The notes under the pieces were generated by a model, which was given only the letters and a program-made list of their open reading frames with translations, was not told where the DNA came from and ran no database searches. Made by a program: the position numbers and the translations under genes. A stretch of 64,000 nucleotides of DNA from NCBI GenBank assembly GCA_017545225.1, contig JAFWPR010000004.1, forward strand, positions 6,115 to 70,114, read 5' to 3'. Numbering within the stretch: position 1 is the stretch's first letter; each line of letters opens with the position of its first letter. This stretch comes from Clostridia bacterium (GTDB taxonomy: Bacteria; Bacillota; Clostridia; Oscillospirales; CAG-272). Shown here one piece after another: positions 1-64,000 of this stretch.

Positions 1-143
1 GAATTCTGTTTGTTCGCAAGTTCCATCGCTTTCGTCTCGATGTATCCCGCGGGCATATTGTACATCAGGACGTATATGATGAACATGACGAAGAATAGGA
101 TCAAAACGCTGTATAACAATCGTTTTATCGTATACTTCAGCAT
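1..143 (-). CDS. ABC transporter permease, N-terminal fragment (continues past window start)
   Basis: Minus-strand translation from ATG at 143 gives MLKYTIKRLLYSVLILFFVMFIIYVLMYNMPAGYIETKAMELANKQN, a typical N-terminus/TM1 of Opp/Dpp-type permeases. It lies directly downstream of the binding-protein gene. Confidence 0.6.
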   Translation of the reverse strand, partial: MLKYTIKRLLYSVLILFFVMFIIYVLMYNMPAGYIETKAMELANKQN

Positions 144-287
144 TGGTTTTTTCTCATCTTTCTGTCAAAATCGGACGCATCCCGGTTGCCCTAAAAAGAC
201 TAATAAGCGGGAGGGGAGATAGACTCCCCTTCCGCATATCAGTTTCAGTTAAGGTTCAGACTGAACCCGGGATCCCGAGAGAATTGA

Positions 288-2519
288 TTATTTGACCTCG
301 AGATTCTCGATCTCAGCGTACCAACCCCAGAACGGAGTCATATCCTTCGGAACGGACTCGATAACGATGCGCTCCGTGGAGAAGGTGGTGCATTCCTTGC
401 GCTGATAGAGCGGCAGTTCGCAGCCCCAGTCAAGGATGATTTCCATAGCTTCTTTGTAAACGGACTTACGGTACTCGGTGTCGGCGCTGCTGCGACCGTC
501 TTTGATGAGCTTGTCGAGATCAGCGTCGTCTACCTGGTAGTGGTTGGAGTTCGTGCCGTTGCCGTGAGCGTTGGCACTGGAGTAGACCTGAGTCATATCC
601 GGGTCAACGGAAGCCTGCCAAGCGGCAGCCCACATCATAGCGGTGTTGCCGTTGAGGGAGTTGGACCAAACGGACGTTACGACGTCGTTGACCTGAAGCG
701 TGATGCCGATGGACTCGAGAGCGTTAGCGGTATTGACAGCAACACCGTAAGCGGGGTGGTCCTGCTCGCCCTGGCCGGGGATCATGATCTCATAAGTGGT
801 CTCAACGTCGGTGAACTTGCCGGAAGCTTCGTCAAAGGTGAAGCCTGCAGCCTTGAAGTATCCGATAGCTGCGTCAAGAGCAGCTTCGTACTTCTCTTCG
901 TCGGTCATGCCGTCGGTGTAGATCGGGTTGCCGTCTACGTCGGTGGAGTAAGCGATCCTGTAGCCCTCGTCAGCCGGCTGAGGAGCCGCCCAGGAGGTGT
1001 TGGAGATCGGGTACTGGATGACAGCGGCTCTCTCGCCGTAGTAGGAGTTGATGACGGAGTCGCGGTAAACCGAGAACAAAGTCATGAAGCCTTTACGGAG
1101 AGCCTTGGAAGCGTCGGACGCGGGATCATTGCCGACTTTGACGAGGTCAGCGTTGATGCCGAGGTAACCGTATCCGCGGTAGTCGACGAGATAGGTGGTG
1201 ACGACGTCACCGACGATTTCGTCGTTACCGTTGGCGTCCTTGATCGCCTTCACGGTGTCTTCGTTGATGGAGGGAGAAGCAGCGTCGTACGTGCCGGCTT
1301 CGATACCGGGAACGTAGTCGGAGTCAACGCCTTCCTTGAACTGAAGGGTAGCGATGTGAGGAGTGCCGAGAGCGTAGGTGGTGTTGGCGTTCAGAGTAAC
1401 GACGCCGTTGTTGTAGCCGCCGTAGGTGTAAGCGCCGCATCCGAGAGGATCGGCCGTCTTAGCCTTGATGGGGCTGAGATCGCCCTTGGTGAAACCGAAC
1501 TTGTTGTTCTCGTAATCGTATTCGTCAGCGTTGCCGTAGTGGTGAAGCGGAGCGATCACGAAGCTCATGTCGTAGATAGCGACGGCGTCAAACTCGGTCA
1601 TGTGGACGGTCATGGTGTAGTCACCGGTCTTCTTGATACCGGCGATGTTGGCAGCGGATTCCGCAAAGGAGACGGAGGTCTGCGTGTACTCGTCGATACC
1701 CGGGAAGAGGTCCTCAACGGAGGAACCGGCGTTCTCGGTGTCGATCATGCCGACCACGTCGTTGGCGTATGCTTCTTCAAGAGCCTTGGCGAAGGACTCG
1801 ATGGTGTTCTCTTCAGGCTCAAAGCCCCAAGCGCCTGCAGCGCCCTGAATGTCGCCGTCCTCGGCATAGCCGTTCTCGACGCAGTAAGCGACGATCTCTT
1901 CGGCAAGGCCCTTGGTAGCGGCGTCATACTTTTCCCAGAATGCGGTCTGCTGTTCTTCGGTCACGTTCGTGAAGTCGGTGTTGTCTCTGCCGAGACCGTA
2001 GATGTAGTTGAGCAGAGAATCCATACCGCTTCTGTACTCGTCCATACCTTCGATCGGAAGAGCATAGAGAGTGGAAGAACCGTCATACATCGGGTCGCAC
2101 ATTACGTAGATACCGAAAATGACGTCGTCGATGGTGGCCTTTACGCCGTCGGAGAAGACGACGTCGTCACGCATCTTGAGGTTGTAGTCGACGGTACCGT
2201 CATCGTTCTGGACGACTTCGACGTCACCGAAACCGTGGTAGGTGTAGTCGGTTCCGTTGTACGAACGGGTCTCGCCCTTGATGCCGTTTTCGACTACTGC
2301 GCCGCCGCGGTCAGACGCAAGAAGGTAACCCTGAGTAAGGTTTACGATGTCAGCGTCGTATGCGGTGGTGTAGAAGAAGGGAGTAAACTTCTGGTCAAAC
2401 GTGGAAGTCGCGTAGACCAGAGTTCCTTCGGGCGTTACTGCCGGCTTGCCGCAAGCAGCGAGCGCGACGGTCATGATCACGACCAGAAGGAGCGCGAGCA
2501 GTCTTGTGTGCTTGCTCAT
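288..2519 (-). CDS. ABC transporter substrate-binding lipoprotein (family 5, peptide/nickel type)
   Basis: 743-aa ORF with a lipoprotein signal peptide and lipobox (MSKHTRLLALLLVVIMTVALAACGK). Size and composition are typical of Opp/Dpp-like SBPs. An AGGAGG RBS lies just upstream. Confidence 0.75.
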   Translation of the reverse strand: MSKHTRLLALLLVVIMTVALAACGKPAVTPEGTLVYATSTFDQKFTPFFYTTAYDADIVNLTQGYLLASDRGGAVVENGIKGETRSYNGTDYTYHGFGDVEVVQNDDGTVDYNLKMRDDVVFSDGVKATIDDVIFGIYVMCDPMYDGSSTLYALPIEGMDEYRSGMDSLLNYIYGLGRDNTDFTNVTEEQQTAFWEKYDAATKGLAEEIVAYCVENGYAEDGDIQGAAGAWGFEPEENTIESFAKALEEAYANDVVGMIDTENAGSSVEDLFPGIDEYTQTSVSFAESAANIAGIKKTGDYTMTVHMTEFDAVAIYDMSFVIAPLHHYGNADEYDYENNKFGFTKGDLSPIKAKTADPLGCGAYTYGGYNNGVVTLNANTTYALGTPHIATLQFKEGVDSDYVPGIEAGTYDAASPSINEDTVKAIKDANGNDEIVGDVVTTYLVDYRGYGYLGINADLVKVGNDPASDASKALRKGFMTLFSVYRDSVINSYYGERAAVIQYPISNTSWAAPQPADEGYRIAYSTDVDGNPIYTDGMTDEEKYEAALDAAIGYFKAAGFTFDEASGKFTDVETTYEIMIPGQGEQDHPAYGVAVNTANALESIGITLQVNDVVTSVWSNSLNGNTAMMWAAAWQASVDPDMTQVYSSANAHGNGTNSNHYQVDDADLDKLIKDGRSSADTEYRKSVYKEAMEIILDWGCELPLYQRKECTTFSTERIVIESVPKDMTPFWGWYAEIENLEVK

Positions 2520-2600
2520 TTTTTCTTTTTCCTCCTAAGAAAAAATTTGTATTTTTATTAATTTGCGGTTAGGCAAATAATAAACGGAATAAATGAGGGA

Positions 2601-3179
2601 TCAGTCTTTCTCCTCTTCGGCGTCTTCGGCTTTCGCGGTCTTCGGGATCTCGGCGACGGCGAACGCGTCTTTCATCGAAAAGGCGACGGCTGCGACGCCG
2701 AACAGCAAGACCGCGGACGCTGCGGGAACGGCGTCGATCGCGGAGAATCGGGAACGCTCGACGAACGTGCCGACGATGAATCCGACGGCGGAACCGGCTG
2801 AGAACACCATGAGTATCACAGCCCCGCGTCTGACGCGGTTCGTGAACTTGTCGGCAGTCCTGCGTTTGAAAGGAGATTTCTCGCGGTACAGGGATACTGC
2901 GCAGTCGATGAGAAGATATATCGGTATCGCCGTAAAGATGAACGGCAGAGAGAAATATGCGAGGTGCATCGCTGCCGTGCGGGGGATAAGCGCCGCGACG
3001 TATGCGATCACCGCAACGGCGGCTGCCGCGGCGAGAATCGTTCTTTTTTTGAAGACGGCGGCTTCGTCGCCGGTGAATCTGAAGTACCCTCCCGCGTATC
3101 GGGCGGTGGATTTTATCCTGCCCTTGCCGTCGACTTCTCTTTCGATCTTATAGTCGTTGATGTATTTCTTTCGCGACAT
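2601..3179 (-). CDS. hypothetical membrane protein
   Basis: The track ORF 2601..3230 starts on TTG. An internal ATG at 3179 (MSRKKYINDYKIE...) follows a GGAAGG RBS and is preferred. Several hydrophobic helices are present and I recognise no family. Confidence 0.55.
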   Translation of the reverse strand: MSRKKYINDYKIEREVDGKGRIKSTARYAGGYFRFTGDEAAVFKKRTILAAAAAVAVIAYVAALIPRTAAMHLAYFSLPFIFTAIPIYLLIDCAVSLYREKSPFKRRTADKFTNRVRRGAVILMVFSAGSAVGFIVGTFVERSRFSAIDAVPAASAVLLFGVAAVAFSMKDAFAVAEIPKTAKAEDAEEEKD

Positions 3180-3256
3180 AGGCGTGGCCTTCCGTCCCTC
3201 CGGGGAAGTGAAATCATATAACGGCAGCAAACGATTTGCAAAATGGAGTATTCTTT

Positions 3257-3285
3257 ATTTTAGCGTAAAATTTACGATTTGTCAA
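3257..3285 (-). promoter_or_regulatory. sigma-70-like promoter (TTGACA-17-TAAAAT) for the 2601..3179 gene
   Basis: Minus strand reads TTGACAaatcgtaaattttacgcTAAAAT, a consensus -35 with a 17-nt spacer. Confidence 0.6.
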
Positions 3286-3406
3286 TATTTTTTCCAACGT
3301 TTTGTAAAAGGCTGAGCCTCCCGGACGCCCCGAAAAACCGCGCGGTGGAAAAACCCGTGCCCCGCCGCGTCGGACGCAAGATCGGAAAACGCAATACCTA
3401 ATTCGG

Positions 3407-3435
3407 ATTTTACCATAATTTGTTGCGACTTGCAA
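3407..3435 (-). promoter_or_regulatory. second upstream promoter (TTGCAA-17-TAAAAT)
   Basis: Minus strand reads TTGCAAgtcgcaacaaattatggTAAAAT. It sits about 120 nt upstream of the 3257..3285 promoter. Confidence 0.5.
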
Positions 3436-3513
3436 TAATATCGGCTAAAAAACTTGCCGTATATATATAATTGAAGGAGCGCGTCGGGCCTCATGAGGCT
3501 GTACGCGGACGAA

Positions 3514-3545
3514 ACGAAAAACGCCCCCGATCCGGGGAGCGTTTG
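3514..3545 (-). terminator. intrinsic terminator after the GNAT gene
   Basis: Minus strand reads AAACGCTCCCCGGATCGGGGGCGTTTTTCGTTT, a GC stem followed by a T-run, immediately after the stop at 3560. Confidence 0.7.
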
Positions 3546-3559
3546 CAGAGCCACGAGGA

Positions 3560-4072
3560 TCATTCGGACGAGGCGAGGTATTCTTCCCGCGTCAGCTCAA
3601 GGTGAATGATGCCGTTCTCCTCGCCTGTCTCGCGGAAGCCGATCGCTTTGTGTACGTGATACGCCGCGTCCCGCGCCGTTTCGAAATCGTTGTTGAGACG
3701 GGGGATCCCGTCGATCCTGAAGGCTCGGTCCGCGAGCAGACGGAGCCCCTCTTTTGCGTATCCTTTTCCGCGTTCCGGAGCGTAGATCACGATGCCCATA
3801 TCGTAACGCTTTCCGTCGCGGCTTTTGTGATAATTCACGTCGCCGACGAAAGCGCCGTCCGATACGCGCTGAAGAAAGGCGTAAAAGCGCTCGGGCTCGC
3901 GGCCGATCCAGCCCGAGAGCAGATCTTCCCATTCGGATTCCGGGTCCGGGATGCACCCGTCCGGCGGGAACCACGGCGCGTTGTACGCCATGGTGGCGGG
4001 ATCGGTCATCATTTTCACGTAAAAACGGCCGTCCTCGGGACGGGGGATATAAAGGCGAAGGGATGGGGTCAT
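3560..4072 (-). CDS. GNAT family N-acetyltransferase (RimJ/RimL-like)
   Basis: Acetyl-CoA binding signature ERGKGYAKEGLRLLADRAF. The ATG at 4072 (MTPSLRLYIPRPEDG...) follows a GAAGG RBS, so the track start at 4150 is probably too long. Confidence 0.8.
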   Translation of the reverse strand: MTPSLRLYIPRPEDGRFYVKMMTDPATMAYNAPWFPPDGCIPDPESEWEDLLSGWIGREPERFYAFLQRVSDGAFVGDVNYHKSRDGKRYDMGIVIYAPERGKGYAKEGLRLLADRAFRIDGIPRLNNDFETARDAAYHVHKAIGFRETGEENGIIHLELTREEYLASSE

Positions 4073-4145
4073 GAGGGCCTTCGGGATCAGCGAGAATGAC
4101 TGATTTAAATATAGCAGATTATAAAGGGGATGGCAAGGGGGAGGA

Positions 4146-4372
4146 TTCAAATCTCTCCCGCCAAAGGAAAAGCACGCCGATGGCGTGCTTTAGTTATCTG
4201 ATGAAGTCAGCGTAAACAGTTCGAGAAGGTGCACCCCCTTTGCGGTGCCCTCCGCTTGCTGACGCAAGCGGGATAAAATCCGTCGTGAAATGGGACCCGC
4301 ACCCATTTCACTTTGCTTCGCAAAGACCGCCGGATTTTACGGCGGCCGTCCGTTCGTTTTTCGATATTTGAG
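4146..4372 (-). ncRNA. candidate structured RNA, unit A (unclassified; GNAT-proximal copy)
   Basis: Copy of a ~227-bp tandem unit with three-way junction stems at 4275-4282/4331-4338, 4311-4316/4320-4325 and 4286-4294/4302-4310, plus a hairpin at 4252-4259/4264-4271. The conserved 18-mer is at 4194-4211 and a terminator hairpin at 4171-4189. Confidence 0.4.
4163..4190 (-). terminator. intrinsic terminator closing unit A
   Basis: Minus strand reads AAGCACGCCATCGGCGTGCTTTTCCTTTGG. Confidence 0.6.
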
Positions 4373-4600
4373 TTCAAATCTCTCCCGCCAAAGGAAAAGG
4401 ACGCAAATGCGTCCTTATATTATCTGATGAAGTCAGCAGTAGTTGTTAGAAAAGATACACCCCGGGTTGCGGTGCCCTCTGCTTGCTGACGCAAGCAGGA
4501 TAAAGTTCTCTTGAAATGGGTCCCGACCCATTTCACCCGGCTTTGCCGGGACGAGAACTTTACGGCGGTTCGGCGTTCGACTCTCTGCATTTGGAGCGGC
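4373..4600 (-). ncRNA. candidate structured RNA, unit B (unclassified; tRNA-proximal copy)
   Basis: Second copy with stems at 4502-4510/4553-4561, 4536-4540/4546-4550 and 4512-4520/4527-4535, plus a hairpin at 4479-4486/4491-4498. The conserved 18-mer is at 4420-4437 and a terminator hairpin at 4397-4416. Stems differ in sequence from unit A but still pair. Confidence 0.4.
4390..4416 (-). terminator. intrinsic terminator closing unit B
   Basis: Minus strand reads AAGGACGCATTTGCGTCCTTTTCCTTTGG. Confidence 0.6.
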
Positions 4601-4714
4601 GCCGCGATTTCGACCGCGGCAGCGTTATCGCCTCCCCTCGGTCCGCCCCCGGCGGCGGGGAGGCGATAACACCCGCGCCGGTTAACCGGCGCTCGAGATT
4701 TTTCTTCTCCGTAG

Positions 4715-4742
4715 AAAAGAGGACGCGAATGCGTCCTCTTTT
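4715..4742 (-). terminator. intrinsic terminator directly after tRNA-Ser
   Basis: Minus strand reads AAAAGAGGACGCATTCGCGTCCTCTTTTCTAC and starts 3 nt after the tRNA 3' end. Confidence 0.65.
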
Positions 4743-4744
4743 CA

Positions 4745-4833
4745 CGGAGAAGGAGAGATTTGAACTCTCGCGCCGGTTACCCGACCTACACCCTTAGCAG
4801 GGGCGCCTCTTCGGCCAACTTGAGTACTTCTCC
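4745..4833 (-). tRNA. tRNA-Ser (anticodon GCT)
   Basis: Minus strand reads GGAGAAGTACTCAAGTTGGCCGAAGAGGCGCCCCTGCTAAGGGTGTAGGTCGGGTAACCGGCGCGAGAGTTCAAATCTCTCCTTCTCCG. It has a 7-bp acceptor stem, anticodon loop CTGCTAA, a long variable arm and T-loop TTCAAAT. No CCA is encoded. Confidence 0.9.
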
Positions 4834-4864
4834 GAATTCACAAAATTATTCTTTTGTACACGAT

Positions 4865-4893
4865 AGTATACACCACGGGGACGCGTTTGTCAA
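4865..4893 (-). promoter_or_regulatory. promoter for tRNA-Ser (TTGACA-17-TATACT)
   Basis: Minus strand reads TTGACAaacgcgtccccgtggtgTATACT, about 30 nt upstream of the tRNA 5' end. Confidence 0.65.
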
Positions 4894-4963
4894 GGAAAAA
4901 AACGAAGGAAGCCGCAAAGCGTCCGAAACGGCAGAAAAAAAGGCGCAAAAACGGCTTTTTCTA

Positions 4964-4992
4964 TTGACATTTTCTCACCTTTAAGATACAAT
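4964..4992 (+). promoter_or_regulatory. promoter for the oxidoreductase gene (TTGACA-17-TACAAT)
   Basis: Plus strand reads TTGACAttttctcacctttaagaTACAAT. Confidence 0.6.
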
Positions 4993-5095
4993 GCTATCGG
5001 TAACATTCTTGCTCTTTCGGCAATTGTCTTAATATCTGGCCGAAAGCGCTTTTCCGCCGCCTGCGCGGCGGAAAACGCGGGAAAGGTAGGTTCAA

Positions 5096-6139
5096 ATGAA
5101 AAAGAAAGCGGCCGTAATAGGCTACGGAGGAATGGGCGGCTGGCACGTCGACCACATCCTCAAAAGCGACGTCGTGACTCTCGCCGGAATATACGACATC
5201 AAAGAAGAAAGACGCGCGCTCGCGGAGTCACGCGGTATCAGGGCGTACTCGTCCCGGGAAGAGCTCCTCGCGGATCCCGAGATCGAGCTCGTCACCGTCG
5301 CCACCCCGAACGACGTTCATGAAGAGATAGTGATCGCCTCCCTTGAGGCGGGTAAAAATACTCTTTCCGAAAAACCCGTAACTCTCTCCCTTGAGAGCCT
5401 TGAGAGGATGATCGCCGCCTCGAAAAAGGCAGGCCGCATCTTCTCCGTCCACCAGAACAGACGCTTCGACGTCGACTACCTCGCAATGAAAAAGATCCAC
5501 GACAGCGGCGAGATCGGCGAGATAATCGACCTCGAGTCCCGTATCCACGGCAGCCGCGGCATCCCCTCCGACTGGAGAAGTCAGAAGGAATACGGCGGCG
5601 GAATGCTCTACGACTGGGGCATCCACCTCATCGACCAGGCGCTCATGGTCCTCGGATTCGACGTCGAATCCGTCCGCTGCACCTGCGACCACATCACCAA
5701 CGACGAAGTCGACGACGGCTTCAAACTCTATATCGACCTCAAGTCGGGCAAAAAAGCGTATATCGAAGTCGAGACGTACAACTTTATCGCCATGCCTCGC
5801 TTCTATATGAGAGGGCGCGGAGGCACCGCGATGATCACCGACTGGCGCGAAAAGGCTCATATTGCGAAATGCAAGGCGTGGAACGAGTCCGACGTTCTCC
5901 CCGTCGAGACGGCGGCGGGCATCACCAAGACGATGGCGCCCCGCGACTCCATCACGATGGACGAGTACGACATCGAAAGACCCGTGTCCGACGTTCACGA
6001 CTATTACCGCAACCTCGTCCGCGCCATCGACGGGCTCGAGGAACAGTTCGTCACTCACGATCAGATGAGGACCGATCTGAAGGTTATCCTCAAAGCGTTC
6101 GAGTCCGACGCCAAGGGCGGCGACAGGGTATATTTCTGA
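5096..6139 (+). CDS. Gfo/Idh/MocA family oxidoreductase
   Basis: N-terminal Rossmann motif AAVIGYGGMGGWH and the EKP motif (LSEKPVTL) typical of this family. 347 aa. Confidence 0.8.
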   Translation: MKKKAAVIGYGGMGGWHVDHILKSDVVTLAGIYDIKEERRALAESRGIRAYSSREELLADPEIELVTVATPNDVHEEIVIASLEAGKNTLSEKPVTLSLESLERMIAASKKAGRIFSVHQNRRFDVDYLAMKKIHDSGEIGEIIDLESRIHGSRGIPSDWRSQKEYGGGMLYDWGIHLIDQALMVLGFDVESVRCTCDHITNDEVDDGFKLYIDLKSGKKAYIEVETYNFIAMPRFYMRGRGGTAMITDWREKAHIAKCKAWNESDVLPVETAAGITKTMAPRDSITMDEYDIERPVSDVHDYYRNLVRAIDGLEEQFVTHDQMRTDLKVILKAFESDAKGGDRVYF

Positions 6140-6149
6140 GGGCGCCGCG

Positions 6150-6965
6150 ATGTTGAAGAAGACGAAGCTCTGGGATAACGGGACCCCGTACTACGACCCC
6201 GCGAAAGGGCAGGACGAGCCGTCGCTCGTCCACTACACCGACCTCGGCGGGAATGCTCGCCCCGACCGCGAAAAGACGGGCTGCGTCATCGTGTTTCCGG
6301 GCGGCGGATACGGCTCCCTGACGGATTACGAGGGCGAACCGATCTCCCGTATGTTCAACAGTTTCGGGATCAGATCCTTCGTTCTCAACTACCGCATTAC
6401 GCCTTATCATTATCCCGCGATCCTTATGGATGCGCAGCGCGCGGTACGCTGGGTCAGATACCACGCCGACGAGCTGATGATCGACCCCGACAAGATCGCC
6501 GTTCTCGGTTTCTCCGCGGGCGGTCACCTCGCGTCGTGCGCGTCGACCGTTTACGACGGAGGACTCTCTGACGGGGACGAGATCGACCGTGTTTCCTGCC
6601 GTCCCGACGCGGGCATCCTCTGCTACGCCGTCATTTCGATGTTCGAGCCGTGGACGCACGACGGAACGAGAGACGTCATGATGGGCGACCGTCCCGACAG
6701 GGAAGAGCTGACCCGACGTCTCACCGGATACCTGAACGTGACGGAGGACACGCCTCCGATCTTCATGTTCCACACGACGGAAGACAGCGCGGTCCCGCAG
6801 GAGAATTCCCTTCTCATGGCGCAGGCGCTCGCCGAAAAGAAGATCCCGTACGAGCTTCACATGTTCATGGACGGAGATCACGGTCTCGGTCTCGCTCTTG
6901 GCAGACCCGGCCTTGAAAAGTGGGGAGAACTCGCTTCCATCTGGCTCAAAAAACTCGGATTCTGA
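6150..6965 (+). CDS. alpha/beta hydrolase (esterase/lipase type)
   Basis: Oxyanion-hole region VFPGGGY, nucleophile elbow GFSAGGH and a C-terminal DGDHG. 271 aa. Confidence 0.75.
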   Translation: MLKKTKLWDNGTPYYDPAKGQDEPSLVHYTDLGGNARPDREKTGCVIVFPGGGYGSLTDYEGEPISRMFNSFGIRSFVLNYRITPYHYPAILMDAQRAVRWVRYHADELMIDPDKIAVLGFSAGGHLASCASTVYDGGLSDGDEIDRVSCRPDAGILCYAVISMFEPWTHDGTRDVMMGDRPDREELTRRLTGYLNVTEDTPPIFMFHTTEDSAVPQENSLLMAQALAEKKIPYELHMFMDGDHGLGLALGRPGLEKWGELASIWLKKLGF

Positions 6966-7017
6966 AAGAAATAACGCGGCGCGGATCTTCATCCGCGCCG
7001 TAATTATAGGTGACGAT

Positions 7018-7527
7018 ATGGATGAAAAGATCAAGCCGTGGGGCGACGAAAGAGTCGAAGGACTGCTGTCTGCGCTCCGCGAGAGGAAACTGACCGTCGG
7101 GACGGCGGAGAGCTGTACGGCGGGTATGATATCTGCGCGTATCGCCGATATTCCGGGCTCGTCCGACGTTCTGCTCGGCGGGATCGTTTCTTATTCGAAC
7201 GGAATAAAGATGAAACTGCTCGGCGTGAGCGAAAAAACGCTCCGCGAACACGGGGCGGTGTCCGAGGAGTGCGCCCGCGAGATGGCGGACGGCGCGCGGG
7301 ATGCGCTCGGGTGCGATATAGCGGTCTCCGTAACCGGGATCGCGGGACCGGGCGGCGGCACGCCCGACAAGCCGGTCGGCACCGTCTGTTTCGGGATCTC
7401 GACGGCGGACGGGGCGCGAACGAAAACGGAGCGTTTCGGCGAAGCCGGAGGCAGAAACGCCGTCCGCACGCTGACCGTTGCGGCCGCGCTCGGGATGATA
7501 GAAGACGAAATAAAAAACCGTGGTTGA
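7018..7527 (+). CDS. pncC: CinA C-terminal domain / nicotinamide-nucleotide amidohydrolase PncC-like
   Basis: Internal ATG at 7018 (MDEKIKPWG...). Contains the conserved TVGTAESCTAGMISARI and SVTGIAGPGGGT motifs of the CinA/PncC domain. Confidence 0.8.
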   Translation: MDEKIKPWGDERVEGLLSALRERKLTVGTAESCTAGMISARIADIPGSSDVLLGGIVSYSNGIKMKLLGVSEKTLREHGAVSEECAREMADGARDALGCDIAVSVTGIAGPGGGTPDKPVGTVCFGISTADGARTKTERFGEAGGRNAVRTLTVAAALGMIEDEIKNRG

Positions 7528-7539
7528 TCCACGGTTTTC

Positions 7540-8841
7540 TTATTGCGGTATTTTTTTCGGTTCCGCTTCGACCTGCGCCGCGTCCTCCGTCCCGTCCGCT
7601 TCTCTTTTTGCGGCGGCGAGCATCAGCTTGATGCGGTTCTGCTGGTTTACGACGGACGCCCCGGTATCGTAGTCGATCGCGATTATGTTGATCGACCCGT
7701 TTTTCTTTTTGATCGGTTTCATCATTCCCTTGCCGCAGATGTGGTTCGGCAGACATCCGAACGGCTGAGTGCAGACGACGTTCGTGGCGCCCGACTCGTA
7801 AAGCTCGATCATCTCCGCGGTCAAGAGCCACCCCTCGCCCATCTTGACGCCGTGGCTTATGTATCCCTCGGAGAGGGAGACGGTGCGGTCGAACGGAGTG
7901 TACGGACGGAACGCGCCGTTCTCTTTTATTATCTCAATGACGTCGCGCTGCTTTTTCAAAAGGAATTTGTATGCCAAGCGGTTAAGCCGCCAGCGGAAGG
8001 GACCTCGCCCGTAGAACTCGTGGTCGACGATCCCGTTGTAAACGCAGTACATACAGAAATCGAGCAGTCCCGGAACGACGACCTCCGCCCCCTCGGATAC
8101 GAGGAACGCCTCGAGGTCGTTGTTGCCGAGAGGCGAATACTTTACGAAGATCTCTCCGACGACGCCGACCTTGACCTTCTCGGCCTTCGTCTTCGGGATC
8201 GTGGCGAAATCGCGGACGATCTCGCGGTAGTTCTCCTTGACTTTGCGGTACTTGATCCTGTTGTTCGCCATCTCGTCGGTCAGGCGGAGAGTCCACTCCT
8301 CGGCCTTGCGCTCCGCCGTGCCTTTTTCGTTCTCGTACGGCTTCGTCTGGTTGACGAGCGACATGAGAAGATCGCCGTACGTGACCGCGTAGAGCATCCT
8401 GTGGAGCATCGCGAGCGAGAGCTTGAAGCCGGGGTGACGCTCGATCCCCGCGAGGGAGAACGAGATCACGGGAACGTAACCGTACCCCGCGCGCTCGAGC
8501 GCCTTGCGGAGCAGGGAGATATAGTTCGACGCGCGGCATCCTCCGCCCGTCTGGAAGAGCATCAGGGCGACCTTGTGCGGGTCGTATTTCCCGCTTTCGA
8601 GCGCGTCGATGAACTGCCCGATGACGAGAATCGCCGGGTAGCACGTGTCGTTGTGGACGTATTTCAGCCCCGTTTCGCCGATCTTCGGTCCGGACGTCGT
8701 GAGCACCTGCGCCCTTACCCCGTAGTTGTTCATGACCCGCGCGATGAGCTTGAAATGGATGGGAAGCATGTTCGGAATGAAGACGGTGTAGTCTTTTTTC
8801 ATGTCTTCCGTATATCTGATATATTCTTTTTTCGCCTTCAC
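7540..8841 (-). CDS. acyl-CoA dehydratase activase-related protein (2-hydroxyacyl-CoA dehydratase-like fold)
   Basis: 433 aa with motifs NDTCYPA, QTGGGCRASNY and TQPFGCLPNH, typical of the partner proteins encoded next to BcrAD/BadFG-type activases. Confidence 0.6.
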   Translation of the reverse strand: MKAKKEYIRYTEDMKKDYTVFIPNMLPIHFKLIARVMNNYGVRAQVLTTSGPKIGETGLKYVHNDTCYPAILVIGQFIDALESGKYDPHKVALMLFQTGGGCRASNYISLLRKALERAGYGYVPVISFSLAGIERHPGFKLSLAMLHRMLYAVTYGDLLMSLVNQTKPYENEKGTAERKAEEWTLRLTDEMANNRIKYRKVKENYREIVRDFATIPKTKAEKVKVGVVGEIFVKYSPLGNNDLEAFLVSEGAEVVVPGLLDFCMYCVYNGIVDHEFYGRGPFRWRLNRLAYKFLLKKQRDVIEIIKENGAFRPYTPFDRTVSLSEGYISHGVKMGEGWLLTAEMIELYESGATNVVCTQPFGCLPNHICGKGMMKPIKKKNGSINIIAIDYDTGASVVNQQNRIKLMLAAAKREADGTEDAAQVEAEPKKIPQ

Positions 8842-8874
8842 GGCTTCCCCTCCTTTCGTATCGGCTGCTTAATA

Positions 8875-11800
8875 TTAACCTCGCGCGGCTTCTTTTTCCT
8901 CGATCGCGGCGAGGAGCGAGCGCAGTCTGATCTTTACTGCGCCGAGATTCGTTATCTCGTCGATCTTTATCTGCGTGCAGTATTTGCCGCCGTCCTCGAG
9001 TATCCGTCTGACCTCGTCCGTCGTGATCGCGTCGACTCCGCATCCGAACGAGACGAGCTGAACGAGCTCCGTATCGCCGTGTTCCGCGGCGTACCGCGCG
9101 GCGCGGTACAGTCTTCCGTGGTACGTCCACTGGTTGAGGACTCTTACCGACGGCTGTTCGGCGAGATGCGCGACGCTGTCCTCGCTTACGACGACGAAGC
9201 CGAGCGAGAGCGCGAGGCGGTCGATGCCGTGGCAGATCTCCTCGTCGACGTGGTACGGGCGTCCCGCAAGGATCATGATCCGCGTGTTGTTTTCTCTGGC
9301 GTACGCCAGCGCGGCTTCGCCCTCGCGGCGCACCGCCGCGTAGTATTTTTCCTGCGCGGAGAACCCCGCTCTGACGGCGCGGCGCACCGCCGATCTCGTA
9401 AACCCGGCGTCCTTGCCGCCGAGGCACGCGAAGAGTTCTTTTTCGAGCTGGGCTTTTTTGTTGATGTTAAGATACGGGAAGAAGAATCTGCTCTTTCCCG
9501 TGTCCTCGAGATTGCCCGCGAGCAGTTCGGAATAGTACGCCACGACGGGGCAGTTGAAGTGGTTTTCGGTCACTTTTTCGTCCACGTTGTAGGTGATGCA
9601 CGGATAGAAGATCAGATCGACGCCCCGCTCGACGAGTTCCTCAACGTGACCGTGCATGATCTTCGCGGGATAGCACGCGGTGTCGGACGGGATCGTGAAC
9701 TGCCCTTTTTCGTACGTCGCCCTCGTCGACATCCCGGAGACGGAAACCTCGTACCCGAGCGACGAGAAGATCCCGTGCCAGAGCGGGAGAAGCTCGTACA
9801 TTCCGAGCGAAAGCGGGATGCCGACCGTTCCCCTTGTCCCGGGTTTTGAGGGAAGCGAGGTCAGGTATTTTCTCTTGAAATTGTAGAGATTGTGAAGACC
9901 CGCGTCGCCGGGGTCTCGCCCGAGACCGCGCTCGCAGCGGTTGCCCGAGATGAACCTTCCGCCTCCGGAGAACGTGTTGACGGTGAGATGGCAGTTGTTC
10001 GTACAGCCCCGGCAGATCGTGCTCGTCGATTTGTGGGTGAAGTTTTCGAGCGCCTCCCACGGGATCAGACCCGACGGGCCTTTGTGGTTCATCGCTTTGA
10101 GCGCCGCGCCGTACGCGCCCATGAGGCCCGCGACGGCGGGACGGACGACGTGCCGTCCGAGTTCGCGCTCGAGAGCGCGCAGGACCGCGTCGTTGAGCAG
10201 CGTTCCGCCCTGAACGACGACGTGCTCACCGAGATCGTCGGGGCCGGTCGCCCTTATTACTTTATAAAGCGCGTTCTTGACTACGCTGATCGAGAGACCC
10301 GCCGAGATGTCGTCGGCTCCCGCGCCGTCCTTCTGCGCCTGCTTGACCGAAGAGTTCATGAAGACGGTGCATCTGCTCCCGAGGTTGACCGGGGCGCGGG
10401 CGAAAAGTCCCGCTTTCGCGAACTCCTCCGCCGTGTATCCCATCGAACGGGCGAACGTCTCGATGAACGAGCCGCACCCGGAGGAGCACGCCTCGTTGAG
10501 CATGATGCTGTCGATTGCGCCGTTTCTGATGCGGAAGCACTTTATATCCTGTCCCCCGATATCGAGAATGAAGTCGACGTCGGGCATGAATCTTTTGGCC
10601 GCCGTGTAGTGGGCAGCAGTTTCGACGACGCCGATGTCGACGCCGAACGCGTTTTTGATAAGGTCCTCGCCGTATCCCGTGACGGCGCTCCCAGCGATCT
10701 CGATCGAGTCTCCGGCGAGAGAATAGATACGTCCGAGCTGGTCTTTGATCACCTCGACGGGATTCCCTCTGTTGGAGGAATAGTACGAATACAGGATCTT
10801 TCCGCTCTCGGTGAGCAGAACGAGTTTCGTCGTGGTAGAGCCGCAGTCGATACCGAGATACGCGCGGCCCGAGTATGAGTCGGGATCCTCCGTCTCGACG
10901 GTCGCGCGGGCATGGCGCTCCGCGAATTCTTTATAATCTTCCTCCGACTCGAAAAGCGGGGGCAGAGTCGCCTCGCCGGACGACTTCACGATGCAGTTTT
11001 CGATCCTCTCGCAAAGATCCGATAGCGTAGTTTCGAGTCCGTTGTCCCGCGCGAAAAGAGACGCGCCGAGGGAGACGGAATGGCGGGCGTACGGCGGACA
11101 GACCGCGTCGTCTTCCGACAGACCGAGCGTCTCTCTGAAACGCTTGCGGAGTCCCTCGCAGAAAAAGAGCGGGCCGCCGAAGAAAAGGACTTTTCCGCGT
11201 ATTCTGCGCCCCTGCGCGAGGCCCGCGATCGTCTGGTTGACGACCGCCTGATAGATGCTCGCCGCGACGTCCTCTTTTCTTGCCCCCTGGTTGAGGAGCG
11301 GCTGAATATCGGTCTTGGCGAAAACGCCGCACCGCGACGCTATCGGATATATCTTCCCGCTGTCGAGCGAGAGGGCGTCGAGTTCTCCGACGGTCACGTC
11401 GAGGAGCGTCGCCATCTGGTCGATGAACGCGCCGGTCCCTCCGGCGCAGGTGCCGTTCATTCTCTCGTCGACGCTTCCTCCGAAGAATACGATCTTCGCG
11501 TCTTCGCCGCCGAGTTCGATGACCGCCTCGGTGTCTGGGTGATACGCTCTCACGAGTTCGGTCGTCGCGGCGACCTCCTGAATGAAGGGAATACCGGCGG
11601 CATCGGCGACGCCGAGACCGGCGGAGCCCGAGACCGCCGCACGGACGGTCACGTCGCCGAGTTCCGAGAGCGCCTCGCGAAGCAGTTCCGCCGTCTTCTG
11701 TCTCACGGCGGAGAGGTGGCGTTCGTACCGCTCGAATACTATCTTCCCGTCCCTGACTGCGACGATCTTCGCCGTCGTCGAGCCGACGTCGACGCCGACC

Positions 11801-11898
11801 GTCACGTGTGCGCAGGAAAAAGACCCCGTCCCGCCGTTTCCGGCGGAGCGGAGCGCACCGTCATTCGGTTCGTAGGATATCTTTTTCTTTTCTTCCAT
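8875..11898 (-). CDS. CoA-substrate-specific enzyme activase-like protein (two BadF/BadG/BcrA/BcrD ATPase domains plus a C-terminal dehydratase-like domain)
   Basis: 1007 aa with two actin-fold ATPase repeats (VGVDVGSTTAKIV near the N-terminus, LGIDCGSTTTKLV mid-protein) and a C-terminal region containing SDTACYPAKIMHGHV. Confidence 0.7.
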   Translation of the reverse strand: MEEKKKISYEPNDGALRSAGNGGTGSFSCAHVTVGVDVGSTTAKIVAVRDGKIVFERYERHLSAVRQKTAELLREALSELGDVTVRAAVSGSAGLGVADAAGIPFIQEVAATTELVRAYHPDTEAVIELGGEDAKIVFFGGSVDERMNGTCAGGTGAFIDQMATLLDVTVGELDALSLDSGKIYPIASRCGVFAKTDIQPLLNQGARKEDVAASIYQAVVNQTIAGLAQGRRIRGKVLFFGGPLFFCEGLRKRFRETLGLSEDDAVCPPYARHSVSLGASLFARDNGLETTLSDLCERIENCIVKSSGEATLPPLFESEEDYKEFAERHARATVETEDPDSYSGRAYLGIDCGSTTTKLVLLTESGKILYSYYSSNRGNPVEVIKDQLGRIYSLAGDSIEIAGSAVTGYGEDLIKNAFGVDIGVVETAAHYTAAKRFMPDVDFILDIGGQDIKCFRIRNGAIDSIMLNEACSSGCGSFIETFARSMGYTAEEFAKAGLFARAPVNLGSRCTVFMNSSVKQAQKDGAGADDISAGLSISVVKNALYKVIRATGPDDLGEHVVVQGGTLLNDAVLRALERELGRHVVRPAVAGLMGAYGAALKAMNHKGPSGLIPWEALENFTHKSTSTICRGCTNNCHLTVNTFSGGGRFISGNRCERGLGRDPGDAGLHNLYNFKRKYLTSLPSKPGTRGTVGIPLSLGMYELLPLWHGIFSSLGYEVSVSGMSTRATYEKGQFTIPSDTACYPAKIMHGHVEELVERGVDLIFYPCITYNVDEKVTENHFNCPVVAYYSELLAGNLEDTGKSRFFFPYLNINKKAQLEKELFACLGGKDAGFTRSAVRRAVRAGFSAQEKYYAAVRREGEAALAYARENNTRIMILAGRPYHVDEEICHGIDRLALSLGFVVVSEDSVAHLAEQPSVRVLNQWTYHGRLYRAARYAAEHGDTELVQLVSFGCGVDAITTDEVRRILEDGGKYCTQIKIDEITNLGAVKIRLRSLLAAIEEKEAARG

Positions 11899-11928
11899 AA
11901 CGGGGTCTCCGGGTCAGAAATTAAACGG

Positions 11929-12258
11929 TCAGATCTCTCCCGCCGTGAGGGCGATGAGAAGGTCGACGTCGTCCGGCTGGTCGCAGCCGCCGACCGCGGC
12001 GCGGTTTTTTCTCACCGCGCCGCATTTTCTGCATTTATGATAGATCACGAATCCTTTTTTCGGATCGGGTTCCGTCTTCACGGCGTCCATTATCCCGCCG
12101 CACTCCGCGGCGCGGTCGCCGGGATTGACGTCGAGGTGAACGGAGCTGAGGCAGAACGGACAGTGGTTGCGCGACGTGAACCGCAGGGGCTTCACGTCCC
12201 TGCCGCAGACGGCGCATACGAATCCGTCGTCGTTTTTGCGAAAGCGTTTTTCTTCCAC
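11929..12258 (-). CDS. RNHCP domain protein (zinc-ribbon)
   Basis: Contains the SRNHCPFC signature plus CAVCG and CRKCG cysteine pairs. A GTG at 12258 sits 7 nt after AAGGAGGT, so the track ATG at 12321 is probably upstream of the real start. Confidence 0.65.
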   Translation of the reverse strand: MEEKRFRKNDDGFVCAVCGRDVKPLRFTSRNHCPFCLSSVHLDVNPGDRAAECGGIMDAVKTEPDPKKGFVIYHKCRKCGAVRKNRAAVGGCDQPDDVDLLIALTAGEI

Positions 12259-12306
12259 GCGCGCACCTCCTTTTTTCGGTTCATAAAAAAATTTCACCGC
12301 GAATTG

Positions 12307-12334
12307 TTGCAAAACGTACATTTTATGGTATACT
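12307..12334 (+). promoter_or_regulatory. promoter (TTGCAA-16-TGgTATACT, extended -10)
   Basis: Plus strand reads TTGCAAaacgtacattttatggTATACT, upstream of the 12381 gene. Confidence 0.5.
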
Positions 12335-12380
12335 TATTATGTGGAATGAGAACGATATCTCTGAAAGGCGGTTAATATTG

Positions 12381-12665
12381 ATGAAGATCAAAAACGGTGA
12401 AAAGAAAACATCCGACGGTCTGAAGGCGTTATTCGTGGTCGTCGGAGCCATAGTCACGGTCGGAACGATCGCGGTCGTGCTTTACAACGTTTTCAAAAAG
12501 TTTTTCAAGATTACCGTTGAGTGCGAAGACGACGGCGAGGATTACTTCGACGACTTCGACGAATACGATCCCGTCTCTGCTCCCGAGGCTTGCGCTTCCT
12601 GCGACAATGCCGAGGAAGAAGACGATGAGGATGAAGAAGACGAGGACGAGGAAGACGACGAATAA
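12381..12665 (+). CDS. small single-pass membrane protein with a poly-acidic C-terminal tail
   Basis: MKIKNGEKKTSDGLKALFVVVGAIVTVGTIAVVLYNVF... followed by a tail ending AEEEDDEDEEDEDEEDDE. No family recognised. Confidence 0.5.
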   Translation: MKIKNGEKKTSDGLKALFVVVGAIVTVGTIAVVLYNVFKKFFKITVECEDDGEDYFDDFDEYDPVSAPEACASCDNAEEEDDEDEEDEDEEDDE

Positions 12666-12710
12666 GATATACTGATCGATACCACGGCGGAAATCCGCCG
12701 TGGTATTTTT

Positions 12711-13367
12711 TTATTTCGACTTCACGGACGCGAAGTAGATCGTTCCGTCTTCGCGCTTGACGAGCGTGGACGAATATCTCATCGTCCGCTTGCCGTTGGA
12801 GCACTCGAACGACACGCGGTATGTGTTGCGCGTTTCCTCGATCTCCGTCAGCGTGACGTCGTACGCGTCGCTGATCGGATGGCCGATCGGGATATACGCC
12901 TCGACTCGGGGAAGATACTTGAAAGCGCGGGTGTCTCCGTGGGAGATCTTGACCGTTCCGCCGAAACAGCGGTACATCATCGACTCGAACTCCGACGCGG
13001 GGATTATCTGCGACACGGCGAGATCGGGGTATTCCTCATCCACGTCCGCGAGCAGATCGGGGTTTCCGGCGTACTTCGCGTAATCGGTGTAGAGCATATA
13101 GTTCAGAAGACTGTCGTGACAAAGCGTGATCGCGTCCTTCGTGCTCGAGAACTCGGGCAGTTTGACCGAGTCGATCGAGAGCATCTTGATCATCGAGACG
13201 ATCTCCGCGGCGATATCTCCGTCAAGCGGGACTTTTCTGATCACCGTTTCGTCCGAATAGTCGGGATCGCCGAATCCGATCGCGCGCGACACTTCGCCGA
13301 GCACGCGGCAGGACGAGAGGGAGAAGAGCAGAGCGATGAGCAAAAGCGCGCATGCGATCCTTTTCAT
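12711..13367 (-). CDS. lipoprotein of unknown function
   Basis: Internal ATG at 13367 gives MKRIACALLLIALLFSLSSCRVL (signal peptide plus lipobox). The start overlaps the folC stop in an ATGA junction. Confidence 0.6.
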   Translation of the reverse strand: MKRIACALLLIALLFSLSSCRVLGEVSRAIGFGDPDYSDETVIRKVPLDGDIAAEIVSMIKMLSIDSVKLPEFSSTKDAITLCHDSLLNYMLYTDYAKYAGNPDLLADVDEEYPDLAVSQIIPASEFESMMYRCFGGTVKISHGDTRAFKYLPRVEAYIPIGHPISDAYDVTLTEIEETRNTYRVSFECSNGKRTMRYSSTLVKREDGTIYFASVKSK

Positions 13368-14644
13368 AGAGTTTCCCTTTCCCGGAGAACGGCTGACGCC
13401 GCTTCCGCGTACATATAGAGCGTTCCCATGATAAGAACGGGAAGACCCTTTTCCCTCGCAGCGTCGAATGCTTTGCGGACGCCCTCCGCGACCGCGCCGC
13501 ATTCTTCGGCGGGCACTCCGTTCTCGCGGAACAGAGCGGCGGCCTTTTCGGGATCGAGCGACCTCGGATTGTCCGGCTTTACGGTGAAGACGCGCTCCGC
13601 GACGGGCGCGACCGTGCCGATCATCTCACGGTAATCCTTGTCCGCCATAACGCCGAAAACGAGGATCGCGCGCCCCCCGAGGAGAACTTTCACGTTCTCC
13701 GTCAGAGCGCGGATGCCGTCCGGGTTGTGCGCGCCGTCGTAGACGGTGAGCGGATCGCTCAGGAGCGGCTCGAACCGCGCGCTCCATCGCGCGGCGGCGA
13801 GTCCTTTTTCAATATCTTCGTTCTTTATCCTGAACCCGCGTCCGTTCAGGACTTCCGCGGCGGTCAGGACGACCGATACGTTGTCGAGCTGATGGACGCC
13901 GGCGAGGTTCACCGACAGTTCTCCGTACGGCTCCGCGTAAAACGACGATCCGAACGGTGAAAGACGCGGCGAGCAGATCCTACCTCCGTCCGCTCTGACG
14001 AGCGGGCATCCGGTTTCCCTTGCGCGGGATAATATCGGGGCGAACGCTTCGTCCGACAAGGGTCCGACGACGACTGCCGATCCCGCCTTTATGATCCCCG
14101 CTTTTTCCGCGGCGATCTTCTCCTCGGTGTCGCCGAGCAGCGCCGTGTGGTCGAGACCGATCCCCGTGATGACCGCGAGGATCGGCGGGTCGATCACGTT
14201 CGTTGAATCGAGCCGTCCGCCGAGTCCCGTCTCCAGAACGACGGCGTCGCAGCCCGCTTCTTTGAAATATTCGAATCCGACGGCGGTGAGGAGTTCAAAT
14301 TCCGTCGGCGGGTCGCTCATCTTTTCGGCTGCCGACTTCACGCGCTCCGTCACGCGCCCGAGCGCGTCGCCCGGTATCGGCTCGCCGTCGATCTTTATAC
14401 GCTCCTCAAAGAAACTGACGAAGGGAGACGTGAAGAGACCTGTCCTGTATCCCGCCGACGCCAGAACGGAGGAAAGCATCGAGCAGACGGAGCCCTTGCC
14501 GTTCGTTCCCGCCACGTGGATGAAGCGGAGTTTTTTCTGCGGGTCGCCGAGCGCGCGGGACAGCTCGCGGATCCGCTCCAGACCCGGGCGGCTCCCGCGC
14601 CAGCTGACTGAATGGATATACTTTATCGCCTCGTCACGCGTCAT
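13364..14644 (-). CDS. folC: bifunctional folylpolyglutamate synthase / dihydrofolate synthase
   Basis: 426 aa with the Mur-ligase P-loop HVAGTNGKGS and conserved FTSPFV and LETGLGGRLD motifs. Confidence 0.9.
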   Translation of the reverse strand: MTRDEAIKYIHSVSWRGSRPGLERIRELSRALGDPQKKLRFIHVAGTNGKGSVCSMLSSVLASAGYRTGLFTSPFVSFFEERIKIDGEPIPGDALGRVTERVKSAAEKMSDPPTEFELLTAVGFEYFKEAGCDAVVLETGLGGRLDSTNVIDPPILAVITGIGLDHTALLGDTEEKIAAEKAGIIKAGSAVVVGPLSDEAFAPILSRARETGCPLVRADGGRICSPRLSPFGSSFYAEPYGELSVNLAGVHQLDNVSVVLTAAEVLNGRGFRIKNEDIEKGLAAARWSARFEPLLSDPLTVYDGAHNPDGIRALTENVKVLLGGRAILVFGVMADKDYREMIGTVAPVAERVFTVKPDNPRSLDPEKAAALFRENGVPAEECGAVAEGVRKAFDAAREKGLPVLIMGTLYMYAEAASAVLRERETL

Positions 14645-15239
14645 TCTGCTTTTTCACCTCCGCGATGCGAAGCCTCTTTTTGAGAGTGCCGGCGAGCTTC
14701 AGAAGGACCGGTATCAGGATCATCTCGACAGGAACGAGGATCGCGTACTCGCCGAGCCGATAGACGAACCAGCCCCACCAGGTACGGCTCCCGTAGAGTT
14801 GACTTATCCAGACGGTATTGACCGTCAGCCCGAGGACAAGACAGTTGAAAAGAACGGCGACTACAACGTTCGGGAATATCCGCACGCGGTTCCTGATCGG
14901 AGGGACGGGACCGCCTTTCTTCTTTTTCAGCAGTTTGGCTGCGAAGTCGGGGTTGAGCAGAAATCCCGAGATCACGCCCATCAGCGCCGCGCAGACGGTG
15001 AATCCGGGGTGGTACGGTCCCATCGGGAACAGGATCGCCCCGAGCAGGTCGGAGAGCCCCCATACGGCGGCGCTCATCCCCGGGCCGAACATTATCGCCG
15101 CGAGCGTCGGCGGGATAAACGCGAAGCCTATCTTGAGCCCCATCGTGTTGATCGACGCGAAGCGGTTGAGCACCACTTCCGCCGCTATAAGAAGCGCGGC
15201 GGTCGTGACGTATATCAAAGGCTTACGTTTGCTTTTCAA
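14634..15239 (-). CDS. folT: folate-family ECF transporter S component
   Basis: Multi-TM protein (LNRFASINTMGLKIGFAFIPPTLAAIMFGP...) preceded by a THF riboswitch. The start is uncertain: a TTG at 15239 follows GGGAGGTG, while the track ORF extends to ATG 15287. Confidence 0.75.
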   Translation of the reverse strand: MKSKRKPLIYVTTAALLIAAEVVLNRFASINTMGLKIGFAFIPPTLAAIMFGPGMSAAVWGLSDLLGAILFPMGPYHPGFTVCAALMGVISGFLLNPDFAAKLLKKKKGGPVPPIRNRVRIFPNVVVAVLFNCLVLGLTVNTVWISQLYGSRTWWGWFVYRLGEYAILVPVEMILIPVLLKLAGTLKKRLRIAEVKKQNDA

Positions 15240-15307
15240 AAAAACACCTCCCATGGAAACAGAATGATATTCCGCCTGAACATCCATGAGAGCGTCTCAG
15301 ATGTATG

Positions 15308-15412
15308 TTACAGCGGGATGCGGCAGATGCACCGCAACGGTCGGCCGACCGTTTTCGTCTCCCGGACAACTCCCCGTCCCGGGAGCACTTGACGCGCAAA
15401 TGCCTACTCTGT
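15308..15412 (-). ncRNA. THF (tetrahydrofolate) riboswitch
   Basis: Minus strand reads AGAGTAGGCATTTGCGCGTCAAGTGCTCCCGGGACGGGGAGTTGTCCGGGAGACGAAAACGG...GCGGTGCATCTGCCGCATCCCGCTGT. This matches the conserved THF-I blocks I recall from the Eubacterium siraeum folT riboswitch (AGAGUAG, GCGUUAAGUG, GGGAUG, ACGAA, GCGGUG, GCAUCCGCU). Confidence 0.8.
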
Positions 15413-15438
15413 CATCGCCGTCTTCCGACGGCGTATAT

Positions 15439-15467
15439 ATAATAGCACAAATCGGGGGACGTTTCAA
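15439..15467 (-). promoter_or_regulatory. promoter of the riboswitch-folT-folC operon (TTGAAA-17-TATTAT)
   Basis: Minus strand reads TTGAAAcgtcccccgatttgtgcTATTAT. Confidence 0.6.
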
Positions 15468-15485
15468 TATTTTTTGATTCTTCTT

Positions 15486-15535
15486 TTCTTTAATTCTTTA
15501 ATTCTTTATTTCTTTATTCTTTATTTCTTGTTGAT
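15486..15535. repeat. short tandem repeat, about six copies of TCTTTAWT
   Basis: Plus strand reads ttctttaattctttaattctttatttctttattctttatttctt, in the divergent folT/hprK intergenic region just upstream of the folT -35. Confidence 0.7.
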
Positions 15536-15631
15536 GATTTCACGCCGGCGGAAAAACCGCCGGCGTAATTACCGCCGGCGTAAAAACATCCGACGGTGGG
15601 ACCGCGATCGGGTCTGCTCCGAACCGCGCAC

Positions 15632-15661
15632 TTGAATTCGGGCAGTCCTTTATGGTACAAT
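15632..15661 (+). promoter_or_regulatory. promoter for hprK (TTGAAT-18-TGgTACAAT)
   Basis: Plus strand reads TTGAATtcgggcagtcctttatggTACAAT. Confidence 0.5.
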
Positions 15662-15699
15662 ATAGAAAACAGATATCTTTTGCGAAAGGAACCCGAAAA

Positions 15700-16632
15700 A
15701 TGGAAGATATCACCGCGAGAGTAACGCTCCGAAAGATAATAGACGAGATGAAACTGACGGAAGTCGTCATGCCGGATTCGCCGGACGAGTTGACCGTCGG
15801 AACGAAGGAGATACAGAGGCCCGGACTCGCGCTCACCGGATTTTACGAGCATTTCGATCCCAAGAGGATCCAGATCATCGGGAGCGCGGAATCGTGCTAT
15901 CTCGACTCGCTCGATCCCGACGAAAAGAGAGAAAAACTTCTCGCTTTTCTGAAACGCTCTCCCGTCGCCATTATTTTCACTCACGCGAGAAGGCCCGACG
16001 ACGTCATGCTCGATCTCGCGGAGTATTTCAGCGTGCCGATCCTCACGACGGACGAGAACACGAGCACGTTCATGGCGGCGCTCATCGCGTTTCTCAACGT
16101 GCGCCTCGCGCCGCAGATCACCCGTCACGGCGTTCTGGTCGAGGTCTACGGCGAGGGCATCCTGATCCTCGGCGACAGCGGCGTCGGCAAGAGCGAAACG
16201 GCGATAGAACTCATCAAGCGCGGGCACCGCTTCATAGCGGACGACGCGGTCGAACTCAAAAAGGTCTCCGCCAAGACGATAATCGGCGAGGCGCCCGAAC
16301 TCATCAAATACTACATCGAACTCCGCGGCATAGGCATCGTCGACGTCAGGCGTCTGTTCGGTATGGGCTCCGTCAAGGAGACGGAGAAGATAGACCTCAT
16401 CATCAAGCTCGAGCCGTGGGAAAAAGGCAAGGAATACGACCGTTTCGGTCTCGTCACCGAGTATACGAACATACTGGGGATCGACATCCCTTCGACCGTT
16501 ATCCCGGTGCAGCCGGGACGCAACCTCGCCGTCGTCATAGAGATCGCGGCGATGAACAACAGACAGAAAAAGATGGGATACAATACCGCGGAGGAATTCG
16601 ACAAGAAGCTCTCCGCTCTCGGCGGGGAATGA
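15700..16632 (+). CDS. hprK: HPr kinase/phosphorylase
   Basis: Walker A GDSGVGKSE, the following ELIKRGHRFIADD, and the conserved IELRGIGI motif. The ATG at 15700 (MEDITARV...) is preferred over the track start at 15652. Confidence 0.9.
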   Translation: MEDITARVTLRKIIDEMKLTEVVMPDSPDELTVGTKEIQRPGLALTGFYEHFDPKRIQIIGSAESCYLDSLDPDEKREKLLAFLKRSPVAIIFTHARRPDDVMLDLAEYFSVPILTTDENTSTFMAALIAFLNVRLAPQITRHGVLVEVYGEGILILGDSGVGKSETAIELIKRGHRFIADDAVELKKVSAKTIIGEAPELIKYYIELRGIGIVDVRRLFGMGSVKETEKIDLIIKLEPWEKGKEYDRFGLVTEYTNILGIDIPSTVIPVQPGRNLAVVIEIAAMNNRQKKMGYNTAEEFDKKLSALGGE

Positions 16633-16636
16633 TCGC

Positions 16637-17467
16637 GTGAAATATTCGGTCAGTACGTACAGCTTCGGCAGGTACGCCTCGCGAGGCGTACCGTTCATGA
16701 TAGACGAGGCGGCCCGGCTCGGATTTGACGGTATAGAATACTGTCTTGACGGCGAGTTTTCCGACGGCGAACTCAGATTGTTCGCGAAACGCGCGAGGGA
16801 CGCGGGGATCGTTCCCGTCTGTTCGTGCGTCGGAGCCGAATTCCTGAGGTGTGAGGACTTCGACGGTGAATGTCTCGGCGTGGAGCGGGAGGTCCGCCGC
16901 GCCGCGCTTCTCGGGGCGCCGCTTCTGCGGCACGACGTCTCGAACGGGTATCCGGGGAAGCTGACCGACGGCGACTATGAAGACGCGATTCCTGTCCTTG
17001 CCGCCGCGTGCCGCAGGATAACGGAATACGCGCGAGGATTCGGCATCGCGACGTGCACGGAGAATCACGGATATTTTTCCCAGGATGCGAAACGGGTCTT
17101 GAAGCTTTACGAAACGGTCGGCGACGGCAACTTCGGCGTCCTGTGCGATATCGGCAACTTCATGTGCGCCGACGCGGATCCCGTTGAGTCCACCGCCCTC
17201 GTCGCGCCGTACGCCGTCCACGTCCACGCGAAGGATTTTTACTTCTCCCGCGGGAAAGAACCGGCTGGGGAAGGATGGTTCCCGACGAGGAACGGCGGCA
17301 GCCTGCTCGGAGCCGTGATAGGGGAAGGCGACGCCCGCGCCGCCGAATCGATGATCGTTCTTCGTTCGGCGGGATACGGCGGATTCGTCTCGGTCGAGTT
17401 TGAGGGCAGAGAAGACAACCTCGTCGGGATCGCGCGGGGACTTGAATTTTTGACAAATGTAAAATAA
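16637..17467 (+). CDS. sugar phosphate isomerase/epimerase (xylose isomerase-like TIM barrel)
   Basis: 276 aa with a GTG start. Pattern GFDGIEY ... ENH ... DIGNF ... HVHAKD ... SVEFEG is typical of the AP endonuclease 2/TIM-barrel family. Confidence 0.7.
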   Translation: MKYSVSTYSFGRYASRGVPFMIDEAARLGFDGIEYCLDGEFSDGELRLFAKRARDAGIVPVCSCVGAEFLRCEDFDGECLGVEREVRRAALLGAPLLRHDVSNGYPGKLTDGDYEDAIPVLAAACRRITEYARGFGIATCTENHGYFSQDAKRVLKLYETVGDGNFGVLCDIGNFMCADADPVESTALVAPYAVHVHAKDFYFSRGKEPAGEGWFPTRNGGSLLGAVIGEGDARAAESMIVLRSAGYGGFVSVEFEGREDNLVGIARGLEFLTNVK

Positions 17468-17497
17468 GCCGTGACAGGCTCGGAAAGGATAGAAAAA

Positions 17498-19018
17498 ATG
17501 GGAATTCTTTACAGACCCGGCGACGGGATCACCTACGGCGTACCGGACAGATATTACGAGGAGAACGTTTTCCGCACGATGGAGCGCGAGAGCAAACCTC
17601 TTCCGACGTGGGAGGAGTCGCGTGATCTATTGCCTCGCCCGTTCTGGGACGGGCACGACGACGCGATCGCGTGCTACGACAAGGCGTGGGAGATCGCCTT
17701 CTCAAACCTCAGACAGCCGACGGAGATCTCGGGGTTCAAATCGAACTTCATCGATACCGCGTTCAACGGCTTCCTGTTTATGTGGGATTCGTCCTTCATC
17801 CTCATGTTCGGCAAATACGGGACGCGGGTCTTCAATTTCCAGAATACGCTGAACAATATGTACGCGCGTCAGCACTCGGACGGATTCATCTGCCGCGAGA
17901 TATGCGAAACGGGGGACGGAGAACAGTTCTTCCGTCACGATCCGGCGTCCACCGGTCCGAACGTGATGGCGTGGAGCGAATGGGTATATTTTGAGAATTT
18001 CGGAGATCTTGACAGGATCGCGAAAATATTCGCCCCTCTGATGGGGTATTACAGATGGCTGAAACTGTTCCGCACTTGGCGCGACGGTACGTACTGGTCG
18101 AGCGGTTACGGATGCGGCATGGACAATTCGCCCCGCATAGAGACCAAGTATTACGACAATCTCGAAGTCTCTAACGGTCACATGGTATGGATCGACGCCT
18201 GCTGTCAGCAGATACTGTCGGGGAACATCCTCGTCAAGATGGCGAAGCTTCTCGGCAGGGAAGAGGAAACGAAGGAGATAGAGGAAGAGGTCGCGATGCT
18301 CGCCTCGTTCGTCAACGAAAAGATGTGGGACGAAAAAGACGGCTTTTACTACGATCTCTGGTCCGGCGACCGCCTGTCCGGCTCGAAGACGCTCGCGTCC
18401 TACTGGGCGCTCCTCGCCGGGATAGTACCGGAGGACAGGATCGACCGTTTCGTCTCTCACCTCTTCGATCCGAACGAGTTTTACCGCGTTCACGTTCTGG
18501 CGTCTCTCTCCGCGGATCACCCGGAATTCCAGCCGAAGGGCGACTACTGGCGCGGATCGGTGTGGGCGCCTACCGCGTATATGACGCTGAAGGGTCTCGA
18601 CGCCGTCGGAAAATTCGATCTGGCTCACAAGCTCGCGATGAACCACCACGGAAACGTGGTAAAAGTTTTCAACGATACCGGAACGGTGTGGGAGAATTAC
18701 GCTCCCGACTTCGTCGAGCGCGGGAGCGCGTCGAAAGCCGATTTCGTCGGTTGGACGGGCCTTCCGCCCATCGCCGTTCTTCTCGAGTACGTCATGGGGA
18801 TCATACCGGACGGGATGAACAATACGGTAACGTGGCACGTCAACCTGACGGAGCGCCACGGAGTCAAAAAATACCCGCTCGGAACGGAGGCCGAACTCGA
18901 CCTGATCTGCGAGGCGAGAAAGAGCGAGGACGAGCGCCCCGTCGTAACGGTCAGCTCGAATATTCCCGTCACCGTCAAGGTGGTCTGGAGCGGCGGAGAA
19001 TACGAGATCAGAACGTAA
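17498..19018 (+). CDS. six-hairpin glycoside hydrolase (GH63/GH37-like, MGH1/trehalase-type)
   Basis: Motifs FMWDSSF, GMDNSPR, YWRGSVWAPT and VWENYAP resemble (alpha/alpha)6 glucosidase/trehalase-like enzymes. The ATG at 17498 follows GGAAAGGA. Confidence 0.6.
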   Translation: MGILYRPGDGITYGVPDRYYEENVFRTMERESKPLPTWEESRDLLPRPFWDGHDDAIACYDKAWEIAFSNLRQPTEISGFKSNFIDTAFNGFLFMWDSSFILMFGKYGTRVFNFQNTLNNMYARQHSDGFICREICETGDGEQFFRHDPASTGPNVMAWSEWVYFENFGDLDRIAKIFAPLMGYYRWLKLFRTWRDGTYWSSGYGCGMDNSPRIETKYYDNLEVSNGHMVWIDACCQQILSGNILVKMAKLLGREEETKEIEEEVAMLASFVNEKMWDEKDGFYYDLWSGDRLSGSKTLASYWALLAGIVPEDRIDRFVSHLFDPNEFYRVHVLASLSADHPEFQPKGDYWRGSVWAPTAYMTLKGLDAVGKFDLAHKLAMNHHGNVVKVFNDTGTVWENYAPDFVERGSASKADFVGWTGLPPIAVLLEYVMGIIPDGMNNTVTWHVNLTERHGVKKYPLGTEAELDLICEARKSEDERPVVTVSSNIPVTVKVVWSGGEYEIRT

Positions 19019-19062
19019 TTATTCAGGGACCGCAGCAGCGGTCCCGGTCATTTTGGAGAACT

Positions 19063-19752
19063 ATGAAATTTTCACTCGAGCATCTGATAAAAACTCAGGA
19101 AGATATGGAGCGGATCGTCCGCGAGGTCGGCGTCCTGCCGATGTTTGAAAATTCGATCAGGGGCTTCTCGGTCGAGGAACACGTCGATCCGTCCGTCTGG
19201 TTTTCCGAACTGCCGGGACCGTGGGAGTGGAAGGGCCCGGTGATCGCCGCTGTTGGCTGCGCTTACGGCAAGTTTTTCGAGGGCAAAGCGGCGTTCGTCA
19301 GACGGGACGTTTACGCGCGGCTCGCCAATTTCCGCCGCGACGGGTACGACTTCGACGCGCGTTTCGACGACGGACTCGCATCGTTCAGGGAAAAGGATCT
19401 GTACGACCTGATCGCGCTCCGCGCGCCCGCGCTCTCGCGCGATCTCAAGGCGGAAGGCGGATACGGGAAGGGCGGCAAAAAGGGCTTTGAAACGCTCCTT
19501 ACCGGACTGATGATGAAAGGGTACGTTCTGACCGAGGATTTCGTATACGACAGGGACAGAAACGGCAAGCCGTACGGATGGGGCGTCGCCGTGATCTCGA
19601 CGCCGGAACGGGTCTTCGGCGAGGAGATAAGAGCGGAGATGTACAAGGAGACGCCGGAGGAATCGCACGAGGCGCTTGTTCGGCTGATATCCGCGGCGAT
19701 GGACGACCCCGACCGCGACGGGATCGAGAGATTTCTCAAAAAACGGGCGTAA
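19063..19752 (+). CDS. hypothetical protein (possibly AlkZ/YcaQ-related winged-helix protein; weak call)
   Basis: 229-aa ORF starting MKFSLEHLIKTQEDMERIV, embedded in the track ORF 18187..19752. Codon usage is coding-like. The family assignment is from memory only. Confidence 0.45.
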   Translation: MKFSLEHLIKTQEDMERIVREVGVLPMFENSIRGFSVEEHVDPSVWFSELPGPWEWKGPVIAAVGCAYGKFFEGKAAFVRRDVYARLANFRRDGYDFDARFDDGLASFREKDLYDLIALRAPALSRDLKAEGGYGKGGKKGFETLLTGLMMKGYVLTEDFVYDRDRNGKPYGWGVAVISTPERVFGEEIRAEMYKETPEESHEALVRLISAAMDDPDRDGIERFLKKRA

Positions 19753-19757
19753 AGATG

Positions 19758-19786
19758 TTGACAAACGGGGTTGAGTGTGATATCAT
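19758..19786 (+). promoter_or_regulatory. promoter for tRNA-Arg (TTGACA-17-TATCAT)
   Basis: Plus strand reads TTGACAaacggggttgagtgtgaTATCAT. Confidence 0.6.
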
Positions 19787-19833
19787 ATCTTTCGCTGACA
19801 CGAAGGACCGTCCGATCGGTGTTTCGTGTTCAC

Positions 19834-19906
19834 GCGCCTTTAGCTCAGTGGATAGAGTGCCCGGCTACGAACCGGTAGGTCGTGGGTTCGAATCCCCCAA
19901 GGCGCG
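19834..19906 (+). tRNA. tRNA-Arg (anticodon ACG)
   Basis: GCGCCTTTAGCTCAGTGGATAGAGTGCCCGGCTACGAACCGGTAGGTCGTGGGTTCGAATCCCCCAAGGCGCG, with anticodon loop CTACGAA. Acceptor and D arms pair well. There is one apparent mismatch each in the anticodon stem and T stem as I read it. No CCA is encoded. Confidence 0.85.
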
Positions 19907-19907
19907 A

Positions 19908-19945
19908 AAAAGAAAAGGACCGTGGAACGGCCCTTTTCTTTTTCG
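19908..19945 (+). terminator. intrinsic terminator after tRNA-Arg
   Basis: AAAAGGACCGTGGAACGGCCCTTTTCTTTTTC. Confidence 0.65.
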
Positions 19946-19963
19946 CCCATTTGAAGGGGGATT

Positions 19964-20010
19964 CGAAGGCGCCCGGTAGTGAATGACAGCCCGGGGGGCT
20001 GTCAGAGCCG
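19964..20010 (+). repeat. GTAG-headed hairpin element, left copy (inverted partner at 21732..21782)
   Basis: cgaaggcgcccGGTAGTGAATGACAGcccggggggCTGTCagagccg. The 19-nt core at 19971-19989 is the exact reverse complement of 21753-21771. Confidence 0.8.
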
Positions 20011-20166
20011 GGCGTGCCCGAAGGAGCGGTCAGTCTTCGTATTTTGCGAAGACTGACTCCGCCGCTCCTGAGACGAATCCCCCTGCTCCGCAGGAGCAGC
20101 ATGTTTGAAAGGCAGAAACTTCGTCGAAAGCGTTTCAATATCCAGTTTGGTGAGAATTATGGTCTA

Positions 20167-21456
20167 TTATTTATCATCTTTGTTTTCTAAGATTTTGCAC
20201 ATTGTTCGAGAATAATCTAAATACTTACCAAAATGATTCATAAGACCATTAGCAATTATCATTGTTTCTGAAAGTCCACGCAAAGTTAAAGGCCAATATG
20301 TAGTGTAATATGTATCATAATCCTCTACACATTGTGGACCAGATAATATATCTCCAAATAGATAATAACAGGCCTTAAAACTGTTAGTTGTTCGTTCTGA
20401 TTGGAACATCCATAACCCTTTTGCTTGCCTGGGGTTAATAAAAATATGGCGATAGGTATATTTGCGAATGAGTATTTGTTCTGTCGAACAGATTTTTATT
20501 TCTTTGATTGCTTTTTCATATATCTCTTTTGTAAAATCAGGATAATTGACTGATAATAATCCGGCTAAATTATCTGCCGTTGAATATAGCAGAATTGCTA
20601 CCTCAGCACTGATGATTTCTTCATTTAGTGAAAGAGGAAGCGGGGTTAATGCCTTGACAAAATAGTCCAAATATTTAGAAAACACATCATACGGCGTGAT
20701 TGTTACTCGAGGATTGTTGTCTTCTTGGGTTTTCAGTAGTGAAAAAAAGCCATGTCGATTATTCTCTTTTTTCTGGTTTTTACGCTCGTTGTTTATTTTT
20801 TGCTGACATACATCAATCTTTTCGTTTGTATCGCGCCAACCAGCAAGTTGAGAGAATGCTTTTATGGCTTTTTCATACCCTTCAATGGTTTTCTTTTGCA
20901 TCTCAAGAATACCACAGTTATATATTTCAACCTTGCGACATATTTCAGCGTTTTGCTGACATTTATTTGCTAGTTTTGCCGAGTTTTTAAAGTCTTTAAT
21001 ACTATTAAATACTTCTGCCAATTCTAAAAATGCTTTTTCTGATCTGGCGGTATCCATAGCTTGTAATGCTTGATTATACTTTTCAGCATTTTTGGCATCT
21101 TCGATCCTTTTATGTATTTGAGACAAATATCCATTGAGTTCTTGAATTATTTCATCATTACCGAAACGTATTGCTTTTAGGTAGTTTTTGTTTTGATCAA
21201 AAGGAAAATCAATTTTTGCAAGATCTTCCTTGCTTCTTACGTGCAATTCCGCCATTAGTTTCCCTATGTATGCGGTCGCATTTTTAGGGTCACAATCAAG
21301 GACTCTTTCACAATATTCATTTGCGTGTTCCCACTCACTGTCTTCAAGGAATATAAAAACTCTTTCAAGCAATGGGTTTTTTTCAATACTTTTTTCTAGA
21401 GCGGAATATACATTCTCACTATTTTTTTCAAGTTCAAAACTTTCTCTGACTGACAT
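20167..21456 (-). CDS. TPR-like repeat protein with an uncharacterised C-terminal domain (AT-rich, probably horizontally acquired)
   Basis: The ATG at 21456 (MSVRESFELEK...) follows GGAGG. The N-terminal half is helical and TPR-like (EWEHANEYCERVLDCDPKNATAYIGKLMAEL). I do not recognise the C-terminal ~190 aa. The gene is visibly AT-rich compared with its flanks. Confidence 0.6.
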   Translation of the reverse strand: MSVRESFELEKNSENVYSALEKSIEKNPLLERVFIFLEDSEWEHANEYCERVLDCDPKNATAYIGKLMAELHVRSKEDLAKIDFPFDQNKNYLKAIRFGNDEIIQELNGYLSQIHKRIEDAKNAEKYNQALQAMDTARSEKAFLELAEVFNSIKDFKNSAKLANKCQQNAEICRKVEIYNCGILEMQKKTIEGYEKAIKAFSQLAGWRDTNEKIDVCQQKINNERKNQKKENNRHGFFSLLKTQEDNNPRVTITPYDVFSKYLDYFVKALTPLPLSLNEEIISAEVAILLYSTADNLAGLLSVNYPDFTKEIYEKAIKEIKICSTEQILIRKYTYRHIFINPRQAKGLWMFQSERTTNSFKACYYLFGDILSGPQCVEDYDTYYTTYWPLTLRGLSETMIIANGLMNHFGKYLDYSRTMCKILENKDDK

Positions 21457-21731
21457 AAAACCTCCAGATAATATATACCAGATTTTATTGTAATTGTAGC
21501 ATACGTGAATTCTATTTTCAAGTAATAGCAATCCGCTGCTTTGTCCATCTACCTAATCATAATTCTTAATGGTGTTTTCTTCTCCTTCCGTCACGGCTTC
21601 GCCGTGCCACTCTCGCCCGCGGGGCTCTGTGCAGACAGAATAAAGAAAAAATGTACTTCATTGCTACCGTCTGTCTGCCGAAGATTGACGCTCTGCGTCA
21701 ATCTTTCCGCGGTCTCTGCCTATTGCATAAG

Positions 21732-21782
21732 CGGCTCTGACAGTCCACCGGACTGTCATTCACTACCGGGCCGTGCGCTTCG
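21732..21782 (-). repeat. GTAG-headed hairpin element, right copy (inverted)
   Basis: cggctctGACAGtccaccggaCTGTCATTCACTACCgggccgtgcgcttcg, which is the reverse complement of the left copy apart from the hairpin loop and a few flank positions. Confidence 0.8.
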
Positions 21783-21858
21783 CTACCCTCAAGGGGAAGC
21801 CTTATTTTGCTCCGCAGGAGCAGCTTGTTTGACGTGCGGTAAACTGAATAATAAAGCC

Positions 21859-21884
21859 GGAGGCATCAGGGGATGCCTCCCTAC
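21859..21884 (+). repeat. REP-like hairpin GGAGGCATC-AGGG-GATGCCTCC-CTAC
   Basis: 9-bp GC stem followed by CTAC (GTAG on the other strand). Near-identical copy at 56300..56325. Confidence 0.75.
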
Positions 21885-21900
21885 TATACCGCCCCCGTTC

Positions 21901-21929
21901 TTGACAACCCTCGCCCCTTTCTGTATAAT
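21901..21929 (+). promoter_or_regulatory. consensus promoter (TTGACA-17-TATAAT) for the GNAT gene at 21959
   Basis: Plus strand reads TTGACAaccctcgcccctttctgTATAAT. Confidence 0.7.
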
Positions 21930-21958
21930 CTTCCTAACGACGCTCGAAAGGATCAGCC

Positions 21959-22486
21959 ATGCCTCTCAAACTCATCAAACTCACCCCCGAATACAAAACC
22001 GCCCTCATCGAGATGATCGACGAGTGGCGGGCCGATATTGAGAACAATCACACGAACGACTCCCCGTGGACGATATTCAGGAACGATCCGCGGGATTTCG
22101 ACTGTTACCTCGAACACCTGGAATTCAAGAAACCGGAAGGCGGCCGCGTTCCCGATTCCGTTTTCTTCCTTCTGGACGAAGACCGGGACCGTCTTCTCGG
22201 CGCGGTGAATATACGCCATTACCTCAGCGATGAGCTCTTGAAAGAGGGCGGTCATATCGGCGACGGCATACGCCCGACAGAGAGGGGAAAAGGATACGGG
22301 ACGGAGCTCGTCCGCCTCGCTCTTATCGAGTGTCGGAAGCTCGGCATCGACAAGGTCCTTATGACCTGCGACAAAATCAATACCGCCTCCGCGAAGACGA
22401 TAATCAAAAACGGCGGCGTTCTCGAAAACGAATTCGTAAACTCCGACGGCGAGGTCGAACAGAGATACTGGATAACGCTCTGCTGA
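21959..22486 (+). CDS. GNAT family N-acetyltransferase
   Basis: 175 aa with the acetyl-CoA motif RGKGYGTELVRLALIECRKLG. Confidence 0.8.
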   Translation: MPLKLIKLTPEYKTALIEMIDEWRADIENNHTNDSPWTIFRNDPRDFDCYLEHLEFKKPEGGRVPDSVFFLLDEDRDRLLGAVNIRHYLSDELLKEGGHIGDGIRPTERGKGYGTELVRLALIECRKLGIDKVLMTCDKINTASAKTIIKNGGVLENEFVNSDGEVEQRYWITLC

Positions 22487-22529
22487 GGTATCATCAGGCT
22501 GACATTTATTATGCAGGGAGGCAGCGGGA

Positions 22530-23099
22530 ATGAAGAGACTTTCCGAGTCGGAAATTAGGAAAAGGAATTCGTTTTTTCTGGTTTCCGCTATCGTGATATT
22601 CGCTTTGTCTGTTACAGCGATCGCTTCTTTGCTTACAAATTATATCGACCCGCCTTATGAGAAGTTACCCGAAACGGCGACGACTGTTGAAAAAACAGTT
22701 TACGAACACGGGGTAATCGTTCCCTTCTTCGGCCATTTGGGAGAGAAGACGTATTTGACCGCTTCCGACGGAAACGCGTACGCGATCCCGAAATCCTTAC
22801 ATACGTCAGGCGCGCTCTCCGAGGGAGAGGAGGTCGTGATAAAATACCGCAAAACTTGGGTCGGAAGTCTCTTCGGAGTTATCTACGCCCGCGAAATACG
22901 CTCAGGAGACGGCGTCGTCATGCCGTATTCTCCGCCGAATTCGCGAGACGTGATCATAGTGTGCGTCATATGTTCCGTCGGCATTCTGCTGTCGTTTTTA
23001 TTGTTCCTTTTGTACCGTTGGCTCGTCAGGATGGGGCTGGAGCGCGAAGAAAAACGCGATAAGAGAATTATAAAAAAATACGGACAACTCAACAAATAA
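22530..23099 (+). CDS. hypothetical membrane protein
   Basis: 189 aa with an N-terminal TM helix (FFLVSAIVIFALSVTAIASLL) and a C-terminal TM helix (IIVCVICSVGILLSFLLFLLY). No family recognised. Confidence 0.5.
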   Translation: MKRLSESEIRKRNSFFLVSAIVIFALSVTAIASLLTNYIDPPYEKLPETATTVEKTVYEHGVIVPFFGHLGEKTYLTASDGNAYAIPKSLHTSGALSEGEEVVIKYRKTWVGSLFGVIYAREIRSGDGVVMPYSPPNSRDVIIVCVICSVGILLSFLLFLLYRWLVRMGLEREEKRDKRIIKKYGQLNK

Positions 23100-23132
23100 A
23101 ACGTAATTAATGTTTGGAAACAGATAATTGAT

Positions 23133-23525
23133 ATGTTTGAAAGAATAAAAGCAAAATTTCGAAAAAAGCCTACACAGATCCCGCCCAAACCGTCATGGAA
23201 AGAAACGGTTGCCTTAATGTATGACGAATCTCCGTCCGGCTTTACGGATGCGGACGAGGTGCTGAAAGTATTCTATAATAGGGAAAAAGACCGCAGGATG
23301 ATCTTTTTTAAAAGTCAGAGCGGATATTTCTACTATAGAACGGAGCGCCTTATTCCATTCGACGACGAAGAGTGGTCGTATATCGCGTACGAAAAGGACG
23401 CTTTGCCCGCTTTTTGGTCGCCGTCGGAAGATACCGCCCGCTCCTTCTTCGGTTCGGAACAGGATCTACTGAAAGAAGTAAAATCCGCGGCTGATTACAA
23501 TATATTTTTTACGGATGAAATATGA
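23133..23525 (+). CDS. hypothetical protein
   Basis: 130-aa ORF. Its stop overlaps the start of the next gene (ATGA). No family recognised. Confidence 0.45.
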   Translation: MFERIKAKFRKKPTQIPPKPSWKETVALMYDESPSGFTDADEVLKVFYNREKDRRMIFFKSQSGYFYYRTERLIPFDDEEWSYIAYEKDALPAFWSPSEDTARSFFGSEQDLLKEVKSAADYNIFFTDEI

Positions 23526-23962
23526 TTGTTGCAGTAGATAAAACGAACGTTTACGCCGCGGCGGAGGTCCATTCGGCCTCATGGCGGGAGTCCCACCGCT
23601 CCTTTTGCGCTCCCGATTTCATCGCACGGCACACACCGGAGCATCAGCGGGAATACATCGGGAAGAAAATGAGATCGGGAAGCCGTTTTTATATGCTCGT
23701 CGACGGCGGACCGGTCGGCATCGTGTCGGTGACGGGCGATTTGATCGAGGACCTCTACGTTTTGCCTGAGAAGCAGGGGATGGGATACGGAACGGAGCTT
23801 TTGCGGTTCGCCGTCGAAAAATGTCGCGGGATTCCGACTCTGTGGATACTTGAAAACAACGAAAGGGCGGCGCGGTTTTACCGCCGGAAGGGATTTGTTG
23901 AGACCGGAAGGATCAAAGCGGTTGCGGACGGGATAAACGAGATCGAATTCAAACTCGAATAA
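23522..23962 (+). CDS. GNAT family N-acetyltransferase
   Basis: 146 aa with the motif QGMGYGTELLRFAVEKCRG and a C-terminal ARFYRRKGF. Confidence 0.8.
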   Translation: MIVAVDKTNVYAAAEVHSASWRESHRSFCAPDFIARHTPEHQREYIGKKMRSGSRFYMLVDGGPVGIVSVTGDLIEDLYVLPEKQGMGYGTELLRFAVEKCRGIPTLWILENNERAARFYRRKGFVETGRIKAVADGINEIEFKLE

Positions 23963-23989
23963 AAAAAGCAGGCGCGAACCTGCTTTTTT
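23961..23989. terminator. bidirectional intrinsic terminator
   Basis: AAAAAAAGCAGGcgcgaaCCTGCTTTTTT, between convergent genes. Confidence 0.7.
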
Positions 23990-24005
23990 CGTTTTGCTTA
24001 TCCTC

Positions 24006-24650
24006 TTACAGCCCGTAGAAGGTGCCGCACAGGCCGTCAATATCCGCCTTATCCAGAACGGCGAACGTGACGCACGCCATGTAACTGCCTTTTTTGATGC
24101 AGACGATACGCTCGAATACGGTCACTCCGTTGTAAGTCGCCGTCATGGCGATGGCCGTATGCTGAGCGCCGGCGAAAGTCACCGTCGAGATCGCCGTGTC
24201 GGTGACGTCGAATCCGGCGGACGCCATCATCTGGGGCGTCTGTTCCATACTCAATCTGGCGAAATCCTCTTCACTGTAGATCAGATTGAACGCTGATCCC
24301 ATATTGGTTATATTGACGTTGAACGAATTTCCGTTTCCGTCAGAGGCGACCATATCGTAGACGATATCCGTTTTTTCCACCATTTTCTTGTAATCGTCGC
24401 CCAGAACCTTTTGGGCGTTGCCGTTGAGTTCGGCGATCTGCTCGTCGGTGCTGAAAGTCCAGCCGTCTTTCAGGGTACATCCGATGCCGAGAAACCGGTT
24501 CGTATACGTTTTGCCCGAGGCGGAGCCCGGTTCGAGCTGCGCTTCCTCTTCATCGTTCCCGATCGTGCCGCGCACGTCCTTCGCGCAGGCGCACAGGCCG
24601 AAGACTGTGACGACGGCAAGCAGGAGAGCCAGAATTTTAGTCGTTTTCAT
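24006..24650 (-). CDS. lipoprotein of unknown function
   Basis: MKTTKILALLLAVVTVFGLCACAKD (signal peptide plus lipobox). 214 aa. Confidence 0.6.
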   Translation of the reverse strand: MKTTKILALLLAVVTVFGLCACAKDVRGTIGNDEEEAQLEPGSASGKTYTNRFLGIGCTLKDGWTFSTDEQIAELNGNAQKVLGDDYKKMVEKTDIVYDMVASDGNGNSFNVNITNMGSAFNLIYSEEDFARLSMEQTPQMMASAGFDVTDTAISTVTFAGAQHTAIAMTATYNGVTVFERIVCIKKGSYMACVTFAVLDKADIDGLCGTFYGL

Positions 24651-24686
24651 GTTTTTTCTCCCTGTCGTATTTATTGTTTCTTCAAA

Positions 24687-26180
24687 TCACTGTGCGTCGT
24701 AGACGTTCTCGACGAAGCGTTTAAGCATCGCGGCGACCTGCGCGCGCGTTGCGGACGCGCCGGGTTCGAGTTTCGCGTGCGCTCCGGAGCCCGAGCCGAA
24801 GATTATCCCTTCGGCTACGGCCCACGAGAAGGCGTCGGTCGACCAGTACGACAGCGACAGCACGTCGGAGAACGACGAAAGGTCCGCTCTGTTGTAGTAG
24901 TCGTAACCCTTGCCCTCGGTGAATCTCTGCAGGAAAGTGACCGCTTCCTCGCGCGTCACTTCGACGTACGGGTCGAAGTGAGTATCGTCGACTCCGTTCG
25001 TAACGCCTGCCGACGCTGCCCACGTCACGGCCGGTTCGTACCAGCTTCCCGGCTCGACGTCGGCGAATCTGCCGTATCCGCCGTCGGCCTCGGGCGATCC
25101 CTCGAGCCGCCAGATGACCGTGACGAGCATCGCTCGCGTCATCGACGCATCCGGCTCGAAAGTCGTCGCGGAAGTGCCGAGGAAGAGCCCGCGCGACAGC
25201 ACGTAGTCGATCCCGTCGTGCGCCCAGTCGCCCGCGGGCGGCATATCGGTGAATTTCGCGCCGGGACAGTACGGACCGAATCCGCACAGCACGGACCCGT
25301 CCGTGATCCGCGGATATTTGCCTGAAGTCGTTCCGTCTCCGACCGTGAATTCGTGTTCTTCCACGATATACGCTCCGTCGGAGTTGGAAGCGGATATTCT
25401 GTAAACGTAAACGCCCGGCGCCAGAGATCCGAAAACGACGTAGCGGTCGATTTTTGTGATATCGTAAACGTACTCCGACGGATACGCCGTAGATCCCGTC
25501 AGCATCTTGCCGTTCGCGTCGTAGACCCCTGCGGAGAGTTCGGTGAGCGGGGAAGTGAACGATACGACCGCGCCCTTGAGGGTGTACGAGTCGCCCGTCT
25601 TGACGGTCACGGGGTAATTGCAGTAGACCCCGTAGATACCGCGTTTTTCGGACGGCGCGCACGTGCCGTACGACGGCCAGAACGTGTTTACCGCGTAATA
25701 AACGCGAAGCCCGTACGAAAATGAGGCGCACCGCTCGAACAGTTCGGCGAAAAGGACGGTCGCGTCGACGCACCCCTCGAACGTGTCGGGTATCGCGCGC
25801 ATGGCGGCGAGCGTCTCGCACTCCGACCCCTCGAGCTCGTGTCTGAGATAATTCATCTGCCCGTTGACCGTCGTGTAATCGAGCTTGTTTTCCCCGCACC
25901 ACTTTTTGAGCCGCTCGTATCTCGGCCCGTTCCACATGAAGAGGCCGTACGAGTACAGACCGTTGGTATCCCAGTCGCCTGCGTTCGGATTGAACGAGCA
26001 TTCGCACATGATATTAGCCATGATCCCAGCCGCGGCGGCGGAGGTCAGACCCAGTTCATCCGTCAGAAACGAAAACACCTCTTCCTCGACCGTCGCCGCC
26101 GACACGGGAGTTGACATGACGACAGCCGCAGTAAAGACTGCGGCAAGAAGAAGAGATATCAGTTTGATCTTAAGTTTCAA
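24687..26180 (-). CDS. SLH-domain surface protein with an N-terminal phage-tail-lysozyme-like (peptidoglycan hydrolase) domain
   Basis: A probable TTG start at 26180 gives MKLKIKLISLLLAAVFTAAVVMSTPVSAA (signal peptide). The lysozyme-like region reads GIMANIMCECSFNPNA...GLFMWNGPR. Three C-terminal SLH repeats are present (FTDMP..., FADVEPGSWY..., FSDVLSLSYW...). The track ORF extends to 26549 but overlaps tadA. Confidence 0.65.
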   Translation of the reverse strand: MKLKIKLISLLLAAVFTAAVVMSTPVSAATVEEEVFSFLTDELGLTSAAAAGIMANIMCECSFNPNAGDWDTNGLYSYGLFMWNGPRYERLKKWCGENKLDYTTVNGQMNYLRHELEGSECETLAAMRAIPDTFEGCVDATVLFAELFERCASFSYGLRVYYAVNTFWPSYGTCAPSEKRGIYGVYCNYPVTVKTGDSYTLKGAVVSFTSPLTELSAGVYDANGKMLTGSTAYPSEYVYDITKIDRYVVFGSLAPGVYVYRISASNSDGAYIVEEHEFTVGDGTTSGKYPRITDGSVLCGFGPYCPGAKFTDMPPAGDWAHDGIDYVLSRGLFLGTSATTFEPDASMTRAMLVTVIWRLEGSPEADGGYGRFADVEPGSWYEPAVTWAASAGVTNGVDDTHFDPYVEVTREEAVTFLQRFTEGKGYDYYNRADLSSFSDVLSLSYWSTDAFSWAVAEGIIFGSGSGAHAKLEPGASATRAQVAAMLKRFVENVYDAQ

Positions 26181-26275
26181 GAGACGACCTTCTTTCGGGG
26201 ATCCCGCGAGGGGGGTGCGTCCTATAATTCTACCATATTCCCGCCTGTTTGTCCACCGTACGGGCAAAGATGGAA

Positions 26276-26797
26276 TTATTTGCCGTTTTCCCTTTTTCCC
26301 GCGAAGAACTTTTTCAGCAGGGCGGCGGACTCGTCGGCGAGCACGCCCTCTTTGATCTTCGTTCTGTGACCGACGGGGAGCGAACCGAGGTCCGAGACGC
26401 TGCCGAACGCCCCGTATTTCGGGTCTCTCGCTCCGAAGACCGTCCGCGGGACTCTGGCGTTCAGGATCGCGCCTGCGCACATGGGACACGGCTCGAGAGT
26501 GACGTATATATCGCACCCGATCAGGCGCCAGCCGTGAAGAGCTCCGCACGCGCGGTGAACGGCGGCGGTCTCCGCGTGGTAAAGCGCGTCTTTTTTGTTC
26601 TCGCGCCCGTTGTAATCCGCTCCGACGATCACGCCGTCCCTTACGACGACGGCGCCGACGGGGACCTCGTCTTCTTCCGCCGCGGCGGAGGCGAGCTCGA
26701 GTGCGCAGCGCATGAAATATTCGTCGCGTTCATCCTCGCCCTCGGGCGGGGAGACGTATTTTTCCGTAATTTTTCTTATTATTTCTTCTCTTTCCAT
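26276..26797 (-). CDS. tadA: tRNA adenosine(34) deaminase
   Basis: CDA zinc motifs HAE (YHAETAAV) and PCPMCAGA. 173 aa. Confidence 0.9.
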   Translation of the reverse strand: MEREEIIRKITEKYVSPPEGEDERDEYFMRCALELASAAAEEDEVPVGAVVVRDGVIVGADYNGRENKKDALYHAETAAVHRACGALHGWRLIGCDIYVTLEPCPMCAGAILNARVPRTVFGARDPKYGAFGSVSDLGSLPVGHRTKIKEGVLADESAALLKKFFAGKRENGK

Positions 26798-27591
26798 CGG
26801 CTTTTTCCTCCGGTGAGCAACATTATTCCCGCCGTGACCGCGGCGATCCCGGCAATAGCCGAAAGCGGGACGATGGGTTCGGCCCCCGCCTTCGTCAATG
26901 CGAGCGAAACGTAAAGCGAAAGATTGTACAGGGCGTGCGCGGCGATCGCGCCGACCGGGATCACCGACCGCCTGCCTTCAGACGTTCCGTACGGAGCGAT
27001 CGCGGCGAGAATGACTCCTGCGATGAACGTGAAGACGAACCCTCCGTCCGGGTGAACTGCGGCGAACGCCGCGGCAGTCGCCGCTACGGCGGCGAGACGC
27101 AAAAGAAACGGATCGTCCCGCTCGCGCAGCGCGCCGAGAAGAACGCCTCTGAAAAACGTTTCCTCAAGGATCGGATAAACGGTACAGCCGAGTATCGCGC
27201 GGATAATGAATTCCCGCGTCGAATACGACGGGACTTCCGCGCTGCCGAGCCCCGTAAGGGATATCGTGATATTGACGGCGAGGAGCAGGAAGAGCGCGGC
27301 GGGGACGAGATAGACGGCGCCGGCGCGCAGCGGTTTGCGAACCTCTTCGGGAATAACGTTCTCAGCCTCGCGGCGCGGTCGGACGACGGCGAGAGCGAGA
27401 GCGCAGCCGGCTCCGAGCGACACCGCCCAGATCGCGGCGTTCACGCCCGCGGGCAGGTGAGACCCGTCCGTTACGAGAAGTGCGTATGCCGCCGCGCTGA
27501 GAAGACGCGACAGAGCGAAGACGGCGAAAAACGCCGCAGCGGCGGCGATCGCGTTCACGATCCTTCTCTTTTTTTCGTCTTTGTTTCCCAT
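26779..27591 (-). CDS. CPBP family intramembrane glutamic endopeptidase (CAAX protease-like)
   Basis: Polytopic membrane protein with the EETFFRG motif and a downstream FAAVH motif. Confidence 0.75.
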   Translation of the reverse strand: MGNKDEKKRRIVNAIAAAAAFFAVFALSRLLSAAAYALLVTDGSHLPAGVNAAIWAVSLGAGCALALAVVRPRREAENVIPEEVRKPLRAGAVYLVPAALFLLLAVNITISLTGLGSAEVPSYSTREFIIRAILGCTVYPILEETFFRGVLLGALRERDDPFLLRLAAVAATAAAFAAVHPDGGFVFTFIAGVILAAIAPYGTSEGRRSVIPVGAIAAHALYNLSLYVSLALTKAGAEPIVPLSAIAGIAAVTAGIMLLTGGKSRWKEKK

Positions 27592-27743
27592 CTTCGCTCG
27601 CCCTCTGAAACCCTTATTTTCAAAAATCTATTTATTTTAAGAGTATTTTGTATTATAATATACCATTGGAGAATGATGTTTTCATCTTCCCCGAAGACCA
27701 TTATACATAAAAAACTTCCGTTTTTCAACCAAAAAAAGAAGGG

Positions 27744-28220
27744 ATGGAAATCGAAATGGACGAAAAAAGAAGGATCGACATTGAGATCGCGGGTCTCAAA
27801 ATGTCGCTCGTCACCGACGAGACCGAGTCGTTCGTCGAGAGCGTCGTGAGACGAGTCAACGACACCATGAATTCTCTTTTGCAGTCGAGCAAAAACAGGA
27901 CGCGCCTGGACGCGGCTCTGCTCTGCGCGCTCGACTTCTGCTCCGACAAACTGACCGCCGAAAAGAGAGTCAGGAACCTCGAGGCGCAGATCTCCCTTTA
28001 CGACGTCAATCTCAGAAAAGCCAGAGCCGAGAACGCCGAACTCAAGGCTGCGCTCGAAGGAGCGAAGGGCGGAAAGAAGAAGGCGGAGGATCAGATAAAG
28101 ATCGAAGAGACCGCCGCTCCCGCCGAGGAGCCGAAAAAAGAAGAGAAGACCGAGAGCAGAGAGGACAAACTCAAGATGATCGAGTCCATGCTCAAGGGAC
28201 GCGGCGAGAAGAAAGACTGA
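27744..28220 (+). CDS. zapA: cell division protein ZapA
   Basis: N-terminal ZapA domain (IDIEIAGLKMSLVTDETESFVESVVRRVNDTMNSL) followed by a coiled-coil tail. Confidence 0.75.
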   Translation: MEIEMDEKRRIDIEIAGLKMSLVTDETESFVESVVRRVNDTMNSLLQSSKNRTRLDAALLCALDFCSDKLTAEKRVRNLEAQISLYDVNLRKARAENAELKAALEGAKGGKKKAEDQIKIEETAAPAEEPKKEEKTESREDKLKMIESMLKGRGEKKD

Positions 28221-28230
28221 GCTATACCCT

Positions 28231-30324
28231 TTGAATATCACCGACAAGAGAAGGGGGCGCGCGACCCTTCCCGAGCTGCTCGCTCCCGCGGGCTCGCCCG
28301 AGGCGCTCGCCGCAGCCGTTGAGGCGGGAGCGGACGCCGTTTATCTCGGACTGTCCGTCTTTTCAAACAGAATGAGGGCGCGCAACTTCTCGCCCCGGGA
28401 ACTCTCGGACGCTGTCACCCTTTGCAGGATCTACGGAGTGAAGCTTTACGTCACCCTCAACACCCGCGTTTTCGACCGCGAGAGGGAAGAACTCGAGGCG
28501 ATCTGCTCCCTTGACGGGATCAGACGGGCGGACGGTTTCATCGTCGCCGACCCGGGGGTCGCCGCGATGCTCCGCGAGCGGGTTCCGGGCGTTCCGCTCC
28601 ACGCGAGCACGCAGATGACGTGCTCGACCGCGCGCGACGCGGAAGTGCTCAGCAGGATGGGCTTCACGCGCATGGTCGCTCCGAGGGAACTGACGGAAGA
28701 GCAGATAAAAAAACTCGTCCGCTCCTCACCGCTCGATATCGAGATCTTCATCCACGGAGCGCATTGCGTTTCGTTCTCAGGCCAGTGCCTGATGAGCTAC
28801 GCTATGGGAGGCAGATCCCCGAACAGAGGGGAGTGCGCCCAGCCGTGCAGGATGGTCTATACCGTCGAGGGAAGAAACGGCGCGATCGACGCCGACCCCT
28901 GCCGCCATCCGCTGAGCCTGAAGGATATGTCGCTCGCATCCCATATACCGGAGATAATCGGTTCCGGCGTCGCCTCGCTCAAGATCGAGGGAAGACAGAA
29001 GGGAGCCGACTACGTCAGGGGAGTCACGGCGACGTACAGACGCCTTCTCGACGAAAGGCGCGCCGCGACTGCGGAGGAGACGGAGTTTCTCGAAAATCTA
29101 TTCTCCCGTTCCGGCTTCACCGACGGGTACTTCACCGGGAACCGCAGGAAGATGACCGGGGTACGCCCCGAGGGAGAGGGAGACCGCACCGCGCCGCGAA
29201 AAGACGGAGCGGCGCCCGACAGAAAAGTCAGGATCACCGCGCGGGCGGTCATAAAACGCGGTTCGCCGACGGCGCTGACTCTCACCGACGGGGAGATAAC
29301 GGTCACCGTCGCGGGACCCTGCCCGGACGAAGCCGTCACGCTTCCGCTCGACGCGGACGGCGTGAGGTCGTGCCTGTGCAAAACCGGTTCGACTCCGTTT
29401 TTGCTCGAGCCCGACGATATCACGGTCGAACTCGACCCGTCGCTGTGGCTCACCAGAGCGCAGCTGAACGAGCTGAGACGGTCGGGCACGGACGCACTGA
29501 TCGCCGCTCACAAAGCGGCGGCTCCTTCCGCGAACGGACCGGAGTTTCCGAAGAAAGAGATAACGAGGCCCGCCTTCAAAAGGGTTGCCGTTATGCTCCG
29601 CGCGGAGCAGGCGACGGAGGAGGCGGCGCGGTATTTCGATATACTGTATCTGCCCGGGGAAGAACTGTTCGGGGCAAAAGACGAAAAGCGCATCCCGTCC
29701 GAAAAACTCGGGCTTTACCTTCCGCCCGTGTCGCTTTCGGACGAAGAAACGGAAAAGGCGCTCGGATCAGCGCGTGAGGCGGGGATCAAATACGTTTCCG
29801 CAAATACGCTGTCGCAGCTCGACGCGGCGAAATCGTCGGGATTCGACGTCACCGCGACGCAGAGGTTCAACGTCACGTCCTCCGCCGCGGCTGAGCAGAT
29901 CTGCTCCCTCGGCGCGGACAGAGTCACCGCGTCCGTCGAACTGTCGGCGGCGGCGCTCTCTCATCTGACCCGCCCCGTCGGGGCGGTCGTTTACGGCAGA
30001 TTTCCGCTCATGATGACCGAGAGGTGCATCCTCACGGACAGGTGCGGCGGGAAGATGTGCCTGATGAAAGAGACGGCTCCCGTTTTTCTTACCGACAGAA
30101 AGGGTGCGAAGATGCCCGCGGTCCCGATCCCCGGGTGCCGCACGCTGATATTCAACGCGAACCCGACGTGGTGCGCGGACAGACCGGATACGGTGAAAAA
30201 AGCGAACCTTACCCACACGGTATTCCTTTTCACGACGGAAACGCCGCAGCAGGTCGACCGCGTGATCGCCGCTTACGAGAACGGCGAGGCGCCGGCCGAT
30301 CCCGGCGCGATAAGAAGATTTTGA
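28231..30324 (+). CDS. U32 family peptidase
   Basis: 697 aa with a TTG start. N-terminal PELLAPAGSPEALAAAVEAGADAVYLG and conserved PRELT and EIFIHGAHC motifs of peptidase U32. Confidence 0.8.
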   Translation: MNITDKRRGRATLPELLAPAGSPEALAAAVEAGADAVYLGLSVFSNRMRARNFSPRELSDAVTLCRIYGVKLYVTLNTRVFDREREELEAICSLDGIRRADGFIVADPGVAAMLRERVPGVPLHASTQMTCSTARDAEVLSRMGFTRMVAPRELTEEQIKKLVRSSPLDIEIFIHGAHCVSFSGQCLMSYAMGGRSPNRGECAQPCRMVYTVEGRNGAIDADPCRHPLSLKDMSLASHIPEIIGSGVASLKIEGRQKGADYVRGVTATYRRLLDERRAATAEETEFLENLFSRSGFTDGYFTGNRRKMTGVRPEGEGDRTAPRKDGAAPDRKVRITARAVIKRGSPTALTLTDGEITVTVAGPCPDEAVTLPLDADGVRSCLCKTGSTPFLLEPDDITVELDPSLWLTRAQLNELRRSGTDALIAAHKAAAPSANGPEFPKKEITRPAFKRVAVMLRAEQATEEAARYFDILYLPGEELFGAKDEKRIPSEKLGLYLPPVSLSDEETEKALGSAREAGIKYVSANTLSQLDAAKSSGFDVTATQRFNVTSSAAAEQICSLGADRVTASVELSAAALSHLTRPVGAVVYGRFPLMMTERCILTDRCGGKMCLMKETAPVFLTDRKGAKMPAVPIPGCRTLIFNANPTWCADRPDTVKKANLTHTVFLFTTETPQQVDRVIAAYENGEAPADPGAIRRF

Positions 30325-30338
30325 ATTCGGAGAGACCA

Positions 30339-30785
30339 ATGGCTGACAAACTGAAAATAAAGATTTTGAGAGACGGAGCGAGCGTTCCGGCATACGCGAC
30401 GGAAGGCTCGGCGGGACTCGATCTCGCCTGCGCCTCGGCGGAACCCGTCACCGTGCCCGCTCACGGGATCGCGAAGATCCCGACCGGGATCGCCGCGGAG
30501 TGCGAAAGGCGCGACGCCGCGCTTCTGATCTTCGCGCGGTCCGGTCTCGCGACAAAGCACGGCATATCTCTGGCGAACGGAGTCGGCGTCGTCGATCCCG
30601 ATTACCGCGGAGAGCTGATCGTTTCGGTCCTGAACAACTCTGCGGAGGACTACACGATCCCGCCGGGCGAGAGGATCGCCCAGCTCGTCGTCGTCCCGTT
30701 CGTCCGCGCGGAGGTCGCCGTCGTCGACGAACTTTCCGACACCGAAAGGGGTGCGGGCGGATTCGGCTCGACGGGGAAGGTCTGA
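30339..30785 (+). CDS. dut: dUTP diphosphatase
   Basis: 148 aa from the ATG at 30339 with motifs GSAGLDL, ARSGLA, GVVDPDYRGE and ERGAGGFGSTG. Confidence 0.9.
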   Translation: MADKLKIKILRDGASVPAYATEGSAGLDLACASAEPVTVPAHGIAKIPTGIAAECERRDAALLIFARSGLATKHGISLANGVGVVDPDYRGELIVSVLNNSAEDYTIPPGERIAQLVVVPFVRAEVAVVDELSDTERGAGGFGSTGKV

Positions 30786-30786
30786 T

Positions 30787-31395
30787 ATGGAAAAGATCAT
30801 TCTCGCGTCCGCGTCGCCGCGCCGCCGCGAACTGCTCGAGGCGGCGGGAATCCCTCACACGGTCTTCAGAATGGATATCGACGAGACGCCCGACGTATCG
30901 CGTTATTCGGGCGAGTCCGGGTTTCCGTTCCCCGAGTGGTACACGCGCGAGTGCGCGCTCGTCAAACTGAGAGCGGCGGCGGACCTGATATATAAAGAGG
31001 GGAGCCGTCCGGTGATCGTGGCGGCGGACACCGTCGTGTCGCCTGACGGAGAACGCATTTTCGGCAAACCGGCGGACGCCGCGGACGCCGCGCGGATGCT
31101 GCGCGAACTGTCGGGCACCGATCACACCGTCGTCGGCGGGATATGCGCGACGGACGGGGAGCGGACGCTCGTTTCGTCCGTTACGACGCACGTCAGATTC
31201 AAGGAACTCACCGAGCGCGAGATCGCCTCGTACGTTGAGTCGGGCGAGCCGTTCGGCAAAGCGGGGGCGTACGCGATCCAGGGGAAAGCGTCGCTGTTCG
31301 TCGAGTCGGTTAGCGGCGACTACGCCAATATAGTGGGTATTTCCGTGTTCGAACTGCGGCGTATGCTCGCGGGACTCGGCCACGATCCGATATAA
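30787..31395 (+). CDS. maf: Maf-like nucleoside triphosphate pyrophosphatase (septum formation protein)
   Basis: MEKIILASASPRRRELL plus GKAGAYAIQG. Confidence 0.85.
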   Translation: MEKIILASASPRRRELLEAAGIPHTVFRMDIDETPDVSRYSGESGFPFPEWYTRECALVKLRAAADLIYKEGSRPVIVAADTVVSPDGERIFGKPADAADAARMLRELSGTDHTVVGGICATDGERTLVSSVTTHVRFKELTEREIASYVESGEPFGKAGAYAIQGKASLFVESVSGDYANIVGISVFELRRMLAGLGHDPI

Positions 31396-31417
31396 TTCAG
31401 GGAAAGGTTTTTACGGT

Positions 31418-32422
31418 ATGAAGAGTATAGGAATAGATCTCGGCACAGCCAATACGATCGTATATCTGAAGGGGCGCGGTATCGTTCTGCGCGAACCCTC
31501 CGTCGTTGCGATCGACCAGAGAGGACGCCACGTCGTCGCCGTCGGGAGCGAAGCCAAGCTGATGCTCGGAAAAACGCCCGGATCGATCAGCGCGCTCCGC
31601 CCGCTCAAGAACGGGGTCATCGCGGAATTCGACGCGACCGCGGCGATGCACCGCCATTTTTTCAAGAAGGTCTCCGGGAACACGCTCATGAGCCGCCCGA
31701 AGGTCATTATCTGCATCCCTTACGGGGTCACGGAAGTTGAGAAAAGAGCCGTCGAGGACGTGACGCTCGAGGCGGGCGCTCAGTCCGTCGCTCTGATCGA
31801 GGAACCGGTCGCCGCGGCTATCGGGAGCGGTCTGCGCGTCGAGGACGCGAGGGGCTCGATGATCGTCGACATCGGAGGCGGTACGACCGAAGTCGCCGTT
31901 CTCTCTCTCGGCGGTATCGTTCTGTCGACGTCGCTCCGCACGGCGGGCGACGAACTCGACGAAGCGATCTCGTCGTATATCAAAAGAAAGTACAACGTGC
32001 TCATAGGCGACGTGACCGCCGAGGCGCTCAAAAAGAGGATCGGATCGGTCCATCCGTCGTTCGACAAGGGTACGATGGAGGTCAGGGGCAGAAACCTCAT
32101 GAACGGTCTGCCCGCGATCATCAACGTGACGTCGGCGGAGATCAGAGAGTCGATGGCCGACGAAATAAGAAGCATAATCGAGAGTATCAGGGTGACGCTC
32201 GAAAACACTCCGCCCGAACTCTCCTCCGATATTTACGATTCCGGTATCGTTCTGTCCGGCGGCGGCGCGCTGCTTCCGGGCCTCGACCTGCTCGTCAGCA
32301 GGATCACCGGGATACGCACGGTCGTGGCGAAGAACCCGCTCGACTGCGTTGCGATCGGTATCGGCCGCGTGATCGAGAGCGTCGGAGAACTCTCCGGCGT
32401 CGTCAACTTCCGCGGCAGGTAA
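31418..32422 (+). CDS. mreB: rod shape-determining protein MreB
   Basis: Actin-fold motifs IGIDLGTANT, DIGGGTTEVAV and GIVLSGGGALL. 334 aa. Confidence 0.95.
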   Translation: MKSIGIDLGTANTIVYLKGRGIVLREPSVVAIDQRGRHVVAVGSEAKLMLGKTPGSISALRPLKNGVIAEFDATAAMHRHFFKKVSGNTLMSRPKVIICIPYGVTEVEKRAVEDVTLEAGAQSVALIEEPVAAAIGSGLRVEDARGSMIVDIGGGTTEVAVLSLGGIVLSTSLRTAGDELDEAISSYIKRKYNVLIGDVTAEALKKRIGSVHPSFDKGTMEVRGRNLMNGLPAIINVTSAEIRESMADEIRSIIESIRVTLENTPPELSSDIYDSGIVLSGGGALLPGLDLLVSRITGIRTVVAKNPLDCVAIGIGRVIESVGELSGVVNFRGR

Positions 32423-32449
32423 TTTGAGTTCTTATAATTCCGAAAGGAG

Positions 32450-33307
32450 GTGACGCCGCCGATGAGCGGATTCTTCAAATCAAAGTTCTTCTATATCGTC
32501 GCGGTGCTCACGCTCATCGCGGTGATCGTTCCGACCGTTCTGTGCTCGATGGGGCTCACCCCCGTCCTTCGCTCCGCGGTGAATACCGTTCTTATGCCCG
32601 TTCAGAAGCTCTCCGACAAAGCGGCGGGCGCGATCGAGGGCTTTACCTCGTATTTCACTGCGTTCGACCGTCTGAAAGAGGAGAACGTGCGGCTCAAGAA
32701 GGAAATAGCGTCTCTCCGCGAAGAGGTCGCGGGAGCGCGTGAGATAAAGGAAAAATACGACTGGATGTCCGATTTCCTCGAACTCAAGATGCTCCATCAC
32801 GACTATAAGCTTGTTCCTGCGGTCATTTCGGGGCGCGGCAGCGCGAATTACTCGAACGTGTTTATGCTCGACGCCGGAAAACTCAGCGGAATACAGCGCG
32901 GTATGCCCGTCGTCAGCGGCGACGGGATACTCGGATATATCGCCGAGGTAGGGCCGACGTGGTCGAAGGCCGTTTCCGTGATGGAGGCGTCGTCTTCCGT
33001 CGGCGCGTACGTCGAACGCTCCGGCGCGATCGGAGTCGTCGAGGCGGAATACGATCTTTCCCTCGAGGGGATCCTCAAAATGTCTTATCTCGACGAGGAC
33101 GCCGATATCAAGGTCGGCGACCGTATCCTCACGAGCGGATACGGAAGCGTCTACCCTCGCTCTCTCGTCATCGGATACGTCGAGACCGTCAAAACGGACG
33201 ATCTGACCAGGAGCATCACGGCGACGGTACGCCCCGCTTCGACGCTCGATCAGGTTTCCAAGGTCATGGTGGTAACGAAATATGAAGTATACGCGGAAGA
33301 GCCGTAA
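32450..33307 (+). CDS. mreC: rod shape-determining protein MreC
   Basis: N-terminal TM helix, a coiled coil (LKEENVRLKKEIASLREE) and a beta-rich C-terminus (GMPVVSGDGILGYI). Sits between mreB and mreD. Confidence 0.85.
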   Translation: MTPPMSGFFKSKFFYIVAVLTLIAVIVPTVLCSMGLTPVLRSAVNTVLMPVQKLSDKAAGAIEGFTSYFTAFDRLKEENVRLKKEIASLREEVAGAREIKEKYDWMSDFLELKMLHHDYKLVPAVISGRGSANYSNVFMLDAGKLSGIQRGMPVVSGDGILGYIAEVGPTWSKAVSVMEASSSVGAYVERSGAIGVVEAEYDLSLEGILKMSYLDEDADIKVGDRILTSGYGSVYPRSLVIGYVETVKTDDLTRSITATVRPASTLDQVSKVMVVTKYEVYAEEP

Positions 33308-33929
33308 CGCGATCGGCTCCGAGAACGATACTACTTTCGTGTCGCGCCTTCTCGGAAAGTTCAACTCGTGGCGGCTGTCATTTTCGATCGACGGACAGGC
33401 GATCGCCAAAGGCGTTATCATAGCAGTCTTCATCGTCTTATTTTCGATAACGCAGACGACGCTTTTGTCGCGTTTGCGTCCGTTCGGCGCCGTTCCCGAT
33501 CTTCTCCTTCCTCTCGTCGTGGCCGTCGCCATGTCGGAAAAGGAAAAGTGGGGCGCGGTCGTAGGCCTTATCAGCGCGTTCGTGATCGACGCGCTCGGCG
33601 GCGTGACCGTCATGCTTCTGCCGCTTTTGTACGTTCCCGTCGGGATCTTCTGCGGTCTGCTGACTACGTACAGATTTCGCGATTCGATCCCCGTCGCGGC
33701 GCTCTTTACCGCCGTGACGTGCGTTCTGCGCTTTTTCGTATCGTTTCTTCTCGCGCTTTTCACGGTCCACGGAGCGACTCCGCTTCAGGCGCTCCTCGAC
33801 TTCGCCCTTCCGGGCCTGTACGCAAATCTGATCTTTGCCGTTTTCCCGCACCTTTTCGTGCGCCTTGCGATGCGTCCGTTCCACAAGACGAGAGCGGAGC
33901 GCACCGAGGAAAACGATCGGGTATTCTGA
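33282..33929 (+). CDS. mreD: rod shape-determining protein MreD
   Basis: Polytopic membrane protein downstream of mreC (PDLLLPLVVAVA...). The exact start is uncertain. Confidence 0.65.
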   Translation: MKYTRKSRNAIGSENDTTFVSRLLGKFNSWRLSFSIDGQAIAKGVIIAVFIVLFSITQTTLLSRLRPFGAVPDLLLPLVVAVAMSEKEKWGAVVGLISAFVIDALGGVTVMLLPLLYVPVGIFCGLLTTYRFRDSIPVAALFTAVTCVLRFFVSFLLALFTVHGATPLQALLDFALPGLYANLIFAVFPHLFVRLAMRPFHKTRAERTEENDRVF

Positions 33930-33930
33930 T

Positions 33931-35832
33931 ATGACGAATGATTACGACGTAATAGTGGTGGGAGCCGGTCACGCCGGGTGCGAGGCGGCTCTTGCCGCGG
34001 CGCGCACCGGTATGAAGTGCGCCCTTTTCACCCTTTCTCTCGACGCCGTGGCGAATATGCCGTGCAATCCCTCAGTCGGCGGGTCGGGGAAAGGGCACCT
34101 TGTTTTTGAGATAGACGCGCTCGGAGGCGAGATGGGAAGATGCGCCGACCGCGCGACGATCCAGTCGCGGACGCTGAACACGAGCAAGGGGGCCGCCGTG
34201 CGCTCGAAGAGGGTGCAGACGGACAGACGGTATTATTCCTCCCTTATGAAAAAAACGCTCGAGGCAGAGCCGAACCTTCACCTTATTCAGGCGGAGGTCA
34301 CCGCGCTTCTGACCGAGGAGGCGGCGGGAGAAGTTCGGGTCGCCGGCGTCGCCGCGGAACCGGGCGGCGAATATTCCGCGAGGTGCGTTATCATCTCGAC
34401 CGGGACGTATCTCGGCGGGCTGACTCATATAGGAGACGTGCGCCGCGAGCAGGGTCCGGACAACTCGAACGCGGCTCTGAAACTCACTTCGTCTCTGCGT
34501 GACGCCGGACTTCCGATCCTCCGGTTCAAAACTGGGACTCCCCCGAGGATCCACCGCCGTTCGATCGACTTCTCCGCGCTCGACGTGCAGGAGGGCGAAG
34601 AGTATATCACTCCGTTTTCGTATTACACCGACAGCGCGGCGTTGAACGGCATAAAGCAGACCGTCTGCCACATCGCGTACACGAACGAAAACACACACAG
34701 GATAATAAACGAAAACATTGACCGCTCGCCTCTTTTCTCCGGCGCGATCCACGGGACGGGTCCGAGATACTGTCCGTCGATAGAGGACAAGGTGAGACGG
34801 TTCCCCGACAGGATACGTCATCAGCTTTTCGTCGAGCCTATGGGACTCGACACCGACGAGATCTATCTTCAGGGTTTCTCCTCGTCGCTCCCCGCAGACG
34901 TGCAGTATAAAATGCTCCGATCGATCAGGGGATTCGAGGAAGCCGAGATCATGCGCTTCGCGTACGCGATAGAGTACGATCTTTGCGACCCCTCGGCGCT
35001 GCTCCCGACGCTCGAAGTCAAATCGGTGCGCGGCCTTTACGGCGCGGGACAGTTCAACGGTACCTCGGGCTACGAGGAGGCGGCGGCGCAGGGACTTCTC
35101 GCCGGTATCAACGCGTCTCTGTCCGTGAGAGGCGAAGAACAGATAGTTCTTCCCCGCTCTTCGTCGTATATCGGCACGATGATCGACGATATCGTGACGA
35201 AGGGCATAACCGAGCCTTACCGCATCATGACGAGCCGGAGCGAGTTCCGCCTCCTTCTGAGGCAGGACAACGCGCGCGACAGACTCCTTGAGTTCGGCCG
35301 CCGCGGCGGTCTGATCGGCGACGAACGGTATGAGAGAACGCTCGCCGACCGGGAAAAGATCGCGAAAGAGCGGGAAAGACTCCGCCACGTGAACTTCGGT
35401 CCCGGCGCGGTCAATCCGTTCCTCGAGGGGCTCGGGTCGACTCCCGTGTCGTCGGGTGTCAACGCCGAGGAACTCATAAAGAGGCCGGACGTCACGTTCG
35501 AGGACGTCGCGTCGCTCGACCCCGAAAGCGGAAAACTCCCGCGTGAGATGCGCGACCGCATCGAGACGGAGATCAAATACGAGGGATACATAAAAAGGCA
35601 GACCGACGAGGCGAACCGTCAGCGCAAGGCGGAGAATATGAAGCTGCCGGGCGGCGTCGACTATCTCTCCATAAGAGGGCTCAGGATCGAAGCGGCGCAG
35701 AATCTGAACAAGGTCCGCCCTGCGACGGTCGGTCAGGCGTCGCGGATATCGGGGGTCAACCCCGCCGATATCTCCGTTCTCATGATCTGGCTCGCGTCTT
35801 TCAAAAACGGAGGACAAGGCGATGAGGATTGA
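33931..35832 (+). CDS. mnmG: tRNA uridine 5-carboxymethylaminomethyl modification enzyme MnmG (GidA)
   Basis: The ATG at 33931 gives MTNDYDVIVVGAGHAGCEAA. Also CNPSVGG and GQFNGTSGYEEAAAQG. Confidence 0.95.
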   Translation: MTNDYDVIVVGAGHAGCEAALAAARTGMKCALFTLSLDAVANMPCNPSVGGSGKGHLVFEIDALGGEMGRCADRATIQSRTLNTSKGAAVRSKRVQTDRRYYSSLMKKTLEAEPNLHLIQAEVTALLTEEAAGEVRVAGVAAEPGGEYSARCVIISTGTYLGGLTHIGDVRREQGPDNSNAALKLTSSLRDAGLPILRFKTGTPPRIHRRSIDFSALDVQEGEEYITPFSYYTDSAALNGIKQTVCHIAYTNENTHRIINENIDRSPLFSGAIHGTGPRYCPSIEDKVRRFPDRIRHQLFVEPMGLDTDEIYLQGFSSSLPADVQYKMLRSIRGFEEAEIMRFAYAIEYDLCDPSALLPTLEVKSVRGLYGAGQFNGTSGYEEAAAQGLLAGINASLSVRGEEQIVLPRSSSYIGTMIDDIVTKGITEPYRIMTSRSEFRLLLRQDNARDRLLEFGRRGGLIGDERYERTLADREKIAKERERLRHVNFGPGAVNPFLEGLGSTPVSSGVNAEELIKRPDVTFEDVASLDPESGKLPREMRDRIETEIKYEGYIKRQTDEANRQRKAENMKLPGGVDYLSIRGLRIEAAQNLNKVRPATVGQASRISGVNPADISVLMIWLASFKNGGQGDED

Positions 35833-36598
35833 GACGGCGGTCTGTTTTGAAGAGTTTGCGGCGGCGTACCTCACCGCCGTCGGTTCTTCGGAGATCGCAA
35901 AGGACGACGGACGGCTGACCCGTCCCGAATTTCTTGAAACGGTTTACGGTATTTACGAAAAACTCATCGAGGGATCCGAAAAGGCGAATCTTACCGCGAT
36001 ACTCGACCCGCGCGGCGTCGCGGAACGCCATATCCTTGATTCCCTTATACCGTATCTCTTCCTTGAAAAGAGGGGAGCGATAAAAGACGGCGCCCGGATA
36101 GCCGACGTCGGCTGCGGAGCGGGTTTCCCGACTCTGCCTATCGCCGCGTTCGCGGCGTCGTGCGGGGTCGCCCTGTCGGTCACCGCGATCGACTCGACGG
36201 CAAAGAAGATCAGGTTTCTCACGGAGACTGCGGGGTCGCTCGGGATCTCCGGGATCGACGCCGTCTCGGGCCGCGCGGAGGAGCTTGCGCGTCCGGGAGG
36301 CGGTTTCCGTGAAAAGTACGGTCTCACCGTCGCGCGCGCCGTCGCGCCTCTCCCGGTCGTTCTTGAACTGACGGCTCCGTTCGTTAAGACGGGCGGGTAC
36401 GTTACGGCGTACAAGGGGCGCGAGGACGAAGAAGAGAGCGCCGCGTCGATTGCCGGAAAGCTCGGTCTTACGGGGCCGGAAAAGATCGCTTATACTCTCC
36501 CGTCGGGAGACGCGCGGACGTTTTTCATCTACGAAAAAGCCGCGCCGACCCCGGACCGGTATCCGAGAGCGTACGCGAAGATCGTATCAAACAAGTAA
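35822..36598 (+). CDS. rsmG: 16S rRNA (guanine527-N7)-methyltransferase RsmG (GidB)
   Basis: SAM motif ADVGCGAGFPTLPIA and HILDSL. Located downstream of mnmG. Confidence 0.85.
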   Translation: MRIETAVCFEEFAAAYLTAVGSSEIAKDDGRLTRPEFLETVYGIYEKLIEGSEKANLTAILDPRGVAERHILDSLIPYLFLEKRGAIKDGARIADVGCGAGFPTLPIAAFAASCGVALSVTAIDSTAKKIRFLTETAGSLGISGIDAVSGRAEELARPGGGFREKYGLTVARAVAPLPVVLELTAPFVKTGGYVTAYKGREDEEESAASIAGKLGLTGPEKIAYTLPSGDARTFFIYEKAAPTPDRYPRAYAKIVSNK

Positions 36599-36667
36599 AA
36601 TACAAATAAATACTGACGCCGCGGAACGGGCAGATAGAGCAATTTTCAAATTCCGGAGGGAACAAAA

Positions 36668-38953
36668 ATGGCAAAGAAGATAGTATCTGTGCTTTTGGCG
36701 GCGTTTTTTATGCTGTCTGCGGCGCCCGCCGTCCTCGGCGACGGCGCGGCGGCGTCCTTTACCGACGTCGACCCCGACGCTTGGTACGCGGAATACGTCG
36801 AGGCGGTTTGTGAGCGCGGTATAATGACGGGAAAAGGCGGCGGGATATTCGATCCCGAAGGAAACGTGACCCGCGCCGAATTCGTGACCGTTCTGAAGCG
36901 GCTGTCCGGCGACGGCGACGCTGCCGGGACGGCGTCTTTTTCCGACGTCGCCGAAACGGACTGGTTCTATCCGTACGTTATGTGGGCGGCGGACAAAGGG
37001 GTCGTGACGGGTTATCCCGACGGCACGTTTTTGCCTGACGCCCGGATACTCCGCTCCGAAATGGCGGCGATGGCCGCCCGCTATATCCGGATCGAGGGCT
37101 GCCGCGTCACGGATGACCCGGACGCCGCGGGGAGTTTCCCCGACGTGCCCGCAGACGCGTGGTACGCGGAGGACCTCGAGATGATGAGGACCACGGGTCT
37201 CTTGAAAGGCGACGCCTCGGGGCGTTTTCTGCCCGACGATACCGCCACCCGCGCGGAAGCGGCGACCTTCTTCAAGCGTTTTTCCGATATGATCGCGGCG
37301 GAGGATCCGTATGAAGAACTGCTCGGTACGGTTCGCCTTGAAACGGAGACCGGACGCGACGTCGAATCGAAAGAAGTCTATATCAGCGCGTCGTTTTCGC
37401 TGACCGCCCCCGACGGGCGGGATATCTCTTACGACAAGATCTCCATCCGCGGAAGAGGGCAGGCGAGCTGGGGTCTTGAGAAAAAGCCTTACAAGCTGAA
37501 GTTACCCGAAAAGGTCTGCCTGATCGACGAAACGGGGAGCGGGACGAAGGCGAAGGACTGGACGCTCATCCCCTGCCACTCGGACAAGAGCCTTATCAGG
37601 AATTATCTCGGTTTCAAACTGGCGGGGGCGCTCGACGGCATCGAATGGACGCCGTACGGAGAACTCGTTCACGTGTATCTGAACGGCGAATACAGAGGCG
37701 TATATCTTTTGTCGGAACACGTTGAGGTCGGGAAGGGCAGAGTCGACATCAAGGAGGGAACGAAGGCGGATATAGGATTCCTCATCGAGTACGACTCGTG
37801 GGCGACCGGAGACTATAACGTCGATATGTTCTCTTCTTCCGGCATCAAATACTCTGTGCAGAGCGACTTCGGCGATACGGATCAGGTCATAGCGATGAAG
37901 TGCCACCTCGAGACGGTCTACAACGCCGTGCTGGAGGGCGACCGCGAGAAAGTCGAACGGTACGTCGATCTCGCGTCCGCCGTGGATATTTACCTTATCA
38001 ACGAGGTCTACAGGAACAACGACGTCGACTGGTCGTCGTTCTTCATGTATTTCAAGGAGCCTCAGGGCAATCTCTATTTCGGTCCCGTATGGGATCTGAA
38101 CCTCGCGTTCGGAAACTCGTCCGAGCAGACTTCGACGTCGGGGCTCGCCGTCGGTCATATCATTTCGACGTCGGGCAAGTACAAGGGCGTAAGGAATACG
38201 TGGCTCGCGGCGTTTCTGTCGAACGACTGGTTCCGTCAGATGGCCGCGGAAAGATGGGAACAGATAAAGGATACCCTGAAAGATACCGCCGCGTCGGAGA
38301 TCGCCCTCGTCAAATCGAGGATCGGAGATCTTGAGAAAAACTTTGAGGTCTGGGACGTTCTGAACACGGCGCTCGGGCAGGAGCCGGAGGCGACCCTTCG
38401 CTGTAATTCATGTCTTGAAAACGTCGAATACGTCGAGAACTGGCTGAAGGCGAGGATCGACTGGCTCGACGGATACTATTCGTCGTCCGCTTTCGGCTCG
38501 GACTATCCCGCCGACAAAACGAAGATCGCCCCCGGCGCCGTCGGAAATACGGAGATCGTCGACACGCACGACGCATGGGTGATCCCGGACTGGTTCGAGG
38601 GAGACCGACAGGTCCAGCTTTACGTTGACAATATAGAAGAGTACTGCGGTATAACGAGAGGGCGCATCGAAGTGAAACTCGGCGGCTACTCCACGGTGAC
38701 GGAGAAGAACGTGACGAGAGTCGTGATAGGCGAACAAATGCACCTTGACACCGACAGGTACGAGATGTTCTTCGATGAAGACGAATTTGAGGCAGCGAGA
38801 GAAGAGTATCACGGACTCGGCGACGGTCAGTCGATCATTTTCGAACTCAAGACAGGGATCAGAGACCTCGTGACCGGCGATGAATCGACGCTTGTGAAGG
38901 TCAAATACACGTTCGTCAAGGACCTTTCTCTGAACGACAAATTCGGAGAATAA
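36668..38953 (+). CDS. SLH-domain protein fused to a CotH kinase-like domain
   Basis: Signal peptide, then three N-terminal SLH repeats (FTDVDPDAWY, FSDVAETDWFY, FPDVPADAWY). A CotH-like core follows (YKLKL...WTLIPCHSDKSLIRNYLGFKLA...VHVYLNGEYRGVYLLSEHVE...FLIEYD). Confidence 0.7.
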   Translation: MAKKIVSVLLAAFFMLSAAPAVLGDGAAASFTDVDPDAWYAEYVEAVCERGIMTGKGGGIFDPEGNVTRAEFVTVLKRLSGDGDAAGTASFSDVAETDWFYPYVMWAADKGVVTGYPDGTFLPDARILRSEMAAMAARYIRIEGCRVTDDPDAAGSFPDVPADAWYAEDLEMMRTTGLLKGDASGRFLPDDTATRAEAATFFKRFSDMIAAEDPYEELLGTVRLETETGRDVESKEVYISASFSLTAPDGRDISYDKISIRGRGQASWGLEKKPYKLKLPEKVCLIDETGSGTKAKDWTLIPCHSDKSLIRNYLGFKLAGALDGIEWTPYGELVHVYLNGEYRGVYLLSEHVEVGKGRVDIKEGTKADIGFLIEYDSWATGDYNVDMFSSSGIKYSVQSDFGDTDQVIAMKCHLETVYNAVLEGDREKVERYVDLASAVDIYLINEVYRNNDVDWSSFFMYFKEPQGNLYFGPVWDLNLAFGNSSEQTSTSGLAVGHIISTSGKYKGVRNTWLAAFLSNDWFRQMAAERWEQIKDTLKDTAASEIALVKSRIGDLEKNFEVWDVLNTALGQEPEATLRCNSCLENVEYVENWLKARIDWLDGYYSSSAFGSDYPADKTKIAPGAVGNTEIVDTHDAWVIPDWFEGDRQVQLYVDNIEEYCGITRGRIEVKLGGYSTVTEKNVTRVVIGEQMHLDTDRYEMFFDEDEFEAAREEYHGLGDGQSIIFELKTGIRDLVTGDESTLVKVKYTFVKDLSLNDKFGE

Positions 38954-38962
38954 AAAAAGAGA

Positions 38963-38999
38963 CCGTCCCGATCGGTAAACCCGACCGGGACGGATTTTT
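38963..38999 (+). terminator. intrinsic terminator (usable on both strands)
   Basis: CCGTCCCGatcggtaaacccgaCCGGGACGGATTTTTG. Confidence 0.65.
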
Positions 39000-39004
39000 G
39001 TTAT

Positions 39005-39565
39005 TCAACAAATGGGGTTTCCGTCTTTGTCAAAGATCGGAAGCGGTTCGAGATAGATCAGATCGTCGCGCTTCTGCGCGTCGCCCTCGGCGAGGATCGC
39101 CATTTTGCCGACGATATTACCGCCCGCCTCTTTGACGAGATGCTCGAGAGCGGCGAGGCTCTTTCCGGTCGATATGACGTCGTCGACGATCAGGATCCTC
39201 TTGCCCTTCATTTCGTCCGCGTCAGCCTTATCGAGGTAGAGTTTCTGATCGCCGTCGGTCGTTATCGAGCGGACGTCGACCTCGAAGACCTCCTGCATAT
39301 AGAGCTTCGCTTTCTTTCTGGCGATGAAATACTTCTTGTTGCCGAGCAGCCGCGCCATCTCGTGAGCGAGCGGGATGCCCTTCGCATCGGCGGTGATGAT
39401 GTAGTCGTGCTCGGGAGCGCGCTCGATAAGCGCTTTCGCCGCGGCGGTGGTGAGTTCGGGATCGCCGAAGATCACGAACGCGCCTATGTACAGTTCGTCG
39501 TTCAGCGGGCAGAGGGGAAGAGCGCGTTCGCAGCCCGCTATGTTCATCTTATAAGATTTTTTCAT
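39005..39565 (-). CDS. phosphoribosyltransferase family protein (purine PRTase-like)
   Basis: PRPP-binding loop ILIVDDVISTGKS. 186 aa. Confidence 0.7.
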   Translation of the reverse strand: MKKSYKMNIAGCERALPLCPLNDELYIGAFVIFGDPELTTAAAKALIERAPEHDYIITADAKGIPLAHEMARLLGNKKYFIARKKAKLYMQEVFEVDVRSITTDGDQKLYLDKADADEMKGKRILIVDDVISTGKSLAALEHLVKEAGGNIVGKMAILAEGDAQKRDDLIYLEPLPIFDKDGNPIC

Positions 39566-39577
39566 TTTCCCGTCTCC

Positions 39578-42016
39578 TTATTTCGATCTGACCTCTGCGC
39601 CCATCACGTGAGTGATCTTGCGCATCACGGAATCCGCGACGCTCTCGATCTCGGCGCCTGTCAGAGTTTTTTCGTTCGATCCTATGACGAGTCTGACCGT
39701 GACGGACTTCTTTCCGTCCGGTATCTGACGTCCCCTGTATTCGTCGACGAAGAGAACGTCCTTCAGGAGCGATCCCTCCGCCTTCTTGCCGAGGATCGCC
39801 GACTTCATCTCATCCCATTTGACGGAGCCGTCGACGAGGAACGAGATGTCGAAGGTGTTCTCCGGGAATTCGGGGATATGCTCAAACCGATTCGTCCTCG
39901 ATCTGAAGGGGACGAGAGAGCCGAGATCGATCTCCGCGAGAGCCGCGGTCAGCACCTTGATGCCGCATCCCTGCGCCGCTTTTCTCGAGATCAGCCCGAG
40001 GTCGCCGATCTTCTTCCCGCCGAGGCAAATATTCAGCCACGCGGCGTCGTCGGACCAGTACGGCTTCTCGATGCGCTCGAAGGTGAGGGGTTCCTGGTGA
40101 GTGTATCTCGGCATCGAACCGATAATACCCTTCGCCTGTCTGAACAGCTCTTCGGCTTTCTCCGGACTTCCGGCGACGGCGAATCCGAGACGCCTTTCCT
40201 GACGCGGGAGTTCCTCGTTCGGATAGACCGAAGTGTAGTCGCGGTCGATGAAGACCTTCGCCTCCTCGAAGATGCCGAAGGAATCGTAGTTGTGTTCGTT
40301 CTTCACTATGGCGCGGCAGATATTCGGGATCATGGACGAGCGCAGGTACTTTTCCTCCGGAGACGGAGGGGTCGAGAGCGCGAGCACGCCGTCGGTTGAC
40401 GGGAGCGTCGCGTCTACAAACTCTTCGCTCATCCACGGATAGGTGAATATCTCCTGCATATCGCATCTGAAGGCGAGGTATTCCTTGATTTTTCTCACGA
40501 GATCCTCGTCCAGCTGGTTGATCGCTCCCTCGAAGGAAGCGGTGATCGTCGTCGCCTCGAAGTTGTCGTAGCCGTACATACGGGCGACCTCTTCCATGAT
40601 GTCGGCTTTTATGCCGACGTCGCCCGTGGAACGCCAGGTCGGAACGACTACGTGCATCTCGTCGTCAGTGTACGTGACCTCGAAGCCCATAGTCCCGAGC
40701 TTGCGCTCGACGATTTCTTTCGGGATCCTCATGCCGAGACGGCGGTCGAGCCATTCGAGCGGAACGTCTATCTCTTTTCTCTCAAGATGCTCACGATAGC
40801 AGTCCGTGAACGCCGTGACCTTCATGTCGGGGTAAAGCTCTTTGAATATTTTCATCGCGAGGGAAAGCGCCTGATCGCATCTTTCGGGATCTATCGCTTT
40901 CTCGTATCTCGCCGAGGATTCCGTTCTGTTGTCGTATCGGATCGCCGTGCGGCGGACCCCCCTGGCGTCGAAGTTCGCGACCTCGAGGATCACGTCCTTC
41001 GTGTCGGGAAGCACGGAGTCCTTGGCTCCTCCCATGACTCCCGCGAGCGCGACGGCTTCTTCCGCGTCTGCGATGACGAGGTCGTCGGCGGTGAGCTTCA
41101 GTTCCTTATCGTTGAGGAGCCCGAGAGTTTCTCCGTCCTTCGCCCTTCTGACCTCGATGTGACCCTTTATCATATCCGCGTCGAAAACGTGAGTCGGCTG
41201 ACCGACCGCGAGCATTACGTAGTTCGTCACGTCGACGAGGGCGTTGATCGGGCGGAGCCCCACCTTCCAGAGGCGGCTCCTCATCTCGAACGGGGCGTCC
41301 TTGACGCACAGCCCTTCGATCCTGCTACCGATATATCTCGGGCAGCGCTCCGTGTCAAGTATACGGATATCGAAGGGAGTCTCCGTCTCGGGTACGTAGG
41401 CGGGGATCGGCTTCAGGGGCAGATCGTAGAGAGCCGCAAGTTCGCGCGCTATGCCGTAGTGGCCCCAGAGGTCGGGGCGGTTGGTCATCGATTTGTTGTC
41501 TATCTCAAGGATATAGTCGTCAAGTCCGAGAGCCTCCGCGAGAGGAGTGCCCGCGGCAGCGTCAAAGGAGGAGAGATCCATTATCTCGTGCTCCTCCGCC
41601 GCCGGGAACAGTCCGTCCATGCCGACCTCGACCGACGCGCAGATCATGCCGAAGGACTCCACGCCCCGGAGCTTCGCGTTCTTTATCTCGACGGGTTCGC
41701 CTTCCCCGTGCCAGCGCACGAAAGCGCCCGGGGTCGCGACGACGACCTTCATCCCGGCCTCGAGGTTGCTTCCTCCGCAGACGATATCCTTTATTTCGCC
41801 GCCGATATCCACTCGGCAGATACGGAGCTTGTCGGCGTTCGGATGCGGGAGGACTTCTTCTATCACGCCGACGATTATGCCGTCGTAGCGGCGCGCGAGT
41901 TCCTCCATGTCCTCGACCTCGACGGTTGACATGGTGAGATCGTAGGCGAGGCGCTTCAGGTCGAGCTCAGCGGGGAGATCGACGAAATCTTTTATCCAGT
42001 TGAGTGAAAGCTTCAT
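39578..42016 (-). CDS. pheT: phenylalanine--tRNA ligase beta subunit
   Basis: 812 aa with N-terminal MKLSLNWIKDFV, a tRNA-binding domain, B3/4 and B5 domains and a C-terminal FDX-ACB-like end. Located downstream of pheS. Confidence 0.95.
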   Translation of the reverse strand: MKLSLNWIKDFVDLPAELDLKRLAYDLTMSTVEVEDMEELARRYDGIIVGVIEEVLPHPNADKLRICRVDIGGEIKDIVCGGSNLEAGMKVVVATPGAFVRWHGEGEPVEIKNAKLRGVESFGMICASVEVGMDGLFPAAEEHEIMDLSSFDAAAGTPLAEALGLDDYILEIDNKSMTNRPDLWGHYGIARELAALYDLPLKPIPAYVPETETPFDIRILDTERCPRYIGSRIEGLCVKDAPFEMRSRLWKVGLRPINALVDVTNYVMLAVGQPTHVFDADMIKGHIEVRRAKDGETLGLLNDKELKLTADDLVIADAEEAVALAGVMGGAKDSVLPDTKDVILEVANFDARGVRRTAIRYDNRTESSARYEKAIDPERCDQALSLAMKIFKELYPDMKVTAFTDCYREHLERKEIDVPLEWLDRRLGMRIPKEIVERKLGTMGFEVTYTDDEMHVVVPTWRSTGDVGIKADIMEEVARMYGYDNFEATTITASFEGAINQLDEDLVRKIKEYLAFRCDMQEIFTYPWMSEEFVDATLPSTDGVLALSTPPSPEEKYLRSSMIPNICRAIVKNEHNYDSFGIFEEAKVFIDRDYTSVYPNEELPRQERRLGFAVAGSPEKAEELFRQAKGIIGSMPRYTHQEPLTFERIEKPYWSDDAAWLNICLGGKKIGDLGLISRKAAQGCGIKVLTAALAEIDLGSLVPFRSRTNRFEHIPEFPENTFDISFLVDGSVKWDEMKSAILGKKAEGSLLKDVLFVDEYRGRQIPDGKKSVTVRLVIGSNEKTLTGAEIESVADSVMRKITHVMGAEVRSK

Positions 42017-42031
42017 CGTTTCATCCTCCTC

Positions 42032-43063
42032 TCAGCAGAACTGTTTCAGGAATTTGAGGTCGGTGCTGTGGAACAGTCTGACGTCGTCGATGCCGTAGCG
42101 CATCATGACGAGACGGTCGAGACCGACGTTAACGTAAAAACCGGTGTACTCGTCGGGATCGAGCCCCGCCGCGCGTAGCACGTTCGGATGCGGGGTGCCG
42201 CCGGGCATTATCTCGATCCAGCCCACGTGCTTGCAGACGCTGCAGCCCTTTCCGCCGCAGATCTGGCATCCCATGTCTATCTCGAAACCGGGCTCGACGA
42301 AGGGAAAGAAGCCCGCTCTCATTCTGACCGGAACGTCTTTGCCGAACACCTTTGAAAGGATCGACTTTATCATGACCTTTCCGGCGGTGAAAGTGAATTC
42401 TTTATCGACGACCAGCGCCTCATACTGGAAGAATGCGCGCTCGTGGTGGCTATCCGTCGTCTCGTTCCTGTAGACCCTGCCCGGATAGACGAAGCGGTAG
42501 GGCGGTTTGTGGGTCTGCATATAGCGAACGCTGTCGCCCGTCAGGTGAGGACGCAGGCAGAGCTTATCGGAAGCGCTCCCCGTGTCGTGACCCTCGATCC
42601 AGTAGGTATCCATGCTCTCCCTTGCGGGATGGTTCGGAGGGAAGTTGAGGTTGTCGAAAGCGTAGTATTCGCTCGTTATCTCGGGGCCGCCGAATATCTC
42701 GAAGCCCATTGAACGGAAAGCGTCGTTGAGGTCGTAGCACATCTGCGTGATCGGGTGAAGTCCTCCGCTCTTGGGATCGAAACCGGGCAAAGTATAGTCG
42801 AAGTCGGGCGATACGCCGAACGCCGCCGCCTCGGCCTCCTCTTTTTTCTTCTGCAGCATTTGCTCGATCTCGGCTCTTACCTTGTTGGCAAACTGACCGA
42901 TGACCGGCCTTTCCTCGGGAGAGAGGTTTCCCATTCCGCGAAGCACGGCGGTCAGTTCTCCCTTCTTGCCCAGGTACTTGATCCTGAACGCTTCGAGGTC
43001 GACGCTCGCCTGTGAGAGCGCTTCCGCCGCCTCCGCGCGGATCTTTTCAAGAATTTCCTTCAT
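42032..43063 (-). CDS. pheS: phenylalanine--tRNA ligase alpha subunit
   Basis: The ATG at 43063 (MKEILEKIRAEA...). Class II motifs include HPARESMDTYW and FPFVEPGFEID. Confidence 0.95.
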   Translation of the reverse strand: MKEILEKIRAEAAEALSQASVDLEAFRIKYLGKKGELTAVLRGMGNLSPEERPVIGQFANKVRAEIEQMLQKKKEEAEAAAFGVSPDFDYTLPGFDPKSGGLHPITQMCYDLNDAFRSMGFEIFGGPEITSEYYAFDNLNFPPNHPARESMDTYWIEGHDTGSASDKLCLRPHLTGDSVRYMQTHKPPYRFVYPGRVYRNETTDSHHERAFFQYEALVVDKEFTFTAGKVMIKSILSKVFGKDVPVRMRAGFFPFVEPGFEIDMGCQICGGKGCSVCKHVGWIEIMPGGTPHPNVLRAAGLDPDEYTGFYVNVGLDRLVMMRYGIDDVRLFHSTDLKFLKQFC

Positions 43064-43099
43064 CACTGTCTCCTGTATCGTAAAAAAATAATTTCGCAA

Positions 43100-43310
43100 G
43101 GTCAAAAAAACCCCGTCCGCAACGGGACGGGGCTAAATGCTCCGCGGTACCACCCGAGTTCCGACCGACAGGCCGGCTCTCTTTACCGCTGTAACGGGCT
43201 GCCCGCGCCGGACTACTCTTGTTCCCCCGGCGTGCTCGGAAGTGAAATGCCGCGCCGGACCACGAAGCCCCTCCCAGCCGCGGGGGCTCTCTCTTTACGT
43301 GCTTGTTCCG
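43100..43310 (-). ncRNA. T-box leader (Phe) upstream of pheST
   Basis: Minus strand carries the T-box sequence AACTCGGGTGGTACCGCGGAG, followed by the terminator AGCCCCGTCCCGTTGCGGACGGGGTTTTTTT. Stem I begins with an AGAGA motif, and UUC triplets lie in the predicted specifier region (CATTTCACTTCC). Confidence 0.85.
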
Positions 43311-43342
43311 GCGAAGCCGTCTTCGTCTTCGCATCTTCGATT

Positions 43343-43371
43343 ATTTTAGCAGAAGATATTTGTCTTGTCAA
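43343..43371 (-). promoter_or_regulatory. promoter of the T-box-pheST operon (TTGACA-17-TAAAAT)
   Basis: Minus strand reads TTGACAagacaaatatcttctgcTAAAAT. Confidence 0.65.
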
Positions 43372-43519
43372 GAGCGCCGGGCCGATGGTATAATAATTGC
43401 CGGCGCAATTATTGACGGCCAAAAGGCGGGCTCTTCGCCCGCGCGCGGTTATCACCGCTCTCAAATGCTGTCGCATTTGCTTTTGTGGTATAATATCATT
43501 TGAAAAAGGAAGTGAGAAA

Positions 43520-44614
43520 ATGTCGAAAAAGAAAAAAGAGCAGGCGGCGGAAAAACTGACCGTCGTCGGTGAGATAAATAAATATCGGGGCGTGATCATG
43601 GGCGTCGCCGCCCTTATGATCTTTCTGTTCCATCACTGGACGGTAATAACCCCGTCTGTTTTCCCGAACCATCCGACGCTCGGGTCGATCCCGTATTTTC
43701 TGGTGACACACGGTCACACAGGCGTCGATATATTCTTCCTTCTGTCGGGGATCGGTCTCGTCTGGGCCGCGGACAAGGGCTCGGTCGGACGGTTTTACCT
43801 CAGACGGATAAAGAGGGTCTATATTCCGTTTTTCATTTGCTACGCCGTACTTTTCATCGTTACGGGTCAGCCGTTTTTGCAGTGGATCCGGGTCGTGAGC
43901 GGATTCTCGTTCCTTTTTGAGAGTATGTACTCCGTCTTTTGGTTCGTCCCCGCCATTCTGATCCTCTATCTTCTCTTTCCCCTATACAACTTCCTTCTCA
44001 AAAAGCTTCGTTTTCCCGTCATTGTCACGGCGGTCGTGCTCGCGCTCTGGTATCTCGGGTCGCAGTTCCTTCCGATAAATTATTATTACTTCGGATTTTA
44101 TAACAGGATCCCCGTTTTCCTGATCGGCGTTCTGCTCGGAAGGCTTGAAAAGGACGGCAAATTCCCGAAGTCGAAGCTGTTTTACCTCGCGGGACCCGTC
44201 CTGCTCGCGCTCGGACTGTTTACCACTTACCTTGTCGAAAATAAGGGCGTGCCCCTTCTGGTCACTCTTCCGAACTGCTTTATTCCCGCGCTCTGCCTAG
44301 GGACCGGGACCGTTTTCATCCTCGCTTTCGTCCTCGATTTTCTTCACCGCTTCAGGATCGCGGGGAAGGTCGCCGATCTCATATCCGTCCCGTTTTCGTA
44401 TCTCGGGAAAACGTCCCTTGAGTTTTATCTCGTTCAGATGTTTACCGTACGCGGGATCCTGTATTCCGACCGAGGGATCGTATCCGTGTCTACCGGATCG
44501 ACGCTCGGAAACGATCTTCTGATCCTGATCGCCGCCGTCGGTCTCGCATTCGTTCTCTCGACCGTCTCCGGCCTCGTCTGCCGCCTGATCCCCGAGGGGA
44601 GGAAAAAAGGATGA
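43520..44614 (+). CDS. acyltransferase family 3 protein (membrane O-acyltransferase)
   Basis: The ATG at 43520 (MSKKKKEQAAEK...). About 10 TM helices, with the typical NKYRGVIMGVAALMIFLFH and GVDIFFLLSG motifs. Confidence 0.75.
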   Translation: MSKKKKEQAAEKLTVVGEINKYRGVIMGVAALMIFLFHHWTVITPSVFPNHPTLGSIPYFLVTHGHTGVDIFFLLSGIGLVWAADKGSVGRFYLRRIKRVYIPFFICYAVLFIVTGQPFLQWIRVVSGFSFLFESMYSVFWFVPAILILYLLFPLYNFLLKKLRFPVIVTAVVLALWYLGSQFLPINYYYFGFYNRIPVFLIGVLLGRLEKDGKFPKSKLFYLAGPVLLALGLFTTYLVENKGVPLLVTLPNCFIPALCLGTGTVFILAFVLDFLHRFRIAGKVADLISVPFSYLGKTSLEFYLVQMFTVRGILYSDRGIVSVSTGSTLGNDLLILIAAVGLAFVLSTVSGLVCRLIPEGRKKG

Positions 44615-45360
44615 GCGGGACCGAGTACCGCGGCCTTTCCGCGAACGCCGTCAAGATAATAGCGGCGATCTCGATGACGGTCGATCACGTCGGCGTCCTT
44701 TTGTTCCCGAAGGTCTACGTTCTGCGCATCATCGGGCGGCTCGCCATGCCGCTCTTCGCGTGGTTCATCGCCGAGGGTATGATCAGAACGCGCTCGCCGC
44801 TCAGATATTTTCTGCGCGTTTTCACTCTCGCCGTCGTATGCCAGATACCGTATCTCATCGTCGAGGGTGAGTTTTATCTCGGTATCCTGTTCACTTTTTC
44901 GTGCTCCATCGGGATCATGGCGCTCGTCCGTTTCGTCTTTTATTCGCCGGATAAGGAAAAGACCCGGGAAGACCGGGTCCTCGGCGTCCTCGGCATTGCC
45001 GCCGCGTCCGCGTTTGCGTATTTCCTTTGCAGGTACGTGAAGATCGACTACGGATTTTTTGGGATACTGCTTCCCGTGAGCGCGTATCTGTTCCGCGGAA
45101 AGGGAGCGAGGATGGCGTCGTTCGCCGTCTGCCTGCTCGCGCTGTGCGTATGGGCCGTCATAGGCGAGGGCCCCGCGTCTTTCGCCGATATCCCGCGTCT
45201 CGTTATGACGAGGGAGCCGGAGCCTTTTGCGCTGCTCGCTGTCCCGATCATAGCGCTTTACTCCGGTTACCGCGGGAAGCTCCGGATGAAATACTTCTTT
45301 TATATCTTCTATCCCGCGCACATGCTGATCATTTACGCGATCTCTCTCATTCTGAAATAA
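44611..45360 (+). CDS. TraX family membrane protein
   Basis: KIIAAISMTVDHVG and RLAMPLFAWFIAEG motifs typical of TraX. 249 aa. Confidence 0.7.
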   Translation: MSGTEYRGLSANAVKIIAAISMTVDHVGVLLFPKVYVLRIIGRLAMPLFAWFIAEGMIRTRSPLRYFLRVFTLAVVCQIPYLIVEGEFYLGILFTFSCSIGIMALVRFVFYSPDKEKTREDRVLGVLGIAAASAFAYFLCRYVKIDYGFFGILLPVSAYLFRGKGARMASFAVCLLALCVWAVIGEGPASFADIPRLVMTREPEPFALLAVPIIALYSGYRGKLRMKYFFYIFYPAHMLIIYAISLILK

Positions 45361-46051
45361 GATCGAAAAAGACGACCTCCCGCGGGTTGTTGATCCTCGG
45401 GACGGGCGCTCCGTTTCCGGCTCCGCGGCAGACGAAGAGCCGTCCTCCGTCGTAAAAACCGGACGTGTACTTCGGGAAAAGCCCCTGGCCGGGAGCCAGG
45501 ACGCCCCGTCCGAAAAATCTCCACTGGCCGCCGTGCGCGTGGCCCGACAGAGTGAGGTCGACGGGATATCCTTTTACGAATTTGTCGTAATAATGAGGGT
45601 AGTGGCATAGCAGCAGGCGAAATCCCTTTTCCCGCGAGAAGCGGTCGAGAAATGCGGTATCCGGACCGCCTTTTCGCGGGCTGAGCCCGCCGATAAGTAT
45701 TCCTTTGAACCGAACGAAGGCGTCGTCGAGAGGGACGGCGCCCGTTTTTTCAACGTCGGACGCTGAGACGCCCGAGTCAAGGTCGTGATTGCCGAAACCG
45801 ACAAAGGTCGGAAAGAGTTTCGCCGACATGTAAAGAAACTCAAGACCGACCTCTTTCGTTTTTTTGCTGTGAGAAAAGTCGCCGCAGACGAGGACCGCGT
45901 CGGGAGAACCGTTTTTTATCGCTTCGATCACGGGGCGGCTCGGCGCGCAGTGAAGGTCCGAGACGAGGGCAAAGCGGACGCGGGATGATACGGACGCCTT
46001 TATTTCGTAAACAGGAGTTTCAAGTCCGCCCTTGCCGGATCTTTTATTCAT
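45347..46051 (-). CDS. metallophosphoesterase
   Basis: The ATG at 46051 (MNKRSGKG...) overlaps the upstream stop. Motifs SDLH, CGDF, GNHD and SGHAHGGQ are present. Confidence 0.8.
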   Translation of the reverse strand: MNKRSGKGGLETPVYEIKASVSSRVRFALVSDLHCAPSRPVIEAIKNGSPDAVLVCGDFSHSKKTKEVGLEFLYMSAKLFPTFVGFGNHDLDSGVSASDVEKTGAVPLDDAFVRFKGILIGGLSPRKGGPDTAFLDRFSREKGFRLLLCHYPHYYDKFVKGYPVDLTLSGHAHGGQWRFFGRGVLAPGQGLFPKYTSGFYDGGRLFVCRGAGNGAPVPRINNPREVVFFDLISE

Positions 46052-46404
46052 CGCGAAACGTCCTTCGTGGCGACGACGGGGACGCCGGTGCCCGCCGCGT
46101 CGGGGACGATGACGTCGCCGATCTTCACGGGCAGGGAAGGTCTCGCCGCCTTGATATCGCCGACGACGTCGAAGATCGCCGCCTTCGGCACCGATCCCGC
46201 CGTCTTCACGGGGACGGGAACGCCGTCTTCCGAGAGAGCGGTCGAGGTGACCGTCCTCTTCGGCGCGGTGACCTCTTCCTCGGCGTATTTTTTTCCTATC
46301 GGGCACGTATTACCGGTTACCGATACGGGCACGCCGCCCTCGAGTTCGACCGTAAGATCGCATCCCATGGGGCATCCGATGCATATGAGTTTTACCGTTT
46401 CCAT
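46048..46404 (-). CDS. DUF1667 domain protein (small subunit of the clostridial glycerol-3-phosphate dehydrogenase cluster)
   Basis: METVKLICIGCPMGCDLTVE...TGNTCPIG cysteine pattern. 118 aa. Confidence 0.7.
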   Translation of the reverse strand: METVKLICIGCPMGCDLTVELEGGVPVSVTGNTCPIGKKYAEEEVTAPKRTVTSTALSEDGVPVPVKTAGSVPKAAIFDVVGDIKAARPSLPVKIGDVIVPDAAGTGVPVVATKDVSR

Positions 46405-46405
46405 A

Positions 46406-47668
46406 TCACACCCCCGCGATCGAGACCGTGACGGGACCCGTCACGCCCTCAAGGTCTTTTTTCTTCAGGATCACGTCCTCCATCTCGGAGGGAACGGTGA
46501 TCCTCTTCTTTTTGGACAGTATCGTCTCGCCTCCGGCGGCGACGACTATCTCGCATGACTTGTAAACGTCCCTGACACGGAACCGCAGATGGATAAGATC
46601 GTCGCAGTTTGCGGTATCGACGGTCGAGGGTACGGTGTATCTCACGCCTGCGCCCGGCACGATCTCAATGACGCCGTCCGCCGACTTTTCAGCCGCGCGT
46701 GACAGATATCTCGCGGCGGACGCGCCCGCCCTTTCCGCCTCCTCGGAGACGAAGTCGACGAGGTCGTGAACGTGCAGAACGTTTCCGCATGCGAAGACGC
46801 CCGGAACGTTCGTTTCGAGCCTGTCGTCGACGAAAGGTCCGTTTGTAACGGGGTTGAGCTTCACGCCCGCGGTGAGCGAAAGTTCGTTCTCGGGGATCAG
46901 TCCGCACGACAGAAGGAGAGTGTCGCACTCGACGAACTCCTCCGTCCCCGGAACGGGGGCGCCTGTTTCGTCGACCTCGGCGACGGTGACGCCCTCGAGG
47001 CGGCGCTTTCCTTTTATATCGACGACGGTGTGGGAGAGCAGAAGCGGGATCCCGTAATCGTCGAGGCATTGAACGATATTTCTCTTGAGTCCGCCCGAAT
47101 AAGGCATCAGTTCCGCGACGAGTTTCACCTCGGCGCCCTCGAGCGTCATCCTTCTCGCCATTATCAGCCCGATGTCGCCCGAGCCGAGGATGACGACTTT
47201 TTTGCCCGGAACGAACCCGTCGCAGTTGACGAGCTTCTGTGCGGCGCCGGCGGTGTAGATCCCCTGCGGACGGGTCCCGGGGATGTTCAGCGCCCCGCGC
47301 GGCCGCTCGCGGCAGCCCATCGCGAGGATGACGGCGTCCGCTTCGATCACGTGAAGGCCGCGTGCGCGGCTGACCGCCGTGATCTTTTTGTCTTCCGATA
47401 TCGAAAGGACCATCGTTCCCGTTTCGTATCTTATGCCGAGCTCTTTTACCCGCTCGATGTACCGCCCCGCGTACTCGGGACCGGTGAGTTCTTCCTTGAA
47501 CGTGTGAAGACCGAATCCGTTGTGGATACACTGGTTGAGGATGCCGCCGAGCTCCGTATCGCGCTCGAGGATGACCGTATCGCGGACGCCGGCTTCGTAC
47601 GCGCCGACCGCCGCCGCCATTCCGGCGGGACCCCCGCCGATGATCGCAAGAGATACTTTCTCAGCCAT
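46406..47668 (-). CDS. NAD(P)/FAD-dependent oxidoreductase (pyridine nucleotide-disulfide family)
   Basis: Dinucleotide motifs LAIIGGGPAGMAAA and VVILGSGDIGL. 420 aa. Confidence 0.8.
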   Translation of the reverse strand: MAEKVSLAIIGGGPAGMAAAVGAYEAGVRDTVILERDTELGGILNQCIHNGFGLHTFKEELTGPEYAGRYIERVKELGIRYETGTMVLSISEDKKITAVSRARGLHVIEADAVILAMGCRERPRGALNIPGTRPQGIYTAGAAQKLVNCDGFVPGKKVVILGSGDIGLIMARRMTLEGAEVKLVAELMPYSGGLKRNIVQCLDDYGIPLLLSHTVVDIKGKRRLEGVTVAEVDETGAPVPGTEEFVECDTLLLSCGLIPENELSLTAGVKLNPVTNGPFVDDRLETNVPGVFACGNVLHVHDLVDFVSEEAERAGASAARYLSRAAEKSADGVIEIVPGAGVRYTVPSTVDTANCDDLIHLRFRVRDVYKSCEIVVAAGGETILSKKKRITVPSEMEDVILKKKDLEGVTGPVTVSIAGV

Positions 47669-49073
47669 TCTTCTTCACCTCCCCGTACGGGATCCCGAGT
47701 TCCCTCGAGAGGATCGCGATGACGCGCGGCGAGCAGAAACCCGCCTGGCATCTGCCCATCCCCGCACGGACGCGTCTTTTAACGCCGTCAAGCGTCGTCG
47801 CGCCGAGCGGACGCCTGATCGCGTCGAGGATCTCACCCTCGCTGACGCCCTCGCAGCGGCAGATTATCTGACCGTAATCGGGGTTTTTCTTTATATATTC
47901 AGCGCGTTCTTCGTCGCTCATGTGAGACAGGCGCGGCACGCCCCGCCGTACGGGATCGAAGTTTTCGTTCTCGCTGAGCGACAGCGCGTCGCTTACCATT
48001 TCGGCGACGGCAACGCCTATCGCGGGCGCGGAAGAGAGTCCCGGGGACTCGATCGCCGCCGCCTCGAAAAAGCGCTTGACCTTTTCGTCCTCGCGGATGA
48101 TGAAATCGCCCGTGTCGCCCGTAGCGCGCAGACCCGCGAACGAGGTTATGACGAGTTTGTACGGAATGTTTTTCACGTTGAGCGCGCTCATCTCTTTCAG
48201 CTTCGAGACGCCCGCGCCGGTCGTCGCCGTGTCTTCCGGGTCGTCGACCGCCTCCGCGGTCGGGCCGATCATCAGGTTCCCGTGGACGGTCGGCGTGACG
48301 AGAACGCCCTTGCCCTGCTTCGACGGAGTGCCGAAAACGGTGTGCGAGACGGTCCCGCCCGCGTTCTTGTCGAGGAGGAGATATTCTCCTCTTCTCGGCG
48401 TTATCGTATAGTCGGGCTCGGCGATCATCTCTCTGATCTTCGCGGAGAAAACGCCCGCGCAGTTTACGACCGCGCGCGCGGTATACTCCGCGCCGGACGC
48501 GGTGATGATAAACTTTTCATCTGCGCGTCTGATCGCGGTGACCTCGCTGTTCAGTTTGAAGAAGGCGCCGTTTTTCACGGCGTTCTCGGCATATCCGAGC
48601 GTAAGCTCGAACGGGCAGACAACGCCGGACGACGGGCAGAAGAGCGCGGAAGTCACCTCGTCGGTGAGACCCGGTTCGACGGCTCTCGCCTCGTCTCCGG
48701 AGAGGATCTTCAGGTCCTTCACCCCGTTTTTCTCCCCGCGGGCGAGCAGTTCCCTCACCGTTTCGTCTCCCTCGGCTGAACGGCTGACGACGAGCGCGCC
48801 GATCCGCGAGAACGGAACGTCGAGTTCTTCCGAGACGCGGTCCATCATCGCGTTGCCCATAACGTTGTATTTTGCCTTGAGCGTGCCGGGTTTTGCGTCG
48901 AACCCGCCATGTATGATGGCGCTGTTCGCCTTGCTCGTCCCCTCGCCGACGTCGCTTTCGCGGTCGAGCACGAGAATGCGCGCTCTGCGGCGGGTAAGTT
49001 CCCGCGCGACGGCGCATCCGATCACGCCCGCTCCGATCACGGCGACGTCAAAGATGTTCTCTTTATCGGTCAT
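47661..49073 (-). CDS. FAD-dependent glycerol-3-phosphate dehydrogenase/oxidase with a C-terminal BFD-like [2Fe-2S] domain
   Basis: The ATG at 49073 gives MTDKENIFDVAVIGAGVIGCAVAREL. C-terminal motifs are ICRCEGVSEGE and RAGMGRCQAGFC. Confidence 0.8.
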   Translation of the reverse strand: MTDKENIFDVAVIGAGVIGCAVARELTRRRARILVLDRESDVGEGTSKANSAIIHGGFDAKPGTLKAKYNVMGNAMMDRVSEELDVPFSRIGALVVSRSAEGDETVRELLARGEKNGVKDLKILSGDEARAVEPGLTDEVTSALFCPSSGVVCPFELTLGYAENAVKNGAFFKLNSEVTAIRRADEKFIITASGAEYTARAVVNCAGVFSAKIREMIAEPDYTITPRRGEYLLLDKNAGGTVSHTVFGTPSKQGKGVLVTPTVHGNLMIGPTAEAVDDPEDTATTGAGVSKLKEMSALNVKNIPYKLVITSFAGLRATGDTGDFIIREDEKVKRFFEAAAIESPGLSSAPAIGVAVAEMVSDALSLSENENFDPVRRGVPRLSHMSDEERAEYIKKNPDYGQIICRCEGVSEGEILDAIRRPLGATTLDGVKRRVRAGMGRCQAGFCSPRVIAILSRELGIPYGEVKKNG

Positions 49074-49182
49074 AAAACTCTTTCCTCGCATTGAAAAAGT
49101 ACGTTTTTCGCATATTTTATTATACACTATTATCGGTAAGAAAAAAAGAGGAGAAACGGAAAAAACGGCGAGTTTTGCGCGG

Positions 49183-49211
49183 TTGACATCGGCGGGTGTC
49201 TGCTTTATAAT
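49183..49211 (+). promoter_or_regulatory. consensus promoter (TTGACA-17-TATAAT) for the MMPL gene
   Basis: Plus strand reads TTGACAtcggcgggtgtctgcttTATAAT. Confidence 0.7.
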
Positions 49212-49388
49212 TAACGGTGAAAAAAAGGTCGGAAGGAGGCGGGGGGAACGGATAACAAAAACGGGAGAAGAACCGCCGCGGACGCGCTTCGCCGCACCTC
49301 GGCGTTTATAGTAAACGGCCGTTTCGTCATTATCGCCGTCTTCGCTCTTGCGGCCGTTTTTTGCGTTTTTTCGGCGGGATGGGTCAAC

Positions 49389-51500
49389 GTGAACGCCGAA
49401 CTCACCTCGTATCTGCCTCCGTCGTTCGAGACTCGCCGGGGTCTTTCGATAATGGACGCGGAGTTTCCCGCGACGTTTTCAGCCGATTTTATGGTGAAAG
49501 ACGTGACGAAAGAAGAAGCGCAGTCGATCGCCGACGCGATCGCCGGAACGGATCACGTTCTTGCCTCGGGCTTCGACGGGACCGACAAGACTTTCACCGA
49601 CTCGTCCGCTCTCTTTTCCGTCGTTTTCGACGGACCCGAGGCGGACCCGGGCGTCGCCGCCGCCGTCCGCGCGGTCAGAGCCGCCGCGGAGGGCAGGGAC
49701 CTTTACGAATATTCCGGACTGACGTCCGCGTATTCCGACACTCTCGCGCGCGAGATGATCCCGATCTTTGCGATAGCGGTCGCCGTCATCATAGGCGCGA
49801 TCATATTCACTTCGCGCTCGTATTTTGAGATCGCGCTTTTCGCGGTCGTATTCACCGTCGCGGCCGTTCTCAATATGGGAACGAACTTTATTTTCGGAGA
49901 AATCGGCGCGATCACGAACTCCGTCGCCGTGATCCTCCAGCTCGCGCTTGCGATCGACTACGCGATAATACTCTCGCACCGGTATCAGGACGAGGCTGAA
50001 ACCAAGGGATACGGGAAAGAGGCACTGACGGAAGCGCTCTCACACTCGATCGTCGAGATATCCTCGTCGTGCCTGACGACGGTCGCGGGCCTTCTCGCCC
50101 TGACGCTGATGCAGTTCCGCCTCGGATACGATCTCGGCGTCGTTCTCGCGAAGGGTATACTCTGCAGCATGCTCACAGTTTTTCTGCTTATGCCCGCGCT
50201 CATTTCCCTGACTTCCCGCGCGATAGAGAAAACGCGCCATAAGTCGTTTGTCCCCGATGTCGGACGGTTGGCGCGCTTCCTTGCGAAACGCGGGATCGTC
50301 TTCGCCGTCATTTTCGCCGTTCTGCTCCCGCTCGCCGCGTTTTTCGCGTCGAGGGTCGATTATTCGTTCTCTAACGGCACCGTCGACCCGGTCGTCGGGG
50401 CGAAAGCCGACGGAGGCGGCGTCATCGACTCCGTTTTCGGGTACAGAACGCCGGTTGCGATCTTAGTGCCGGGCGGGGATTATGAAAAGGAAAAGGATCT
50501 TCTTGACCTGATCGGAACGACCGACGGAGTCAGGACCGCCGCGGGTCTGCCGAACGTCGGCGCCGACGGGATATATCTCACCGACGCGGTATCCGCGGAC
50601 GAACTCGCCGCGCTCGCGGGCGTCGACCCGGTTCAGGCGCGCGGGCTGTTCTCCGTTTACGGCAGAGCGAAAGGCGTATCGGGCTCGGACTTCGAAGCGC
50701 CGCTCTGCGATCTGCTCGCGTTTTTCTTCGACAATTTTGAGACGAACGGGGGCGGCGGACGGTTCGACGCCTCGCTGATCAAGTCCGCTCTCGCGCAGTT
50801 CCGCGGCGCTGAACACGACAGGATAGTGCTGACCGTATCTCTCCCCGTCGAGGGGGAGGAGAGTCTCGCTCTGATCGATACGCTTCGCGGGTGCGGCGAC
50901 TCCGTTTACGGAGAAGGTAAAACGGTCGTTATAGGCGATATCACGAGTGCGCGCGACCTCGAGGCATCTTTCAGGGGCGACCGCGTTCTGATCGGGGTAC
51001 TCACCGTCCTGTTCGTTCTGGCCGTTTTGCTGTTTACGTTCAGGTCGGTCGCGGGATCGGTCCTTCTCGTCGCCGTGATCCAGGGAAGTATCTGGCTCGG
51101 ATTTGCCGTCTCGTATTTCACGGGGACGCGCGCCGCGTTCGTCACCGAGATGATAACGACGGCGGTACAGATGGGCGCGACGATCGACTACGCTATCGTC
51201 CTGATGAACAGATACCTCGCGAACCGCGAGTCCCTTCCGAAAAAAGACGCGATGGTCGCGGCGCTTCGTCAGAGTTTTCCGACGGTACTGACGTCGGGCA
51301 CGATAATGACCGCAGCCGGACTGCTCATCGCTTTCGGGATCAGCGACGTCTACGTCGGCCACATCGGCCTCGCCGTAGGGCGGGGGGCGGCGTTTTCCGC
51401 TCTGATCGTTCTCACGGTCCTGCCGCCTATGCTCGTTCTGTTCGACCGTGCGATAATAGGGACGATGTTTTCGAAACGCAGAAACAAGTTCGTGAAATAA
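49389..51500 (+). CDS. MMPL/RND-superfamily efflux transporter (5' end unresolved; coding probably begins upstream, after 49220)
   Basis: 703 aa with two 6-TM bundles and the typical NAELTSYLP motif after TM1. The in-frame region 49221-49388 encodes the expected TM1 (FVIIAVFALAAVFCVFSAGW) but has no ATG/GTG/TTG. Confidence 0.75.
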   Translation: MNAELTSYLPPSFETRRGLSIMDAEFPATFSADFMVKDVTKEEAQSIADAIAGTDHVLASGFDGTDKTFTDSSALFSVVFDGPEADPGVAAAVRAVRAAAEGRDLYEYSGLTSAYSDTLAREMIPIFAIAVAVIIGAIIFTSRSYFEIALFAVVFTVAAVLNMGTNFIFGEIGAITNSVAVILQLALAIDYAIILSHRYQDEAETKGYGKEALTEALSHSIVEISSSCLTTVAGLLALTLMQFRLGYDLGVVLAKGILCSMLTVFLLMPALISLTSRAIEKTRHKSFVPDVGRLARFLAKRGIVFAVIFAVLLPLAAFFASRVDYSFSNGTVDPVVGAKADGGGVIDSVFGYRTPVAILVPGGDYEKEKDLLDLIGTTDGVRTAAGLPNVGADGIYLTDAVSADELAALAGVDPVQARGLFSVYGRAKGVSGSDFEAPLCDLLAFFFDNFETNGGGGRFDASLIKSALAQFRGAEHDRIVLTVSLPVEGEESLALIDTLRGCGDSVYGEGKTVVIGDITSARDLEASFRGDRVLIGVLTVLFVLAVLLFTFRSVAGSVLLVAVIQGSIWLGFAVSYFTGTRAAFVTEMITTAVQMGATIDYAIVLMNRYLANRESLPKKDAMVAALRQSFPTVLTSGTIMTAAGLLIAFGISDVYVGHIGLAVGRGAAFSALIVLTVLPPMLVLFDRAIIGTMFSKRRNKFVK

Positions 51501-51504
51501 AAAA

Positions 51505-51530
51505 AAGGACCGGGGACTTCCCCGGTCCTT
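51505..51530. terminator. bidirectional terminator between the MMPL gene and mscL
   Basis: AAGGACCGGGGActtCCCCGGTCCTT, flanked by an A-run and a T-rich tail. Confidence 0.7.
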
Positions 51531-51538
51531 AGGGATAA

Positions 51539-51979
51539 TTACTCGTTATCCTTTTTGATGATGTCTCTGATCTCGGAGAGGATCTCTTCCGCGGTTTCTT
51601 TCTTTTCTTCTTCTTCCTCTTCAGCAGGCTCTTCTTTCTTGAATTTTTCCTTCACTTTGAGGATTATCTTCAGGAAAATGAAGATGCACAGCGCGATGAG
51701 GATGAAGTCGATGATCGTCTGGATGAACGCGCCGTAGGTAAGAGCCGCCTCGGGAGTCACGACCTCGCCCGCCTCGTCGAGAACTGCGGGAGAGAAGACC
51801 CACTTCAGTTCGCTGACGTTGACGCCGCCGAACAGAAGACCGATGAGGGGCATGATGATGTCGTTCACGAAGCTCGTAACGATCTTACCGAACGCGCCGC
51901 CGATAACGACCGCGACGGCCATGTCTATGACGCTGCCTTTGGAGATGAATTCCTTGAATTCGGTTGCAAACTTTTTCAT
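51539..51979 (-). CDS. mscL: large-conductance mechanosensitive channel
   Basis: [37 protein letters not shown] is the canonical MscL N-terminus. 146 aa. Confidence 0.9.
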
Positions 51980-52072
51980 TTTCTGCTCCTTTCATAGATT
52001 ATCCGGGATTTGAGATAATTCTAACATCTGACCCGGTCGTTGTCAATATTAAATTCAGGACGGAGGTACGCC

Positions 52073-52618
52073 ATGATAATCGAACTCGGCGACTTTTTCT
52101 CATCTCAGAAGAGTTCATTTCCGCTCGATCTCTGCTTCTCGCCTGAGGACGGAGCGGACGCGACGGGTATGATCCCCGCGGATCTGATAATTAAAGAGAA
52201 CGGAATCGTTCTCAAAGGCGAGATCAGGAGCGTAGGGGACTATCTGTCCCTCGTCTCTGCCGTCACGGTGAAGTACGGCGCGCTCTGCGATCGGTGTCTG
52301 GAGCCGTTCGACGCGGAGATGACGTTCGAATTCGACCGTCAGATCGTCGCCTCGCAGAAGAGAGGTGACGCGCGTGAGGACGAAGAGGAGGAGCCGCTCG
52401 CGGTCGAGGAGGGAAAGATCGACCTCACGGAGCCGCTTTCCGAGGCGATCGCGCTCGAGGCGCCGACCGTTCATCTTTGCCGCGAGGATTGTCCGGGACT
52501 TTGCCCGACGTGTGGAAAAAAGCGGGACGATCCGACATGCAAATGCTCCGAAAAAAAAGAAATCGATCCGAGATTCGAGATTTTGAAAAAATTACTTGAT
52601 AATTCTTCCGAAGTGTAG
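52073..52618 (+). CDS. YceD family (DUF177) protein
   Basis: C-terminal CREDCPGLCPTCG motif and its position immediately upstream of rpmF. Confidence 0.75.
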   Translation: MIIELGDFFSSQKSSFPLDLCFSPEDGADATGMIPADLIIKENGIVLKGEIRSVGDYLSLVSAVTVKYGALCDRCLEPFDAEMTFEFDRQIVASQKRGDAREDEEEEPLAVEEGKIDLTEPLSEAIALEAPTVHLCREDCPGLCPTCGKKRDDPTCKCSEKKEIDPRFEILKKLLDNSSEV

Positions 52619-52690
52619 TATAATAATCTGTACTCGCGTAAAAATGCGTAAAAAAATGTATTGTGATATATATGGTAGGAGGTGTAGATC

Positions 52691-52876
52691 ATGGCAGTAC
52701 CGAAGGGTAAGGTGTCTAAGGCCCGCAGAGATAAAAGACGTTCAAACGTTTGGAAACTGGGTCTTCCCGGTATGGTAAAATGCTCTCATTGCGGAGAGTA
52801 CAATCTCGCGCACCGCGTTTGCAAGGCTTGCGGATGGTATAACGGAGAGCAGATCATCAACAAGGAAGAGGCGTAA
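52691..52876 (+). CDS. rpmF: 50S ribosomal protein L32
   Basis: MAVPKGKVSKARRDKRRS... with the CxxC...CxxC zinc ribbon. 61 aa. Confidence 0.95.
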   Translation: MAVPKGKVSKARRDKRRSNVWKLGLPGMVKCSHCGEYNLAHRVCKACGWYNGEQIINKEEA

Positions 52877-52891
52877 GACAAGTTATGCCCG

Positions 52892-52931
52892 GACCGTGGC
52901 GTCACTATTTGACGCGGCGGTCTGTTTTTTT
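52892..52931 (+). terminator. intrinsic terminator after rpmF
   Basis: GACCGTGGCGTCActatttGACGCGGCGGTCTGTTTTTTT. Confidence 0.7.
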
Positions 52932-52949
52932 GGGAAAGAAGGCGAGCTG

Positions 52950-53540
52950 ATGAAATATACACCGGAATCGGGCAAAAGCAAGGTGTCGGTCGCTGCGGTG
53001 CTCCTTCTCGTCGCGGCGGCGATAACGTTCATGGTCCCGAATATTCCATCCGTGTCAGCGGCGGTCCCGTCCGGCGTCGTCCAGTTCGTCGCTCTTCTCA
53101 TCGCCGTCGCCGGGATCTTCATCCTCGTGCGGTTCAGATTCGTCACGTTCACTTACGTGCTCGACTTTCGCTCCGACGGGGCGGATCCCGACGCGGTCCG
53201 CGCGTATTCGGCACAGACCGATATATCGCGGATCCCGCGCGATCTGATCGACTTCACCGTTTTCAAGACGCAGGGACAGAGACAACCCGTCGCCGAATGT
53301 ATCCTCGGCGCCGACGAACTCGAGGCTGTGAAGGATTTCCCGGGCCGCCGCGGTATCGTCCGCGAGATGCGGCGCGAATACGGCGCCGTTTCATATTTCG
53401 ACTACACCGCGTCCCCGAGACCGGAGTCCGTCACCGTTCTCGTCTTCTCGGAACCGGACAAAAAGATCGCCGTGGCAATTGAGTGCGACGAAAAAATGAG
53501 GGACGCGCTGATCTCGCTCTCTTCGGGAGGTATTTCTTGA
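52950..53540 (+). CDS. hypothetical membrane protein
   Basis: The ATG at 52950 (MKYTPESGKSKVSVAAVLLLVAAAITFMV...) lies downstream of the rpmF terminator. Two TM helices. No family recognised. Confidence 0.5.
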   Translation: MKYTPESGKSKVSVAAVLLLVAAAITFMVPNIPSVSAAVPSGVVQFVALLIAVAGIFILVRFRFVTFTYVLDFRSDGADPDAVRAYSAQTDISRIPRDLIDFTVFKTQGQRQPVAECILGADELEAVKDFPGRRGIVREMRREYGAVSYFDYTASPRPESVTVLVFSEPDKKIAVAIECDEKMRDALISLSSGGIS

Positions 53541-54112
53541 ACGTTTTCAAAAAGGTCTTAAAATACTTTTTCATATCCGTTATTGCGATATTGAACGCGG
53601 TCATCATTTTCCGCGTCGCCCTGACGCTCAATAAAAACGAACTCAAGGCGATCGAGCCGACCGACGCGCTCCGCGCCGCGTATGCGCAGGACGCGGACCT
53701 CGAGGTCCTCACGAACAAACTCGTGAACGATCTCTCGACTAACAGGGCGTTCACCGCCTACTCGTTCTGTTACGTTCCCGACGCGGGCGAGATACAGATC
53801 ACGGTCAGGATCAACAAGGGCGAGTACAAAAAAGTCTCGCTTCCCGACGGCGGGGAGTTCACTTTCTCCCTGCGCGACTCGGAGACCGACGAGTTGACGG
53901 AGGGCGAGGTTCTCGAGATCAAGGATTGGATGATGTACCGATATTTCAGGGTGTCGTTCCCGTGCGGGGAACTGAAAGAAGGCGTCAGTTACGGTATGCT
54001 GCTCCAAGCGAACGGCGAGGCGGAGGACGAGATGGTCGTCCATCACAAGGATCAGGAATTTTCGACGCGGTCGCTCACGTCGGGCGAGCGAAAAGCGCTT
54101 TCACAGAATTGA
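53537..54112 (+). CDS. hypothetical membrane-anchored protein
   Basis: A TTG at 53537 follows GGGAGG and overlaps the previous stop. N-terminal TM helix (YFFISVIAILNAVIIF). Confidence 0.45.
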   Translation: MNVFKKVLKYFFISVIAILNAVIIFRVALTLNKNELKAIEPTDALRAAYAQDADLEVLTNKLVNDLSTNRAFTAYSFCYVPDAGEIQITVRINKGEYKKVSLPDGGEFTFSLRDSETDELTEGEVLEIKDWMMYRYFRVSFPCGELKEGVSYGMLLQANGEAEDEMVVHHKDQEFSTRSLTSGERKALSQN

Positions 54113-54118
54113 GGAAAT

Positions 54119-54988
54119 ATGAGACAGATAAAAGGCCGTGAGTTTTCGGAGGAACGCGCTTTTTTCGGCGCGAAGGACGTCGTCATATCGGAATGTGTAA
54201 TTAAGACGGGGGAGTCGCCGTTCAAACATTCGGGCGGTATCATTTTTGAAAATTCGACGGTCAGCTCGAAATATCCGTTCTGGTATTCGGAAGACGTCCG
54301 GATAAAAGGATGCGTCTTCGAGCCCGGCGCGCGCGCCGGGATATGGTATTCAAAGGATGTCTTTGTCGGAAACACGAAGATCCTCTCTCCGAAAATGTTC
54401 CGCAGATGCGAAGACGTCGAACTCGACGGCGTCTCGATCCCCGACGCCGGGGAGACCTTCTGGCAGTGCTCCGGTATAAAGCTGCGCGGCTTTGAAGCGG
54501 CGGGGGCCGACTATATTTTTATGAACTCGTCGGGTATAGATATCGACGGGATGACCCTTGACGGAAAATACGCCTTCGACGGCGCCTCGGACGTCGTTGT
54601 AAGGAACGCGAAGATCGATACGAAGGACGCTTTCTGGAATTCGAAAAACGTCACGGTGTACGACTCGACGATATCGAGCGAGTACATCGGATGGAACTCC
54701 GAGAATATCACTTTCGTCCGCTGTACGATAGAGAGTTTGCAGGGTTTCTGTTACATAAACGGGCTGAAGCTCGTCGACTGCCGCCTGCCCGGAACGACGC
54801 TCGCGTTCGAGTATTCTACCGTCGACGCGGAGGTGAATGGCGGGATCGAAAGCGTTCTCGACCCGGCGGGGGGCGTGATAAAGGCGGACTCGATAGGAAC
54901 GCTGACCGTCAGAGACAGATACGTCGATCCGGACGCGACGCGGATAGACGCTCCCGTTGAAAGAATTTCGGAAGAGCCCGAGTTCTGA
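54119..54988 (+). CDS. DUF3737 family protein (right-handed beta-helix repeats)
   Basis: 289 aa with repetitive beta-helix-like segments and the KYPFWYSEDV motif. The family call is from memory. Confidence 0.55.
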   Translation: MRQIKGREFSEERAFFGAKDVVISECVIKTGESPFKHSGGIIFENSTVSSKYPFWYSEDVRIKGCVFEPGARAGIWYSKDVFVGNTKILSPKMFRRCEDVELDGVSIPDAGETFWQCSGIKLRGFEAAGADYIFMNSSGIDIDGMTLDGKYAFDGASDVVVRNAKIDTKDAFWNSKNVTVYDSTISSEYIGWNSENITFVRCTIESLQGFCYINGLKLVDCRLPGTTLAFEYSTVDAEVNGGIESVLDPAGGVIKADSIGTLTVRDRYVDPDATRIDAPVERISEEPEF

Positions 54989-55010
54989 TATAATTAAAGG
55001 AGGAGACGGC

Positions 55011-56174
55011 ATGAGTTACGATTTCGATTCCGTGATCGAGAGAAGAGGGACCGATTCGATAAAGTGGAACGTCGGAGAGGGAGAACTCCCGATGTGGGTC
55101 GCCGATATGGATTTCAAAACGGCTCCCGAGATAACGGAGGCGATCCTCTACCGCGCCGGACACGGCGTTTACGGTTACAACGAAGTTCCCGACATCTGGT
55201 ACGATTCGTATATCGGATGGTGGGCGCGTCGCCACGATCTCACGATGAAGAAGGACTGGCTCGTCTTCTGCACCGGAGTGGTCCCGGCGATCTCCTCGGC
55301 CGTCAGAAAGCTGACGACGCCCGGAGAGAACGTCCTGATACAGACCCCGGTCTACAACGTTTTCTTCAATTCGATCCTCAACAACGGATGCCGCGTCGCC
55401 GAAAACCCGCTGATATACGAGAACGGCGAGTACCGGATGGACCTTGACGATCTCGAAAAGAAACTTTCCGACCCGCAGACGAATCTGATGATCCTCTGCA
55501 ACCCGCACAACCCTGTCGGAAAGATATGGGATAAAAAGACGCTCGCGAGCGTCGGCAAGATAGCGGCTCGGTGCGGAGTCACGGTGATCTCCGACGAGAT
55601 CCACTGCGATCTGACGACGCCCGGGTGCGATTACGTCCCGTTCGCGTCGGCTTCCGACATCTGCCGTGAAAACAGTATCACCTGCATCGCTCCGACGAAG
55701 GCGTTCAACCTTGCGGGTCTGCAGACGGCGGCGGTCTGCGTTCCCGACGACAGACTCCGTCATAAAATCACGCGCGCCCTCAACACCGACGAGGTAGCCG
55801 AGCCCGGTACGTTCGCCGTGACGGCGGCGGTCGCCGCTTTCGAGCGCGGCGAGGCGTGGCTCGACGAGCTGAGAGAGTACCTTTACGGGAACAGAAAAGC
55901 CGCGTGCGATTTCATCCGCGAGAGGATCCCGTCTCTCGTTCCGGTGGACGGGAACGCGACGTATCTGCTCTGGGTGAACGTCGCGGGTACGGGACTCTCC
56001 GGCAAGCAGTTCGCCGCGGGACTCAGAGAGAAGACGGGTCTGTTCGTCACTCCCGGCGCCGCGTACGGCGCTGCGGGCCGCGACTTCTTCCGGCTCAACT
56101 TCGCCTGCCCGCGCTCCGTTCTCGAGGACGGGCTCGGCCGGCTTGAACAATTTGCAAATTCAATAAAAGAGTAA
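55011..56174 (+). CDS. MalY/PatB family PLP-dependent C-S lyase (cystathionine beta-lyase-like aminotransferase)
   Basis: The ATG at 55011 gives MSYDFDSVIERRGTDSIKWN. Also LCNPHNPVG, ISDEIH and PTKAFNLAG (PLP lysine). Confidence 0.8.
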   Translation: MSYDFDSVIERRGTDSIKWNVGEGELPMWVADMDFKTAPEITEAILYRAGHGVYGYNEVPDIWYDSYIGWWARRHDLTMKKDWLVFCTGVVPAISSAVRKLTTPGENVLIQTPVYNVFFNSILNNGCRVAENPLIYENGEYRMDLDDLEKKLSDPQTNLMILCNPHNPVGKIWDKKTLASVGKIAARCGVTVISDEIHCDLTTPGCDYVPFASASDICRENSITCIAPTKAFNLAGLQTAAVCVPDDRLRHKITRALNTDEVAEPGTFAVTAAVAAFERGEAWLDELREYLYGNRKAACDFIRERIPSLVPVDGNATYLLWVNVAGTGLSGKQFAAGLREKTGLFVTPGAAYGAAGRDFFRLNFACPRSVLEDGLGRLEQFANSIKE

Positions 56175-56197
56175 CGCGCGACAAGACGCAATTAACA

Positions 56198-56232
56198 ACT
56201 CCCGTGACAAAACGTCACGGGAGTCGCTTTTC
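56198..56232 (+). terminator. intrinsic terminator after the MalY/PatB-like gene
   Basis: ACTCCCGTGACaaaaCGTCACGGGAGTcgcttttc. Confidence 0.65.
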
Positions 56233-56299
56233 TATAAGGTGCGGGCGCCTGAGAGGCGTCCCTGCGGTCATCGGGATGAAAAATCTGCATTTCTTTTTC

Positions 56300-56382
56300 G
56301 GAGGCATCAAGGGATGCCTCCCTACGGGGCAGCGTCAATAACTACATTGTGAGACCGTAGGGAGCGATCCCCTGATCGCTCC
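56300..56382. repeat. inverted doublet of REP-like GTAG hairpins (REPIN/BIME-like)
   Basis: 56300-56325 reads GGAGGCATCAAGGGATGCCTCCCTAC on the plus strand. 56357-56382 reads GGAGCGATCAGGGGATCGCTCCCTAC on the minus strand. The two copies are about 31 nt apart in head-to-head orientation. Confidence 0.75.
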
Positions 56383-56387
56383 GTGCG

Positions 56388-57500
56388 TTAGATTTTGATT
56401 TGTCTCAGAATATCGAGTATTTCCCGAAACTCCGGCTTCGCTTTGAATTCATCGGACAACGGATAATGCTCTGTCATCAATTCAAACATGCGCTCGCGCA
56501 TGCTCATCTTTTTGAAGCGTTCTTCCCGTTCGTAATAAAGAGCGATTCTTTCGGATTCGGGTAGATTGTCAAATGATACCGATTGCTCGGCTGCAAGTCG
56601 AAGATAATGAATCGCCTTTTCATCATCTCCGATTTCAGCGTACAAATGACCTAAATGACCGTAATTATAAATCAGATGAATTCTGTTCTTCGACGGTTGG
56701 CTTTCGCTGTCGGTCATACGGAAGATACCGTTCATATGATTTATGGCTTCGATCTTATATTCGGGAGTAAAAGCGTTATCATAATAACAATAGCTGATTA
56801 TTGCGTTCTGAAGGTGGTATGAAAACTCTTCAATGGCGCGTTGCCTGTTTTCATACCACTTTGAAAAGTCGTGGTTTTTCGGATCAAAGTCAAGTTCTGG
56901 CAGAACGGATTCTTTTGAATCGCTCATGGAGGGTAAACTGTCAGCGATGGTTTTTGCCTGTTGTAAGTATTCTTTATCGAATCCAAGACGTTGATACTTA
57001 CGCATAAGGTGTTCGATCATTAAACGTTTTGAGCGAATTCGGATCGCGTCGACCGTACAATAGTTTTGTATTTTTTCATAAGTTGAGGCGATCTGAGTTG
57101 AGATCAGTTCGAGATTCGGATTTGTTTCTCTGCTTTCTGCAATCTGCAGCAATTCCATATACCGAACGAGAATAGGGTACTCGTTCGGGAACTCTTTTAC
57201 GGCTTTTCCGTATTCGCTCAGAACAGAACGTGCGTCCTTAAGTTTCATATTGTCAAACATATCGACGTACTTTTTTATTGTTTCTTCGGTATGGGCTTTG
57301 TCGATCCCGAGTAAAACGTCGACGGAAACCGAGAAGAAAGAAGAAATAACGGAAAGCATCGATAAATCCGGATAACTTTCGCCGCGCTCCCATTTACTGA
57401 TTGTCTGAAAAGAGACGCCGAGAGCTTCGGCAAGCGTTTCCTGTGTCAGATCCTTTTCTTTGCGCATACGTTTAACGTTTTCGCTGAAGTAAATATTCAT
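56388..57500 (-). CDS. XRE-family HTH transcriptional regulator with a TPR-like C-terminal domain (AT-rich, probably acquired)
   Basis: N-terminal HTH (KRMRKEKDLTQETLAEALGVSFQTISKWERGESYP) and a helical-repeat C-terminus (...GHLGHLYAEIGDDEKAIHYLRLAAE). A GGAGAAGG RBS is present. The gene is visibly AT-rich. Confidence 0.75.
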   Translation of the reverse strand: MNIYFSENVKRMRKEKDLTQETLAEALGVSFQTISKWERGESYPDLSMLSVISSFFSVSVDVLLGIDKAHTEETIKKYVDMFDNMKLKDARSVLSEYGKAVKEFPNEYPILVRYMELLQIAESRETNPNLELISTQIASTYEKIQNYCTVDAIRIRSKRLMIEHLMRKYQRLGFDKEYLQQAKTIADSLPSMSDSKESVLPELDFDPKNHDFSKWYENRQRAIEEFSYHLQNAIISYCYYDNAFTPEYKIEAINHMNGIFRMTDSESQPSKNRIHLIYNYGHLGHLYAEIGDDEKAIHYLRLAAEQSVSFDNLPESERIALYYEREERFKKMSMRERMFELMTEHYPLSDEFKAKPEFREILDILRQIKI

Positions 57501-57547
57501 ATGACCTTCTCCGTTTTCTAAAAATGGCGGCGATATCGTCTGATCAA

Positions 57548-57576
57548 ATCATACATCAATACCCGATTCAATTCAA
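57548..57576 (-). promoter_or_regulatory. putative promoter of the XRE-TPR gene (TTGAAT-17-TATGAT) overlapping a TTGAATTGA inverted repeat
   Basis: Minus strand reads TTGAATtgaatcgggtattgatgTATGAT. The -35 lies inside the palindrome TCAATTCAA(57568-57576)/TTGAATTGA(57588-57596). Confidence 0.45.
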
Positions 57577-57685
57577 TAACATTTTTGTTGAATTGATTCT
57601 ACGGACAGGAGAATTATTCACCAGATACAAGAATTCAATTTAAAAACCATATGTTTTTTTATTTAGAATTTGGGAGATTGTTGAA

Positions 57686-57806
57686 TGAATTGATTTCCGC
57701 ATCGTTGTGCGGAAATCATGAATTGCGCCCGGCGGGCGCATGAATTGAGCCCCGCGGCTTTCTCTCCGCGGGGCTCGTGAATTGATTTTGCGCACGCGCA
57801 AAATCA
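57686..57806. repeat. array of four different GC-rich palindromes separated by the heptamer TGAATTG
   Basis: TGAATTG occurs at 57686, 57719, 57741 and 57778. The hairpins are at 57692-57717, 57725-57739, 57747-57776 and 57784-57805. The array abuts the lplA stop codon at 57807. Confidence 0.8.
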
Positions 57807-58787
57807 TTATATATCTTTCGTTACTTCCTGTGCGAGGGCGGCGTTGTCGACGCCCCAGATCGAGAGGGAAGAGTTTTTGATCTTTTCGGAGACGGAACCC
57901 TTTTCAAAAGGCGTGCCGACGAGGGCGCGCAGCGCGTCCGTGCCGTCCCCCGAGAAGAAGTCGCCCTCTGCGGCGACGTCTTTTATCACTCCGTTTTTCA
58001 CGGAAAACAGGAGTTTCACCGTTCCGCCGGGGAGATGGCAGACCTTTTCGACGTCGAACGCCGGGGAGTGAAGAAAGACGGAATCGCGGCCGCGGAAATG
58101 CGCGTCGGCGAGCTCTTCGATCCGCTTTCGGTCTTCCGCCGTCAGCTCGTATCTCTCCGGGCTGCCCGTGACCTCGGCGATCCGCCGTACGAGTTCGTCG
58201 GCGAAACGCTCCGCCGTCATATCGAGCCCCGCCGCCTCCTTTATGTTCGTCACGCGGTCGCGGACCGATTTGATGCTTTTGGACGTTATCTTGTATTCCG
58301 GCGGTCTCGACGCGCGCTCCATCATGCAAAGGTCCGTGTCGAAGAGCAGGGAACCGTGGTGGACCGTCTTTCCGCCGAGCTTGAACTGCGCGTTGCCGGA
58401 GATTTTTTTGGAATCGATCAGCATGTCGTTCCGTCCGCTTATCTCCGCCGGGACGCCCATTCTTCTCAGCGCCTCCGCGACGGGTCTCATATATTCCGAA
58501 AAATCGATCAGCTCGCCGCCTTTTTCGATAAAGGTGTACTGAAAACCGCCCTCGTCGGTGTATATCGTCCCGCCGCCAGAGAGGCGGCGCGTTATTTTTA
58601 TCCCCGCCTCGCGAGCAAGCGCGAGATCGACTTCCTCGAAAACGTTCTGGTACTTGCCGATCATCAGCGTCGGCGCCGTCGACCAGAGCATGAAGACGGG
58701 CGCGGGAAGATCGCGCTCCGCGGCGAAATAGTATTCCGCTCCGAAGTTGAAGGCGGCGTCACGCGAGCCGGTGTCAACGAAGATCAT
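57807..58787 (-). CDS. lplA: lipoate--protein ligase (LplA family), paralog 1
   Basis: 326 aa with motifs RRLSGGGTIYTDEGG and KKISGNAQ (catalytic lysine region) plus an LplA C-terminal domain. Confidence 0.85.
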   Translation of the reverse strand: MIFVDTGSRDAAFNFGAEYYFAAERDLPAPVFMLWSTAPTLMIGKYQNVFEEVDLALAREAGIKITRRLSGGGTIYTDEGGFQYTFIEKGGELIDFSEYMRPVAEALRRMGVPAEISGRNDMLIDSKKISGNAQFKLGGKTVHHGSLLFDTDLCMMERASRPPEYKITSKSIKSVRDRVTNIKEAAGLDMTAERFADELVRRIAEVTGSPERYELTAEDRKRIEELADAHFRGRDSVFLHSPAFDVEKVCHLPGGTVKLLFSVKNGVIKDVAAEGDFFSGDGTDALRALVGTPFEKGSVSEKIKNSSLSIWGVDNAALAQEVTKDI

Positions 58788-59659
58788 TTCGCTTCATTCC
58801 TTTTTTGTTCCGCTTCCCTCAGCATATCGCCCGCCATATACGACGAGCGCGCGAGCGGATGCGCAGTCACGGATAAGAACCCGAGCGAGAGGGCGTATTC
58901 TTTGTATTTCTCAAACGTTACCGGAGTAACGTATTCCGCGACCGGAACGTGCTCGTGCGTCGGAGCGAGATACTGACCGAGTGTGAGCAGATCGCATCCG
59001 GTCGCTCTGACGTCGCGGATCAGCTCTTTTACTTCGTCTTCCTTTTCCCCGAGTCCGACCATGAACGCGGTCTTGACAAAGCCGCCCCTCGAGCGATCTT
59101 TCAGATATCTGAGGACGGCGAGCGATCTTTCGTATACCGCCTGAGGCCTTGCGGCGGGGTAGAGCCGCCTCACCGTCTCGACGTTGTGGCCGATGACCTC
59201 GGGGTCAGAGTCGATCACGGTATCGAGCGCCGCCCCGTCTCCCTTGAGATCGGGTATCAGCACTTCGACCGTCGCGCCGGTCGCCCTTTTTATTTCGCGG
59301 ACGCAGTCGGCGAAGACGGACGCTCCGCCGTCCGGAAGATCGTCTCTCGTCACGCTCGTCACGACGGCGTGAGAGAGACCGAGCGTCTTCACCGCCTCGG
59401 CGAGGCGGCGCGGCTCGTCCGGATCGGGCGGGACGGGAACTCCGTGGTCGACCTCGCAGAAGCGGCAGTTGCGCGTGCAGTATTTTCCGAGGATCATAAA
59501 CGTCGCGCTGCCGCACTTTGAGCATTTTCCGATATTCGGGCAGCCGCTCTCGCGGCATACCGTGTTGAGCTCGAGCCGGTCGGCGAGATCGTATACCGAG
59601 CGCACCTCGCTCATGTTATAACTGACTCTGAGCCAGTCGGGTTTCTTCATATCCTTCAT
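58784..59659 (-). CDS. lipA: lipoyl synthase
   Basis: The ATG at 59659 (MKDMKKPDWLRV...) overlaps the upstream stop. Contains CxxxxCxxxxxC (CRESGCPNIGKC) and the radical-SAM motif CTRNCRFC. Confidence 0.9.
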   Translation of the reverse strand: MKDMKKPDWLRVSYNMSEVRSVYDLADRLELNTVCRESGCPNIGKCSKCGSATFMILGKYCTRNCRFCEVDHGVPVPPDPDEPRRLAEAVKTLGLSHAVVTSVTRDDLPDGGASVFADCVREIKRATGATVEVLIPDLKGDGAALDTVIDSDPEVIGHNVETVRRLYPAARPQAVYERSLAVLRYLKDRSRGGFVKTAFMVGLGEKEDEVKELIRDVRATGCDLLTLGQYLAPTHEHVPVAEYVTPVTFEKYKEYALSLGFLSVTAHPLARSSYMAGDMLREAEQKRNEAK

Positions 59660-59898
59660 TCTGCGGTCTCCGCCTCGAAAAGCGGCGCGCCGACGGCGAC
59701 CTCGTCGCCCTCGTCGGCGAGCAGACGAACGACCGTGAGGTCTTCTTCCGCCTCGACCGCGCTGACCGCCTTTTCCGTCTCGGTATCGAACAGTTCGAAG
59801 CCCTTTTTGACTTTCTGTCCCTCTTCCACACACCAGCGGCAGAGGACTGCGGAGGTCATTCCCTTTTTGAGTTCAGGCATCGTGACCGTTATTTTCAT
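59656..59898 (-). CDS. stand-alone lipoyl/biotinyl-attachment domain protein (80 aa)
   Basis: MKITVTMPELKKGMTSAVLCRWCVEEGQKVKKGFELFDTETEKAVSAVEA... is a single E2-type lipoyl domain with the attachment-lysine motif ETEKA. The ATG at 59898 follows GAGG; the track start is 59928. Confidence 0.7.
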   Translation of the reverse strand: MKITVTMPELKKGMTSAVLCRWCVEEGQKVKKGFELFDTETEKAVSAVEAEEDLTVVRLLADEGDEVAVGAPLFEAETAE

Positions 59899-59931
59899 AT
59901 TTTTTACCTCTTGATAGACAATTGTCAAATA

Positions 59932-60882
59932 TTAAACTTTCCCCGTCAGGACGAATCTCTCGAGGAGCTCGGCGTCGGTCTCTCCGACGCCGGCACCGAT
60001 AAGCGCGCCGTACGTCGCGCCCGGAGCGAGGGGCGCTCCGGCGAGTTTGTTTATCAGTTCGGCGAACGCGCCTTCGGCGCGGACCGCGTCGATCGCGCCT
60101 TTTCCCGACTCGTAAGATAGAGTCAGCGCGCCGCGCGCCGTTTCGCACGTTCCGGAAAAAGCGAATTTCGGGTTCTCGCCGTACGTCCGGTCGTCGGACG
60201 TGTACTCTCGGGCGAGGTCAGAGACGGCGAAGAGATCGAAGCCGTCCTCCGTCTGCCATCCGTACGCCCCGCCGAGCGCGGCTTTGACCTCCACGACGAA
60301 CTCATCCGTCGAGGTGCCCGGCAGAAAAGCGGAAATATTCGCGACGGGTGATTTTCGGCTCGCGATCCCGCCTGAGACGAACGCATCGCCCGAAACCGAC
60401 GACGTCAGCGAGCGAAGAGCGTCGAGATCCGTGTCGAACAGAAGAGTCGCGTGGTGGATCTCACGGTCTCCTACCGCGGCTCTCGCGCTTCCGGAGATCT
60501 TATACCCTCCCGCCGTGACGTCCGATCCGCCCCCGACTTCCGCGGGGATCCCGATCCTGCCGAGAGCCGCCGCGAGTTTTTCGGGCAGAAGGAGCGTGTC
60601 GATCCCGTCGGGTCCTTTGCGGGTGATATACGATACGTTTACGTTTCCTTCGTCGTGGTATACCGTCCCGCCCCCGGTGATCCGGCGCAGGACGGGGACG
60701 CCGCGCTCGCGCGCCGCGATAACGTCCGTCTCGCGGAAAACGTTCTGAAATCTCCCGCAGACGACCGCGGGAGAATCGCGCCAGACGATGAGGACTTCGT
60801 CGCTTCCCGTATTGCGGGCCATGTATTCTTCAAAAGCGAGGTTGAACGCGGGATCGCGCCGCGTCGATTCGATCTTTTTCAT
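59932..60882 (-). CDS. lipoate--protein ligase family protein, paralog 2
   Basis: 316 aa with RRITGGGTVYHDEGN and YKISGSAR motifs. Its start codon lies 1 nt after the tgt stop. Confidence 0.8.
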   Translation of the reverse strand: MKKIESTRRDPAFNLAFEEYMARNTGSDEVLIVWRDSPAVVCGRFQNVFRETDVIAARERGVPVLRRITGGGTVYHDEGNVNVSYITRKGPDGIDTLLLPEKLAAALGRIGIPAEVGGGSDVTAGGYKISGSARAAVGDREIHHATLLFDTDLDALRSLTSSVSGDAFVSGGIASRKSPVANISAFLPGTSTDEFVVEVKAALGGAYGWQTEDGFDLFAVSDLAREYTSDDRTYGENPKFAFSGTCETARGALTLSYESGKGAIDAVRAEGAFAELINKLAGAPLAPGATYGALIGAGVGETDAELLERFVLTGKV

Positions 60883-60883
60883 A

Positions 60884-62026
60884 CTAATCCGGATTCCTCT
60901 CGGCGACGAGATCGTGATACTCGTTGTAGAATGACTCGAACCGGTCTTCGTCCATCGCCTCTCTGATCGAGCGGGTGAATTCGTTGTAGAAGTGGATGCT
61001 GTGCGTTACGGCGAGGCGCATCCCGAGCGCTTCCTTCGCCTTGATAAGGTGGCGGATATACGCGCGGCTGTGGTTCCGGCACGCCTCGCACGTGCAGTTC
61101 TCGTCTATCGGACGCGGATCGCGCGCGTATTTTTCGTTCAGAAGGTTCATCTTGCCGTGCCACGTGAACACGTTTCCGTGGCGCGCGTTGCGCGACGGCA
61201 TGACGCAGTCGAAGAAGTCGACCCCGCGGTGAACCGCCTCGATGATGTTCTGCGGCGTTCCGACGCCCATCAGGTATCTCGGCCGATCCTCGGGCATAAA
61301 GGGCTCGACCTGCTCGATCGTTTCGTACATCTCTTCGACCGTCTCGCCGACGGCGAGACCGCCGATCGCGTATCCCTCGCAGGGGATCTCGCGGATCCGT
61401 TTCATATGTTCGATCCGCAGATCCGCGTACGTGCTTCCCTGATTGATGCCGAAAAGATACTGTCCGGGGTTGACCGTCCCCTCTTCGGCGTTCAGCCTGT
61501 CGAGCTCGGCGCGGCATCTCTCGAGCCAGCGCGCGGTGCGTTCGCACGACCTTTTCGTGTAACCATATTCCGCGGGGTTCTCTATGCATTCGTCGAACGC
61601 CATCGCGATCGTCGAGCCGAGGTTCGACTGGATCCGCATGCTTTCCTCGGGTCCCATGAAGATGCGCTTTCCGTCGATATGGGAGGCGAAATAGACGCCC
61701 TCCTCTTTGATCCGGCGGAGCTTCGCGAGTGAGAAGACCTGAAAACCGCCGCTGTCTGTGAGGACGGGGCCGTCCCATCCGGTGAATTTCCGTATGCCTC
61801 CCATGTCGCGGACGAGCTCGTCGCCCGGACGAAGGTGAAGATGATACGTGTTCGAGAGCATCACGCGGCAGTCGTTGTCCTTGAGGTCGAACGCCGAAAG
61901 GCCGCCTTTTATCGCGGCGCACGTGGCGACGTTCATAAAGACGGGCGTTTCGATGTCGCCGTGCGGAGTCTTCAGCACTCCGCGCCGCGCTTTTGATTTT
62001 TCTTCTTTTTTCTTCAGAATGAACAT
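60884..62026 (-). CDS. tgt: tRNA-guanine transglycosylase (queuine tRNA-ribosyltransferase)
   Basis: TPHGDIETPVFMNV, LTDSGGFQV, GYAIGGLAVGE and the zinc motif CTCEAC...H. 380 aa. Confidence 0.95.
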   Translation of the reverse strand: MFILKKKEEKSKARRGVLKTPHGDIETPVFMNVATCAAIKGGLSAFDLKDNDCRVMLSNTYHLHLRPGDELVRDMGGIRKFTGWDGPVLTDSGGFQVFSLAKLRRIKEEGVYFASHIDGKRIFMGPEESMRIQSNLGSTIAMAFDECIENPAEYGYTKRSCERTARWLERCRAELDRLNAEEGTVNPGQYLFGINQGSTYADLRIEHMKRIREIPCEGYAIGGLAVGETVEEMYETIEQVEPFMPEDRPRYLMGVGTPQNIIEAVHRGVDFFDCVMPSRNARHGNVFTWHGKMNLLNEKYARDPRPIDENCTCEACRNHSRAYIRHLIKAKEALGMRLAVTHSIHFYNEFTRSIREAMDEDRFESFYNEYHDLVAERNPD

Positions 62027-62034
62027 AGCGTCAC

Positions 62035-63930
62035 CTACTCAAGTCTGCCGAACTGGCGGTCGATCGACGAGCGCTTTATCTCAAACGCCACCGGTCTGCC
62101 GTGCGGGCACGTACGAATGACCGAGCCGCCCGGGTTCTTGACGAACAGTCTGTCGCAGATCCATTTTATGTGTTCGACGCCGTATTTTCTGCCGCCCTTT
62201 ATCGCCGCCTTGCACGCGGACTGGAAGAGGCGCGACTCGAAGAACTCGGCGTATGCGGAATCGATCGACGTCGTCGTGTCGGAGAGCTTTGCAATCAGCG
62301 TCGAGAACAGCTCCCGCGCTTCCGCGGAGTCGAGCTGCTCGGGGATCGCCGTGACCTTGACGGCCGTGCGGTTGCCCTCGTCCTTCGCCGTGAACTCGAA
62401 GCCGAGCGAGCGGACGTCGTTTTCATACTCGCGGAGCGTCTCGCCCTCCCAGGCGGGTACGTCGAGGATGATCGGCGTCATGAGAAGCTGCGCGTTCTTT
62501 TCCGCTTTCCGCGCGTTGCGGCAAAGCTCGTCGAAGATTATCCGCTCGTGGGCGGCGTGCTTGTCGACGAAAGTGATCCTGTCCTCGAACTGGACGATGA
62601 CGTAACAGTTGTACGCCTCTCCGAGGATGATGTATTCGGGCGGATCGATCGGGCCCGGGTCCGTTATCGCCGAGCGGCCTTCGCCGCCGTCTTCGGTGAC
62701 GGCGGGCGCCGGCGCGGGCGCCTCCTTTTTCGCGGGCGGCGGGGAGTCGTATATCTTTACCTGTTCGGTCTTCGTTCTGTGCGTGTCGGCGGGAACGAAC
62801 GCGTTGAGAAGGCGGCGCGCCTCATCGCCGTCGATCCAGAAATCGTCCTTTTTTTCTTTTTTCGGCTGGAATTCGGCGGGCTCGCTCCCCTCGCAGGGGA
62901 TATCCGCGCCGGTACCCGCGAATTTGAGTTCCGGCCTCACCGTCTCGGACTGAAGCGCGCTCAGTACGGCGTAGTAGACCGAGTCGAAGATGACTTTTTC
63001 GTCGGAGAATTTGACCTCGAGCTTCGCCGGGTGGACGTTCACGTCGACGGCGGCGAGATTGAGATCCACGTTCAGGACGCAGACGGGGAACTTCTCCGCC
63101 GGGATCCGCGAGCGGTACGCCTGCTCGACCGCTGCCATTATCGTGCGGCTCTTGACCAGGCGGCCGTTGACGAAGAAGACCTCCATATTCCTGTTCGATT
63201 TGTAAAGGTCGGGCTCGGAGATGAAACCGGTGACGGTAACGCCTCCGTCCGTTCGGTCGACTCTTATCGAGCGGTTCGCGCACTCCCTGCCGAAGACGGA
63301 ATAGACCGCTTCCTTCAGGTCGCCGCTTCCGGTCGTTACGAATTTGACTTCTCCGTCAGAGATGTATTTGATCTCGACGTCGGGGCGCGAGAGGGCGATC
63401 CTCTCGACGACGGCGCTGACCGCCGCGGCTTCCGTCGCGTCTCTTTTCAGGAATTTGCGCCGCGCGGGGACCGAGTAGAAGAGATCCTCGACGACGACGG
63501 TCGTTCCCGTCGCGCATCCCACCTCGCTGACCGAGGTGACGCGGCCCGCCTCGCATTCGAGGAGCGTTCCCATCTCGTTTGCGGCGGGTTTCGAGAAGAT
63601 CCTCATTTTCGACACGGACGCGATAGCCGCGAGCGCCTCGCCGCGAAAGCCGAGCGTGCCGATCTCGGACAGATCCCTCGCCGTTTTTATCTTGCTCGTC
63701 GCGTGGCGGAGGATCGCCACGGGGAGATCGTCCGGCTCCATACCGCACCCGTTGTCGGTGACGCGGATCAGAGTGACGCCGCCGTTCTGTATTTCGGCTG
63801 TGACGGAGGTCGCCCCCGCGTCGATCGAGTTTTCGAGCAGTTCCTTGACGACGGACGCGGGTCTGTCGACGACCTCGCCCGCGGCTATCAGGTTGGCGAC
63901 GTCAAAACCGAGTACGTTTATCTTTCCCAC
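62035..63930 (-). CDS. mutL: DNA mismatch repair protein MutL
   Basis: GTG start. GHKL ATPase N-terminus (IAAGEVVDRPASVVKELLENSIDAGA, DNGCGM, GFRGEAL) and a C-terminal dimerisation/endonuclease domain (DKHAAHERI). Confidence 0.95.
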   Translation of the reverse strand: MGKINVLGFDVANLIAAGEVVDRPASVVKELLENSIDAGATSVTAEIQNGGVTLIRVTDNGCGMEPDDLPVAILRHATSKIKTARDLSEIGTLGFRGEALAAIASVSKMRIFSKPAANEMGTLLECEAGRVTSVSEVGCATGTTVVVEDLFYSVPARRKFLKRDATEAAAVSAVVERIALSRPDVEIKYISDGEVKFVTTGSGDLKEAVYSVFGRECANRSIRVDRTDGGVTVTGFISEPDLYKSNRNMEVFFVNGRLVKSRTIMAAVEQAYRSRIPAEKFPVCVLNVDLNLAAVDVNVHPAKLEVKFSDEKVIFDSVYYAVLSALQSETVRPELKFAGTGADIPCEGSEPAEFQPKKEKKDDFWIDGDEARRLLNAFVPADTHRTKTEQVKIYDSPPPAKKEAPAPAPAVTEDGGEGRSAITDPGPIDPPEYIILGEAYNCYVIVQFEDRITFVDKHAAHERIIFDELCRNARKAEKNAQLLMTPIILDVPAWEGETLREYENDVRSLGFEFTAKDEGNRTAVKVTAIPEQLDSAEARELFSTLIAKLSDTTTSIDSAYAEFFESRLFQSACKAAIKGGRKYGVEHIKWICDRLFVKNPGGSVIRTCPHGRPVAFEIKRSSIDRQFGRLE

Positions 63931-63962
63931 GGTGGGACCTCCTTTCTTTTTTCGTTATCGGA

Positions 63963-64000
63963 TCAGTCGACGAGCTTTTTCCACTCGAAGATCAGGTTCA
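63963..64000 (-). CDS. 3' end of an upstream gene (possibly mutS), truncated by the window edge
   Basis: Minus-strand reading ...NLIFEWKKLVD* ends 30 nt before the mutL RBS. The mutS assignment is inferred only from the usual mutS-mutL order. Confidence 0.3.
   Translation of the reverse strand, partial: NLIFEWKKLVD

Follow-up and report, generated by a model that had tools for sequence, protein, structure and literature searches.

The window analysed here (the whole stretch of 64,000 nucleotides from a Clostridia bacterium contig) contains, between the genes of a lipoate-protein ligase and an XRE-type regulator, an array of four perfect hairpins set apart by a constant short linker. The array is one copy of an intergenic repeat family that is apparently undescribed so far. 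We consider it somewhat better than an even bet (probability ca. 0.55) that it is an orphan copy of REP/BIME-like “tagged mini-hairpin arrays” that extend lineage-wide through Oscillospirales/Christensenellales-type Clostridia and phages.

Layout of the Array in the Window

The heptamer TGAATTG starts at positions 57686, 57719, 57741, and 57778, with spacings of 33, 22, and 37 nt, and the four heptamer-spaced hairpins of the initial annotation were confirmed both from the sequence and by an inverted-repeat search. Inverted repeats with 100% complementary arms are located at 57691–57701/57708–57718 (11 bp), 57724–57731/57733–57740 (8 bp), 57747–57757/57766–57776 (11 bp), and 57783–57793/57796–57806 (11 bp), and the segment 57686–57806 consists of four units, each of them TGAAT plus a perfect palindrome. 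Each stem takes in the heptamer's TG as well as the CA that precedes the next heptamer, so that the unit comprises a hairpin of the form TG...CA and, as linker, the 5 nt TGAAT. Both flanking genes lie on the minus strand, and ATTCA therefore follows each hairpin in gene orientation; read on the sense strand of lplA and the regulator (XRE-TPR) gene, the whole array (57686–57806, minus strand) is a fourfold repeat of hairpin TG...CA plus linker ATTCA.

In gene order, the array begins right at the lplA stop codon. Unit 1 (57778–57806; this and the following units are on the minus strand) is made of hairpin 57783–57806 (TGATTTTGCGC/GCGCAAAATCA, 11 bp, inverted repeat I5) and linker 57778–57782. 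Unit 2 (57741–57777) combines hairpin 57746–57777 (GAGCCCCGCGG/CCGCGGGGCTC, 11 bp, inverted repeat I7), in which an additional outer T.G / C.A pair lies beyond the 11 bp, with linker 57741–57745; accordingly, the third hairpin by position has a T.G closing pair. Unit 3 (57719–57740), defined by inverted repeat I19 and the predicted fold, has hairpin 57724–57740 (TGCGCCCG/CGGGCGCA) and linker 57719–57723, and unit 4 (57686–57718) has hairpin 57691–57718 (TGATTTCCGCA/TGCGGAAATCA, 11 bp, inverted repeat I4) and the terminal linker 57686–57690. The latter is followed by TT, so that the array finishes ...ATTCA-TT, the usual family end seen in most arrays. A partial extra linker, TTGAA (57681–57685, minus strand), was read from the sequence; it abuts TGAATTG to give TTGAATGAATTG. 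The stems had been described as unrelated in sequence, which does not fully hold for hairpins 1 and 4 (by position), as both start with TGATTT and end with AAATCA.

Single-strand folding of the array predicts four independent hairpins at −46.7 kcal/mol (z = −7.9 versus shuffles). The loops are CAACGA, GCC, AGAGAAAG, and GT, none of the GNA type described below, and the stems exceed the typical stem length of the family. TGAATTG occurs 7 times in the 64 kb (4.7 expected), with 6 of the 7 copies clustered within 216 bp (57569–57784), including an inverted pair at 57569–57575 (minus) and 57589–57595 (plus) that had been noted earlier and is present as described. A 55-aa open reading frame across the array (57640–57807, minus strand) was rejected as a gene, being inside palindromes and without a Pfam match. 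Elsewhere in the window, the TGAA-hairpin reported at the ends of the 19971–21770 element is real; the 454-aa open reading frame of that element was considered as a transposase and rejected (AT-rich, TPR-like, no Pfam match).

With Rfam 15 at gathering score, the whole window yielded a THF riboswitch and tRNA only, with no match at the array; at E ≤ 10, the interval 57450–57860 gave chance-level matches only. A literature search for the heptamer returned only unrelated primer and miRNA matches. These searches agree with the earlier statement that no described element has this layout. Resemblances to the consensus sequences of ArgR (TGAAT-N4-ATTCA), IHF, CodY, Rex, and cre were dismissed because of a misfit in arrangement and the lack of a link to gene function.

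An Intergenic Repeat Family in Clostridia and Phages

The initial annotation had allowed that the layout might be unique to its locus and invariant. Scans for the pattern across genomes, metagenomes, and viral contigs showed otherwise, recovering more than 100 arrays of the same design, all of them from uncultured Oscillospirales/Christensenellales-type Clostridia of gut or rumen, or from phage contigs. The genome scan gave ~45–50 hairpin-type arrays in 120 loci, all in Clostridia MAGs; in an independent metagenome scan, 57 of 120 loci were of this type, and 11 of the 19 viral contigs matched with a stricter pattern were family members.

The family unit is a hairpin TG...CA followed by the 5-nt linker ATTCA, yielding the motif CAATTCAYG. 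TG..CA boundaries were found in 162 of 181 units, while 89 of 186 linkers between adjacent hairpins were ATTCA or TGAAT, with near variants in addition. Hairpins are typically 11–17 nt long with stems of mostly 4–7 bp, and their sequences differ within one array, tandem units being identical or nearly so in L018 and L097. Successive heptamers lie 14 to 40 nt apart, without helical phasing. Arrays are direct runs of 2–4 units with at most one orientation switch, and runs of four (51) far outnumber runs of five (4). A run is frequently mirrored by an inverted one; the resulting double arrays are two-fold symmetric, with ends AA-TGAAT...ATTCA-TT. In folding predictions, left and right linkers paired over a long range solely in the innermost units of double arrays, and such pairing was dropped from consideration for the window copy, which is one-sided. 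A CRISPR array was also rejected: the constant part is only 5–9 nt long and the variable parts are palindromes, as opposed to identical repeats of 23–50 nt with unique spacers. A true CRISPR array, recovered by chance at L118, looks quite different from the hairpin arrays.

Hairpin Turnover at the Same Locus in Relatives

The window array is identical in L001 and L002. It is also present in L003, L004, and L008, where it differs from the window in loops only: the loop of unit 1 is GT in the window and AT in L003, and the loop of unit 2 is fully replaced in L003, the other ~300 bp being identical. L007 carries a single hairpin homologous to unit 2, CAGCCCCGCG..CGCGGGGCTG, followed by AATTCA. 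The comparison for gain or loss of modules that had been suggested earlier thus reveals turnover, with one ordinary hairpin in L009, one tagged hairpin in L007, and four in the window, L003, and L008. In the comparison with L009, a terminator-like hairpin seems to have been replaced in the window, and the difference does not look like a clean insertion. Neither a target-site duplication nor a clean empty site was found among the arrays compared.

Such turnover could come from a non-functional process, in which slippage between the 5–9-nt linkers makes arrays, intrastrand template switching keeps the palindromes perfect, there is no protein partner, and the PF05635 gene discussed below merely hitch-hikes. 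The identical or near-identical tandem units of L018 and L097 fit this explanation, as does the behavior of loops as mutational hot spots, exemplified by the unit 2 loop. We nevertheless find it quite improbable, because the 9-nt motif is conserved in several bacterial families and phages, run length is sharply limited at four units, loop composition is strand-polar, and three related phage contigs keep the array position while showing compensatory changes.

Stem Pairing and Loop Polarity

Hairpins with at most one non-Watson–Crick pair account for 172 of 240 inter-linker segments, and 15 of ~800 inner stem pairs are non-Watson–Crick, 7 of these being G.T. Watson–Crick pairing is kept through compensatory changes, for which L016 versus L017 and the phage contigs L232, L258, and L262 provide examples, while loops and the number of units turn over. 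On the ATTCA strand, the loops are GNA or GNNA with a C-G closing pair, a motif known as the “DNA mini-hairpin,” and the complementary loop type is ~10 times rarer. In the genome set, 40 GNA loops were counted versus 4 TNC, and 19 GNNA versus 0 TNNC; the metagenome set replicated the polarity (52 versus 4 and 42 versus 1, respectively). The closing pair is C-G in 131 of 159 loops. Only 10 of the 19 and 25 of the 42 tetraloops fit the RNA-type GNRA consensus. The DNA hairpin d(GCGNAGC)/d(GCGNNAGC) melts at 76.5 °C versus 39 °C for its RNA version (PMC13037366), and CCGAAGG and GCGAAGC are literally present in many units.

These features suggest that the element acts as a folded single-stranded nucleic acid, with DNA more likely than RNA because C-GNA-G/C-GNNA-G loops are confined largely to one strand and the stems avoid G.T. 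The argument for single-stranded DNA is based on the family and not on the window copy, since the loops of the latter are not GNA and its stems are long. An RNA-level role is compatible with arrays often ending just before a ribosome-binding site and with L097, whose T.G-closed units are on the sense strand.

The RNA alternative would regard arrays as punctuation: hairpins would shield the upstream cistron at its 3′ end and the downstream cistron at its 5′ end, an endoribonuclease or RNA-binding protein would target the single-stranded linker or array center, and the window array would stabilize or terminate the lplA operon transcript. The arrays exactly span stop-to-ribosome-binding-site gaps, including those of the phage terL/portal block and of L097, the window array begins at the lplA stop codon, and the RNA folds of arrays are likewise very stable. 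E. coli REPs, in addition, are documented 3′UTR regulators (bioRxiv 10.64898/2026.03.23.713779). Yet the loops are strongly strand-polar although arrays point either way with respect to the flanking genes, G.U-type pairs are nearly absent from stems, and C-G-closed triloops and non-GNRA GNNA loops match the stability rules of DNA, not of RNA. The gene strand has no U-tract: a scan with a terminator consensus found no match in the window array on the minus (gene) strand, all matches within the array being on the plus strand. Together with the lack of an Rfam match, this makes the RNA reading possible but, in our view, doubtful. Canonical terminators with T-runs were found elsewhere in the window.

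Genomic Position and Dispersal

All arrays lie between open reading frames, where they occupy stop-to-ribosome-binding-site gaps in either orientation beside unrelated genes. The arrays of the window, L023, and L095 start at a stop codon, and many finish just ahead of a ribosome-binding site. Relative to co-directional flanking genes, orientations are split about 7 versus 7; with gene-relative orientation used as a proxy for the direction of transcription and replication, this lack of bias gives no support for a replication-strand-specific process. Conserved orders of multi-hairpin modules recur at non-orthologous chromosomal and viral loci, and the unit types of the window array are also found in L023, whose neighbors are unrelated. 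A 5-kb TerL/portal phage contig has three paralogous double arrays within its co-directional block of structural genes, and array position is conserved, with compensatory changes, in three related phage contigs. Second arrays were present inside the 8-kb loci L022, L036, L044, L047, and L121, which suggests roughly one array per 50–60 kb, a rough estimate from fragmented MAGs. Clustering of neighboring open reading frames revealed no recurrent transposase or integrase at array loci; apart from PF05635, the recurrent families were common ones only (SLH-domain proteins, ABC ATPases, and response regulators).

The layout had been likened to the tag-plus-palindrome sites of single-strand (HUH/Y1) transposases and REP systems. 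In kind, this comparison stands, given more than 100 arrays, strand polarity, and dispersed modules, but the HUH/Y1 partner was not found in what was a weak test. Under a REP/RAYT or IS200/IS605-type explanation, a Y1 HUH transposase encoded elsewhere would recognize the hairpin and ATTCA on single-stranded DNA and copy or excise units. Tag-and-hairpin logic, strand polarity, DNA-type loops, extragenic dispersal, and gain or loss of units all fit, and GTAG-tagged hairpins, which occur in the window, make REP-like sequences plausible in this genome. On the other hand, a phmmer search of the window and ~250 loci (with an IS200 TnpA query, of low sensitivity for RAYTs) produced no Y1 transposase in the window or at array loci, the sole match being in an unrelated Ferruginibacter locus. 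Neighbor genes include no recurrent transposase, arrays are direct runs and do not alternate as BIMEs do, orientation is unbiased, and the array-flanked gene is PF05635 and not a RAYT. We therefore judge a Y1 mechanism unlikely.

The Predicted Regulator Promoter

The lplA gene (57807–58787, minus strand) has its stop codon at 57807–57809, abutting the last hairpin, and the gene of the XRE-HTH regulator, whose C-terminal part is helical and TPR-like, occupies 56388–57500 of the minus strand, with the array 186 bp upstream. A σ70-type promoter was predicted for the XRE-TPR gene at 57548–57576 (minus strand), with −35 element TTGAAT (57576–57571), a 17-nt spacer, and −10 element TATGAT (57553–57548); the −10 region, GGTATGATTTGAT, is kept in L007 and L009. 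As the promoter is downstream of the array, the array is outside the leader of the XRE-TPR gene. An imperfect palindrome at 57565–57599 (inverted repeat I2; 15-nt arms, 87% complementary), which includes CAATTCA (57569–57575) and TGAATTG (57589–57595), overlaps the predicted −35 element. The left arm of the palindrome is missing from L007, and L009 has part of it.

In the initial annotation, the heptamer was taken to be shared with this “operator-like” palindrome, and a stack of regulator half-sites and terminators was offered as an explanation. The inverted pair is real; its right arm, however, is the predicted −35 TTGAAT and its left arm is lost in L007, so that the heptamer is shared, at least in part, through coincidence with a promoter element or as the remnant of a degenerate array. 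The palindrome itself may be either an operator or such a remnant. The locus-specific explanation, in which TGAATTG copies are half-sites of the neighboring XRE-TPR regulator between redundant lplA terminators, gains from the inverted pair covering the −35 element of the regulator promoter and from L016, where an XRE gene also lies just downstream of the array. It is largely refuted by the wider comparison and, we believe, very improbable: an adjacent XRE gene was found at only 1 of 44 array loci, the two XRE-like open reading frames of the metagenome set are both >2 kb from arrays, and arrays lie next to unrelated genes and in phages, including a phage structural block. Moreover, the spacing of 14 to 40 nt is unphased, the TG of the heptamer belongs to the hairpin stem, and gene-strand U-tracts are missing.

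Association with PF05635 Genes

The only noteworthy recurrent partner of the arrays is a gene of the PF05635 family (23S-IVS/Avd-like four-helix bundle; PMC10053308), which adjoins arrays in L071, L092, L121, and L341. In L121 and L341, it lies between two mutually complementary half-arrays. When PF05635 genes were picked by protein, 4 of 4 had a double array ending 15–20 nt before the start codon, in three different neighborhoods. These four genes are 76–85% identical to one another; being close homologues, they may simply have inherited one 5′ region from a common ancestor, and the link to the arrays is a correlation. Diverged PF05635 paralogues have sister arrays upstream with linkers ATATCGA and ATATAAC. 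Among Bacteroidota loci with plain tandem TGAATTG repeats, a custom HMM detected a PF05635 gene only in L073. The PDB entry of a PF05635 relative, 2RLD, contains five chains. Most arrays are without a gene, and no PF05635 gene was found within the 64-kb window.

Discussion

Under the interpretation that we favor, an orphan copy of a dispersed REP/BIME-like family, hairpins of any length would hold successive ATTCA linkers at constant spacing, and the linkers would be recognition sites for an oligomeric protein acting in trans. Both this partner and the mechanism are what we infer. The best candidate for the binder, on correlative grounds, is the Avd-like PF05635 four-helix-bundle protein, because arrays lie immediately upstream of or around its genes and linkers are paralogue-specific. 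The window copy lies in the 3′ untranslated region of lplA, upstream of the XRE-TPR promoter, where any local effect, such as a block to 3′ exonucleases or insulation of the two genes, would be incidental, as in the case of E. coli REPs. We put forward more tentatively that arrays and PF05635 may constitute a two-component system, in which an oligomeric non-enzymatic protein would read 5–7-nt linkers set at constant spacing between DNA mini-hairpins, each paralogue using its own linker (CAATTCA, ATATCGA, or ATATAAC), with a gene-plus-array cassette and orphan arrays spreading through chromosomes and phages.

Nearly all work on REPs and comparable structured intergenic repeats has, to our knowledge, dealt with Proteobacteria. 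The present family shows that a counterpart of different construction exists in the abundant, uncultured Clostridia of gut and rumen and in their phages, with a grammar that is simple and searchable (TG...CA mini-hairpins joined by CAATTCAYG linkers). Assemblies break at the arrays, which could also be mistaken for terminators, small RNAs, or CRISPR-like arrays. They also offer a testable handle on PF05635/Avd-like proteins, which have thousands of homologues and, as far as we know, no known role outside diversity-generating retroelements. If the two-component reading were true, it would provide the first function for a very large orphan protein family and explain IVS elements. In the annotation of the window, the array should be listed neither as an XRE-TPR operator nor as a stack of lplA terminators.

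Comparison with Known Systems

The closest likeness is to REP/BIME elements with their RAYTs and to the REPINs of Proteobacteria. Common to both are short extragenic palindromes with a constant tag beside the stem, composite arrays after stop codons or between genes, lineage-specific distribution, many orphan copies, and a single-gene partner (for the family, a candidate) itself flanked by repeats; the inverted doublets of the family resemble REPINs. The differences are as follows. The family tag, ATTCA, is 3′ of the stem (CAATTCAYG), while the REP tag, GTAG or CGTC, is 5′. A REP is an imperfect palindrome of 20–40 nt, whereas family hairpins are perfect, 11–17 nt long, and varied within an array. 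BIMEs alternate in orientation, while family units follow one another in the same direction, up to four at a time, with a single switch. Finally, the associated gene encodes a PF05635 four-helix bundle in place of a Y1 transposase, and the hosts are Clostridia and phages.

Pneumococcal BOX and neisserial Correia elements are likewise structured intergenic sequences of 100–200 bp with two-fold symmetry, in which the number of internal modules varies (boxB in BOX) and many copies exist without a coding gene. The family differs in that its modules are mini-hairpins joined by a 5-nt linker, and neither the usual 20–30 bp terminal inverted repeats nor a target-site duplication was found. Compared with MITEs, which depend on a DDE transposase and whose near-identical copies are flanked by terminal inverted repeats and a target-site duplication, double arrays are symmetric but no duplication was seen, and the window copy is a one-sided run. 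Tandem intrinsic terminators share GC-rich hairpins right after a stop codon, but the family has no gene-strand U-tract and its arrays also occur in operons, before ribosome-binding sites, and in both orientations. Integron attC sites resemble the arrays in combining structure and short complementary heptamer-like cores with variable sequence in between, in being strand-polar and, presumably in the case of the arrays, active in folded single-stranded form, and in their location after a stop codon and ahead of the next cassette. The attC cores, however, are RYYYAAC/GTTRRRY and not TGAATTG/CAATTCA, and attC is one bulged hairpin in a cassette array, whereas the family comprises many small, scattered hairpins with no integrase seen.

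In the 23S rRNA intervening sequence of Coxiella, an S23p/PF05635 gene resides in a small “selfish” element with complementary stem-forming ends (PMC4990558), which is matched by the PF05635 genes between mutually complementary half-arrays in L121 and L341; the arrays differ in being outside rRNA genes, in having mini-hairpin flanks in place of one long stem, and in being mostly gene-less. The DNA mini-hairpins of the phage G4 origin, ssiA, and N4 promoters have the same C-GNA-G/C-GNNA-G loops on one strand (PMC13037366). Those sites are single or few hairpins at origins or promoters, while the family presents such hairpins as dispersed arrays with a constant linker.

Structure of the array and its variation among close relatives

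At 57686–57806, TGAATTG is followed four times by a hairpin, with start-to-start distances of 33, 22, and 37 nt. Direct reading thus bore out the four heptamer-palindrome units described in the initial annotation, and the inverted repeats are all perfect (11, 8, 11, and 11 bp). The stop codon of lplA (57807–58787, minus strand) touches the last hairpin; on the other side lies the gene of an XRE-HTH regulator whose C-terminal part is helical (XRE-TPR; 56388–57500, minus strand). The total of seven TGAATTG copies in the 64-kb window is unremarkable (4.7 expected), and six of them fall within 57569–57784. Single-strand folding yielded four separate hairpins at −46.7 kcal/mol (z = −7.9). Since the full-length stems start with the TG of the heptamer and end with the CA preceding the next one, the true unit is a 5-nt linker, TGAAT (ATTCA in gene orientation), that joins hairpins with TG...CA at their ends.

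Contigs with identical LplA also had an identical intergenic region. In three relatives whose regulators are 78–85% identical (L003, L004, and L008), four units are kept and only loops have changed; that of unit 2 is wholly different despite identical ~300 bp around it. In L009 (regulator 75% identical, lplA upstream), one terminator-like hairpin occupies the same place and the heptamers are absent, while L007 (84%, with another gene upstream) carries a single homologue of the unit 2 hairpin and, after it, AATTCA. Unit number differs among these loci, and units have therefore come and gone within a short evolutionary time. Identity between the window and L003 (window 57480–57530, L003 2970–3000) spans the lplA 3' end, the array, and the promoter, and is abruptly lost ~30 nt before the regulator start codon, the regulators being only 78% identical. 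This point looks like a recombination breakpoint at which the regulator allele was replaced.

A dispersed family of hairpin arrays

The four-hairpin feature belongs to a repeat family that is widespread, structured, strand-polar, and dispersed. Three TGAATTG copies spaced 10–40 nt apart were sought in one genome per species, and at least 120 loci matched. Among the matches listed, ~45–50 were arrays of the window design, all from uncultured Clostridia MAGs of rumen or gut (Acutalibacteraceae, Oscillospiraceae, Ruminococcus, Christensenella UBA3770, Ca. Scatosoma, and Faecousia); the others listed were trivial tandem heptamers of other phyla and one CRISPR array. With a stricter pattern, 57 of 120 metagenome loci listed and 11 of 19 viral contigs were members. 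No match to the family was found in Rfam or in the literature searched.

The constant linker is the feature common to all subfamilies. TG..CA bounds were present in 162 of 181 units. Of 186 linkers between adjacent hairpins, 89 were exactly ATTCA or TGAAT, and close variants accounted for much of the remainder. ATTCA is followed by T or C (a C·A outer pair in 29 of 172), which gives the motif CAATTCAYG. Stems are short, mostly 4–7 bp, and nearly all Watson–Crick, with 15 exceptions in about 800 inner pairs, seven of them G·T. Uninterrupted runs show a sharp cutoff after four units (51 runs of four versus 4 of five), the run length of the window array. Many loci contain a double array, in which a TGAAT run, a short centre, and an ATTCA run of similar length follow one another and the innermost heptamers can pair; the reverse order was also found.

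Loops are strongly polar. On the ATTCA strand, GNA triloops outnumbered TNC 40 to 4 and GNNA tetraloops outnumbered TNNC 19 to 0, and an independent metagenome set gave 52 versus 4 and 42 versus 1. The closing pair was C-G in 131 of 159 hairpins. These C-GNA-G and C-GNNA-G loops are the "mini-hairpin DNA" motif, which occurs at the G4 origin, ssiA, and N4 promoters; d(GCGAAGC)/d(GCGAAAGC) melts at 76.5 °C versus 39 °C for r(GCGAAAGC) (PMC13037366). The window array's own loops are not of the GNA type.

Arrays occupy all kinds of intergenic gaps: convergent, co-directional, and immediately 5' of a ribosome-binding site. Three paralogous double arrays are found on a phage contig with TerL and a P22-like portal, where they exactly fill the stop-to-RBS gaps on either side of terL and 3' of the portal gene; two related phage contigs retain them, with compensatory changes in the stems. 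The main rival to a DNA element is an RNA-level role in mRNA punctuation. The stop-to-RBS placement speaks for it; against it are the GNNA loops, only about half of which fit the RNA-type GNRA, and the occurrence of both orientations relative to neighbouring genes (~7 sense and ~7 antisense among co-directional flanks).

The stems are not random: hairpins in one and the same order turn up as modules at sites with no relation to each other. The module [tgcac..][tgagcc..][tgaaatc..gatttca][tgccgtaaggca]ATTCAtt was found in chromosomal L022 and L061 and viral L264, L254, and L256; [..gagcg..gcgagaaatca][tggcgaagcca][tgaYgc..] was found in L016, L017, L041, and L121 and in viral L255, L259, and L266. 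This makes the arrays copies of multi-hairpin elements that are dispersed. The window array has three unit types in common with L023, where the flanking genes are unrelated, and both arrays begin directly after ...ATATAA|TG. Neutral slippage is a possible source of such arrays, and recent tandem unit duplication was seen in L018 and L097. In L047, inverted copies of a ~200-bp double array (1890–2077 and 6991–7200) flank a 4.9-kb segment with genes for a D12-class adenine methyltransferase, QueT, DUF1256, and a CrtO-like protein; this segment could be invertible or mobile.

Candidate partners

The initial annotation had also offered a reading as regulator half-sites interleaved with terminators. 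The best promoter-like site of the XRE-TPR gene places its −35 element (TTGAAT) in the right arm of a palindrome, which may be an operator; the −10 element (TATGAT) is kept in L007 and L009, and the left arm is missing in L007. The palindrome's likeness to the array linker does not imply that the array is read by the regulator. Array loci show no enrichment of XRE genes (adjacent in 1 of 44), and the intergenic phage arrays likewise speak against this reading. The phage terL/portal placement counts against terminators, and the window hairpins also have no gene-strand U-tract. A locus-specific operator/terminator is essentially excluded.

The proposal of a REP- or Y1-like site was supported in part: the family is REP-like, but no recurrent transposase or recombinase was found among clustered ORFs of array loci. 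A search with an IS200 TnpA sequence, a weak test, gave no relevant match. Neither a clean empty site nor a duplicated target was seen. A hidden Y1 transposase is possible.

The only specific recurrent neighbour is a ~120-aa PF05635 protein (23S rRNA IVS family, Avd-like four-helix bundles), for which 2RLD, an entry with five chains, is the closest solved structure. Its gene adjoins arrays in L071, L092, L121, and L341, lying between two half-arrays in the last two; none was found within the 64-kb window. In a protein-first sample of four PF05635 genes, close homologues from three different neighbourhoods, a complete double array ending in ...ATTCA taaaacGGAGgtttttATG accompanied all four. Sister arrays lie directly 5' of more divergent PF05635 genes in L387 (1–122; linker ATATCGA, z = −6.1) and L332 (845–1050; a double array of TG...CA hairpins with linkers ATATAAC/ATATCAC). 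In L398 (965–1240), the left half-array 5' of the gene is repeated in direct orientation just 3' of it, and L341 (100–260) has a direct repeat of the left half-array next to the gene; these repeats could be a trace of cassette integration. In L073 (4280–5050), a Chitinispirillaceae MAG of a different phylum, a composite repeat lies in direct orientation on either side of the gene and contains 7–8 plain tandem TGAATTG/TGAATTA heptamers with no hairpins. The protein has >7900 homologues, and most of the best 120 lie on contigs of less than 2 kb, a pattern that assembly breaks at flanking repeats would produce.

The PF05635 family is considered Avd-like, and outside diversity-generating retroelements no role is known for it (PMC10053308); in Coxiella it supplies the ORF of a stem-bounded "selfish" IVS (PMC4990558). 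In a published CRISPR-discovery screen, "23S rRNA IVP" is listed among CRISPR-array-linked proteins (PMC10910872), an entry that could reflect hairpin arrays called as CRISPR-like repeats.

Other structured elements in the window

Hairpins with GTAG, the classical REP tag, at the 5' foot lie at 21859–21884, 56300–56325 (reverse orientation), and 56355–56382 (GGAGGCATC..GATGCCTCC twice, GGAGCGATC..GATCGCTCC once); two make up an inverted pair within the convergent gap that separates an aminotransferase gene from the XRE-TPR gene. Beside a tRNA (19834–19906) is a ~1.8-kb AT-rich insertion (19971–21770) with ~33-bp terminal inverted repeats (GCCCGGTAGTGAA plus TGACAGYCC..GGRCTGTCA), so that each end resembles one array unit, a TG...CA hairpin after TGAA. 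The single long ORF of the insertion (20167–21531, minus strand; 454 aa) encodes a TPR-like protein that has no Pfam match and was ruled out as a transposase. A ~227-bp segment in two tandem copies (4169–4535) has three perfect hairpins per copy (e.g., AAAGCACGCC..GGCGTGCTTT, CCGCTTGC..GCAAGCGG, and GTGAAATGGG..CCCATTTCAC) and no Rfam match at gathering score. A THF riboswitch (15309–15413, minus strand; RF01831, 85 bits) lies 5' of a minus-strand gene.

Discussion

We propose that the element acts as a folded single strand, probably DNA, in which hairpins of arbitrary length would present the linkers at constant spacing; the PF05635 protein is the best candidate reader of these linkers. The window feature represents an apparently undescribed form of REP/BIME/MITE-type element, and its candidate partner is unexpected.
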